From Basidiobolus meristosporus CBS 931.73 (lineage: Eukaryota > Fungi > Basidiobolomycota): 64,000 bases of DNA. Below the pieces are notes generated by a model, which was not told where the DNA came from, searched no databases, and saw only the letters and a program-made list of their open reading frames with translations. The position numbers and the translations under genes were made by a program. Below, piece after piece: positions 1 to 64,000 of the stretch (position 1 is the first letter of the stretch; every line of letters begins with the position of its first letter). The stretch is from positions 28,228 through 92,227 of the forward strand of contig MCFE01000338.1 in assembly GCA_002104905.1 (NCBI GenBank). The letters run 5' to 3'.

Positions 1-347
<347 letters not shown>

Positions 348-630
348 TTATTTTCGTTATTCTGTTTTAGCAATAGCTGATTGGCGAGGGATTTCTTAAC
401 CCTGTTGTCGTGAAAGCTCCCGCAGTCAGTTGGTCATTCGTTCATTAATTTATATTAACGATTACCAGGGCGCTCAATCGAAATATGGATTTAGGTTGAT
501 TAACTAAGAATTGACTTGGATATTTGACAACGAATGTGGTGTATTGTTTTGTTCGAAAAAATCTATCAATATTGACATCGTCCATAGATCAAAACAAACA
601 AATACTGGGTGCTCCAAACAACTGCTTTAA

Positions 631-1479
<849 letters not shown>

Positions 1480-2573
1480 TCACATGGTTCATCCTTACGT
1501 GCTTAACCAGCACTTAGTCGATTCAATTCGTAATCTAACTTTTGAGCACTCTTCTTCGTGTAATTAGAATTCATCAATTTATAAATTGTATTATTTCAAC
1601 ACATGGCTTACGTAGTTGGGTTTGGAGTCTTAATGATACTGTTTATTGACGGATATTTCTGCAAATGTACATGGGGTATTACCGGGTACCAGGTGGCTTG
1701 TAAAATTGAATGTTACTGTGAATCATCAACGATTGATAGTTGAGAAGGCTCGATAAGATCTACTTCACACCATCCTCAATATCATACATACTGAGTCTAG
1801 GCCTGCTTTTGACTCGCTTCAAAAACCTATGCCGCAATGGTATCCAAGCTTCATGTATTTGGGCGCACGTTGGTTACGACCGGTTAGAATTTCTGTATAT
1901 GGATCCTTTGGGGTTAGCAAAGCAACAAAGCGACGGGAAGCCTGTTCCCAACGAGAGACACCTCGAACCTCCACCACGACATGGAGAATGGTCAACAGAA
2001 TCGAGACGACGACAAATAGCGAGGAATCCATGTTGATGCGAAGTAAGGAATTTATCTTTGAAGAGCAACATTGTTCACGAGTTTTATAGTGTTTTGGAAA
2101 ATTCCGATTAAGAACTCATTGGGTAAGGAGTGGTGGTCACAAGGAAACGGAATAGACCATTATAATGTTGGGCTTTGCCACAATCCATCACGAAATGATT
2201 GTGTGATACAGGTGGTTTAGGATGATTTGCTGCATTGCCAGTGCTTACCTACCACCGCCATTACTACTGACCATGCTCACCACCCCCTATTTAATTTGGG
2301 TTATTTTGGCATCTCATGCACCGGATTGTTCCTTATGCAACGCTGTTATTCTCCTCATGCACTCCGTTGAAAGCGTGAAGAGGTATCATTGCCACCGTCT
2401 CCCCTGCGATCATTGGGGCTGTTAGGGTTTAGTCCCGATTTACCCCAGGTGGATTCATTGCAGTGATTGAAATAGATTTGGAACATTGAACGGTCTTGGA
2501 ACGCGAAAGGCTATTCACCAAGATATCAAGGGTAACTTTATATACGAGTATAGTCTGTGTACAAAATGCTAAA

Positions 2574-3478
2574 TTAATTGTCTGGTGTACGATTCCAATC
2601 TTGCTCGACTTTTTGGATTAGTTCCTCACGATCAAACTTGCGGACTTCAGTGGCATCACGCCAGGTGAGCAGAGGGTCGGTGAACGGCATCCACAGGCTC
2701 TCAAGGTCGTATTTTTTACGGGATTCTGAAGAAAACAGTTGAACGACCATCTTTGAAAGATCGATCAATGTCCAGTCCTCACTGTTTCGTCCCTCAACGT
2801 GGATATGTGAGGGGATCGACTTATCGAATGGACGGTGGCGCTTGACCTAGACATTTCGTTGGTTAGTATGAGTCGACCACACCCAAACTCCCCAGGAGTC
2901 GTAACAACACTCACCTTGCGTAGTAATTCTTCAGCCAACGAGTCCAAGTGACGAGCGGAAGTTGCTTCCGCGACAATCATATAGTCTGTCCATTCACACT
3001 TTCTGCGCATATCCAACACCACAAGGTTCTGTGCTTTTTCTTTTTTCAGGAAATCGACGCATTTCTCCAACGTCAACAGTCCATCCTCGGCGGTGATTTT
3101 CTCCTCGCTCGTATCGTATCCGCCCCCGGGCTGCAGGTTTTGGGCCTTACGCTGCCAAAGTGGTACGAAGCTGCTTTTGTCTCCGTCGATTAGCGGAGTC
3201 TGCTCGTATTCAGGGTCAACAAACCAGTCGTCGTTGGCATTTTCTTGGTCCTCGTCGTCGTCCTGTAGAGCGAACAACTCGGGAAACTCTTCCGGGTTTA
3301 ATGTTTCTAATTCCTGCTCTTTTGAAACGGGGTCTTTCGAGTCCGTATCCTGTGTGGTGGTTTTCTTGGTGTTGAAGAGTCTATGCTGGAAGGGTGAAGG
3401 TCTCGTAAAGGTAGCCACTCTTATCCCAAGAGTGGCTGTTGTGAATGGGGAGGGAGCCCTGAGGAAATTGCGTAACAT
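2574..3478 (-). CDS. MALSU1: Mitochondrial ribosome silencing factor (RsfS/Iojap/MALSU1, ATP25 N-terminal-like), 2 exons
   Basis: Mitochondrial presequence-like N-terminus; VVLDMRRKCEWTDYMIVAEATSARHL; after a GT-AG intron (2847-2914) VEGRNSEDWTLIDLSKMVVQLF...YDLESLW. Confidence 0.85.
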
Positions 3479-3838
3479 GGGGATATGTGCTATGTGAACA
3501 GGTGAATAGATGGATTTGATACAATTCTATGAAAGGTTTCCTAACCACAAAGTATACTGCAGAACGGACCAAATAACAAAATTCAATTCAATGAAAAAAA
3601 TTTCCTTGTCCAGGTAGCAGTAGATTAAAATTTTGATGTTTTACTCGGGCCAATCATGAATCCGCAATAACGCTTTCTTGCCATAAAAGTCTCTACACAG
3701 TGGTTACATGCGTGACTGCAAAATGAGAAATGAGCTTATCTGCTCCAGCGTTGATTCAAGCAAGTGAACGCTCGATTTTTATTGAAAGTGTAATTATGAC
3801 CAGCAGGATAAAATACCTGATTTGCTATGAACATGGCT

Positions 3839-4289
3839 CTAGTTGATTTTTACATCAGCGCAGTTGACATAGTTCTCGTTAGTAAGTTGGGCATTCCAGT
3901 GGAATCGAAGCACGCACTGCTCACAGACAACCCCCTTGGGCAGTTGCACAGATAGTGCTTTGGTCGCCAGTACGCTCAGCACAATTCCAGGTATGGATTG
4001 TCTTGAACCCGGAGTCTGGGTGGGTTGACAGGTCAATGCTGCAGCTACCCTTGTGTGCAGCACCAATTTCCCAGCTAATTGAGATGCTGGATCCGGACTT
4101 GTAGGCTGTGCTTGGTTTACCAGGAGGGTTACCACCACACGGCATGCTGTTATTTGGGCCACGGGTAATGGTCAGTCCATTGCCCTTATCACCAGGAGGG
4201 GTTCTTACTTCAGGTTTGCTCATATAGCCATGTCCCAGAACGTGAATGATGAACGAAATCAGCAAAGTAATGACGAAAAGTTTGGTCAT
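3839..4289 (-). CDS. Small secreted histidine-brace LPMO-like protein, copy B (apparent +1 frameshift at ~3954)
   Basis: Signal peptide then HGYMSKP; AAHKGSC; C-terminal CEQCVLRFHWNAQLTNENYVNCADVKIN lies in another frame; one extra base relative to copy A. Confidence 0.65.
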
Positions 4290-4810
4290 ATTTCTTGGTG
4301 TCTATCCTTGTTGTAGTTGAATGGCAGGTCAAATTGATGAAAGTGGCTTTATATAATATAGCAGCGTACCCCGATCTGATTACAGACCTGACAATAAGGA
4401 TTGCATCTGTTGCAACCGGTATGTAGAAAGTATGATGACCTGAGACTATTACATAATTGATGTGTCCAACGAGACTTCACATTTAGATAGCGAGGAGTAG
4501 TAGAGGTGCATTTTACCCAGGAAATATCATAAACCCCTGATGGTCCTTTGCTCAAGTGAAGAATGAAACTTTCTGTAGATGAAGATTGCGATGAACGCCA
4601 TCTGATTATTAAAACCGTTTCTATCAATGATGTCATCTTCTAACCATAAACTAGGTTCTTATTTTGACAACTAGCTGTAGACGTTAGTGTAGAATTCTCC
4701 CCATGGGATGGATTTTATTTGCTAGAGAAGGTCAGGATACAATGAAATTCGGAATCATGTCCAGCAAGATGCCCAAAGTGACGGTTGGTCTTTACATGAC
4801 AGGGAATGCT

Positions 4811-5272
4811 CTAGTTGATTTGTACATCAGCACAGTTGACATAGTTCTCGTTAGTAAGTTGGGCATTCCAGTGGAATCGAAGCACGCACTGCTCACAGAC
4901 AACCCCCTTGGGCAATTGCACAGATGTGCTTTGGTCGCCAGTACGCTCAGCACAGTTCCAGGTATGGATTGTCTTGAACCCGGAGTCTGGGTGGGTTGAC
5001 AGGTCAATGCTGCAGCTACCCTTGTGTGCAGCACCAATTTCCCAGCTAATTGAGATGCTGGATCCGGACTTGTAGGTTGTGCTTGGTTTACCAGGAGGGT
5101 TACCACCACACGGCATGTTGTTGTTTGGGCCACGGGTAATGGTCAGTCCATTGCCCTTATCACCAGGAGGGGTTCTTACTTCAGGACTGGTCATGTGTCC
5201 ATGGGTTGCCACTTGCACAACAAGGACAGCAATAGTGAAGAATGCTAGGAGTATTCTGGAGATGGCAGCCAT
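4811..5272 (-). CDS. Small secreted histidine-brace LPMO-like protein, copy A (intact)
   Basis: Signal peptide ending VAT then His1 (HGHMTSP), second His (AAHKGSC), Tyr in ENYVNCADV, 6 Cys; intronless 153 aa. Confidence 0.7.
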   Translation of the reverse strand: MAAISRILLAFFTIAVLVVQVATHGHMTSPEVRTPPGDKGNGLTITRGPNNNMPCGGNPPGKPSTTYKSGSSISISWEIGAAHKGSCSIDLSTHPDSGFKTIHTWNCAERTGDQSTSVQLPKGVVCEQCVLRFHWNAQLTNENYVNCADVQIN

Positions 5273-6234
5273 TGTGATAGTAAAGCTCTTTTGTGATGTT
5301 CTAGAAGAATTTTACAGCTTAAATAGCTCAAAGTCTTCTCCATGTTGTGTGAATTCAAACCCGATCCCTACTTTGCCCATTCATTTCATACAAGCTGCAT
5401 TCTTGATTTCATATTGGAGTTAGAAATTTTGGTCGGTGTCCCACTACTAATTTTGGAGGGACCGTATTACCCTAGCACTGAATCCTAACACGGAATCCTA
5501 TTGATCGTTGAAAACTGCCTATTCCTCATCAAGGCTACAATGTGATATTTAACTGGTATTTCTCAGGATACTGTCTTATTTTAATGTTTCTTTCACGCAG
5601 GTGCCTTGTCTCACCTTGCATGTGATCGGTTTAATACTTTATGTGAGGTATCGATACTATTTGGGTGTCACGGGGAAGGTAAAAATTAATCGCCGCAAGT
5701 CATGGTAAGAATTGATCCAATGTTGTGTTTCAAGGGAACAGATGTTGTAACATCCACACCATCAACTTGATAACCAATTAGCTATACCTCACTATCACCA
5801 AATACTTTATTCTGGCTTATATTTAAATCGAAATGCTAGATTGTATGATACATACGACTTTACTAGCAAAGTACTAAAAGAAGTAATCAAATATGTATAT
5901 ATTCAAAACGATTTGCTCAGTTGTAGCGGAGAAAACACCGAATAGTGTCACATATTTCCCAAGTTCCAGTTGGAAAATTGACCAGAAGTCTAGCTCAGAC
6001 TGTTCTGTATAAAGTCCTCAGGATTCAGACTATTTGTACATAATAAATACTAGTCATTGCACCACTATCAAGCCCTGTCCTTCAACACTGATGGTATTTC
6101 GAGTACGACACCATGACGTCAATATCAAACTTTTTTAGACAGTTCGAATCGAAAGAAAATCCCATATCAATTCATATAGACTTGATGTCGCATTGATCAC
6201 TTCAGTATTCTTTCTACGCTAGTGACTACCAACA

Positions 6235-7186
6235 ATGACTACTGCTCCAGTTGTAATCATCACCGGCGCATCCCGGGGTATTGGTCGAGCCATCGCTCTG
6301 GACGTCTTGAAACTCGGTGGAAAGGTAATGGCTGTTGCTCGGTCCGAAGCCGAGCTCAAGAAACTACAGGAAGAAGCTGCCAACCCAGAATCCGTTGCAT
6401 ATTTGGTTGGCGATCTTACTGAGGATGCGGTGGTTAAGAAGGTCGTCGAAGAGACAATCAGCAACTTTGGTAGAGTCACCTCTGTTGTCTTGAATGCAGG
6501 GTAGGCGGCTGTTTTTAGAAGTATCACCCAAACGAGTTTTTAATGAGGTTGGAAATGGTAGAGTCATCGAGCCAGTGAAATCAATTGCGACTAGCTCTAT
6601 TGAAGAATGGAAAAAGTAAGAGATCTTGTTTCGTTTGTTGAGAATTTGAGGCTGAATTCAACCTTACTAGACTTTTCGACATCAACTTTTTCTCCGTGCT
6701 GTCTCTTGTGCAACAGTCCCTACCTCACTTGAGAAAAACAAAGGGTAACCTTGTGATGGTGAGCTCGGGAGCAGGGTACAAAGCCTATGAAGGATGGTCT
6801 GCCTACTGCTGGTAATATCGTTATCATATAGAGTTGTTGGTTGCTAATTGGCGCTAACCAAATGTATATTGTACAGCTCAAAAGCCGCCATCAATATGCT
6901 TGCCTTGAGTGTTTCCAAAGAAGAGACTGACGTCAAATCGATCGCTGTTCGTCCAGGTGCGGTTGATACAGATATGCAAAAAACTATTCGCGAGCTAGGT
7001 GTGGGTAACATGGCCGAATACGACTACTCTCGCTTTGTCACAATGAAAACAACCTCTACTCTGGTCAAGCCAGAAGATTGCGGCTATGTGATGGCCAAGC
7101 TGGCAGTTCAGGGTGTTCCAGCTGATCTCAATGGTGAATTTGTTAGCTGGGACGATGTTGCTTTGAAGGACTACAGAAGAGAATGA
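6235..7186 (+). CDS. Short-chain dehydrogenase/reductase (benzil/sepiapterin-reductase-like), 4 exons
   Basis: TGASRGIG Rossmann motif, LNAG, VSSGA, spliced YCCSK catalytic motif, RPGAVDTDMQ. Confidence 0.9.
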
Positions 7187-7304
7187 GGTCGTAAAGAAAT
7201 ATACCATTTTTGAATCTGAAGTCCTGTTTGTTGAATAAAGGCAGTACCAATCTAATCTAGAATGACTCGAAGAATGCAATCATTTATTTCTAGTGTTTAA
7301 ATGA

Positions 7305-8020
7305 CTAAAGCTTGGATGCTAGGGTTCCTTCAAAAGTCTTCTTGAATGATTCCCTTTCAATAATTCTCTTGTACCAAGCGCTTAATTTAGGATAATCTCC
7401 ATCGCTGGTTAGAACTTGCCTTCGGGGATCACCGCCAGGTCGGAAAGTGGGGGGATCAAGAATAAATCAGCCCAAGTCAAAGTGTTGCCCATCACATAGG
7501 GCCCCGCTTCGTCCAGCATATCCTCAACTATTCTCAAAACCTCCTCCATCTCCTCGACTCCTTGTTTAATGCTGTCTTTGATATCATTTTCACTCTTGCC
7601 TTCATTTTGGAGCGAGAGACGAGGCTTGACTACGCCGTGCTCAACTCGGTTAAATACGAACTGGGAGATAAACGAGATCCAACGGTTTAGAATGGCATTG
7701 GCTTGTACATTCTCTCTCTCGGGTCGAAGCTTGGATTTGTCTTGGAAGGCCTCCTCGATATAATTGGCGATTGCTACTGACTCGAACAACCAAAAGCCAT
7801 TGTGAGAAAAGGAGGGTATGAATCCCAAGGGGTGGTGGGTTTTTGCACCCTCCGAGTGGGGGAGCTCAGGCTGTTGAACGAAATCCAAGCCTTTCTCGTG
7901 GAGCCTTTAAAAGGAGGATTAGCAGTCAGACTGTAAACTCAAATCCTTCCTACTTTACCCTAATGCAATAGTGCGCGTAAAAGTGGATACTGGGTTCCCG
8001 ACAAGGATGATACTTGACAT
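7305..8020 (-). CDS. Glutathione S-transferase (apparent 1-nt frameshift near 7411)
   Basis: STFTRTIALG/LHEKG, HPLGFIPSF, FESVAIANYIE, GNTLTWADLFLIP; C-terminal YPKLSAWYKRIIERESFKKT in a shifted frame. Confidence 0.85.
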
Positions 8021-8632
8021 GACTTCAATATGGCTAAGATGCGAAGCAAGGCCAACAAAAGGCACAATGGAAGTACTGATGAGATAATCGACCATTGTGA
8101 CGTAAGATCTCGATAGGATCACCCCTCCATATTGATTCATTGGTATTTGGATGGAGGTCTTGGTGTCGGTTGCACCCACGCATTCCACATATCGGCCTAA
8201 GCCAAGGGACTCCTCCCTGAATTAGGACGTTTTCACTGACACATTAATCAAGATATATATGGGGATTGGGCAGAGAACAATGGAGCACTTCCCGCTAAGC
8301 CATCTGCTTCAGGTCAGCTTATGGATCGGTATAAGCCAAATCTCCACCGTTCAGGGTCTTGTTACCTCTTCTGGCAGGGCTTTAACAGAAAGGTGTCGGA
8401 ATTTTAATCTTTAATGGAGCTGAATCTCCTTATCAATCGAGCAAAAGCCCTCCTCCAGCCTTATAACTCGTCTACGTCGACAGTAGAGCCAGTAATGAGC
8501 CTTGAATACGGATGTGAAGCGGCATCTCATAAAAAGACATCATCGTTTACTATTGGAGATTCTTGCATTCTTTGCTCTCCGAACTTCCCAGAGACATCTG
8601 CTTCAGAATACTACTGGAGAAATCTTCTCAGC

Positions 8633-9978
8633 ATGTCGTCGGTCCGTGCGCCACCATCACCCGACTCCACCGCAAATCCTCAACAAGACATCGCACCTGA
8701 GCCTAGCTCTTCTAAATCCAAACCAAAAAAAAATAAAGCCAGCTCCGAAGCCCCCTTTACATCCAAGTTTTCAATCCACGAATCCCCTGATATTCCTAAC
8801 TCATTCTCCAGTGCTTTCAGCACCTTCTCCCTGAACTCCACCCACCAACCTCCCAACTCCAATGCCACTCCAGAGAAACCCTACGCCTGTAACCAGTGCG
8901 ACCAGACTTTCAGCCGCCACCATAACCTCAAGTCGCACTATTTGACGCACAATCAGGAGCGTCAGCATCAATGTACAATATGCCATCACTTCTTTAGACG
9001 CCAGCATGATCTCAAAAGACATTTGAAGCTTCACACTGGAGAGCGCCCTCATGAGTGCGAAACATGTGGCCGGACCTTTGCCAGATTAGATGCATTGAAT
9101 CGCCATCGGAAAGCCGAAAGCGGGACTGGGTGCAGCACCTCAAAGAACCGGGGGAAAGTGGCGATCGTTCCACACGACGCCTTCTCTTCTGAGCCAGCAT
9201 CCAGCAGTCTTCACCAGCAAGATCAGAAACAGCCCCCGCTCCGGATCGCCACATCAATGCATCAATCCAGCTCAACGGAGTATATTTTCTATCACCACTC
9301 TCCTCTTGACCACGATTCCTCCATTGAACTGAACTCCCCCACTATTCCCTCATCCTCATCACAGCCACCGGGTGGTCCTACATTACCAAATCCAGCCTCT
9401 CCCCAATCAATGCAAATATGGCAGGTGAGTGGTGACTCGATTTTTCTGGTTATGCACGCTGCACTCACAACCTCTCTTCCTTTTCCCGCTCCAGATGTAC
9501 CAAGCCCCCCGAGAAGCTACACCTGACGGCATCTCGCATTCAGTCCATCCCAATCGAGCCAGTGTGGAGGACAGGCATCTTTCTGAGAGGGAGCACTCCT
9601 ATGAGCTGCAAAGGGGCTCTTCGGTCTCCACTTTATCGGACGAGGAAGGTAAATCTGGCTACGACAGAAGTCATCTCTACTCGGAAGAGTACCTGCAGGA
9701 GCGAAACAAGTATCTTGAATCAAGAGTGAGCGAGCTGGAGCACGAAGTAATAGCTGAGCGGAAGCTGCGGAGGCATCGAGAGTATCTCGAGGAGCGTGTC
9801 CGAGAACTGGAGATTGAGGTAAACCATCTTGTGTACACCGTTGGAAACCACGCAGACTTCTCAACGGCCCAAAAATCTCTAGAAATCGCTGCTCAAAAGC
9901 CTACTCATCGAAAGAAGGGACGAGTCCAACGCCACGCAATACAAGCCTTCCTTTGAAAAGAAGCGAAAATCCACCTGA
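8633..9978 (+). CDS. C2H2 zinc-finger transcription factor (3 fingers) with C-terminal coiled coil; start uncertain
   Basis: KPYACNQCDQTFSRHHNLKSHYLTH, HQCTICHHFFRRQHDLKRHLKLHTGERP, ECETCGRTFARLDALNRH; two GT-AG introns; ends ...KKRKST. Confidence 0.88.
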
Positions 9979-10477
9979 TTTGAGCCGCTTGGATGCATAG
10001 ATTTAATGCAGAATGTGAATAGCAAAGCTTATAATTGATTAAGCTTAGTTGATTTTCCTTGTAATATATTTTCCCTTCTATATATAAATATGCATGGTAA
10101 TCTGGACTCTACGGAGCAGTGGAATGGGGCCATCATGGCCACTCACCAAAAATGATTGTTTGCACATTCAATCGGGTATTCCAGCGTTTCCGAAATCTAG
10201 ATGCTGGCAACCAACACAACGCCTTTGCAGAACTGAACATACCTGGATAGCGACGTAATTGTTGTTCAGATTGGGTTGTTAGCAGAGCGGGAAACAAGAG
10301 CTATTAGCTGGTGATGGGGCTAAATATAGCGCTTGGCACCAGGGGTCTCTGATTGGTTCCGAGTTTAGAAAGATTAATTTCGTGCATAGGTCTGAATCGG
10401 TTATATCCAACAAAATACAACCGGGACGATATATATGTCGTGAAGCACTAATCGCACGCTACGTTATCCTTGAAAAA

Positions 10478-11434
10478 ATGAAGCCTTCTTTACAGTGCTT
10501 TACAGCCTTGCTAACGATAGCCTCGGTTTGTTCCCAAGACTTGGCTTCGAGCCTGGGTCTGACCTCTAGCTGGCAGCCAGCCATCAACTCCGACAATCCG
10601 ACCGACTCGAAAATCGGCAACTGGAATTTTGTATCGTCAACCAAGGCGTCGCTAGACAACCTGAAAGTGGTCGTGGACCCAATCACCAACACCACCCAAA
10701 AGGTCTATAGCGTATTTTACCCCAAAGATAGTTACAGTTTAAAATCCTCGCCATTAGGTGGTGTCGAATTTTTCTCCCAGCCATTCGTGGGGCAGAACTT
10801 CGACCGCGCCTTACTAAGTTACGAAGTTGGTTTCCCAGCTAGCTTCCAATGGCAGAAAGGCGGAAAGCTTCCTGGTCTGTTTGGTGGTGATGCTAAACAA
10901 GGCTGCACTGGTGGTGAAGTAAGCAATGGCGACAGCTGCTTCTCTGCGCGGTTGATGTGGAGAGAGCGCGGCTCTGGGGAGGTCTATGCGTATATTCCCA
11001 ACAGCAAAGACCTCTGCTCCAATCCCCGAGCCACTTGTCGTGACAAATATGGGGTGTCGTTAGGGCAGGGTTTACCGTTCAGTCTTGGAGTTTGGAATAA
11101 GGTTCAGCTCTATATTCAATTGAACACGCCAGGGAAAAGCAACGGTGTTCTGAAATTGTACCTTAACGACAAAGAGTGGATGGAGATGTCGGGCATGGTT
11201 TTCCGGAAAACTGGAGCATTCGCCATCAACAACGTGCTGTTCAGTACGTTCTTCGGTGGTGGCGACCCCTCTTACGCCACACCAGTGGATACCTATACTT
11301 ACTATCGTAACATCCAACTAAATGTTGGTGACCCGGTACAACTTAGCTCAGGTCACTCCATTCTAGGCACAGGTCTGCATACTTGGGCATCCCTTCTGTC
11401 TGGGTTAGCGGTGTGCTGGTGCTATTTACTTTAG
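10478..11434 (+). CDS. Secreted polysaccharide lyase family 14 (alginate/glucuronan lyase-like) with hydrophobic C-terminal tail
   Basis: Signal peptide MKPSLQCFTALLTIASVCS; PL14 motifs KGGKLPGLFGG, FSARLMWR, FSTFFGG. Confidence 0.85.
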   Translation: MKPSLQCFTALLTIASVCSQDLASSLGLTSSWQPAINSDNPTDSKIGNWNFVSSTKASLDNLKVVVDPITNTTQKVYSVFYPKDSYSLKSSPLGGVEFFSQPFVGQNFDRALLSYEVGFPASFQWQKGGKLPGLFGGDAKQGCTGGEVSNGDSCFSARLMWRERGSGEVYAYIPNSKDLCSNPRATCRDKYGVSLGQGLPFSLGVWNKVQLYIQLNTPGKSNGVLKLYLNDKEWMEMSGMVFRKTGAFAINNVLFSTFFGGGDPSYATPVDTYTYYRNIQLNVGDPVQLSSGHSILGTGLHTWASLLSGLAVCWCYLL

Positions 11435-12121
11435 ATGATTCAGTTTCATTTTCATTAGTATACCACTACCCTACTACCTCACTACCCAATGTAACCTAGT
11501 TATCCCTAACTTAATTAAGCGTTTTTGTCTAATACCTGTGCTTGAGCATGTGGAGGTTTAAGCAACATGCAGAAATAAACTTGGAAACAAACACCATCGG
11601 TGGGTTTGATATGTATCACTTCACCAAATATGGGCAACACAGGTCGGTGTGGACAGAGCACGTTGTGATGGAGCACATGTGCTGAGCCCTAATAACGCTT
11701 CAGCCTCATCGTCCATGATCTAACATGGAGGTAAAGCCAAGCTCATGCATTGTAAAATGATCCCTCTTCCGCCCCTATCAGTCTTGAACAGCGTAATATC
11801 GATAATCCGATAACAGACAGGATTATCCAATAATCGAGGGTATGCTGTGACTCACCAAATGTCAACGTTTGACACTGATTTCTTGCGTTACCTTTTGACA
11901 CTCCATTGCAGATTAAGAGCGATTTCAAATGGCTAGGAAATTATATTGCAATCTAAGTGAGATTGTACTTCAATCACATTAGAGGGGGAAGACATACTCA
12001 GGAGGCAGTCACGTTTGATTGAGGGGCATCAATAAGGCAAAAGCGGAGTAAGGGATCCGACGCGTATATATAGCAGCCATCATTCCACCGAGTCAGCATC
12101 ATTCATATTTTTTCTCTGAAT

Positions 12122-13400
12122 ATGTCCACTCAACAATATAACTCTTATGCGCTACCACTTATCGAGGATGATATTTTGGAAGTTATCCGATCCCATGAGC
12201 GTGAACGAAAGCTGCTGATGATTCCTGGTAAGCAGGCGGTGGTCATCTGTTTTGAATCTCCACCATTTCTAATCTATCTAATGATACACAGGCCCAATCG
12301 AATGCCACGAAGATGTCCTTGAGGCCATGCAAACTGGTGCCACTTCACACACTGATCCGAGCTTCATCAATATTTTTGGTGAATGTTTGGAAATGCTCCG
12401 AGTAGTGTTATATAGCTCTGGCCAGCCATTTGTTGTTTCGGGATCTGGTACCCTGTCCTGGGACATGGTGGCGAGCAATCTAGTAGAGCCTGGGGAAGAC
12501 GTGTTGGTCGTAAGCAATGGCTTCTTCGGCGACAAATTTGCCGAGTGTTTAGCCGCTTATGGTGCTAGTGTCACCAGCATTGCTTCAATGCCACTTGGAT
12601 CTACGGTCGCGCTGTCGGAAATTAAAAAAGCCCTTCAACGACGAAAGTTCAAACTTGTTGCCTTAACCCATGTTGACACAAGCACCGGAGTTATGTTGGA
12701 TATTCAATCGGCCGCCAGCCTGATTCGTACCATCTCCCCTGAAACCTTGATTGTTGTTGATGGTGTGTGCTCCGTTGGATGTGAGTCGATTCGAATGGAC
12801 GACTGGGGTTTGGACATCGTTGTCACCGCCAGTCAGAAAGCAATCGGTGCACCACCAGGGCTGTCACTGTTGGTGGCCAGCTCACGTGCCATCGAGACGT
12901 TCAAAACACGCAAATCACAGCCCCAAAGCTACTTCGCAGCATGGCAGCGTTGGATCCCCATTATGCAAAGCTACGAGGCGCGCAAACCATCGTACTTTGC
13001 AACACCAGCGGTGCAGCTGGTCATGGCTCTGAACGTAGCCCTCAAAAAGCTACTGAACTACGGGATGGAAAAAAGTTTTGCAAGACACCAAGAGGTCAGC
13101 AATCTGGTCAAGGACACTATCCAAAGTTGGGGATTGGAATTGGTTTCCAATTCGAGGGCCTCTTCTGCAAATGGCCTGACTGCGGTCTATTACCCAGGCG
13201 GTATCCAAGCCACAGATCTGCTACCGAAGATGGCCAAACGCGGTGTAATGATTGCTGGCGGCTTGCACCCAGCTATCGCTACCAAATACTTCAGAATTGG
13301 CCACATGGGGACCTCAGTAATCCAGCCAGATCGACTCCATATAGAAACGTTGCTGAATGCCCTGAAGGACTCTCTTCGCGAGTGCGGTTTCACTTTCTGA
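12122..13400 (+). CDS. AGX1: Alanine-glyoxylate aminotransferase (class V PLP enzyme), 2 exons
   Basis: KLLMIPG/PIE, GSGTLSWD, THVDTSTGV, VDGVCS, TASQKAIGAPPGL, YFATP, FRIGHMG. Confidence 0.95.
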
Positions 13401-14164
13401 AAACTCCCCTGTAATTCCATAATATAATGTCAACTCTACTATGAACCGAACAATAAATACTACCGGAAATCAACCGAAAATCGAAATGTTTACCACCGTG
13501 CAACCGCCCTCTCATACAAACATGAGCATTGACTCCTGAAATGCGCAGTTCCAATTAGAAGTAGTCATGCACCATATATATCGATCGCAATGAACCTCTT
13601 CCATCGATTTCATGCAGCATCTGTGTAATCTTCGATGGTTATTTTTGTTGCTGAATGATTGGATCGAGTACCTGATGTATGTATTTTGAGAACGGCCAAT
13701 GATGCACAGGGATTCCAAGGATACGTGGTGTCATTGGCCGTATATAAATTGCGGTATTTACTTCCATTGTTTACACTTGAGGAGTGATCCAGAAGAACAT
13801 TATCTTTCGGTAACTCTTAATCAATTAAATGTTACATCATCGTTGGAATCCCTTCATTAATCGTAGGATGAGACCAGTTAATAGGTTAGGTGTCAAACCA
13901 AGGTCACAAATTCGTAATTTTTCCCTGCCTTATTCGTATCCTGATTTAGTCTGACCTGCCAATTGTTTACCTCTTCACCCCTGTTGCAAAAGCCAGTCGT
14001 ACAAACGATGTCTTTGTTTTGATTCTGGGCATGGGTGAGGGAATATTTATTGCTCATAGTTTACCACAATCCCCTTATCCTTGATCCATCCCAGTAAATC
14101 AGCAATCCCTTTGACTTTTGTTTACGTTACTGACTTGAGCTTTATTAACCCTGCTGTTCAACAC

Positions 14165-15118
14165 ATGTCTACATTTGCCATGTCACGTCCCCTTACACCC
14201 AGCTCCAGACATCCCGACCTCAAGGCTTTGTCACCTAAACATCATCGACAATGCTGGACTTTACCTCCTCCTGACCGGTCGATATCTGCAAATGGACTTG
14301 ATTCCAGCTTAACCCTTTCCCCAACCAACCAGAGATATGAACGCAAAGCTCAAACACCCGGAATTCGTCCCAGTCTGTCGAATAGAGCTTCCTCACCTCA
14401 CTCGCCAACCAAAGCCGACCTTAAGCTCAATCCCAATTCCCAGAACCTGTACCTGGATCCCAATGTAAGGAAAGGCCCTTCGGTTCTCTTTAGCCCCGGG
14501 AGCCTTGCCCAGAGACTTGAGGCGCAGCCCCCTCTTGCTACCCGACTGATGAGAGATAGTGAAAGACGGGAGTTGGAGAAAATAGATGTCTTCTCCCCCA
14601 AACCACGTGATCGTCGCCCACTTATAGAAGTGACCAGCACCACACCAGTTCGTTTCAACAACGGCGCAGCTCTCAAGCCCGAAGAAAAATCCGGTGTCCC
14701 ATCTTCTCCTTTCGTCAAGTGCCTACTTTCCAACACCCCCATCAAGCTGCCAACCAAAATTGCCGTAGAAAGCCCAGCGTTTGGATTCAACAATCCACCT
14801 AAGCTTAGGCGCTTATCAATTACAGCCGATTCCACCCAAGATGCTAAACAGGCATCCGAAGGAAAGCCAAGCATGAACCAAGATGCATGCGAAGCCCCAG
14901 TTGAGAAGTCCACAAGACCTCTACCAAATGTACATGGCAAGGTCGAATTCGAAGTAGCCAGCTCGCCTATCTCGCCTTTGAGATATCATGAAATACCCGA
15001 GCAAGGAGATAACCAGCATGAGGAGATGTCGAATCTGCTGTCATCTTCTCCGGTTCGGGATATAGAAGAGGAGGATCCGTTTATGTCCTGCAGTAAGCGT
15101 CGAAAGATATCTGAGTAA
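14165..15118 (+). CDS. Hypothetical Ser/Pro-rich disordered protein with many SP/TP sites and C-terminal basic NLS-like motif
   Basis: Open 318-codon intronless frame flanked by AT-rich DNA; no recognisable domain. Confidence 0.65.
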   Translation: MSTFAMSRPLTPSSRHPDLKALSPKHHRQCWTLPPPDRSISANGLDSSLTLSPTNQRYERKAQTPGIRPSLSNRASSPHSPTKADLKLNPNSQNLYLDPNVRKGPSVLFSPGSLAQRLEAQPPLATRLMRDSERRELEKIDVFSPKPRDRRPLIEVTSTTPVRFNNGAALKPEEKSGVPSSPFVKCLLSNTPIKLPTKIAVESPAFGFNNPPKLRRLSITADSTQDAKQASEGKPSMNQDACEAPVEKSTRPLPNVHGKVEFEVASSPISPLRYHEIPEQGDNQHEEMSNLLSSSPVRDIEEEDPFMSCSKRRKISE

Positions 15119-15453
15119 TGATTTGCTTCGAGCAGATCGATCCGATCCGCATTGATCGACAAATTCACTGACGATTCTTGTAAAATACCTTTTCCCTCGC
15201 TGATGTTCATACATGGCCATACGTAAGCAGGCCACACAACCATTATCTGTTCAGAGTACAAATTTATGTTCAATATATATATAATCCTTACATAAATTGT
15301 AATTAAATAAATCCATCTAAACCACACAGTCTGTGAACGATTTCAGCAAAGTGGGCATTGCCAAGAAATGCTCAATTTATTTACCGGATGCATATCAAGA
15401 AGCAGCCTGCTTCGGGCTGCGATGGAAAGAGATCTGGAACAAAATGGGGTGTA

Positions 15454-16914
15454 CTAGAACAATACGATCTGCTTTCCTTTGGAAAAGCCGGACAATGCTT
15501 TGTCCACGACGTCAGTGAATTTCTTGAGCATATCTTGCTCTTGATCCTGTGGAAGGCACTCGGTGCCTGCTCCCCAGCTGATTGCTTCGTTGGGGACCTC
15601 CTTGAGTTTACCATCTCGCATCATATCAAGTATTTCATCCCACATTTGAGCACGCTCTTCTTTGGAATGCTCCTTGGACCAGCTGGTCATCCAGAATCCC
15701 GTGGCGGTGAGGTTTTTGAAAATGAAGATGGATGTGGGGAATGTCAACGGTTCACGGCTCATACCACCATAGGTGACCAGGGTGGCATTATTTCTACACA
15801 ATACGATATGCCGTTAGATTTGAGGAGGCGCCAAGTCTGGACATGCATAGTCTCACCCTAGAAGTCTAGACATGTCCGTAGTAGTCTTCCCGCCAACGCA
15901 ATTCAATCCCAAACGAATAGGGCGACCAATGCTCTTAATTAAATCGCGGGTCTCTTGCTTACGAATATTTGTGTCGGCAATTACGTGGGTGGCGCCTAAA
16001 TCCTTGAGCTTCTGTGCAGCTTCCTCGAAATTCTCCTCTGTTGAAAGAGTGTTATCAATCATCGAAGATTGGCGTAGGATCGGATTAGTCTACCTGTCAC
16101 GAATAATGTTGATTGTCTTGATCCCACGGGCATGTGCGATTTGGATGACTGCCTGGCCAACTCCGCTGTTGCCTCCGTTCTGAACAACATAATCCCCTAA
16201 GATAGGTGTAAGCAAATGCCACGCTATGCAAGACTTCCGATGAATGCCCACCTTCTTTCAGTTCCACGAAGTCTTGCAGCATTCTGTAGGCTGTGCAAGG
16301 ATTCACAGTAAGGGTGGCTGCCTGAATTACTGAGATTCCTTCCTTGGAGATTCGATGGATTTCTTCCGGCTGAACGGCGGCGTGGCTTCTCCAAGTACCT
16401 TAGAAGTAGAAGGTTGAGTTCCTTTAACACGTATGGTGGAGAAACTCGGTTCCAAGGAGAAGGTTGTACTTACCAAAGCCGGGCTTCGACGGGATCACCC
16501 AATCTCCGATCTTAAACCCTTTCACATCTGCTCCAACGGCAATCACTTCCGCTACTCCCTCATTTCCTCCAATGGCTCCAATACCTGGTCGGAAGATAGG
16601 CTTGGCTGGGTAGCTACCTTCAATTTGGTTGACATCCGCTGGATTCACCGGGGCAGCCAGGAATTTGACATGGAGATCTTTTGAGGAGAGCTCCGGGAGA
16701 GGCTCTTGACGAAGCCTATTTATATCTCAATAAACCACGCTCGAAAGTATTAAACGGGGTGGACTTACTTCAAAACCTCTCTTGGTTTACCATAATCTTC
16801 GAAAGCAATGATTTTGGCAAAAGTCTGGTTAAGACGAAGCTGTTGATACTTGAACCGATGGCCGGACAAGGTACGGAAAGCCAAAGGGTTTATGGTCGTT
16901 AATAAACTTTTCAT
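15454..16914 (-). CDS. ETR1: Mitochondrial trans-2-enoyl-ACP/CoA reductase, multi-exon
   Basis: [73 protein letters not shown]. Confidence 0.93.
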
Positions 16915-17297
16915 TTTCGATAACGAGCCCACGTACATGCATGCTCTTAATATCGTTGAAATTTGGCCCAAAGCCACCCAAAATTTCTTCTGCCAATCAT
17001 ATCCTTCGCTGGATGACCAAGCCTACTTTTCAACCCAACTCGCCCATTCTCACGAGAATCATCTCCGAGGATGTGCGGGATCGGGGAACGAGATATGGAG
17101 GCGAAATACCGCTCTCAAATGACGCTGCAGACGATCACTGTACCAATGATGATTACAGCGTGTTGCACCAAATCTGCTACAGTTGACACCGTATATAATA
17201 CGAAATAAGTCACAGCCGATATTTTTCGTGGGATTTATTTCTACATGATTGAAAAGCACTAATAATACAGAGAAGTGAACCAGTCGCTTTTTTATGA

Positions 17298-19067
17298 TTA
17301 GCGGTTCAAAGTGGGAGTAGTGGCTTGGCGGCTAGGTAGACCGTTCACCCTTTGTTTTCTTGATTCATTTAACTCAACTGTGTATTTCCAGATATGCTCG
17401 TTCAATTCGGTTTGGCCGAAAGCTTTGGGCAACAAGCCTTGCCAAGGTGAGAAGGAACAGCATGTCACCCTGAGACATTAACTCCTGCCCAGCAGCGTAA
17501 GCCTCTTGTCTTCTCTTGACGAAATCTTCTTGCAATACTTGGGAGATGTGCTCAGGTATGTTGTAGTCAGTATGACGAAAAGCCATCAGGTAAGCCCGGA
17601 ACTTCTCCAATAAACATTCATCCACAGCGAATGGAGTCGCTGAGGTTGGCTCTAGCGGGACTACGCAATCCACAGGCAAGAATGTTTTGGCATTGGACAA
17701 AACGATCAATCCAATGTTCACTGGAAACTTCATCTCGTAATACGGGAAAACGTAGGTCAGCTCCTGCGTCTGTAAAATCGAGTGCAGCTCGTTAATGTTG
17801 CGTACACCGGAGTCATTGAGGTTTCCTTCGTCAAGAGCCGTTTCATCGATCAGCAAGGTAGTCCCATCGGGTACCTGGAGCATTCCGGATTTGAGGAACT
17901 CATCACTCTTGGGGGTAAATGAATTGTTGTTGAGCAGGCTAAGGGCAAGTGGCAAAGTGTAAAACTTCGGGAGGACAGATGTCAACACGTTGGCCAGATT
18001 GGAGGTGAATGATTTGAGTGGAACGCCACTCGAAGTAGCACCCTCCGGTAACGTATCAGGAACTTTGCAAATATTGAGCGACAGATTTCCTAGACAAAGT
18101 CCGCTCTTACGTGTGTGAACGTAAGACATGAGCTGAAGCAACAGGAACTCGGCGGCTAGTTGATCACCGCCAAGAGACGAGGCTAAATATTCAATCAATT
18201 TCGAGCGAATACTCTCCGCTTCTTGGCGAAGCTCAGCCACTCGGCTTTCTGGAACGGTCTTTTCGTCGATTTTGCGGTAGACAATGGTGTGTAGGCATGG
18301 AACGGAAGTAGCATCAACGGGACTTTCGTTGACACCAAAGTCGGCATTCATTGTGTTCGGTGTGGCGGTGGAAGGAGTGGGTGGGGTGTAAACGCCGATG
18401 AATTCTACGATTTCTCCCACCTTGGGGCCTTCCTCGTTTCCATAAACCTTGACCAAGACCGGAAGGTGATCTTCTTGTGGAAAGGGATATCTTGATCGGA
18501 TATTTGCTGGTGCCTCGTAGGTGTTCCCTCAATAGAAATTGATTGAGTCATCTCGCGAAGCTCTTCAATGCTTTGATCCTCCGATTTGGAGTTGGTGAAC
18601 ATGGTCTCCGCCTGGTTCTTCGCCCAAGTAGTCTCCCCAGGAATGGTGACGCAGAAAAAGAGTTGCTTCTCGTCCACGCGGTTATTGGGAGAGTCAAAGT
18701 GACGAACGAACTGTTCCGTTTCTTCTTCCAGGTCGACATCGGTAAACCGATGACAGTGATATACTTTTCCTCCGTTGCTCTTATCCGTAGACTCAAGTAC
18801 GTCGATAAAGCATTCTTGGCCAAGGCTAGTATCCTGCACCATTCCCCGGAAACGGACCAGGGTGTTTCTCGAGAGTTGAGTCGTCGTTTGATATGTTAAA
18901 GAAGGGATCTGGCGTACTTTCTCCTCCGTGTTGAAGATGGAGTTAAAATACTCGGTGAAGCCACTGCTAGACGAACTATACTGCCCGTTGCCCCACGCGG
19001 CTTCAAAAACCTTTTGTAGCACTTCGAGCGGATTGTTGATGAATTCAAGCGTTTCTGAGGAGACCAT
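17298..19067 (-). CDS. MCMBP: Mini-chromosome maintenance complex-binding protein (two apparent 1-nt frameshifts, ~18520 and ~17420)
   Basis: LVRFRGMVQD, CVTIPGETTWA, LVKVY...VEFIGVY, LGGDQLAAEFLLL, LKSGMLQ, LLIDETALDEGNL, QEDFVKRR; C-terminal SFGQ...W...ELNESRKQR in a shifted frame. Confidence 0.92.
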
Positions 19068-19321
19068 ATTGAATGTGAGCGGCAAGTGAAAGAGGTTTAG
19101 AGTGTAGCTTGTTGAAATAGAAGAACAATAGTGTTGTTTTGATTCTCATTAATGAAAACAAAAACAAATTTTAAAATTTCCACCACAATTTGGCCTCTAT
19201 TCACGAATGTGTTAATCACAATTATTCATAACATAAAAAGGGATTTGGTATAGTAGAATAAATCAATCACAATACATTTAATCATCAGATACAGCGTTGT
19301 CGATGCAAAGCAGGCAACAGG

Positions 19322-20029
19322 TTACTTTGCTTGAGATTTGAGGGCAACACATTTGTGCTTCTTGTATTCCCAGTCGATAGGGTCAACGTAATGTCCCTCC
19401 CTGAAGCAGTTCTCGCAGTACTTGTCGTTGTCGCACTCAGGGCATTCTACAGTAGCGTCTTCGTTGCATATACAGCACCAGTTCTCTTCTTCTTTCAGGT
19501 CGGAAATCGACAGGGCTTTTGGTGGCGGGCCCAGGGCCGATTTATTATGTTCTTTTGAGGGAGACGAGACTGGTGGATTCTCTTTCAGTTCGTTTAAGCG
19601 TGTTTGTAGGTCACTATCGACCTTGAGCTCGATATGCTTGTATTTATTATTAAGAGATATTTCTTCGTTGACTTGGCGAATTAAGGTATCTTCCGCTAAA
19701 ACATCTCCTGCCAAATCTTCCCTTCCCACAAAGGAGTCCACTACCTTATCAAGTTTGCCGGTATGAGCCGGACTCAGATTTGGAACATCAGGTGAGATAC
19801 CAAACTGCGTAGAGAAATCCTCCTCGCTTAACTCTAGTTCATTTAGTAATCTCTCTACCTCGTCCTGATCCACCGCGGAATCCGGAACGGTGAAAGAACT
19901 ATTCAAGACTACTGGCTTGTGTCCAAATACAGTGTTGAATCTTTTTTGAAGTTCCTCATCAGTTTCTTTGTAGTCGCCACCCTTCTTGAGACTTGCCAAA
20001 CGAGCTTCTAGATCTTCGTCCTTCGACAT
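19322..20029 (-). CDS. ZFYVE19/ANCHR-like protein lacking the FYVE domain; MIM1-like motifs plus C-terminal Cys-rich B-box-like domain
   Basis: C-terminal WCCICNEDATVECPECDNDKYCENCFREGH; DEDLEARLASLK and DSDLQTRLNELK. Confidence 0.75.
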   Translation of the reverse strand: MSKDEDLEARLASLKKGGDYKETDEELQKRFNTVFGHKPVVLNSSFTVPDSAVDQDEVERLLNELELSEEDFSTQFGISPDVPNLSPAHTGKLDKVVDSFVGREDLAGDVLAEDTLIRQVNEEISLNNKYKHIELKVDSDLQTRLNELKENPPVSSPSKEHNKSALGPPPKALSISDLKEEENWCCICNEDATVECPECDNDKYCENCFREGHYVDPIDWEYKKHKCVALKSQAK

Positions 20030-20232
20030 AAGCAAAGCAATTTGAGGCAGGAATGAAAGTGACTGGAATAATTTCTAGTGACGTTTAGTATCCGCGAGGG
20101 GGGATATATATGGCAAAGTTCACATGATTTAGCCCAAGTTCAGGATTCTCGATTTTTTCCTTATTTTCAAGAAACATTTAAATCTAAGAATTCCGGATCA
20201 ATCCTTTCTTTTGAAAGCACCAAGTTATACCA

Positions 20233-21574
20233 ATGTCACAAACAAAGAGGAAATCTGACGAGGTTGATTATCTCTTTGACGAGGAGGATGAGGAAGAGCT
20301 TGTGCCTATCGAAGAGGATCACTCGAACGTTGATTTGGATCTTAGTAGTTTAGATACCAAGATTTGGCTGGTCAAGGTGAGGGGGTTTCCCATTTTGCCT
20401 GAGAATGCACCCTCGGACAATCTCATTCGAACAATCACCTTTCCTTAGGTCCCAAAGTTTTTGGCGGAGAAGTGGGATAAGATAGAGGAGGATGGTTTAG
20501 ACATGGGCAAAGTGAGAATATTTGAAGCGTAAGTTTTATTCCCGTCTTTGCGGCTCTATCAAGTTTAGTGTCTGTCACCTGCTACAACGATTTCTCTTTA
20601 ATTTTATGTGCCAGTCCACCAACCACTACTGGACGCCAAAAACCACCCAAAGTAACCCACCCTATCCTGTACTATGATATTGTGAGGGCATTCAAACTTA
20701 CTTGTGACTTTTGTTAGATTTCTCTGTTGATTCCAAATACGCCAACAACAACCGATATTCCTAGAGAGTACAGCATTCAGATCACCAACCAGCAGGTGCA
20801 AAATATGTACGTCTTCAAGGAGGACGGAAAGGCTGGAGGTAAGGGAACTGAGTATATGCGGAATAGGTGTACCTAATACTCGACTAACCGCATGAGCAGT
20901 TGCCGATTCGTTGGCCGGCACTGTACACCATGAGTGCGGAGTGGTACCAGTCTACAACGACGAATACCGCCGTATTATGAGAGGCCGTCTGATGCAAGCT
21001 GGCAAGCCACAACGCTCGGTCAAAGTGTTGTCCGACAATGACAAGACCGCTATGTTACCAGCAGCACGTGCCATGTCTGAATTTCGCGGAAACAGCTTCG
21101 TTAGTATCCGGCATGGCTGGGAACCTTTGAAACACTTGATTTACCTCCAAATCTGTTTGTAGAAAAAAGCGAAGCCCAACCCAGACTCCAAATCCATTCG
21201 TATGCCTCGAAACGAGCTTATGGATCTTCTATTCGAAGGCTTCGAGAAATATCCATACTGGACGCTCAAAGGCATCATCGAGTACACGAAGCAGCCAGTG
21301 GTTAGTGAGCCGGTTCCTGACTTTGCTGATATTGCTTTGCCACTAACTTGGTTGACGTCAGTCGTATCTCAAAGAAGTGCTCAACGAGATCTGTATTCTC
21401 AACAAGAAGGGACCATATACCTCCATGTATCAGCTGAAGCCTGAATTCAAGAAGGCAGGGAAAGAGAAGAAAGAAGCTGATCAGTCAGGCGACGGCAAGG
21501 GCGATGAGCCGAATATTGACGAGGAGTTGGAGATGGATGACGACGACGACGACTTGGAAATGGTGGAGGTGTAG
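20233..21574 (+). CDS. TFG2: Transcription initiation factor TFIIF beta subunit (RAP30), multi-exon
   Basis: LDLSSLDTKIWLVK/VPKFLAEKW; AGTVHHEC; RMPRNELMDLLFEGFEKYPYWTLKGI; QP..YLKEVLNEIC..NKKGPY. Confidence 0.95.
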
Positions 21575-21792
21575 CCGGACCTAACGATTGCGGAATATTT
21601 TCTCTTTGATGCATCTCCCTTCACCAACGTGTAATAGCTGAATTAGGCTACTTTCAGCAATATTAAGGTATGGGAGACCTGCCTATTTGTGCGAGGATGG
21701 GATTATCTCGTTTATTAAGGATGCTACTTGGTCAAAGTCTAATAAAAGAAGAAATCTACATATGTTACATCGAATCGACTCCAACCATTCCC

Positions 21793-23339
21793 CTACATCA
21801 CGAGCAACGTGTCGTAGTCATGCTCGCTGACCACAACCTCAATTGATTCCCCTTCGTTTTGAAACTGTTTCTCAAGCCTTGGTTTGAGTACGTGGTGAAG
21901 GTAGCTGCGTTCAGTATTTGGGTCTTGACCTGGCCACCCGAAAAGTTAGACTCGAACTCCAAAAAAAGGAATAACCCAAAGTCCCCGCTTACATAGAATT
22001 ACGCTCGTGCCCCTGGACGCAGCCATCAGCATGTCTTGACGGGACATTTCTCGAGTAAAATACACATCTGCTTTTACCGCGGCGAACACTGAAGGGTCTA
22101 AATAAACAAGAGTGAGGAGACGATAAAAACCGACACATCAGAGAAACTCCGCTTTACTTGAGCCGGCGTAGATCCCGATGGTACGAATGTTTTGTGAAAA
22201 GACGCCATCCTGTTGCGCATGCCTTTGCGATGGCGCCACTCGTACATGCTTTACGCTGAGATTGAGTTTGAGTCGAGCCACTATCATATCAAGGGAGGTG
22301 GGGTGGCTTAACGTCAATATTCGGACCACTCCGGAGCCGTCGAGTTCTACATGGAATTTAGCTTAGATTGTGCAATTAATGAAGCTGCGGAAAACCCTAC
22401 CGGTGGCACCAGGACTGAGGGCCATCGATGTGATGATTCCGTCTCCTAAAGCGCGACCCATCCAGTCACACACTACGAAGAGCATCCATTAAGTTCGCGC
22501 ATTATGTTACACAATATTGCATCCGTCACTAACCACCACCGTCACAATTGTCCAGAGCTGAGTGCGGCGAGTACACTGATATTCCATTGACAATACAGTT
22601 CATAATCAACGCCTGGCGCTCATCCGCCATATTCAACCTCTTCAATGGTTCGAACATCGGGGGTCGATAAGATATGATGACTCCGACTTTGGGATCAGCT
22701 ACAGCGTCATCTAGGACTTGTTTCGTCAGGTCAGTTGTCAAAATCACACGAGTAGCAAACTGACGAGTCTTCGGCGGCTCTGGAGATTCTAGTCAGTATA
22801 ATGTTGCTAAGTGACTATGTGGTCCACGAAGAAATACCTATCAATAGTCCCACATTGTCCCAAGTTGTATCAGCGAGGGAAAGTGGGGCTATTATTTCCA
22901 TGTGTCTCTCTACGCGAGATATCAGAGATTCGGAATTCGTCGAATTCATCACCAGATCGGGTGGAAATGTGAAGTGCTCCATAGATATCAAGGGTGGTGT
23001 AGGGCAGGATACCTGTATTGCGGAGGTTGGGGTTCGCGGGGTGGATGTTTGCGCATTCTCCAGCATAGAGCCTTCCAACAAAAGGCTCTCGTGCTTTCTA
23101 GGCGCAGACTCGTCTTGTGGAGGCAGCGTTCCAGTGAAATACTGGCAATTCTCCAAATGCTTTCTACAGTTGGCCTTCTTGTTAAGGATCTTCTGCTGAA
23201 AGGCCACCGTCTCCCCCTTTCTCTCCGCACAATATTTACATACTGCAAAACGATCCTTCTTGTTCGCCATCTCGTCTAACACTATGAAATGCTCGGAGAG
23301 TTCATGTCGAGGTCTACCGCGCTTTCTTACTTCTTTCAT
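21793..23339 (-). CDS. NIF3: BED-type zinc finger fused to a NIF3/YbgI-family domain with degenerate metal-site motifs, multi-exon
   Basis: One open exon: KRGRP...EHF...CKYC-x23-HLENC then APLSLADTTWDNVGLL; later exons ILTTDLT, SYRPPMF, VYSPHSALD, TREMSRQ, DPNTERSYL. Confidence 0.85.
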
Positions 23340-23647
23340 TTTTTAATACTCTATGGCTCCTTTTTCCTTCCACTAAACTCTTCCCAGTCATTAACGCCTT
23401 GTTGCCGTCGCGGGATATCAACACACCAGCAGGCTCAGATGGAAGAAATTTTTGCAAATGCCGTCTCCACGGCTCGGAAATTAAGTTGCTAATCGAATTA
23501 CTCATCCCATTGCCAACATGTTTCCAAATAGACAATTCCACAATATTCAATACCGAAATCGCGAGTTTAAATGCTCCACGAGTACCTAAGTTACTGGTAT
23601 TGGTAATCTTCAATCTTGTCCATTAGCTGGTTATAGCTACTGAAGCA

Positions 23648-24635
23648 ATGACTGAAAACGCTTTGGTCCCTTGGAGGTTCTGTAATCCGTACGCCAACCA
23701 GAAATACGATCCGGTCAGATCGTTTATTTTTAACGGGCATGAAAGTAAGCGGGGTGTATATGTTGGTGTGAATGACCGCTTACTTACCTTCTTCCAGTTG
23801 TCATACAACAGAATCAAGACCAGAAGATAGACATCACCCAAAACACCGGGAATATTGTGTGGGATGGGGTAAGAGTACTGAAATCGCCGGCGTGGTATAT
23901 TGGCTAACTCTGAGGCCCGAGCAGGCTTATATTCTGTCGAGATTCATACAGAAGCATGTGAAAGTAAAGGGGAAGAGATGCGTTGAGCTTGGTGCCGGGA
24001 CAGGCTTGGTGGGCCTCGTAACTTGGTCACTTGGTTTGTTAGCTGGCGACAAGTAATGGGCAGCGCCACATCTACTAACCGACCAATTTGACAAAAAGGC
24101 GGAAAAGTAGTCCTAACAGAGATACCAGACTTGATAGAGCTGACACAGAAAAACGTCGAGTTGAATACTCGCGCCCTAGTTGGTGACCTTTCGGAAGAAG
24201 ACGTTGATGTCAAAGTGCTGAGTTGGTACAGTGGTTGAGCGAAGATTCTTGAATGAAAGTGGTATTCAATCTTTACTACAGGGGGGATGAAGCCCAGATA
24301 AACGACCTGTCGCCCCCGTACGAAGTGATTCTAGGTTCAGAGATATTGTATCTAAAAGACTTCCACAAAGATCTGTTAAAGACACTTTGTCGATTGTCTG
24401 ATTCGAAGACGGAGATCTATATGGTATATAAGGAACGAGGCTTGGGTGAAGAGAAGTTCTTTATGCTGGCTAAGAGGTTCTCCTTCGATATCGAACAGGT
24501 GACTACTCCCCCGCTCGCAGTGATAGCATCATTTTCCTCATCTCAATATTCTAGGTACCCAACGAAATGATCGACGAAGAATTCCAAAACCAGCCGTATC
24601 GAGTGTTCAAGATGAAAAAGCTGGATGGGCCTTAG
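23648..24635 (+). CDS. Family-16 (METTL21/EFM-like) protein lysine methyltransferase, multi-exon
   Basis: TGNIVWDG, AYILSRFI, KGKRCVELGAGTGLVGL, YEVILGSEILY. Confidence 0.88.
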
Positions 24636-24778
24636 ATCAATGATCGTTTATACAGGTTATTTTTGTAAGAACAAAGCAGCCGAAGTGGATTGACAGGAGT
24701 CAAACTATAGAAATTAAATTTTTACAAAAAGGAGCTATTTGACGTTCTAGTGAGGTGGGAAATAAGCCAAAATCTAAT

Positions 24779-25707
24779 CTAATCTCTCTTCTTGAATCTT
24801 TTCTTGAAATGCTTCCTGCCTCCAGCTTGTTTGGTTTCTTGAACCTCCAAGAACTTGCGCTTGAAGTAGCGTTTGGAATCGGTGTCAGCCATAAGCTCGC
24901 CCAGGATGGTTTCCTTGCGCTCTCTGCGCGTGAGACGAGCAGAGTAGAACTCTCCTGCACCCTCGATGATGGTTCCAACCTGGGAAAGACGAGAAAGGTT
25001 GGTACGGGTGCTGGTACATGGAAATCATTGCAAAGGTGAAGAGTACCTGGAAGTATTTTGGAAGTTCTTTGCTGTTATCCTTCTTGTAATGACGCTTAGG
25101 ATCCAAAACATTTCTCAGCTTGATCAAAGTCAAATCCCTCTTCAACTCGTCGGTGATATCAGGTGCGGGCATGTCGAACCATTTCGCGCCAGCAGTCTTT
25201 TCCTTTTCCTAATGGCATCCAGATTGAGTCAAACTAACTCATTGTTGGGGAACTACTTCAAACGCAATCGGCAATACCTTGGCAAGTTCTTTTCTGGTTG
25301 GCAACTCAGCCTTCAATAATTTCCGAGTTGGGAGCTTTTCGAGTGCCTTAGTTTGCTCAGCAGAAGCATCGTCATCTTCCAAGGCCACGGCAGTATTCTT
25401 CATTTTAGAGACTCCCTTTTTTTTGGTCTCGATGTAAAGGTTCTCTTTGATTTTCAATCCAGAATCGAGCGAAGGGAACCTGTTATCTAGTTAAAAAATC
25501 TGCATATTTATCAGCTCTAGAAGCTACGCATAGATACCTCATGAGAGAAGGTTTCGGTTGTTTTCTGTAAGGTGGAGATGGTTTAGAATCTGGGTGATTT
25601 GCAGTAATTAGTGGTGTCGCAGCTTACTTGTTTTCCTGAGATTTCAAGTTCTGAGCAGCTGCATTGAGCAAAGCATCCAATTCAGTATCCTCGAACAGCG
25701 CAGCCAT
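24779..25707 (-). CDS. FCF2: rRNA-processing protein FCF2, multi-exon
   Basis: KTAGAKWFDMPAP, ELKRDLTLIKLRNVLDPKRHYKK, PKYFQ/VGTIIEG...EFYSARLTRRERK. Confidence 0.92.
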
Positions 25708-26165
25708 GTTAACAGAAATGTACTAAGGAAAGTAGCAGTGTCGACTGGAGCCCAACACTTTAAACTCTGGTTAAATTCGTTTTCATCAAGTACACCATCT
25801 CCCAATGTTAGGAATTTTCTTTTTTTTTCTTTCTGGTCATAGTGGTAGGATTCATTCATGACGATTCCAGAATATTTGATTCCCGTCAAAACCCCCATTA
25901 GATTTATTCTGTTGTTCCCGAATAATTGAGGACCAACACCACCACACGAATATACAGATACCAACTTAGGGTCAAACCAGAGGTAGGAGTAACCAAATTC
26001 TACCTAGTCATTGCCCACGTATTGTCGTGAAATGTCATCTAACATGAAGTGGTTACTGAACATGAACAACATCCGAGGAGAACATGACTTTAATAATGCG
26101 AATAAAGTTGGAACAAAGTGAAGTGTTTATGAGAAAAAGACGATTTTCAGTATCTAGCGATTTCC

Positions 26166-26642
26166 CTAGAACTAAACGAGAAACCAACAACGAGGTGTTA
26201 GGTGAGGTGAATATAGATATAGACCAACGCCAGAAAAGAGAACGTGTACTCACATCAGCCAAAGTGTCCTTGATTTCTCTAGGGCCACGGACCTTGTTGG
26301 TGCGAAGGGATTTGAGATAGGCAAGTGCGAGGTGACGGCAGTTCTCGTAGTGGTTAACACCTTGAGTTCTATAACATTCACGAAGTTTCTTTTTGACGAT
26401 TCTCTCTTCCATTAATTTAACCCAGTCCTCACGAACCCTTTGGTTACGAGCAGCCAAGACAGCTAAAGACAGCAAAATCCAAGCGGAGGCAAAGCTTGGT
26501 TACATGGATGCACTTCTCGAACAGAGATAACTTAAGATATCTGGCTATTACCTTCGCGGTCATCTTTGTCGACCTCCTCAATTTCAGGGACTTTGGGGTA
26601 GGTTTTGTGTTCGGGGTATTTCCAGCTCTCAGTGGCACTCAT
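26166..26642 (-). CDS. NDUFB10: NADH:ubiquinone oxidoreductase 12-kDa subunit (NDUFB10); last exon boundary uncertain
   Basis: AARNQRVREDWVKLMEERIVKKKLRECYRTQGVNHYENCRHLALAY. Confidence 0.88.
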
Positions 26643-27040
26643 GGTTTTTGTAAATCACTTTGATGGGGAGGTTAAAGATATAAATAAAAAAGAAAGCGAC
26701 AGAGTTTCTTTCGTGGTTGAGAAATAATTACTGGGCTCACCTTTTGAAAGCTCTCGCCAATTTTCCACCAAGAAGGGTATTTCATCTGGCTCTCAATTCG
26801 AGTAAAAGTTGGAGCCCCATAAGCTTCCCCATCGCAATATGCGGATCTGACTCACCCCATGACCTTGGGAGTTATGCAAGAAATAATCCCACTTCGTCTA
26901 TCGGTACATAAACATATTCAGGATAGATTGAAATCCAAGTCACGTTCTTTTGTTTCTTTTTTTCTCTCAAGATTTTGGGTGTGAAGTATCTGGCTTTCGG
27001 TGTACAGTCAATCCCTCTCTATTTTTTGGAAACTCTCACC

Positions 27041-28063
27041 ATGCCTCGCCAAGACGACGAAGAGATCTCTTTCGAACAACTAGCTAGAATCCAAAAGGAA
27101 ATCGGCCTGAAAGAATTCCACAAAAAATTCAGAACGAAAGCACAAGAGGAAAGTGACGACGACGACGACGACGAGGAAGAGGTGGACATCAACAGCTCTG
27201 ATGAGTTTTCTGAAGAATCCGACTCCGCTCCCGAAGAGGTCACCACCTCCAAGAAAGGAAGAGGAAGCAAGAAGAAGTACTCAAGAGTCCCTCTACTTCT
27301 CTTCAACGAGCCTCGACTAATCAGTGTTCTCGGAATTTTCGTTTAGGCCCATGGAAGTCACTTCGAAGAGACCGGTCAGTCGCTTCAGAAATGTTGTAGA
27401 GGGGCCAAAACTAGTACGTGTTATCATTTATTCTGCCGCCTGTCTCGTTCTACCTGGACTAACCCCCTTTCTTCTACAAGAAAACTCGTGATCCCCGCTT
27501 CGATAACCTATCTGGAAAATTGAATGAGGAGATGTTTGGTAAATCCTATCAATTTTTGGAGAACTACAAGTCCGATGAGCTGAGAATGCTCCGTGAGTCC
27601 ATCGCTAAAGAGAGAGATCCTAAGCAAGTGGAGAAACTGAAGAGTCAGCTTCAGAGAATGGTATGTTGATGGAAACCCCAGCCCCGTAGGAGCATGGCGC
27701 GCTGACAACCCAGTTCTTTTTAGCAATCCCAACAAGCGGCCATGAAGGAGAAACATCGCAAACAAGAAATCAAGCACAGTAGAAAGAAGGCCGAAATGGA
27801 GATGGTTTCCAAGGGAAAGAAGCCATTCTTCTTGAAGAGATGTACGTATTTGTTCAAGTACCCAATCCGACTCTTCTTATAACAGCCTGCTGACACCTTC
27901 CCTTCCAGCCGAGCTCAAGAAACTGGAGCTTGTTGATAAATTCAAAAATCTCAAGGAAGCCGGTAGCATTGACAAGGTTATCGAGAAGCGCAGAAAACAC
28001 AATGCCGCCAAACAACACAAACGCATCCCCTTCAAGAGAAGAAGAACCGAAGGCGATCAATAA
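27041..28063 (+). CDS. RRP36: rRNA biogenesis protein RRP36, multi-exon
   Basis: ISFEQL; PMEVTSKRPVSRFR; RDPRFDNLSGKLNEEMFGKSYQFL; GKKPFFLK; KVIEKRRKHNAAK. Confidence 0.92.
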
Positions 28064-28455
28064 TCCAGCAGCCATCTATGATATTCTCATTTGTATTTTA
28101 ATCTTGTTTTTGAGCTTAGAAGAATAGCAAATATGCTCGGGAATGTTTAGCTTAATTTATTGTGTTGCCTCATCAAATGTATAGTGAAGTAAAATAAGGT
28201 TCATTTGCTCTGACCATTGTTGTTTGTAATGCTTGGAATGTTGGGGCTGCGATTATTGATTACGACGGTGTTAGCATGTACGTAAGAATATATAGCTACA
28301 ATTACCGCCAGCTCATACATGGCTGAGTAGACTAGAATATCTAGTGCATAATAATCCACGCTGTAGTAATTTAAACCAAGAATTGCCAACATAATGAATA
28401 CCCCTCTTGACTGATGAAATCGTCAGTGACATCAAGCTCTGTGTATTACATTTCA

Positions 28456-28647
28456 ATGAGGTTTACCACCATCCTCTTGCTCTCGGTCTCCGCCGCATCT
28501 TTACTCGCAGCATCACCCATGGACCGGGTGACCACAAACGGTGTCAGAGAAATCCGCTATTGGGAAAGTGAACAATCCCCGGATGGGATATCTGTGGAGA
28601 GCTCTGTTGGTAAGGATGGAAAGGACGGCAAAGACGGTGAATCCTAA
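28456..28647 (+). CDS. Small secreted peptide (63 aa) with C-terminal GKD triplets
   Basis: MRFTTILLLSVSAASLLAASP signal peptide; ends GKDGKDGKDGES. Confidence 0.5.
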   Translation: MRFTTILLLSVSAASLLAASPMDRVTTNGVREIRYWESEQSPDGISVESSVGKDGKDGKDGES

Positions 28648-28907
28648 CTTGCATTTGACGATGTGGCTTCTCCAGCTTCATAATATATTCATATTATTTT
28701 GGAAGATAGTTTAGTCCCAATTGTAGAGCAAATCCACGATAAGATCTACCAAAATAAACACTCCTGAAACCATGGAGCGATGATCCTTTACTTATATCTT
28801 TGGGATGTTTCCAATAATCATATCGCTATTCTTATAAGGCAGCCTCTCTATACCTGGTTTCGTAGAAATGACCAGGCCCAAGGAATGCTCACGTTGATTC
28901 CTATTCC

Positions 28908-29380
28908 CTATACCTCCTCCAACGGCTCCTCCTCCAGGATCCTATTCAGCTCTGTGTATGAGCGATACTCTCGCCGAGACCGTAAACGAGCGTCAGCCGC
29001 GGCGGATGCTCCAAGGAAGACAGAACTACCAAGCAGGTTTGCCTTTATGAAGGAAAAAGGTGAAGTAAGCAACAACTCGGGAAATATTAGCAAATAGTAC
29101 TCTTTACGCAAATATCAAGCCAGTCGAATTGCTTATACGGCAATAACCCTTGAACAAACTCGCTCGAAAGGCCTAGGGCGAGCGCGGCGAGTGCGGCTCT
29201 CATAACATTTTGAGCCAGAGTGGGGGAATTTAGGAAGAAGTAGATAAGTGAAGTCAGGAATCCAAAGCAAAAGAAGTGTAGGACTTTGTCGTTAATCTCT
29301 ACCTCCAGCCCAGGTGCGAAACCAAGAAATGCCATAAAAAGGCACCAAACTACGATGACCACGCCCAGAATCCACCTCAT
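28908..29380 (-). CDS. VanZ-like membrane protein, 2 exons
   Basis: NDKVLHFFCFG, SEFVQGLLPYKQFDWLDI, spliced to ANLLGS. Confidence 0.85.
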
Positions 29381-29540
29381 TGACCGAAACGTGGCATTTA
29401 ACAGCGTTAGGCTGCAAGCACGAAGCAATTCACGGCTTTAATACGTTGTGATCGGATAACGAGATTTCTGGAGCGCTCCAAACTATTCGCATAAAATTAG
29501 TCACGAGTGCTCGGTTTCGGATAAGCATTGGTGGTGACAG

Positions 29541-29622
29541 AATCTGAATAGCCTTAACCTCGAAGTTGACCTCTTGCTATTCAATAGCAGAGATCAACTT
29601 CGAGGTTAAGGTTATTCAGATT
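29541..29622. repeat. 82-nt near-perfect hairpin (40/39-bp arms, 3-nt loop)
   Basis: aatctgaatagccttaacctcgaagttgacctcttgctat-tca-atagcagagatcaacttcgaggttaaggttattcagatt; 2 mismatches and 1 bulge. Confidence 0.9.
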
Positions 29623-29907
29623 GAGTAGGTGGTTCAATGACGAGGAAAGCAAAGTGTTGACTTCAGGTCACGTGGGAAGCAATTTAAACAATGAATGAAA
29701 ATGAACCAATCCAATCAACCCATGTAAGAGATCATGCTAGCGAGGACGCAAAAGAATCAACGTAATGTAACAATCAGACACTCATCAGGGTCAAGCCCAT
29801 ACTTAGCAAGTTACTTTTCTAGTTTTGCTGTTGTCCTTTCTCTTTGCTAGGTTACCTCAAGAACAGTGAAGGTTAAATTCGAAACCTAACTCGCACATAT
29901 CTCCATC

Positions 29908-30641
29908 ATGAAGAGTCTTACTGCTTTCGTGGCTCTTTTGAGTGTCTATATTACTCTTTTCTTGTCCACCTACACTCCAACCGTGCAAGCGACCGCTTTG
30001 ACATACTGGGTGCCTGCTAATGATAAAGCTTGTTTTTATGCTTGGGTAGATGCTGAAGGAAAGAAGGTTTCCTTCTATTTCGCGGTAAGCTAAACATAGA
30101 TTGGCCCTTGTTATTACCACTGCTTCTTGGAGTACTCATGAAAGCAATCTCCATCGAACAGGTGCAAACCGGTGGTAATTTCGATATCGACTACGAGATC
30201 TTAGACCCTAGATCACGCATCGTCGCCAAGGGCGAGAAGGAACGCCAGGGTGATATGGTATTCACTGGTAACGAGGTGGGAGAATACAGCTTCTGCTTCA
30301 GCAACGGCATGTCTACCTTTGCTGAGAAGCTGGTCGATTTCGACATCAGCGTTGAAAACGAAGTGAAGGCCATGTTGCCCCATAGACAAACCTTGGAAGA
30401 ACACCACACCAACCCTACTGAAGAATCCATTACCCGTATCGGTGGCTCTTTACACAACATTAACCGTATGCAGAAGTATTTCCGCACACGTGAGAACAGA
30501 AATTTTGCTACCGTGGAGTCCACCGAGTCCCGTATCTTCTGGTTCTCACTTCTAGAGTGCGCCCTTATTGTTGGTATTGCATCTCTCCAGGTCTTCGCCA
30601 TCCGTATGCTTTTCGCCACCAACAAGAAGGGTCACATTTAA
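29908..30641 (+). CDS. p24/TMED (GOLD domain) ER-Golgi cargo receptor, 2 exons
   Basis: Signal peptide, KACFY, FYFAV/QTGGNFDIDY, YSFCFSNGMSTFAEKLVDF, YFRTRENRN, TM segment, KK near the C-terminus. Confidence 0.92.
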
Positions 30642-31589
30642 TCGGTCCATCCGGTGCTTCCTGCTTATCTATTCTGTCAAGTAACCAATCTAGAGTCGAC
30701 TTTAGTGGTTCTTCTTTTAGTTACATTGGGATCCTCTGGGCTCTAAAAATCGCTTACAATGTATCTTTCCCAGAACACTTCGTAATTATTAAAAAATCTC
30801 TTTTCATAATGAATAAGCTGCGCCAAAGCAGAGCACCGTCGGAGGGGCGTAAATAACTCACTCCACGTTAGCATCATTTGTAAGATGTTGATTAGGTGAA
30901 TGGGGGGGGAATCCTGTTGTACTACCCCAAATTGCCCAATAACCATCCAAGATCATTCGCTTAACTGGCTACGATGCGTTCTACGATGCATATATGCCAA
31001 ATCCATTGGAGAAGCAGGGAGTGTTCTGAATTTTGAAACCATCATTGGCTCGTTGAAGGTGCATCGGACGTATCCGTGTGGACGAGAGTATTTCTCTATG
31101 CAAACTTTGCTCTCTATCTGGATGCACTCAACCTCTGACCAAACCCGTTGCTCCATGATACACAAAATCGAATCTGCTGCAACACAAGTAAGAATCCTGT
31201 TTGGTTCCTTGAGGAAGAAGATGTCACACTCTAGACAAATTGAAACAGCCGCTTGACTGGTTGATCCAAACAGATCGGCAATCTATAGCGACGTCAATGA
31301 GCATGATAGGACTATCAAAAAAGCTCGAACAAATCCGAGTAGCAGGAACGGAGGTCAAGGCAGGCGAGTGGCTGCATGATCGAGGAGTGGATTATGGGTG
31401 TCAACATTGGGTTTATTTCTGTTCGAGTTTTATGAGTCTGACAGGCAGATAAAGGCTAGAACAGCGAACTGCTCAACCAAATCGAAGTGGGAGGATTGAG
31501 AGCGGTAGGGTATGAGTTGTTGCACAAAAACGAATAGGAATATCAAAATGCTTGTTTCTTGTATGGTCAAGGAGATGGCTTCCGGGAGT

Positions 31590-32069
31590 TTATTGGTCTT
31601 GTGGGAGATGAACGAAGCCAGAACCCTTGTAACCTTCGGAGGTGATACCAGTGAGGGGATTGGCCTTTTGTTCCTTCATCCTCTCATTGGTAGCCTCTTG
31701 CCATTCCTTGGTAAGAGTATGAGGAGCAGGCTGTCCGGCTTGGCGAATGAGGTAGAAGAGACCGGTAGAGATAGCAAGAACTGCAACAACACCGTTGAAG
31801 ATCTTGATACCATCACCCTTCTCCAAAGGAGCCTTACGAAGGCCGTGGGGGCCAAAGGCAAGCCAGTAGGCGGCTTGCTTTTGGTCGAGGCTCAAGGCCT
31901 TCCAATCACCCTTTTGGGCCTCAACGATCTTGTTGTAGATTTTGGCCTTCTCCTCTTGAGCAAGGGTCTTCCATGAGCTACGGATGTTGTTCAAGGCAGG
32001 AGTGGAGGCAGTGGAAGCAGAGCGGGCGAAAGCTCTCTTGGCGTTAACGGAGGCAATGCGGGCGAACAT
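31590..32069 (-). CDS. COX5: Cytochrome c oxidase subunit IV (yeast Cox5)
   Basis: QKGDWKALSLDQKQAAYWLAFGPHG, TM helix, TLTKEWQEATNE, NPLTGITSEGYKG. Confidence 0.95.
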   Translation of the reverse strand: MFARIASVNAKRAFARSASTASTPALNNIRSSWKTLAQEEKAKIYNKIVEAQKGDWKALSLDQKQAAYWLAFGPHGLRKAPLEKGDGIKIFNGVVAVLAISTGLFYLIRQAGQPAPHTLTKEWQEATNERMKEQKANPLTGITSEGYKGSGFVHLPQDQ

Positions 32070-32823
32070 GTTGGAGAACTGCGAATGACGCGAAAAAAAA
32101 AGGCAAGGCAAAAGTCAGTCCACTGAGATACGTCATATCGAAACACTACAATACGGAGTCCGTTAAATTTCCACCTACCAAATGATTATTCGGTCCGGTT
32201 GAGTAACAAAGAACGAAACAGCAACCCTACTCGTTTAGTAGGCTTTTCTACCCCTCCGATTTCCCCAGCTTTTTCGGCACCCTACTTGAATATAGAAATT
32301 TTTTCGACTCATCTACACTCAGGAACGCTATGTATCCATTGTAAAGCTTGATTCAATGGAAGGCTCTCTCGCCCCAATTTTTCGCCCTACTCCCCACCCT
32401 GAATCTCTCCCCCGAAATAGGGTAATGGCCCGACCTAGACCTCAGCATCCATTATCCAAATGATGTCACACCAATTGGTGAGAACGGCCCTTCATTTCGA
32501 CCATTTGCTGGCGAGGAAGACGATGATATGTTGAGGGTGTTTGCGGTGTTTAAGTGCAGTGGATGAACACTGACAGGAGACGTCGATGGTGCCCACATAT
32601 AGCATATAAACAAGTCCAATTTGGATTCGCGAGGATTTGAAATAGCTCTTGCACCAGGCCATTTGTGGAAGGTTGCACCAACTGTAATTCCCTTAACTGA
32701 TGCGCTGCTTCATGCGGTAGCGACGAACAAACAGCCAAGTATTTGAAATCAAGCGCAACCGGGACGCGGTTATAAGCGACGGATCCCTGAGCTGCTGCCC
32801 TCATTCCCAACTTCATTTTAACC

Positions 32824-33393
32824 ATGAGCCCCAGACAACACCATGTATTGACCTCTGAGGAGGAAAAGGAGCATCGCCAACGAGTGACCGTTGCCGGACT
32901 TCAGGGGGCTGCGGCAGGGGCAGTCATTGGTTTGGGGGTGTTGGCCCTTGGACGACGAAATCTCAGTTACTTTCAAACCATGACACCTCGGTTGAGATCG
33001 TATTTTGTTGGATATGCTGTGGTGGGTGCGGCAATCTATCAGGGGGAGAGGGTTCACTTCCAGGTGCTCCGGGAGTTCCAGCAGGCTGACCTGATCGCAA
33101 GAGGCTTGGAATCGCCCAAGCCAGCAGCTGATTCGTTCGACTGGAGACAGTATGTTGCTGAGCACAGATACGGGATCATCGGAACCACTTGGGCTGTTGG
33201 CATGACGGCCTCGATGTTCTACTTGGCCAGGCAGAGATACCTAACCATGTCTCAAAAGATTGTGCAGGCCAGAATGTACGCACAAGCCATTACTTTAATC
33301 AGTTTGACTGCCACCGCAGGTGTTTCCATGTCGAAGACCGAGAAGATCACCAAGAGAATCGAGGACGAAGCTAAGAAGCCTTGGGAGATTTAA
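32824..33393 (+). CDS. RCF2: Respiratory supercomplex factor 2 (HIG1 domain)
   Basis: EHRYGIIGTTWAVGM, TMSQKIVQARMYAQAITL; N-terminal TM pair. Confidence 0.88.
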   Translation: MSPRQHHVLTSEEEKEHRQRVTVAGLQGAAAGAVIGLGVLALGRRNLSYFQTMTPRLRSYFVGYAVVGAAIYQGERVHFQVLREFQQADLIARGLESPKPAADSFDWRQYVAEHRYGIIGTTWAVGMTASMFYLARQRYLTMSQKIVQARMYAQAITLISLTATAGVSMSKTEKITKRIEDEAKKPWEI

Positions 33394-33660
33394 TCCTCAC
33401 CGTTCCATTACGCATGTATCATACCTATACCTCGATTTGCAATAACCATCAGTATATGCAGCCACATACAATACTACATAATAGTTGTACCGCATCATGA
33501 ATTATTAAACAAAGATTCCCATAATGTTGATCGATTCCCTCAAACCCTAACCCTGATTTCAATCCCTCCCCTGAAAAGAGTTTACCCACGTCTCATGAGG
33601 GTGGAAAATGTTCCCTTATGTTGGGATTCCCAGCTCGAACTCTTTTCATAGTATAGCAGG

Positions 33661-34275
33661 ATGTCTGACTCAGCAGCGCGAACAGTTGACCAACAACGCG
33701 ACGATGAGGTCGTCAGAATACTGGGCTGTTTCAAGTTGAATCCCTTCGAGATCCTAAGCCTGGATCCCGAGACCTGCACCAACGAAGACATCAAACTGAA
33801 CTATCGAAAGAAATCGCTCCTGATACATCCAGACAAATGCCACCATCCGGAAGCCCAAACCGCCTTCGATCTGCTTAAAAAAGCCGAGGTTGACGCCAAG
33901 ACCGACGAGAGGAAAGCCTTCATAACGAAGCTCCTTCTGGAGGCTAGGTTCGAAGTGAGCAAGGAGCAGGGGCTGAAACCGGATTCCGACAAGCTGAAAA
34001 AGGAATACAAACCTTTGGTCGAGCAGAAGCTGAAAAAGATCCTCATCGACATCGAGTGGAGAAAGCGAAAGCTACAAAAACTCGAGTTGGAGAGAGAGGG
34101 CGCGGAGGCGTCCAAGAAAGAGGAGGAAATCAACGAGAGAAAGCGAAAGGTTCAGGAGCAGAAGCAATGGGATGAAGGAAGAGAGGCGAGAGTGGGAAGC
34201 TGGCGAACCTTCCTGAACAAGAAAAGTAAAAAGAAGGGCGGGAACTTCAAGCCACCAAAGAGCGGCCCCAAGTGA
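33661..34275 (+). CDS. DNAJC8: J-domain co-chaperone, DNAJC8/Spf31 type
   Basis: FKLNPFEILSL, YRKKSLLIHPDK, AFDLL; basic C-terminus WDEGREARVGSWR. Confidence 0.9.
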   Translation: MSDSAARTVDQQRDDEVVRILGCFKLNPFEILSLDPETCTNEDIKLNYRKKSLLIHPDKCHHPEAQTAFDLLKKAEVDAKTDERKAFITKLLLEARFEVSKEQGLKPDSDKLKKEYKPLVEQKLKKILIDIEWRKRKLQKLELEREGAEASKKEEEINERKRKVQEQKQWDEGREARVGSWRTFLNKKSKKKGGNFKPPKSGPK

Positions 34276-34765
34276 ATTGGAACTGAGCCTGGACTTGAGC
34301 CTTTGGTCCATGTATATTAGTGCTAATCTAATTGTTGGCTTATACTCACGTCAGTTTTCTTGTATTATATATGAAATTCTAATTCAATAAATGTTTTCCG
34401 AGTTCTGTTGGTATTTTAGAATGAATGCTGGTGCATTTCATATTATTTGCATGGAACTGAACCACCGTTCGAAGTTGCTTTCCATGGATGATCGTCGGTG
34501 ATAATGCAGAGCTTCCGATGGTATACCTCTATGACGTTGATATAATGATCGATAATGTAGTCATTGTCATGAGCAGAGTATTAGGACAGTCGAGGCTGAT
34601 TTCAAACGTTAATCTGGACTTGGTATTGTTGCCCCAGGTGACATCAATCCCTAATAGATCTCTCTTCACAATGCGTATTGATCTAATTGAACATCCAGCC
34701 AAGCATTGGTTTATAAAGCAAGCGAGTGTTAGGACAGTTGTCGCAATCATCGTTGCTAACTTAAT

Positions 34766-35814
34766 ATGTACCTCAAGTGGATTTGGTTGTTCTTGACTCT
34801 GAGATTTTCCAGTGAGGCGTTCCCTTTTACTCGTCCAACTTCGGGTATTTTTGGTGGGTCGGAGGTAAATCCACCCTTCAGCTATCCCTGGATGGCTATG
34901 GTGTATGTCCGGACATCACAGACTCAGGCAACCTTCTGTGGTGGAACTCTGTTGGACAAGGAAACCATATTGACTGCTGCTCACTGTGTAGATATGGCGG
35001 CCTCTCCCGAGGTGGTTATGATCCACCTCCATCGCCATAATCGGACACGCTCGGTCAATGACGAGCACGGTTATGTAATCGGAGTGCGAGCAATCAATAT
35101 CCATCCAGAATGGGATCGTAGGAGACTAATCAATGACTGTAAAGAGAGCACCTTTCCGAGCGGCTCCAAACGAACCAACTCACTCACAACTTTTCATATG
35201 CAGATGCCGTTCTGAAGCTAAGCAAGCTCGCGCCTTACGGCAGTCCAATTCTGTTGGATGATGGCCAAGCATCCTCGCCTGGAGCCTTGGTGCGCACGCT
35301 GGGCTGGGGTAGATCGAGCGAACAGAGGACGGTTGACACCCTCCAACAAGCCAATCTACAGGTATTCACCAACAAGAAGTGCGAGGCTTATTTGGGGGGC
35401 TTCGACTCTCGCGTTGAACTCTGCGCTGGCACCGATGCGGGAGACGAAAGTAATCTACCATGATGGTCACTTACTCCGGAACACTTCCTAACCAATGGCT
35501 CAATCCATACAGACATATGCTTTGGTGACAGCGGTGGCCCGTTATTTCAAATTAATGATCAAGGGCTTCCCGTTTTGGTAGGCGTGACCAGCTTTACTCA
35601 GAACTGCGAACCAGGATTACCATCCGTAATGAGATTTCTTTTAGTGATCCTATTTACTCTCTATATTTGTAATCCATTTAATCATTAGGGATTCGCTAAA
35701 GTCTCGGCTAGGAAGGCTTGGATTGAAGGATTCATGGTTCCGCCATCGTTCAACACGAGAGCCGAGCCACGAGAGGAGGATTCCAGAAGTGGCGGGCTTC
35801 CTCTGTTCAAATAA
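34766..35814 (+). CDS. Secreted trypsin-like serine protease (S1), 4 exons
   Basis: IFGG, CGGTL, TAAHC, ND/AVLKL, LGWG, DICFGDSGGP (Asp S1 pocket), VGVTSF. Confidence 0.93.
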
Positions 35815-36127
35815 CTACTCTGAAGGTACCACGACTTTGGATGTGCAGAATGTTCGAGCAGTTCAAACATATAGAAGCTGTAGAGCCATTATGGTAACAA
35901 TAGCGCCCAATCAGTATACATTTAGATGGCGGGTAAATGTGTCAGGAACGTTCAAATTAAAATGCCTTTGTACTAGTAGTTGACGTGTCTTGATTAGTCT
36001 TCATTCGACTAAACATTGTCATAGTCCCCAAGTTGGAGGTCATAGTAGACTTATGGTTTCGTGTAAACGAGTCAGCAAACAATATACATTTATTCTTCCC
36101 AATATGTTCATCCAAGGCATCAGAATA

Positions 36128-38198
36128 TTAATTGAGCTTGAAGCAATCGACTGGAAATCCATCTCCTGCCCATTTCCCCACCTCCACCATCAACTTCCGT
36201 TTTTTGTCGAGGCTGTTTTCGCTTCTCAATTCGAATAAGGTAGTCAAGTTGAATAGAATCGTCTCAGAATTCCCGGCGGTGGAAGGTGCAAACGAAATCA
36301 GGGTTTCCAACGTATCGATGGCTTTATCGATTCTACCTAGATAGAGGGAGCAGATCGCGAAATTGTTTGCAGCCTAGCAGATGTTTGGGATAAGTAAGGG
36401 AAAGATAGTGAGCTACCGAGTGGGTCATACCGCCGGATTCTTGTGATTGATCTTCAGAACACGATCCAGAGTCATGCATGCATCTTCCCACTTTCCCTCA
36501 GCCATTTGGATATACGAGCTATTCGCACAGAGTCAACCACCAATTCTCCCGACAACAAAAATGAACGGCATTACCTATTCAACAGTACAACCTCCTCAAG
36601 GGGGTCTTGTTCAGTCGCCAAATTTTCGACGCGTTTGAAAGCAACCTGAGCTTGCTTTAGGTTTCCAGCCTGGAAAACAGACCGATATTAACATGCTGGT
36701 ATTACAAAGTGCAGTATAGAATACCCAAATATATCTTGCCTGAATGTAAAGACGCCCCAATGCCGACCACACTTCAGGTTGATTCTTGAATCTTCGACAT
36801 ATCTGATCCATCAGCAGGGTTGCTGCATTGTTATCCTGCCAGAATTGGGAATGCGCTTCGGTGAGATACTGCGATTGAAAGTGGTTTGGCTTTAGGCGTA
36901 CCTTCATCTCGATCAACTGGTTAACGATCATGAGGGATAGTTGAGATTCTCTCTCAAACCATCTTTTTTGCTCTAGAAAACCGAGGGGTTTAACGATGGG
37001 GGAGATTTTCTGAGCCATGGTGAGATCGATGTACCTTCAGCATTCTCGGTCTTTCGCATCAATAGCTGGTTCTAGAAAATTCAACTTCGGTATCAGCACA
37101 TTCCTGTTTCGGTATACAATGACAATAGGTTTGGACCTTTTTACAGATAAAAATGATTTTGTATAATCTATTGATGGTTTCCTCGATGTTTCCCATAAAG
37201 CCAGGAAGTCTGGCCGAAAGCACTGATAGCTCGAATGGAACTAATGAACCAGGCGCATGCTCAGGATACAAATCTGGATAGCTTTCGTAGTTGAATTTTG
37301 GGGAATTCAAGTCTCCCAATCGAGCCAATTCTCCAGCCGCCAAAGAATGCATTTTGAGTTTAACCAGGGACAAAGTTCTGCAAAACCAGAGCTATAGTGG
37401 GCGATAAGTGTTCGTGTGAGCCCGCTGTGAAGTGCAGCCGCATTCAAACCAAAATATTTACAAATAGAATTTTCTCCAAGTCTGTGGGAGTCGCATTGAT
37501 AAGTTGCTTGCGGGAGAATACTGCCAAACTTCTCCAAGCATTCTGCTTCTATAAACATGTTCATTCACGGAGCTATAAGTATCCGACTTGTGACGGTCAA
37601 ACACTGAATATTCCCCCTCACCATCATTTCGTACACTGCTTCCTGATCTTCTCGATTATCAAAGGGCTTTTTAACTGATAACGAACGCCTCCGATGATCT
37701 GTGGTAGCATGTCGGGTGAGCATATCAGTGAGAGGATCATTCTGCAAGCATAGAGTGAGATTATTAATAGGCTTCAACAGTTGATGAAAGTACGTGCGTT
37801 ACGTTGGGTATATCGTAAAAAAGGGTGCTTGAGGTTAAGTTTGGAATCTCCGTTTGTGAGCTAATAAAACAAGAGGAATTAGCTTATCTACTAGCCACCA
37901 TAGCTTCATTGGAGAAGAGAGTGACCACTATCAACCTTGTTCTCTCGATGTTAGTTCCGTTCAAATTTCGTTGGGGTAACTGCGGGGTTGAGCTTGAATT
38001 GGAGAATACAGAAGGGGAATTCAAGTTTATAGAAGAGTTCTCTGAGGGTATGTTGGTATTTAATGACAAGCTGGTGGGCGGTATATCGGCGAGTTGTTCG
38101 TGAATCGGACTGGTAGGGGAAAATAGTAGGTTGTCAGCTTGCTGGTTTGAAGCTGCCTCCGTTTCTTGGGTAGGAATCAAGGGGCTTAACGGATCCAT
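36128..38198 (-). CDS. TRAPPC12: TRAPP complex subunit 12 (TPR protein), multi-exon
   Basis: GSLVPFELSVLSARLP; C-terminal LFNLTTLFELRSENSLDKKRKL...GDGFPVDCFKL. Confidence 0.85.
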
Positions 38199-38986
38199 CT
38201 CTTATAACGTTACTGTCCAAGTGTAATTAAATCTGTGGAAGCGAACCGTAGATAGTATAGTAGGTGTTTAGTTCATGCGCAGAGAGCATTAACATTTGTT
38301 CATTAAAATATCGTAGATTTTCAAATATAGATAATTGATGAGTATGGCATATTTATTTATTTATTGACAGGTGATTGAGGGCTTCAAGACATTTACGCGC
38401 AATGGCGGATGTTCTCCAACCTACTGCAATGCAATGCCTTGACAAAACGACGCAAATATTACCCATATACAACTGACAATGTAGTCTAAAGAGTAAGCCA
38501 GAGTTGTTGGGTTGTATGAAAGATATCAGCCAATCTGATACACTGCGCCACTGTCAGATACCCAGATATCAAGAATGCACTCTGCTGAGGCGTTTATGGT
38601 ATTCATGTTCTAGTTTATCAAAGACACAGATTAACGGACGGGTTGCAAACTGATCGATAACGAAAACCCAAAGAAAACGCAGGTTGTACAAACAAGGTCT
38701 TGAATGAAAATTGGTTAGATTACTGCCTAAACATGGATTGCTACCTAAATCATTCCGAAGATAGACAGATTGAGACCACTCAATGCATCCTTAATCATCC
38801 TTAATTACAAGAAAATCTACAGTTTTATTTTGACGGCTGAAACAGCGAATTTACCCTGCTTATCGAATATGGTATTTCCTGTTCTAGATCAACTATTTTA
38901 CAGATCACTAATAACAGATAGTCAGTTGGATGAGTGGAGGGGTGGGCGTGTGGATGTGTGAATTAGAGTTGTGCTTTCGATGGTTG

Positions 38987-40232
38987 TCAGCATTCTTTCA
39001 GATCGTTTTGCCGTATTGAGACTGGGATCTGGTTCTGCTGTAGATAGGATTCGAACAATGTGTTGAATATTTGCGTCTCATTTTTGTGCAGTACTTCGTC
39101 AAGGTTCTTTTGCATATACGTATCAGCCATGTAGTAGCCGTTGATCTCTCCTTTCATTCTCCATGCTATGTCCCCTGTGCTATCTGTATTTACTAGTACA
39201 GATTGCGCTTGTGTAGAGCCTCGGAAAGTATCGCAAGTATCCTTTCTACTGGATGCCTCCAAAGCCGAGTTCAATTCAGTAAATGAAAATCTTGTATCGT
39301 GTCTGGTTTGAGTGTCTTGATAAGAGGTTTGGTGCTGTCCAGCTTCCTCATCGGAAATTATCTCGCTCACTTCATGGTACACTGGTTGATGAAGCATTTT
39401 TTGTGGTGGAGAGTATAAGGGCTCGGAATAATGACTGTCAATGGACTTCCGCTTGTTCTCGAGGTATTTAGGTGTGACATTAGGTAGAGACCTGCCGACG
39501 AGCACGTTAGTCAGCTATGCTGGTTGAGAGTTGATCACGATACTACTCACGATTTGTTTAGCATTTTACTCCCTCTGCGGATTCGAATTCGGGCGCCTTG
39601 GTCTGAAAATGACCGGGACAGGAAGGTGGACTCCTCCATTCCCGGGAACCCCTTGGATGAGTATACAGTGAAGACGTTTGAGTAGGCGCATTTCATCAAG
39701 ATAGATTGTCCACTTGAGTAACTATGAATTAGTAACATTCAATCGAAGCCGCAGGTTGGTTTACATACGAGATTATTTCGTAAAGCTTGAACTTTAACCG
39801 GAAGTTCCCCTCCACCCGAACCGATATCTCTGGAAAGATGAAGAATCCGCCGTATGTATTGTCGATATCCTTCAGTTTGTACAAGGAGGAGCATAGAGTC
39901 CCGCAAATGGCGGTGACTGGGATGGACTCCTCCATCACATCGGCAGGTCCCACCAACTCTGCAAGCATAAACAACCCTGGGTGCTGAAGCAGGCATCTGT
40001 AATGAACCAGTCAGAACCAAAGCCGGGGGGGGTGATGCTTGTGTAGGCTTGCTACTTACTCGATATCTTCTGGATCGTCGCTACCAATCCTGACTTGGAC
40101 AATGGGTGGCGGGTCCATCGGTTTCTCGCCGATTTTATCTTTAATGCTGCTACGCTTTGCTCGCTTTGGTTGCTGACGAACTACCAGCGAGTAATCACTA
40201 TCAATAGCCAAAATATCAGAGGCAGGTAACAT
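38987..40232 (-). CDS. Velvet-domain regulator (VosA/VelB-like), multi-exon; start uncertain
   Basis: YSLVVRQQP, MDPPPIVQ, GTLCSSLYKLKDIDNTYGGFFIFPEISVRVEGNFRLKFKLYEI, VYSSKGFPGMEESTFLSRSFSDQGARIRIR. Confidence 0.92.
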
Positions 40233-42917
40233 TGAATTCAATGACGGAGTCGGACGTACTTATGGGGGTTCTCTCCGTAGTATTCATCAATGGTGATGAA
40301 GTTATGATGTGCATTTGCTATGGACATTGGCGAAAAATATGGCAACTCCTCGCCTCCTGGTCCTGGTTTTTATACGAAATCGATTGGCCTGTGAGGCTGT
40401 CAGATAAAGTTCGATCATAGAAAAATCGACTTTCCATGTGGGGCCAGACTGGTACACAAACCCAGACATCCACATTTAAAGCAAAGCCGTGTCAGGCGAA
40501 AACTAGTCGAGTGGTGAGCAAGGAGTATTCGTGGTGGCTCTCCTCTTTCCTTCTTGAGAATTCGTCACAGACTGCTCAATTTATCCACAAGGAGCGAACC
40601 TCCGGCAGCCAGGACAGAGCGGATATATCAGAAGAGAATGGTGATGCGATGTGGCTCGTACAAATCAATCGGAAGTGTATGCCAGACATGAATCTAGTGC
40701 TACAACTGAAGCCTCGTTTTTGTGGCTCACCGTTACTGCCGACACCACATTCCGAGATCTCATTATTGGCATTCATTTATCTAGAAAAGGATTCAAGATT
40801 GTCGAGCGATACGTAATCAAGATAACAAATTCCACTTGAAGCGCAACCAGTATCAGCTATTCCAGATGATGCAAACGATGATCTGGGTCAACCATCAGCC
40901 TATCAGCAGCCGTACCAGTCATCAGAAGCCAATCTAGTTTCCAAACAGCTTCCGCTCCTAGACTAAATCATTTAAGAAACATGGCGATTCCAAGGATTTA
41001 GAAAATGCGCCGTTGTATGCCGCAGAGGCTAGTCCAACCCACAATACATCATTTGGTACACTTTCTAGATCAGGGTTGGTTGGCGTATCACTCAAGCAGC
41101 AATATTCCTGTTCACCTCCAATCCAACCCCGTAAGCTTCCTAACCTGCTCCTCGATGTCCAGACAGCCTATAGCCGCAACACCCATTGGTGCTCGGCCGG
41201 TCACCTCACAAACTCTCCAGTGGTTGGAGCCAAGTAAATGGTGGTTGAAATCAGCCAAAAGATGGCGTTCTAGAATTCGCTTGTGTAAAATCGAAACATT
41301 GTCCAAAACGTCATTGCCTTGTGTGGTATCGCATGATTGTATGAGTATAGATGAATGAAGTTGGGGTATCAGTAATAATATAGATCACAGGGAGCGGACG
41401 CTGTGCCCATGGCCTAATAAAGGCTAATTGGCTCTGGCTTATTGGATCTAAACATATTGACGGTCGAGGGCGATGAGCAAGTGGAGGGTGGTAAGCCATT
41501 AATATATGATGCCTAAGCTTGATTCCATTCTATTAATGTCATCTATACATATGTAGATACAACACGGTAAGAGGCTGAATGGGTTGAGGGTGGTTTGAGA
41601 GTATTCAACGTATCTGTACCAACCCTGGAAAGCGTGAAGTCATGCGTGAATTGAATGCTGATGTCGTACTTTGGAGGAAAACAGGGACCAATTATGTCGT
41701 ACTGTGTGCTCTGCCGATTTTGCACTTGCGGTTTCAGCTTCCTATCCAAGCCTAGATCTTGCATTACATACATCGCGCTAAACCACCATTTTGTGATCCA
41801 TGCCTAGGTCAGCTGCATCCTGGGGAGATATTCACATTTATCGTGCACTCTCTACATTCCATCGGTTGTATGCATAGGAATAAGGGGCTACGTGGCTGCC
41901 TTCACACCAATGTATTTAAGTCTTAATATGCTGTTGCGAGGGTTGAAATAACCAATCATTATTTGCAGCATGTGAAGAAGCCATTTACTCATGAATTCCT
42001 CACAGTTATAGATATACTGAGCTAGGATGCCATTGAGTCTTGCAAATACCAAAAGTATACACACTTTAACTTATATTGGGCTGCAAATGCAAACTGGAAT
42101 ATGCAGAGTTAGTATTGCGTTTTGCACATTGTAACTTCACACTTGGTCATCTTCCTGGATATTCATTTGGGCTCTAAATCTATTCCAGGTGATGGCTTCA
42201 TCAAACATTGCACATATCTCTGTAAGCGTATATGCCGTGCTCAGAGCTCTACCAAAGCAAAACTATCCTTCATTATCAAGCAGACAAAGCTTGTTCACTC
42301 CATTTTGAAAAAGGTACAAGGGCCATAGTCCCACAAGTGTACAGTTTCTCTAGTTTAGATTTGGCATCACTCCACAAAATAGCAAGACATTCTGTAATAC
42401 ATACACTGAACTCATGGCTTGTATTAGAGGTGTGGTGGAAATTTCTAATATATATACTATGCAGATTGGCAGGCTAAGTTCTGCTTTTGTGATGGTGATT
42501 AATACTTTGTAAACATGTTCTGGATCCGATTTGTGGTGATGTTAGGTATCTTAGTTTGGGGACTTGGAGAGGTGAACAGTCATTGGAGCATTAAGATGTG
42601 TCCATACACTTACAATTTGGAAGTAGTTCAAAGCTACTGAGGTGTCTTAGATAAAGTGGTAGGATTTGTATTTGCACCTAAATATTGACATTTACTTGAA
42701 CACAGACAGCAACTTACACACTTACTTGCTCTTTGCATTTACTTATTCATCACTATTATGTAGGATGAATGGTGCATGAAAATGAAATTTACAAATGACA
42801 AAGTACTGACTTGACATTCAGTAATAGTTGGTAAAGAGCTCTTACTTTCCATTCATACAAATTGGTTTATTCCTGTTGAATCTTTAGATGTAACACAATA
42901 TAGATTGTACTAACATG

Positions 42918-43570
42918 TGTTGTAAGAGTTTTGGAAATTTTGGAAGTGATTGGAGAATAAGTAAATTATGTGGTTTTCACTTAATGATTTATTGAATTAA
43001 AAGTGGTAAATACTCTTTTAAATGGCCTTGGCAAGGAAAACATGTAGAAAATGCCTAGGAGCCATCAAGAGAATGTGTGCAGAATTTGGGGTAGTTTGGA
43101 CAACTTTGAGAATTCTCATGTTCTGGGCACCTGATGTTTTGGTGAGAATATTCCAAGTAAATCCCAACAAGGCGTTTGGTCAGTATATGCTAAGATTTGT
43201 TGGTAATGATCTAAGTCACTAAGTTTGGTGAATAATTGGGTGATATTGCAAATATCTATAACACTCCCACTAAACTAAATATTCATATCAACTGATCTAA
43301 TGGTGATCTACAATTTTCAAATTTGTCTTTAGCTAATGGTTTGAATATATGTGTCTGCAATCACTTTATATATAGGACAGTAAGCTAAGTCTACTAAGTA
43401 TTAGCCATAGCTTCATGTATGAAATGATGACCAATATAAAGATCCTTATTCAAGCATGAAAAGTTGGACTTCTGCCTAATTGTATACATCCTTGATTTTC
43501 TTGATATAATGCAAAAGGGGCTTTTATGTTGTAATTATTAAGTTGTCACCTGAGTATTCATGCCAACTTA
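42918..43570 (-). mobile_element. Ty1/copia remnant: 3' LTR (42918-43263), polypurine tract and RNase H C-terminus
   Basis: TG...CA LTR of 346 bp; minus-strand PPT agtgggag abuts it; degraded KHIDI/ADIFTKPL region. Confidence 0.85.
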
Positions 43571-43854
43571 GTCACATAGATCTTATTCTGTAAATAGCAT
43601 ACTGTCCTGGCCAAGTTTCTTGTTGGGATTCACTTGAAATATCTTTGCCAAATTCTTGGGCACCCAGATAAATGAGCTTTCTCAAAGTTGTCCAAAAGTG
43701 ACCAGACTTTGTGCACATTATCTTGGAACCTTTCTTAACAGACTGGATATTCCCTTGTCTTACTTTATCAAAAGTATCTATACCATACTTTTGATCAATA
43801 AATTTCCAAGTTAATAACATATATATTCTCTAGTTCTCCACACCACCTCCAATA

Positions 43855-44480
43855 TGTTGTAAAAATTTGTAATTCCACCTAAATATTCTCCTAACTTAGT
43901 CACTTAGATCATTACCTTCAAATCCTAGAGAATACTGACCAAATTGCTTGTCAGGATTTACTTAGAATATTTTTACCAAAATACCAGGTACCCAGAACAT
44001 GAAAATTTTCATAAGTTGTCCAAACTAGCCCCAAACCTTGCACACATGTTCTTGGGACCTTCCTGTAGCCTATTCTACGTGTCTTGTAGGGACAAGATCA
44101 TGTCAAAGTATAAATACTACTTTTACATTCAATAAATCATTAAGTGAAAACCACATAATCTACTTGTCCTCCAAATCACTTCCTATATCTCAAAGACTCT
44201 AACAACAGGTAATGAGCCACAAGCTGTCACTCTCTGCAAGGTCTACAACTGCAATTACTGGAATTTTTCCCTCTGCTGAAAAGTTGGATGGATCTAACTA
44301 CCAAGTGTTGAAGGTGAAGATGAAGATGCTGCTACAAGAAAGAGGCCTTTGGGATATCATCATGGGAGCAGAATGCCCTCCTAAAAATGTGGGAGAGGAA
44401 GCCTTAAAGTACCAGAAGAAAGAACAAAGTGCCTTTAACTGCCTTTGCCTTAATGTTAAGGAAAAATTGCTAATTCAATG
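43855..44480 (+). mobile_element. Ty1/copia 5' LTR (43855-44207), PBS and truncated gag
   Basis: tgttgtaaaa...aacaaca, then ggtaatgagcc; gag EKLDGSNYQV.KVKMKMLLQERGLWDII. Confidence 0.85.
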
Positions 44481-44970
44481 CTTAAGAGCAAGGTTGGTGG
44501 TGTTTAGTAGTGAGAACTGCAGCATTTTTCTCAAACTTTTCTGTCTCAGGCCTGTGCAGACCTTTGTTTCTTTCCCTTTCTCTTTTCCTTCACCTTACCA
44601 CTTTCAGGTCCTTCACTACTACTTTGTCTGAGTGCCCCTTATGTTGTGCTATGTTTTTGCCTTGATAAATGCTTCACTGGAGCATCTGCTTCTACTTATC
44701 TGTCCCTTACTGGCACTCTTCTTGCTACATGATGTTTCTTTGCTGCTTATAGTTATTGTTCAGCCATTATTGTGATGAGATCTTGAGGAAGCCACTGATT
44801 TCTGGATCCTGTATCATTGATCTTCAGCCTTTTACAAGCTCTGCTATTCAATGATATCTTCTTACAATACCACTACTAAAAAAAAGTCTGTTTGCTTATT
44901 TGCATATAGCAAAATACACATAAAGTATTTTGAATGCATTCTGCCAGGCCTTTTGTTTCTGACAGTCCTA

Positions 44971-45396
44971 TGTACAGTAAGAGTCTTGGAGATATTATAA
45001 GTGGTTGGGAGAACAAGTAGATTATGTGGCTTTTATTCAATGATTTACTGAAAGTAAAAGTAGAATTTATACTATTCCATACTGTTGGCAAAATAAGCAT
45101 ATGGAGTATGCCTGGGCAGGCTCCCAGAATATGTGCACAAAGTTTGGGGCTTTTTGGACACCTTTGAGAAATTTAACATCATGGGTACCTGATTTTATGA
45201 AAGATATTTGGGTCCAAGTCTGGGGCTGCCTGGACAACTTTGAGAATTTTCATGTTCTGGGTACCTGATATTTTGAAAAGAACATCTAAGTTAGTCCCAA
45301 CAAGGAATATGGTCAGTATTCTCCAAGATTTGTAGGTGAAGTTCAAAGTAATCAAGTTGGGTGAATATTTAGGTGGAATTGCAAATTTTTATAACA
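44971..45396 (-). repeat. Copia-family LTR with an internal ~75-bp tandem duplication
   Basis: Homologous to the LTRs at 42918 and 45468; duplicated aag(t)ttggggct...ggtacctgat block. Confidence 0.8.
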
Positions 45397-45467
45397 CTCT
45401 GGTACACCAGCCTTGAGATGATGGCATGCTGGACTTCTTGCAGCCTCTTCAATATTAGCCATGTATC

Positions 45468-46365
45468 TGTTGTAAGAGTCTTGGAGATATTAGAAGTGAT
45501 TGGGAGAACAAGTAGATTATGTGGTTTCACTTAATGATTTATTGAATGTAAAAGTAGTATTTATACTTTTACCTGGTCTTGGCATTACAAACATGTAGAA
45601 TAGGCTAAGGAAGGTCCCAAGAGCATGTGTGCAAAGTTTGGGGCTGTCTGGACAACTGTGAGAATTTTCATGTTCTGGGTACCTGGTATTTTGGTGAAAA
45701 TATTCTAAGTAAATCCTGACAAGGAATTTGGTCAGTATTCTCTAGGACTTGAAGGTAATGATCTAAGTGACTAAGTTAGGTGAATATTTAGGTGGAAATA
45801 CAAATTTTTACAACACTCCCACTCAGCTAAATGTTCATACTGACTAGTCCTAATTTTGACCTAAGATATTCAAACTTGTCTCTAGCTAATGGTTTGGTAA
45901 ATATATCTGCAATCATTTCATCTGTAGGACAGTAAGCTAAGCTAAATAAGTTATTCTCTATAGCTTCACATATGAAATGATGTCTAATATCTATGTGCTT
46001 AGTTCTAGCATGAAAAGTTGGATTTCTACCTAATTGTATACATCCTTGATTATCTTGAAATAAAGTAATAGGTGTTTTTTGACATAGACCTAAATCTGTA
46101 AACAGCTTTCTTAACCACATTGCTTCTTTTATAGCTTCACAGGCTGCCATATACTCTGCCTCTGTGGTGGAAAGTGCTACGGTTGGTTGCTTTCTTGAAT
46201 TCCATGAAATTGCTCCTTTACAGTAAAGAAAGGTGTATCCTGTGGTGGATCTTCTGTCTTCCAAATTTTGTCCCCAGTCAGCATCAGAGTATCCTACAAG
46301 ATCCTGTTCTGAATCCTTGTAAGTGTATCTTAAGCAGATGCCTGCAGTTCCTTTTAAATATCTAA
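45468..46365 (-). mobile_element. Ty1/copia 3' LTR (45468-45815) and RNase H
   Basis: RSTTGY, ISWNSRKQPTVALSTTEAEYMA, DNQGCI, HARTKHIDIRHHF, ADIFTKPL. Confidence 0.92.
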
Positions 46366-46957
46366 TTATTCTTATGAAAATTCAAGAAAGCAACTGACCG
46401 TAGCACTTTCTACCACAGAGGAAGAGTATATGGCAGCCTGTGAAGCTGGAAAAGAAGCAATGTGGCTAAGAAAGCTTTTAACAGATTAAGGCCTATATCA
46501 AAAAACATCTATTAACTTATTTCAAGATAATCAAGGTTGTACTTTTGATCAATAAATTTCCAAGTTTATAACATATATATTCTCTAGTTCTCCACACCAC
46601 CTCCAATATGTTGTAAAAATTTGTAATTCCACCTAAATATTCTCCTAACTTAGTCACTTAGATCATTACCTTCAAGTCCTAGAGAATACTGACCAAATTT
46701 GTTGTCAAGATTTACTTAGAATATTTTCACCAAAATAACAGGTACCCAGAACATGAAAATTCTCAAAGCTGTCCAAACAGCCCCAGACTTGGCACACATG
46801 TTCTTGGGACCTTCCTTAACCTATTCTACATGTTTGTTATGCCAATGCCAGGTAAAAGTATAAATACTACTTTTACATTCAATAAATCATTAAGCAAAAA
46901 CTGCATAATGTACTTGTTCTCCCAATCACTTCCAATATCTCCAAGACTCTTACAACA
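46366..46957 (+). mobile_element. Plus-strand copia RNase H fragment, old LTR relic and intact-ended LTR (46609-46957)
   Basis: 46375-46540 is about 88% identical (by eye) to the reverse complement of 46045-46210; LTR tgttgtaaaa...ttacaaca. Confidence 0.85.
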
Positions 46958-47429
46958 GTTTTCATGTGCCGCTGTGCCAGGAACTGAGGATAATCCAAAT
47001 CAGGTGTAAATGACAAAACCTTATTTGACCCAATATAGGTCATTTCTTTTACCTCATATAGGGTCTATATGATGGTAGTAACTGTCCCTGAGCCAAATAG
47101 AGACATATAGTGAAGTTGTCTAAATTAATTAGACTTTTGCCCAAAAATAATGAAACTCCAGATCTGCCATAAATGACAAATCCTTGACTGGGCCAAAAGA
47201 GGGTCCATTTTGCTCAAATAAGATGCATTAGATAGCCCAGAGACTATATATCATTATTACATTCTGACAATCAAAATTATTCATGAGAAATAAATATGAT
47301 GACTCTATAAAAAGGCCATCACAAACTATAAGTGCTGTGACTAAGTGGTACCAATCCCATCAGGCACTGTGCAAAGACTGTCAGAGAGTATTTGCACCCC
47401 AGATTTCACAAAAAACTTAGTATTCAAGT

Positions 47430-48580
47430 GCATGGTATGTCAAATTTGACTTCAATTCCAAGAAAATAGCTCAATTTTCCAACATCATTCATCTCAAACT
47501 TGCTGAAGAGATCTGATTTTGTCTGTTTAAGTGCCTGGGGTCAATTGTTGCTATTACTAGACTGTCCACATAAGTAACTAGGGTGATGACACCCTTTTAG
47601 GCTGTTTCACATATGTACTGGGATCTGCAGTGCTACAGATGAACCAAATTTCTCTAGATATTTATCAATCTGGCTATACTATGCTCTAGGTGCCTGCTTA
47701 AGCTCATACAACAATTTCCCAAGTCTGCACACCTTATGGGGGCCTTCTGTACTGATAAAACTGTCTGGTTGCACCATATACAGTTTCTTGTCAATCCTGA
47801 TCTAGAAAGACTGTTTTGACATCCATTTGGTACGGTTGTCCATTTTTACCATGTACATGGTAAGTTACATCCCTGGATAATTTTGGCAAGAAGTAGTAGT
47901 AAATCCTTAGAGTGCCCATTAGTAATGTTAGTGGAATCCCATCACTTCTCTTGCCACAACTTCACATCTTTCAGCAGTAGATGGATTACTAGGCTTGCTT
48001 GGCTCCATTGTTACAAGTCTTGGTATAAGAGTTGTATAGGAATAGGGAGTTTAGCTAGTATTGTATTCATTAAAACTTGAACTGATCTTTATTGAGATTC
48101 CAGCAGCTCCTTGTATACATTTTGCCAGATCAATTGCTGACTAATTGTATTTCCTAATGTAGGCTGAGGCTGATGACTCATTTAATTGCATCATCATCAC
48201 CCAATAAGATCCTACTTAATATATCTATTTCTGTCTGATAAGGATCTGCTGATTCATTTGCTGACTAATGTTACTGATTTGATAGATAATACTGATACAC
48301 TGATAACCTAAACAAATAACTAATTGATTTGACTAAAAACTGATCTAACTTAAACATTCAAGCAGCTGATCATAACACCATAAAGTATCCTTGGCATTTG
48401 TCTCAATGGGTGCTGTCTCATTGCATATTGGGATGTGACCAGGCTCATATGTAATTCTGTTGTTAGGGGCAATAGGATCACAAAGGTAATAATGCAGACC
48501 CCTCAGGCTCTCAGTCCAGTTGGCATCTGGGAATCTCTGTGGAGCCTTAGCTGCAGACTGACAATAATGATGAGGCAGAT
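47430..48580 (-). mobile_element. Degraded Ty1/copia reverse transcriptase fragment (second family), interrupted by a gypsy solo LTR
   Basis: QMDVK, LYELKQAPRAWY, FEMNDVGKLSYFLGIEV; homologous to 53860-54530. Confidence 0.82.
48009..48377 (-). repeat. Ty3/gypsy solo LTR with 4-bp target-site duplication CCAT
   Basis: TG...CA ends; homologous to 54924-55456 and 62348-62768; ccat on both flanks; empty site ctccatggagtatcc at ~54434. Confidence 0.85.
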
Positions 48581-49206
48581 GACAATGTAGCAAAAGTAGT
48601 ACATTCAGTTGAAAACCAGCAAGTGGCTGTCATAACATCACCACCACCTACAATAGCAAGTACGTTGTTGGCTCATACCAAAGAATCAATGAGGTAATTA
48701 GGTGCAGTGGCTGATAGGATAGATGCAATGGCCCCAAGAAAACAGGAAATAGTCCAGAAGCAGGATGAGCACATAGAAGTTGTAGAGCAATCAATATCCC
48801 AGGTAGGGAAAGCAGTATCTTTGCTGCAAAGAAGGAACTTGAGTAGCCCAATGTCACAGCTACAAATTGAGCCATTGCCCAATGAAACAGCAGAGGAACA
48901 CTGTAGAGTCTTTGAAGTGCAACAACAGTGGCCAAAGATGAAGCCCATAGAAAAATCTATCACAGCATAGGAGGGAGACAATGTGGTGTTTATACAAGAG
49001 CCTAAAAATCAAAGGGCATTGAAGATCTGTGAAGCTGTTGAGTGCATGATGAAGAGTGGGTTAATATTCAAGTGGCTGTTGGTAGTCTAGTGTGCCATCA
49101 CACCAGGGGAACACTAGGAACTCAAGGTCAAGCAGAATGTGCTTGACTTGCTCCATGAGCATTATTCTGGATTCAAACAAGCAAACAGATTTTGGGCCAG
49201 CATTGG

Positions 49207-49968
49207 TATGCTGAGACAGTAGACTTGTCCCATTGGATAGTGCCACATTGAGCCATGAGTGCCAAATGATGCCATAGTGTGCCAGAGAGGCCAATTGAGC
49301 CTCTACCTGGCCACAGAGTGTGAAACATAGCTCCGCATCTTCATGCAAAGAGCCCCTATGTTTCACCCATTGTGTTGGAGAAAATCCATTTTTTGACCTT
49401 TTTTTTTGGATCAATGTAGCTCAGGATGTGTTAGAGCACAAGCAGATTGAAGATATGCATCTGGTACTCAATACCCATGGCACTCTGAATCTAGCTCCTG
49501 TAGCTTGTATCATGTCACAAAAATGAATGGCGCTGTCTTGGTCCACTGGTACTATCTGGCACTATAAGTGCTTTGTATAGATCTTACTTTAGGGCTAATA
49601 TTTAAATATAGTGCCAGATAGTACCAGTGGACCAAGACAGTGCCATTCATTTTTGTGACATGATACAAGCTACAGGAGCTAGATTCAGAGTGCCATGGGT
49701 ATTGAGTACCAGATGCATATCTTCAATCTGCTTGTGCTCTGACACATCCTGAGCTACATTGATCCACAAAAAAAGGTCAAAAAATGGATTTTCTCCTGCG
49801 CAATGGGTGAAACACAGGGGCTGCTTTACATGAAGATGCAGAGCTATGTTTCACACTCTGTGGCCTAGTATAGGCTCACTTGACCTCTCTGGCACACTAT
49901 GGCATCATTTGGCACTCATGGCTCAATGTGGCACTATCCAGCGGAACAAGTCTAGTATCTTAAGCATA
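49207..49968. repeat. Long inverted repeat (~360-bp arms, 40-bp spacer 49567-49606)
   Basis: Arms are direct reverse complements; inner ~190 bp have 3 differences, outer part is more diverged. Confidence 0.92.
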
Positions 49969-50670
49969 GCAGATACTATCAAAGGCAGAAAAAAAAGGTG
50001 CAATGGCCAAAAACCAGCAGCTTACTCAAGAGCCTGTTACAAGCAGGGCCAAAAGCTCCAAACAAGTGTCAAAGATACATCTGGTAGCTGGAAAAGTACT
50101 AATAAGAGAAAAGCAGGCAGACACAGAGGCACCAGCACAACATTGACCAAGGAAAAAGTGTAGTTCCACTCAAGAAGCACTCAGTCAGAGTAGCAGTGAA
50201 GGACCTAGCAGTGATAAAAACAAGCAGCTAGCTCAGGAGCCATCATAATATGGGCTGAGAGGTCAAATAAGCAGGAAAGAAGCGTCAGGTTGTCTGCCCA
50301 GGGCCAGCAAGGGACAAGCAGTCCACAACAGATGCATCAAAGCAGCATTTATCAAGGAGGAAATGTAGTTCAATATAAGAAGCACTCAGAAAAAGTAGTA
50401 GTGGAAGACCTGGCAGTTATCAAGCAAAAGGTAAAGGGAAAAAAGTCTACCTAAGCTAGAGACAGGGAAGTGTGGGAAAAAAGCTGAAGTTCTTGCCCAG
50501 TAATTCTACAAACATGGAGCAGACTGAATCCCATCATAGCTAAGAAGAATTACCCACACAAAAACAGCTATCTTCATAGGAGCTGGAAGCACAGCCAGTT
50601 GAGTTACACCCCAGTGAGGTAGATGAGTTTGCAGAGAGAAGGCATTTTGTCTGCCACAGTCTCCATGACT
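49790..50670 (+). mobile_element. Unclassified degraded repeat family X (other copies 44490-44870 minus, 49207-49380 minus, 63795-63970 plus)
   Basis: Shared gattttctcc...ggcacactatggc...gaacaagtct block and A/G-rich block with an internal ~207-bp-period repeat. Confidence 0.6.
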
Positions 50671-50672
50671 TC

Positions 50673-53160
50673 TGTTGTTGGCAGAGTGAAGATTGTTGAC
50701 ATATCAGCCTATTTTGTGTCATTCAGCAGCTGAAGATTTACTCAACAATTCTAGACTAATCTTGGTCACTGTAGGACTGACTTACAGTCTAATATGCCAC
50801 TTTCTACAGATTTAGGATCCTATGACCATTCCTATGTAGTCAAAATCAAATTAGCAATTTTACCAGACATTATGTACTAGCCCTGAAACTGCTACAGAAT
50901 GCTCCTGAATATTGAGAAACCCTCCTTACTTAGCAATGCAGTTGTATTACTTCTACAAAGGTATAAATACTGAACTTCTTCCAGAACACAACAAAAGTTA
51001 AAATCTTTTTGCTATTTCTTGAGAAATTCCTTTCCATCATTTCTTAAATTGCAACAGGTTATGAGCCCCAATTGCATTAATCTATTCTGAAGATGACCTC
51101 TACCATCAAACTGAACAATACAAACATCTTCCCTGTAAAGCAGAGGCTTGATGTGAAGAACTACATATTTTAGAGAATTAAGCAGCAGATCCACCTTGAG
51201 GAAAGAAAGCCTTGAATATATATATATAGTAACAGGAGAAGTAGTTCAGCCTAAAGTAAACAGCAGAAGTGGTGAAGTTTCAAGAGGAGAAAGGCCTTTA
51301 ATGCCCTATGTATCAATGTGCAAGATTCCTTCATGGGACAAATCCATGCTTCAATTACTGCCAAAGCAGCATGGGAATTTCTAGAGAAGATCTTTAGAGC
51401 AAAGTCAGTATCAAGCAAGCCTTATTTAAAACAAAAGTTATACAACATGAGGAAGAAGTCAGATGATAACATGCTACAACTCATTACTAGCATGGAGACA
51501 CTTGCAGAAGAACTTTATAGCTTTAATACTGGTGTGGATGATGAAGAAAAGATACTCTGTCTGCTTTGCAGCATATCATACAAGTATGAGCCACTCATAC
51601 TTTGTTTTGAAAGCAGAGAAGACAATTTGACCTTAGAATTTGTCAAAGGAAGATCTCTCCATGAACAGATCAGATGTAATGATCAAGCAGAGATAATTAA
51701 AGAAAATGCTTTATTCAGCTCAGAAAGACACCCAGAAAAGATGGGAAAGCAACAAAATTGATGAGAACCTGGTTGCTGTAACTACTGTAAGAAGCCAGGA
51801 TGCCGGGCAAAAGAATGCAAGAAGAAACAAGCAAACAAGAAACAGAAACCAAAGCAGGCAAACCATCTAAATATTGATGACAAGTAATTTGTAACTGTAC
51901 AACAGAGCTGACCAGATTAATGAGTAGTATGTTGACTTTAGAGCATCACAGCATATTTGCAGTATAAAGGAGGGGATCAGTAACTTAAAGTCTATTCTCA
52001 TAAAAGAGTCTATCCGGGAGATAACTCTGCACTGGAAGCTACTACCAGTAGGTCTATACAGATAAATATAAGTGATATCTCCAGGGCAACAGCAGCAAAA
52101 CTGACTGACATACTCTATGTGCCAGGAAGAGCTAAATACCTATTCTGAGTTGGTAATGCAACTATTAAAGGACTTAAATTTGTTTTTGCTAAGCTGAGCT
52201 GCTCAATAGTGACTGTAAATGAACAAAGAAAAAGTAGCTTTGGGGATCACAGTTCACAATATGTAAAAGTTACGATGCAAAATCATTATTCCTGAGTATG
52301 TCATAATTTCTGAAACTGATGAAACTTACTGGCAGATATGGCGTAGGAGGCTAGGATGCATTGGGGAGCAGAAAATGAGCCAATTGATAAAATATCAGCT
52401 TGTTTTGGGCCTAAATTACTCAACTCCAATCAAATCTAGTGTCTGTAAGATATGTTTACATGGCAAACAAGCTAGGCAACATTTCAAGAGCTCAGTTGGC
52501 ATTAACACCACCAAAATACTGACTATTGTACACCCAGATATATGTTAGCCCATGAGAAAACCATCCTTTGGAGCCAAGAGATACTTGATGACATTTATTG
52601 ATGACAAGACAAGATATACATGGGTGTACCTCCTCTTAACAAAGGAAGAGGCTTTAGAGATGTTTGAGCAACTCAAGAAAATGGCAGAAACACAAGCTGG
52701 GTGTAAATCAAAGGTACTTTGAAGTGACAATGGAGGGGAATACTACTCAAAAGAGTTTACAAAATACTGCTCATCACTGGTTTACTTCCACAAACCACTG
52801 TTCAACATAGTCCACAGCAAAATGGAGTAGCAGAACATGCAAATAAAATAAAAAGATAGGAAGATTTATGCTACATGATAAGGAAATTGACAACAGGTTA
52901 TGAGCTGAATCTGTTGTTACCATGGTATACGTCAGGAATAGATGCCCAACAATATCACTATGTGGTTCTACACTGTTTGAAGCATATAGGGCCACAAACC
53001 ATACCTCCAGCATCTCAGGATCTTTGGAAGTGACATCTTTCATCACATCTCTGACAAAAAAAGCCCAAAGTTAGAGCCAAAGAGTAGGAATGGGATCTTT
53101 CTTGAATATTGTGAGGATACTGAAAGGTATAGAGTGTATGATGGCAAAAATTAGAGGCCG
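50673..53160 (+). mobile_element. Ty1/copia 5' half: LTR (left edge uncertain, ends 51056), PBS, gag, protease, integrase
   Basis: PBS ggttatgagccc at 51057; gag TAKAAWEFLEKIF...LKQKLYN; zinc knuckle CNYCKKPG; ASQHIC; TFIDDKTRYTWVY, SDNGGEY, QQNGVAE. Confidence 0.85.
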
Positions 53161-53161
53161 C

Positions 53162-54923
53162 TTACCTCACAAAGTGGTGTTGAGTATTTATGTGCTTAGT
53201 TCTTGAATGATTAGTAAAATTCCTAGCCAATGAGTCACAACTCTGATTATCATTTTGAATACATGTTGTTTCATGTGATTTAATGCCTAAGTCTGAAAAT
53301 AATTTTTGTAGCCATATAGCCTCCTTAATTGCTTCAGAAGCAGCCATAAATTTAGCTTCAGCTGTATATAAGGCCACAGTTTGTTGTTTTTGCAGTTCCA
53401 AGTAATAGCTGCACCAGCTTAAAGTTATACATACCCTGTGGTAGAGCATCTGTGAATCAGATGCCTACCCAGCTCTGAATCATTATAACTATCTAATTTT
53501 GGCCTATTAGCTGCTGCAGAGTACTCCAGTACCACATTTACGGTACAATGTAGATATCTGAAAATCCGCTTAACTGCTTTAATTTGATCTGATCCATAAT
53601 TCTGCATGAGTTGACTGACAATTCCAGCTACTAATGCAACATCTGGATGTGTAGACACCATCATGTACATCTGACTACCAACCATTGATTGATAGGGAAA
53701 GTTCTGGTCCATATTTGAGTCTTTTTGACTTAAAACTGGTTGAGATTTGCTCCATTTTAGATTATGGTCCATTGTGGTAGCTGCAGGTCTGCAAATTTCA
53801 TTTTGCAGCATCTAAGAATGTCCCTGATGTACTTAGACTGATTGAGAACAATATTATGCATAGGTTTGTCAAATTTGACTTCAATTCCGAGAAAATAGCT
53901 CAATTTTCCAGCATCATTCATCTCAAGCTTGGTGAAGAGATCTGATTTTGTCTGTTTAAGTGCCTGCTAGTCACTTGTTGCTATTACTTGTTTGACCACA
54001 TGAACAACTAGGGTGATGACACCCTTTTAAGCTGCTTCACATGCATACTGGGATCTGCAGTGCTACAAATGAACCAAATTTTTGTTAGATATGTATCAAT
54101 CCTGTTATACCATGCTCTAGGTGCCTGCTTAAGCTCATACAACAATTTCCCAAATCTGCACATCTTGTGGGGGCCTTCTGTACTGGTAAAACTGTCTGAT
54201 TGCGCCATATATAGTTTCTTGCAAATCCTGATCTAGAAAGACTATTTTGACATCCATTTGGTATGGTTGTCCATTTTTACCATGTACATGGTAAGTTACA
54301 TCCCTGGATAATTTTGGCAAGAAGTTGTAGTAAGTCCTTATAGTGCCCATTAGTAAAGTTAGTAGAAGCCCATCACTTCTCTTGCCACAACTTCACATCT
54401 TTCAGCAGTAGATGGATTACTGGGCTTACTTGACTCCATGGAGTATCCTTGGCTTTTTTTTCCATGGATGTTGTCTCATTGCATAATGTGACATAGCCAG
54501 GTTCATGTAGGGTACTATTTCAAGGGAATAAAGGCTCACGCTCCATCAGTGAGTCTGCTTCTTCAGCACCATCACTCTGATTGTCATATTCAGAAAGCTG
54601 GGGTGAGCCTAAAGGCATCACAAAATAATCTGGCTCAGATTGCACAAGGTAACAAGTCTAGCTAGGTGCCAATATAGAAGTATCAAGTGGTCAGCAAGAT
54701 ATTGCTGCTACAGCAGTGAACTATCCTCTGTATATACCTACCAATATGCTGAATGTCTTTAGAGATCAAAATGAATGCTCTACTCTCATTCTGAAGTGAC
54801 TAAATATCTCATTGTTGTGCTTCTGCTTCCTGCTAGGCATAACATTCCTTGACTTCCTATGAACTGTAATACATCCTGATCTCCAGCAATCCTCTCCTAT
54901 ATGAGCTAAGGCTGCCATACATT
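53162..54923 (-). mobile_element. Ty1/copia RT-RNase H remnant, opposite orientation to the adjacent gag-IN half
   Basis: YQMDVKIVFL, LYELKQAPRAWY, PYQSMVGS.MY.MVSTHPDVA, RCSTTGYV, TAEAKFMAA, HSRTKHINTQHHFVR. Confidence 0.85.
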
Positions 54924-57900
54924 TGTTACAAGTCTTGGTATAAGATATATAGAGGAATAGGGAGTTTAGCTAGTATTGTATACACAATACTTGAACTGAT
55001 TTTTATTGCGGTTCCATCAGCTACTTATATGCATTTTGCCAGATCACTTGCTGAACAATTGCATTTCTTGATGTAGGTTGTGGCTGATGACTCCTTTAAT
55101 TGCATCATCATCACCCAATAAGATCATACTTGATATATCTATTTCTGCTTGATAAGGATCTGCTTATTCATTTGCTGACTAAAGCTACTAATTTGATAGA
55201 TAAAGCTAATATACTGATAGGCTCAACATACAACTAATTGATTTGACTACAAACTGATTCAACTTAAGCATTCATGCGGTAGAACATAACTCATTTCTCC
55301 CCTCTACTAAATTCTGAATGGTTTGTTACACAGTGTGATTTGTCTGATGCTACTGATTTGATAGATAACATTGTTATACTGATAGGCTATGCATATAACT
55401 GAGTGATTTGACTAAAAACTGATCTAACTTAAACATTCAAGCTTAAGCTCATGACATTCTCCCCCACTAAAGCTGAGAGGGTTCTCCTGAATATCTTTTC
55501 TTGTGATACCAATATCATAATAGCTCAGTATTGTTGGCAAGTCTTGCAAGCCTGAGTCTGTCTCTATGAACTAAATCTTCCTGGATACCCCCTAGTTTGC
55601 CCACTAGTTGGTAAGTTGCAAATGGAAATTCTCTGATGATCTTAAAAGTTCCTGTCCATTGTGGCTCAAACTTCTTCCAAGGATTGTTTCTCAGCACTAC
55701 AAAGCCCCAGCTGTCAATGATTCTGGTGACATAGTCTTATCAAATCTCTGCATCATCTTTTCTGCACTTTGAGTTACCTTGGCCTGTAACTCTTGATGAC
55801 TTTGTTCCAGCTGCAGGTGACTACTTGGCTGACTAAGTTCATCTACTAAGGCATCTGTAAGCTTTGATTGTGCAAGATCTCCTGGAATCCTTGGTTCACA
55901 TCCATGCACAAAGTAAAATGGCAATTGCTGAGTGGAGTTGTGAACTCTAACTCTGCATGCAAAAAGTGCTTGGTCTGTATACTCATCCCATCTACTAACA
56001 GCTCCATTTGCATATTTGGTCAGCATTTTTCTGAAAAATCCATTAAACCACTCAGTGACTCCATTAGTTCTAGGGTGATATGCTGAAGTTGTCACCTGTC
56101 TGATGTGCTGCATTTCTAGGTAAGCATTCAATGTCTATGCCACAAAGTTTGCTCCTCTATCAGATAGAATCTCTACAGGGCATCCAAACTTCATAAGGAT
56201 CTCATGGTAGATGGAACTTGCAACTTCTTGTCCACTGGCTGCTAGGATCTAATGGTTGTATCTCCTAGTAGTTGGCAGTCTTGCAACAAAGCCAATCCCC
56301 CATATTTCAAATGGTCTTAGAGTCTCCAAGGGAAAGAGTTCATTAATTCTCTGTGGCAGGCCTTAGTTGATATGGCAATTTGGGCATGTTTTCACTAGCT
56401 TCTCAATGTCTTGTTTCATTCTAGGCCACCATGCTCTGGCTTTTACAAGGCTATAGGTTTTTCAATTCCAATATGTCCATATCCATTGTGTAGCTTATGT
56501 ATTAAATCCAGGCAAGCAATAAAAGGGCAATAGGGAATAGGGCTTCCATCAGCAATTTTATAGAGTGTTTCATCCCGTACCACAAATTTGCTGGCTTCAT
56601 CCAGGATAATCTTCTTGATCTCTTCATCCACCTCAATATGAGTAGCTTGGTTCTCCAAGTACTCTGGTAATATGCTAGGCCAATTTGATTCATGCACTAA
56701 GTTGAGTTGTGCAACTTGTTCTAGTCTTGATAAGGCATCAGCAAACATGTTGTTTTTCCCAGTGTATTTGACAATCTCCAGGTCAAATTGCTGAATGCAT
56801 TTACCCCATCTTGTCATTCTTCTAGAGAGTAAATATATACCTGAGGGAGGTGTGATCAGTCTGCACAATGCATTTGGCTCCTTCAATATAGCATCTCCAT
56901 GTCTTCAAGCAGTGTGTTATAGCAGGCATTTCCTTCTCATGCACTGGATAGTTTTGCACTGCTGAGTTCATTTTCTTAGATTCAAAGGCAACTGGGTAGT
57001 TTTTTCCCTTGTGTTCTTGGCTCAACAAGGAATGATCTGAGTTCTGATATACTATGGGGCTGCTTTAGATTCTTGATAACTTTAACCTTCTTAGGGTCTA
57101 AAGTCCCTCCTTGCTAGTCACTATGTCTCCCAGATATACAATGTGTTCCTTGAAGAATTTGCACTTGTGTAGGTTGCCATATAGCTTGTTCTCTCTGAGC
57201 TTCTTCAAGACCTTTTCAATGTGCACCAGGTGATCTTCTTCTGTCTTGCTGTACATCAATATATCATCTAGGTAGATTATCACAAACTTGTGTATGTACT
57301 CTTGGAAGACAGTCTGCATAAGGGTTATGAATGTTGCAGGAGCATTGGTGAATCCAAAACTCATGACTAAGTACTTGTACTATCTATATCTAGTACTGAA
57401 TGCTGCCTTAATACTGCAACAACTGACGGTAGATTATTCATATCTGCCCTAATATATGACTACAAACAAGGATTCTCAGATGTGGTACACTGACTCTGGA
57501 GCATCTCAACACTTTACATACCAAAAAGAACGTTTTACCCAATATCAAGAAGTTCCATTTATGAAATTTTCATGGGTGACAATGGAACACTTCACACAGT
57601 GGGAGAAGGAACTATTCAAGTAAATCAAAGAACCAGTAAAGGAAGCCATACACTGACCTTCAGAGAAGTACTTTATGTACCAGAAATAGCCAAGAACCTA
57701 CTATCTGTATGCAAGGTCACAGCAGAAGGACTCAGTTTCAGTTTTGACAATTCCAGATGCAGGATCACAGATCAAAATGGTCCCCATATTGCTTTAGGTA
57801 TCAGAGATCAGAATCTATACAAGATGACTTATATTCCATTATATCTGGAAGCCAATATAAGTAGCTTAAATGAAGAAACACCTATGCTTTGGCACAGGAG

Positions 57901-60900
57901 ATTTGGACACATCAATTTTGATTTTATGCGCATAATGATCAAAGTTCAGCTAATTTCTGGTGTAAAAATTTACCCCTCAGCTAATTTGGAGCACTGTGAA
58001 GCCTGCATATATGGTAAACTAGCCAGACTACTGTTCAAGAGCTCTGGGTTGATAAAAACTAAGAAAAAATTAGATCTAATTCACTCAGATCTGCGTGGAG
58101 CTATGCAAAATTTATCCTTAGGTAGGACAAAGTATTTAATCACTTTTATTGATGATTATTTAAGGTGCACATGGGTCTACTTCATGGAGAGAAAAGCAGA
58201 AGCTCTGTCTAAGTTCAGGGAGCTCAAAGCCATGGCTCAGAGAGAAACTGGTGCAAAAATCAAGAAAATACACTCTGACAATGGTGGAGAATATACCTCA
58301 AAACTCTTCTTCCACTTCTGCAAAATTCATGGGATAAAGCAAGAGACTACTGTACCATACTCCCTACAGAAAAATGGAGTAGCAGAATGTGCTAACAGAT
58401 CAATAATTGATATGGCAAGATCTATGATCCAAGATCAAAATTACCCTATGATTTTTGGGCAGAATCAGTTGCCACTGATGTATATCTTAGATACAGGAGT
58501 TATAACAGAGTACTTTGTGAGTCTACTCCATTTTTGGCATGGTATAGGTACAGACCAAGTGCAGCACATCTAAGAATACTTGGGTGTACAGCATATGCCA
58601 AGAAACTGCCCAGAAATCAGTAAAAACTTGAGCCAAAATGTGTTAAATGCATATTTTTAGTTACTGCAACAAGAGTAAAGCATACAGACTGTACAATACC
58701 AAAGCAAAGAAGCTAAACAAGTCCAGGGATGTATTGTTTGATGAAAATTCAAATTCTTACAAAAATTAACATCAGATGATTATGAAAATCAGATCTCAAG
58801 ACCACCAATTGTATGAACTGAATCAGTGCAAAACAGTGAAAATATTATCACTCCAGAGGACTCTATAAGTGTGGTTCAGCCTGAAGCAGTACCTAGGAAT
58901 ATGCCAGATGTTATCATTCCAGTATCAAATGCCTGGAGATCCAATAAGACCAGAAATAGCCTAAATTACTATATCAATGAGGGTACAAACTTAGCCTATG
59001 CCTATTCAGTCCATATTGATGAACCCCAGACTGTAAAAGAGGCCCATAATAGCTGTCAGACAAAGTTATGGAGATCTGCAATGACTGAGGAGTATCAGGC
59101 CATGATGGAAAATCAAACCTGGGACTTAATCAAATTACCAATCAACCAAAAATCATTTGGATGCAGTTGGGTCTTTAAGACAAAATACAAGGTTGATGGT
59201 ACAATTGAAAGATACAAAGCAAGACTTGTAGCCAAAGGATACTCTCAAACAAAAAGACTTGATTATACTGAGACCTTTGCACCAGTAGCCAAGTTTAATT
59301 CCATCAGATTAATATTGGCTATTGCAGCCAAATATAAGTTTTTTATTCATCAAATGGATGCAAAAACTGCATTTTTGAATGGAGAACATGAAGAGGACAT
59401 GTATATGGACCAGCCTGATGAGTTTGTTGACCAAAATAACCCCCATTTGGTCTGCAAGCTTCAAAAGTCACTATATAGTCTCAAACATTCACCAAGAGCC
59501 TGGAATTGCAAGATAGATTCTTATTTGGAATCTTTGAGTTTCAAAAGGAGTAGTGCTGAATATGGTGTATACTATAAGCCAGATAGAGCAAATCCAGCTC
59601 TATTAGCTCTATATGTGGATGATCTTATTATAGCTGCCAATAACCTAGAAACATTGTAAGAGACTAAATCCAGCCAATCTAAGGAGTTTAGGATGTTGAA
59701 TCTAGGAGAACTCAGTTATATTCTCCATAGACAGAGGTACCCACACTATTACACTAAGCCAGTCCAAGTATATTCAAGATATACTAAAGAAACACAAAAT
59801 GGAAGACTGTAAACTGACAGCTACCCCAATGGAGACACACCTTAACTTGGTCTATACTCAATCAAATCAAGAGAGCTTGGTGCCATCTGAAAGCCCTGAC
59901 CTTCCCTATCAATCCATGATCAGTAGTTGGATATATATTATGCTTGGAACACATCCAGATATCTCATATTCAGTGGGAGTTGTCAGCTAGTATAATCAGA
60001 ACTATGGATCTGATCATATTGCAGTAGTTAAGTAGATTTTTAGCTACCTAAAAGGAACTGCTGATACCTGTTTAAGATGCACTTATAAGGGTTCAGAACA
60101 GGATCTTGTGGGCTACTCTGATGCTGATTTGGGATAAAATTTAGAAGACACAAGATCCACCACAGGATACACCTTTCTTTACTGTCAAAGAGCAATTTCA
60201 TGGAATTCAAGAAAGCAACCAACTACAGCACTTTCTACCACAGAGGTAGAGTATATGGCAGCCTGTGAAGCTACAAAAGAAGCAATGTGGTTAAGAAAGC
60301 TTTTTGCAGATTTAGGCCTATGTCAAAAATTGCCAATTATGTTATTTCAAGATGATTAAGGATGTATTCAATTAGGTAGAAATCCAACTTTTCATGCTTG
60401 AACTAAGCACATAGATATTAGGCATCATTTCACATGTGAATCTATAGAGAATGACTTAGTTAGCTTAGCTTACTGTCTTTCAGATGAAATGATTGCAGAC
60501 ATTTTCACTAAACCATTAGCTAGAGACAAGTTTGAATATCTTAGGTCAAGTTAGGACTAGTCAGTATGAACATTTAGCTGAGTAGGAGCGTTGTAAAAAT
60601 TTGCAATTGCACCTAAATATTCACCTAACTTAGTCACTTAGATCATTACCTTCAAATCTTAAGGAATACTGACCAAATTTCTTGTTGGGATTAACTTAGA
60701 ACATTTTCATCAAAATATCAGGTACCCAGAACATGAAAATTCTCATAGTTGTCCAAACAGCCCCAAGCTATTCACACATGTTCTTGGGACCTTCCTTAAC
60801 CTATTCTATTTGCTTGTTATGCCAAGACTATGTAAAAGTATAAATATTACTTTTACATTCAATAAATCATAAAGTTAAAACCACATAATCTACTAGTCCT

Positions 60901-62768
60901 CCCAAATCACCTCCAATTTCTCCAGGACTCTTACAACCACAAGCTCATCTGGAAATATGTCTGAATATTCCTTCAAAGAGTCTGGACCTTGTGAGGTACT
61001 GGGGTAGAGGAATCCTCCTGTAATATTGCCACAAGGGACATCTAGGTGCCTTTTCTAAGTGCTCTACAGAACTGTGTCTTGTTGAGTTCACTTGTTCCAC
61101 GCACACTAGAATTGACCAGGCTGATATCTAGTCTGGCAGGTAATAGCTCACAGGTCTTATTGTCCTTCTGCATCTGAGCAGCATGGGTTCTCCAGTTGAT
61201 TGATGGATCATAACAAAATAGCCAGGTTTTTCCAAGTACAAGGTCAAACTTGTAGTTCCCAAATAAACAGGCCTGTAGTTCTTCTTCTCATACAATGCTC
61301 CTGAGTAAACCATGAGCTTGGCAGGTACTCCATTGATTACTCCATTCAAGTATAATAGCTTTCCTGAGTTTGAGGTCATCTGGGATTGGTATTTTTTGGT
61401 CATATGGAAGGTGAGTTCTGAGTCTTCCTCATGTTCATCCTCCATATAACTATGCTCATGGGCTTCAATATGGTTGAAGGTTCCTGAGGGCTGGTGTCCA
61501 TTTCTTCTTGGAGGGCAGTACTTTGCAATAGGTCCCTGCTGGTAGCAATTAAAGCAAAGTCCTTTCTTCTTATATTCTTCTAAGGTAGAATTCTTCTGCA
61601 TAGCATCTATTGTCATTGGCACTGCTTCTGATTGTCTTCTTTCATAATGATTGTAGCCTCTCTGATTAATCATTGTGGGCTTCCCAACTCCAACATAGAT
61701 GAGTCATAGTCAATAGCAGTCTTGATGACCTCTTCAACAGTCTGGGGTCTTTGATAGTTTACTTCCTTGCAAGTTCTTTCATTCAACCCATTGATAAAGT
61801 ATTCTGCTTAATTCAGGGGGTCCATTCTTTCAACTTGTTCAAGTAGACATCTATATTCATAGATGTACTCTTGAACCGTTCCTCTCTGTCTGAGTGACTT
61901 CAACTCTCTTCTTAGTAGTATCAGCTGGTGTGGAGGTTCAAAAGTATCCTGAATTTTCAACACAAACTCATCTCAGGTGGAGATTGTAGAGCATCCCATC
62001 ATGGTGGCTGACCTGATCTTGTAGTACCACTTTAAAGTTGCATCTGCCAGGTAGGGGCTGCATAATGTAACTTGCTTTCTGGAGCAATTCCCTTAGCCCT
62101 GAAAGCTTCTTCATTCTGGAAGGGCCAAGTACCCAGGTTTTCATTGACTCTACCATGGTGCTGGTTGACCTTCACACCAAAGTTGCTCTTTACAGGGTTC
62201 TGCTGGCTTTGGGCCATTGTAGTCATTCCTTTTTGTTGCTGGGCCAAGATTTGCTGCACAGCATTCTTCCATTCTTGATTTTTGGACATCTTGAGGGAAG
62301 CTTCTTCTTTCTTGAGGAGGGAGGTTTCTGTTTATTGCTGCTACCATTGTTGCAAGTCTTGTTATAAGAGTTGTAGAGGAATAGGGAGTTTAGCTAGTTT
62401 TGTACTTGCTAAAAATTGAACTGATTCTTATTGAGGTTCCAGAGCTCATTGTATACATTTTGCCTGATCACTTGCTGACTAATTGCATCTTCTAATGTAG
62501 GTTGTGGCTGAAGACTCATTTGATTGCATCATCTTCACCCAATAAGATCCTACCTTATATATCTATTTCTGTCTGATATGAATCTGCTGATCCATTTGCT
62601 GACTAAAGCTACTAATTCAATAGATAAAGCTAATATATTGATAGGCTCAGCATACACCTAATGATTTGACTACAAACTGATCCATTTAAGCACTCAAGAG
62701 GTAGAACTTAGCTCATTTCTCCCCTCTACTGAATTCTGAATGGTTCTTTACACAGTGTGATTTGTCAA
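54924..62768 (-). mobile_element. Ty3/gypsy element: 5' LTR 62348-62768 (truncated), gag-PR 60938-62347, RT-RH-IN 55457-57410, 3' LTR 54924-55456; interrupted by a copia element
   Basis: PBS tggtagcag; gag WDEFV...EYIYEY; CFNC knuckle; FGFTNAPATF, YLDDILMYS; PVAFESKKM; TSAYHPRTNG; PPT agtgggggagaa. Confidence 0.92.
57410..60937 (+). mobile_element. 5'-truncated Ty1/copia element (PR-IN-RT-RH, 3' LTR 60589-60937) nested in the gypsy element
   Basis: WYTDSGASQH, LYVPEIAKNLLSV, LWHRRFGHIN, LIHSDL, SDNGGEY, YKARLVAKGYSQ, HQMDAKTAFLNG, LYVDDLII, RSTTGY. Confidence 0.95.
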
Positions 62769-63300
62769 ACATACTTCCAGCAATCGGCCAAGTAAACCAG
62801 ATGATGCTCCCCTCAATGTCAGACAGTGCTTGAAACTTCACACAGTGTGCCATGTATTTGCCAGAATAAAAATGCTTCAGCCCTCTAGAAGGTCTGTGAA
62901 TTATGACTGGGAAACTATCCAAAATACTCTTGATATGGAACCTGTTGTAGAATATTCTGGGAGATGGAAGTCTATTGGAGCTTCTGAATCCAGTATTCCA
63001 AGCTTGCTATAAGTTGTTCATACCCTCTGTGAGGTGGTTCTCTATTACTGTCTACTAGGAACAACAGCTTCTAGGACTTCTGTTATCCTATATGGTGGGA
63101 TGAAACCTTGAGGGGCAATGGTTCTCTTGATAGCAGAGAAGCTTAACAAGGGATCTCATCAAGTGGATTGGGTCATATGGTCCACAGTACTTGGTGCAGA
63201 TCTTCTCTGATGTGCCACTAGGATAACCAGTGATAGTGATGGGAATGATGAGAAAAGACCATTCAGATGAGTAAGTTGTATCAGAGTTAGCATGTGCTTG
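62769..63300 (-). mobile_element. PIF/Harbinger DDE transposase fragment
   Basis: ILDSFPVIIHRPSRGLKHFYSGKYMAHCVKFQALSDIEGSIIWFTWPIAGSMFD matches the DDE_Tnp_4 pattern D(G)...RP...YSGK..H..K.Q...D..G.I....P..GS.(H)D. Confidence 0.72.
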
Positions 63301-63639
63301 AATAGAGGTGATAACAATTGATTTGGTGCAACCAGCTTAATTTATCGGATTTTACATTCACTGTATTTAAATATCCATCAGTTGCATTGTATACCATCAT
63401 TATATTGCAAAATCCATCCTCCAGCAATAACTTGGTGATTTTATTGATGATTAACTTGTAAGTCTATAATCAAATAGAAAATCAGCAACCAATGTGATCT
63501 ATACTCTGTCCATGCATTTTTGGATGCATCATGCATAATATATGGAAATTTAACAATCACATTAGTTTCCATATACATTCTATATAAGACCAGGCTAATG
63601 CCAATATACTACTGTATTAGTATCTATATCCATCATGAT

Positions 63640-64000
63640 GGTCCCTTTACCAAGTCTAAACTCATCTTTAGTACAACCCAGACAAAACTCATCTTCCAGC
63701 TCAGAAGCATGGTCTGGACTGGAAAAGTTGATGTTGGATCTGTTAGAGCTCTTGCCAAATGGTTTTAGTATGGCCCAAGTGTCTATGATGTGCCTTCATA
63801 CAGATTTTCTCCTGCATCATAGGGGAAACACAGGGGCTGCTTTGCATGAAGATGCAGAGCTATGTTTTACACTCTGTGGCCAAGTACAGGCTCACATGGC
63901 CTCTCTGGCACACTATGGCAGCATTTGGCACTCATGGCTCAATGTAGTACTATCCAACAGAACAAGTCTATTTCATATAAGACCAAGTTGATGCCAATAC
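63640..64000 (+). mobile_element. Third copy of unclassified repeat family X
   Basis: 63795-63970 aligns by eye with 49790-49955. Confidence 0.6.

Follow-up and report, generated by a model that had tools for sequence, protein, structure and literature searches.

The function of NIF3/DUF34 proteins is unsettled, and roles as metal chaperones or insertases, as transcription cofactors and in ssDNA binding have all been proposed (PMC8469502). The proteins form toroidal hexamers, and they have been tied to transcription cofactors, namely Ngg1/Ada3 in yeast and Trip15/CSN2 in mouse (as cited in PMC8469502). The 2021 DUF34 survey covers 226 curated fusion sequences, and the eukaryotic fusions catalogued there combine NIF3 with WD40, BolA, an FAD flavoprotein, RING- and THAP-type zinc fingers, an EF-hand pair or a histone acetyltransferase (PMC8469502). 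They include the THAP-NIF3L1 fusion of Trichoplusia ni, XP_026742495.1 (PMC8469502, section 3.8, Data Table S11). Like the gene reported here, the T. ni gene has a transposase-derived, DNA-binding-type zinc finger N-terminal to NIF3/DUF34, in a eukaryote. However, the T. ni fusion carries a THAP finger and is from an insect, whereas the fusion from Basidiobolus carries a BED-like finger and is from an early-diverging fungus, and its NIF3 half stems from a duplication, has diverged and shows changes in the metal site. The P element is the source of THAP fingers, whereas BED-like fingers come from hAT elements, where the BED finger is the part that recognises the DNA of the transposon.

BED fingers of hAT transposases and of their domesticated descendants bind DNA (PMC3606216, PMC8097297). 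Vertebrate ZBED1-6, plant DAYSLEEPER/RICESLEEPER and CGGBP1-like factors (PMC3606216, PMC8097297) are alike to the fused gene in that a hAT-type N-terminal finger is found in a host gene with no working transposase. The ZBED/DAYSLEEPER-type proteins usually retain a hAT dimerisation or RNase-H-like domain, whereas in Basidiobolus the finger only was captured, onto an unrelated domain, and their resemblance to the Basidiobolus finger is a weak one of fold (Z 2.4-2.8; E 0.5-7). Homologous proteins from Glomeromycota and oomycetes share the finger pattern H..L(T/S)..F...NK.N..A.C..C...K.TN...C..HLK.C..F. In these proteins, DUF659 or hAT dimerisation regions then follow, or the protein is a finger-only fragment, and a NIF3 domain was found in none of the finger relatives checked in the two groups.

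The kind of event, in which a transposase-derived finger is joined to a host protein and even to NIF3, is already known, and the T. ni fusion is a precedent that qualifies the view of the initial annotation of this locus, according to which the architecture was undescribed. For the specific combination of a BED-like finger with NIF3, that view appears to hold as far as the following sources go. The DUF34 fusion catalogue has neither a BED-type entry nor a Basidiobolus entry (PMC8469502), and a full-text literature search for NIF3 with zinc finger and BED returned nothing on the subject by title or abstract. Furthermore, no domain besides PF01784 is recorded among the 120 NIF3 homologues listed.

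The window, i.e., the whole stretch of DNA that was analysed, comprises 64,000 nt of contig MCFE01000338.1 from Basidiobolus meristosporus CBS 931.73. The features of the fused gene are listed in Table 1. The minus-strand ORF 23339..22815, which starts with MKEVRKRGRPRHELSEHF, had been described as encoding a KRGRP motif, EHF, a C34/C37/H61/C65 finger, a linker and APLSLADTTWDNVGLL. All of these are present and were correctly numbered, with EHF at residues 16-18 and APLSLADTTWDNVGLL at residues 151-166. The finger follows the pattern C34-x2-C37-x23-H61-x3-C65, is preceded by H12 and F18, and also contains C58, and Ser, Pro and Thr make up 24 of the 60 linker residues. The interval 22815-23339 had moreover been taken as a single exon. 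Finger, linker and the start of NIF3 do lie in one exon, but this exon ends at 22838 with a GTATTT donor, and the final 7 codons of the ORF are read-through of intron 1. In the splice model every intron has GT..AG borders and a length of 54-63 nt. An in-frame TAG is located 5 codons 5' of the ATG at 23339, and therefore Met1 is the earliest possible in-frame start. No transposase domain was found within the fused gene or in the 308 nt that separate it from the next gene, and tblastn with the finger found no second copy of it within the window.

Table 1. Coordinates of the fused finger-NIF3 gene in the window
Feature	Position	Strand	Details and basis
Whole coding region of fused gene	21793..23339	minus	six exons, 416-aa product
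Exon 1	23339-22838	minus	
Exon 2	22779-22534	minus	
Exon 3	22472-22401	minus	
Exon 4	22346-22158	minus	
Exon 5	22097-21993	minus	
Exon 6	21929-21793	minus	includes stop
5' leader	23340..23436	minus	at least 97 nt, from cDNA contig
KRGRP basic motif, residues 6-10	23310..23324	minus	AT-hook-like R-G-R-P core; sequence and family alignment
BED-like CCHC zinc finger, residues ~8-70	23130..23318	minus	phmmer family, alignment, AF2 model, fold matches
Ser/Pro/Thr-rich linker, residues 71-130	22950..23129	minus	sequence, comparison with B. ranarum
Internal ATG, Met131, start in the public 283-aa model	22947..22949	minus	
NIF3/DUF34 domain, residues 131-416, spliced	21793..22949	minus	Pfam PF01784, NIF3 alignment

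The public record for this gene, P0002, is named 'NGG1p interacting factor 3 [Basidiobolus meristosporus CBS 931.73]', has 283 aa and is placed on contig MCFE01000338.1. It begins at Met131 (MNSTNSES) and leaves out the finger. The NIF3 part of the fused protein is 100% identical to P0002; over residues 131-416 the two models disagree in 3 aa only, owing to an alternative donor where exon 3 ends. We compared this model with an assembled contig from run X1, one of three runs that contain the stretch, all of which are labelled 'DNA?'. The contig (962 nt, depth 56) is a spliced minus-strand cDNA. It covers 23436-22838, 22779-22534 and 22472-22356 and omits 22837-22780 and 22533-22473, so that introns 1 and 2 are removed exactly and their splices are confirmed. 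The contig extends 45 nt into intron 3 and ends there, its coverage being the 5' half of the message. The initial annotation had asked for a transcript that starts upstream of 23339, and the X1 contig begins 97 nt 5' of this ATG, physically joining the finger to NIF3 exons 2-3. In addition, the window is colinear with a genomic contig found in run X2, and therefore the fusion is no assembly artefact; misassembly was ruled out on this ground. The finger and NIF3 are one gene with one spliced message, in the order finger-linker-NIF3. The public gene model is corrected by these data from 283 aa to a finger-bearing protein of 416 aa.

The finger was then characterised by its sequence relatives. 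A phmmer search against 1.84 billion representatives gave 55 matches at E<=0.001, with E values down to 2.9e-11, and about 50 of them align to residues ~8-75 alone. The identity of the relatives over residues 8-75 is 32-46%, and the finger is nearly always located at the N-terminus of the matched protein. In a family alignment of 51 sequences (A1), no sequence lacks C34, and at least 90% of them retain C37 and H61; the consensus reads H.L(T/S)..F..L.EKANK.NK.A.C..C....G...A...K.TNTK..C..HLK.C..F. The size of this family together with the conservation of C34, C37 and H61 puts the finger far beyond a chance CxxC...HxxxC pattern. Among the named Glomeromycota relatives are Dentiscutata, Gigaspora, Rhizophagus, Funneliformis and Cetraspora, and the oomycete relatives (Achlya, Lagenidium) are named 'BED-type domain-containing protein' or 'Transposase' in UniProt. 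One relative, P0021, has a Dimer_Tnp_hAT domain at E 5e-13, over the Pfam threshold, and DUF659 matches five others (P0005, P0016, P0030, P0031 and P0046) with E values from 4e-7 to 3e-5, under the Pfam threshold. A profile search with alignment A1 returned short Glomeromycota and metagenome relatives only, without Pfam domains, and a precomputed Pfam domain is likewise absent from all 35 of the 35 short relatives. When region 1-75 of the B. ranarum orthologue (P0001, see below) was used to search proteins of 195-620 aa for the finger, P0001 alone was returned, and therefore the database holds no close finger paralog of that size.

The initial annotation had assigned the finger to the BED type of hAT transposases. 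The finger agrees with the BED zinc-ligand signature, Cx2C...Hx3-5[H/C] after upstream aromatic residues, and the hAT and DUF659 relatives and the folds named BED-type also speak for this, but neither Pfam zf-BED (PF02892) nor zf-BED_2 (PF26664) matched the finger (residues 1-70 or 1-75) at E<=10. Matches to zf-BED occur in 5 of the 51 relatives, all sub-threshold with a best E of 4.5e-4, and the ten closest relatives include one such match, at E 0.27. A sequence search of the PDB, with the single sequence as well as with the family profile, found no BED structure. Pfam AT_hook gave no match to the KRGRP region of the fused protein.

The fold was modelled with AF2 on the family alignment (mean pLDDT 73). 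The model has strands at residues 18-24 and 30-34 and a helix at residues 55-64; it predicts a beta-hairpin around C34/C37 and a helix bearing H61/C65. ZBED3 and the BED domain of ZBED1 were the top fold matches in the PDB, but these matches to solved BED domains are weak and not significant (Foldseek E 5-7; VIA Z 2.8 and 2.4). When PDB and Swiss-Prot were taken together, the best fold matches were ZBED3, ZBED1, ZBED2, DAYSLEEPER and RICESLEEPER 1-4, at E 0.5-7, again not significant. Clusters of AFDB named BED-type or DUF659 matched at E 2.9e-5 to 1e-3 and TM 0.66-0.78; they belong to the same sequence subfamily as the finger. The ESM Atlas neighbours were zf-BED and ZBED1_RNase-like clusters at TM 0.50-0.63, and Dimer_Tnp_hAT domains were also among the neighbours. 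Language-model features point from the finger to a BED cluster at 0.94. Because the finger has no Pfam zf-BED score and its matches to solved BED domains are weak, we call it BED-like and not a scored BED member. Our reading of the sequence family and the predicted fold is that it is a CCHC finger, BED-like and associated with hAT elements, from a subfamily without Pfam coverage.

An orthologue of the same architecture is present in Basidiobolus ranarum (K7432_003540, P0001); its record has 354 aa and is mis-annotated at the 3' end. When the two species are compared, 67/75 finger residues (89%), 40/54 linker residues (74%) and 160/205 NIF3 residues (78%) are identical. No other part of the protein is therefore as constrained as the finger. 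All eight finger substitutions between the species fall outside the conserved positions of the family, and the KRGRP context K6-R-G-R-P-R-H12 is unchanged. The first 130 codons of the two species differ by one 1-codon indel and contain no stop. Met131 is replaced by Leu in B. ranarum, and in both Basidiobolus species Glu137 occupies the place of the start Met of canonical fungal NIF3 proteins, indicating that the ancestral start is gone and that the public internal start is not conserved. Since the ancestral NIF3 start codon is lost, the main product is the finger-bearing 416-aa protein. Translation from the internal MNSTNSES, which had been named as the case that would speak against the fusion, is made less likely by the Leu at this position in B. 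ranarum and by the presence of the finger in the cDNA contig. The scope of the fusion is so far one genus and two species.

The NIF3 part, as represented by P0002, matches Pfam PF01784 DUF34_NIF3 at E 1.1e-43 (150 bits), and the match spans profile positions 3-252 of 256. The same genome also holds a canonical NIF3, P0056, which has 281 aa and is 56% identical to the fused copy. Canonical NIF3 proteins (yeast Nif3, human NIF3L1 and P0056) share the full-length PF01784 domain with the fused copy, from which they differ in that the latter has a 130-aa N-terminal addition and altered metal-site motifs. A maximum-likelihood tree built from 24 NIF3 proteins groups canonical P0056 with the fused copies of B. 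meristosporus and B. ranarum as (P0056,(fused, fused)), with support of 99/99. The stem of the fused pair is 0.71 substitutions per site versus 0.16 for P0056 (4.4-fold), and each of the two fused orthologues has a short terminal branch (0.11 and 0.16). The identity of the fused copy to four outgroup NIF3s is ~8-13 points below that of P0056. As judged from these comparisons, the fused copy is a Basidiobolus-specific, fast-evolved NIF3 duplicate on a long branch.

Intron 1 follows the same Ile codon in the fused gene and in P0056, and the duplication was therefore DNA-based. The P0056 locus has an in-frame stop 13 codons 5' of its ATG, and tblastn detected no finger-like sequence within 2.5 kb upstream of this paralog. 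Given the absence of a finger from P0056, the stop upstream and the shared intron 1, the finger and linker were added to the duplicate, extending exon 1 in the 5' direction. The alignments and the tree indicate that the finger was gained before the split of B. meristosporus and B. ranarum, and that a burst of change came afterwards.

The metal site of the fused copy was compared with those of 15 other NIF3 proteins, 14 of them canonical, using motif definitions from PMC8469502. The eukaryotic motifs for the dinuclear metal site are YH, SPH..D, (M/L)xHH and HxxxE (PMC8469502). P0056 and 13 other NIF3 proteins keep every metal-site motif. In the fused copy, canonical YH is YR (SYRPP, residues 204-208), as it is in B. 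ranarum too, and SPH..D is kept as SPHSALD (238-244). The FTGE of the motif Dxxx(T/S)G(E/D) is replaced by FTRE, and the MSHH of (M/L)xHH by MSRQ (within FTREMSRQD, 350-358). The canonical EHxxTER is QDPNTER (CQDPNTER, 372-379), in which the His is gone and the Glu kept. The changes SHH to SRQ and EHxxTE to QDxxTE are those seen in the B. meristosporus fused copy. Hence the fused copy has other residues in place of two histidine ligands of the dinuclear metal site and of the eukaryote-specific HH pair, and H240, D244 and E378 are retained. From these residues, metal binding of the fused NIF3 scaffold is probably impaired; by analogy with other NIF3 proteins, the scaffold is probably still oligomeric.

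The locus is best explained as follows. The first exon of an intron-containing DNA duplicate of the fungal NIF3 gene was extended in the 5' direction, and this extension encodes a ~70-aa CCHC finger of the BED / hAT-transposase N-terminal kind, the R-G-R-P basic motif and a disordered-looking S/P/T linker. After duplication, the NIF3 half changed fast and lost part of the dinuclear metal site, and it then appears to have come under constraint. The finger and the GRP motif may bind DNA, as in hAT transposases and their domesticated descendants, and the DNA-bound finger would tether the NIF3 scaffold to chromatin. The 60-aa linker, if flexible, would let several fingers of one oligomer contact DNA, and the protein as a whole may act as a DNA-bound adaptor or regulator rather than as a metal-dependent NIF3. 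A regulatory adaptor role is plausible because of the links of NIF3 to transcription cofactors. Taken as a whole, we consider it probable that the locus is an expressed, Basidiobolus-specific fusion gene for such a DNA-bound adaptor or regulator.

Three other explanations were weighed against the fusion gene with a DNA-bound product. The public model may be right, in which case the product would be an ordinary 283-aa NIF3 paralog translated from Met131 and the finger ORF a leader left from a hAT fragment. The annotated protein does begin at MNSTNSES, and the 5' leader contains a uATG at 23391, which is out of frame, has 25 codons, overlaps the main ATG and could send ribosomes beyond ATG 23339. 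The transcript support is one assembled contig without per-base depth, which is compatible with a shorter, perhaps minor, transcript from an internal start. We nevertheless hold this explanation to be very unlikely, since the entire finger is contained in the spliced cDNA contig, the finger is better conserved between the species than the NIF3 part, the first 130 codons are free of stops with a single 1-codon indel, Met131 is replaced by Leu in B. ranarum, and Glu stands at the ancestral start in both species. Furthermore, the -3 position is A at ATG 23339 and T, a weak context, at the uATG.

It is somewhat less improbable, if still unlikely, that the fusion is real and the finger is not DNA-binding, serving instead as a zinc-dependent module for protein-protein contacts, RNA binding or localisation, or as a zinc sensor attached to a NIF3 relative that handles metal. 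In this direction point the lack of Pfam BED membership of the finger and the top PDB fold match, ZBED3, whose structure was solved within the mouse SCMC core complex, as given in the title of the entry. DUF34 proteins have also been proposed as metal chaperones or insertases (PMC8469502), and the fused copy keeps H240, D244 and E378. On the other hand, the relatives of the finger are the N-termini of hAT-type transposase-like proteins, whose BED finger recognises transposon DNA, and the loss of two His ligands and the HH pair speaks against a conserved metal-handling role. The R-G-R-P core that adjoins the finger is a classic motif for the AT-rich minor groove and resembles the core of the AT-hook. 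A decaying duplicate, i.e., a pseudogene in progress whose fused ORF would be a neutral accident, could account for the long stem of 0.71 and the missing catalytic-site residues, and the read-through of intron 3 in the cDNA contig would truncate the protein. However, none of the six exons is interrupted, the splice sites are canonical, spliced expression is seen at a contig depth of 56, short terminal branches follow the long stem, and neither species has a disrupted ORF. We rejected the pseudogene on its intact exons, its expression and its short terminal branches, and regard it as extremely improbable.

A more specific form of the DNA-bound adaptor is that, by acquiring the hAT-derived finger, the metal-impaired NIF3 ring became a DNA-binding factor that is multivalent and sequence-specific, which we put forward as a speculative and rather doubtful extension. 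If the ring stays hexameric, six fingers would be displayed. DNA sites might in this way be bridged or brought together in clusters, or NIF3 partners such as an Ngg1/Ada3-type coactivator be brought to chromatin. If true, it would be the first direct physical tie of a NIF3 protein to DNA targeting, and would give access, by a natural example, to the role of NIF3 as a 'transcription cofactor', which has long been unresolved.

NIF3/DUF34 is a near-universal family, and Basidiobolus provides a natural experiment, in which one duplicate is canonical and the other loses metal ligands and gains a candidate DNA-targeting finger. The pair would point to a scaffold or regulatory role that is separable from metal chemistry. 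The gene also appears to be a clean fungal example of the capture of a finger alone from a hAT transposase, by way of an extension of exon 1. Lastly, the comparison highlights a Pfam-orphan finger subfamily that occurs in Glomeromycota, Zoopagomycota and oomycetes, and its members show a looser G-[RK]-P-x-H where the fused protein has KRGRP.

The start codons of the fused gene (with Met1 taken as its start) and of the Methyltransf_16 gene are separated by just 308 nt, and at least 97 nt of this gap is occupied by the mapped leader of the fused gene, implying that a short bidirectional promoter is common to the two genes. Furthermore, a 25-codon uORF that begins at the upstream ATG in the leader runs over the main ATG at 23339, and may influence how efficiently the fused protein is translated.

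Features around the 5' leader and intron 3 of the fused gene (window positions)
Feature	Position	Strand	Remark
Upstream ATG	23391	−	Within leader 23340-23436; out of frame; T at −3
Methyltransf_16 gene	23648-24615	+	Head-to-head with the fused gene
Intron 3 region of the fused gene	22347-22410	−	cDNA contig and two donor choices

The spliced cDNA contig ended at 22356, 45 nt inside intron 3 of the fused gene. The donor of this intron is a weak GTGCCA at 22409 in the public model, versus GTAGGG at 22400 in the six-exon model; both keep the reading frame, and their products are 3 aa apart. The read into the intron, together with the two in-frame donors, suggests that intron 3 is sometimes retained or that its donor site varies. 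If intron 3 is retained, the fused protein would be cut off after exon 3. In intron 2, data sets from the same or a related sample differ by a single base: position 22477 is G in the window versus C in the genomic contig of run X2.

The gene model of the B. ranarum orthologue P0001 (K7432_003540) is truncated. Following 'IYAGS', its last 17 residues (338-354; SKAKEMLL...) match what read-through of the intron 3' of B. meristosporus exon 4 would give; the C-terminal NIF3 motifs are therefore absent from the record.

As for relatives of the finger, a structure comparison aligned residues 7-75 with a 704-aa ESM Atlas cluster named 'arsenite methyltransferase family' (TM 0.61), 63 of whose 65 members belong to Zoopagomycota. 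Zoopagomycota may therefore contain a further enzyme to which this finger was joined. In addition, P0006 and P0051, sequence relatives of the finger, showed weak sub-threshold Pfam matches to DUF7828 (PF25165) across the finger region (the better one scoring 18.2 bits, where the cut-off is 25.7), and DUF7828 may be a related family of fingers.

The G+C content falls from ~43-49% in the first 42 kb of the window to ~35-42% in the last 22 kb (42001-64000), which could be a compartment rich in repeats or transposons.
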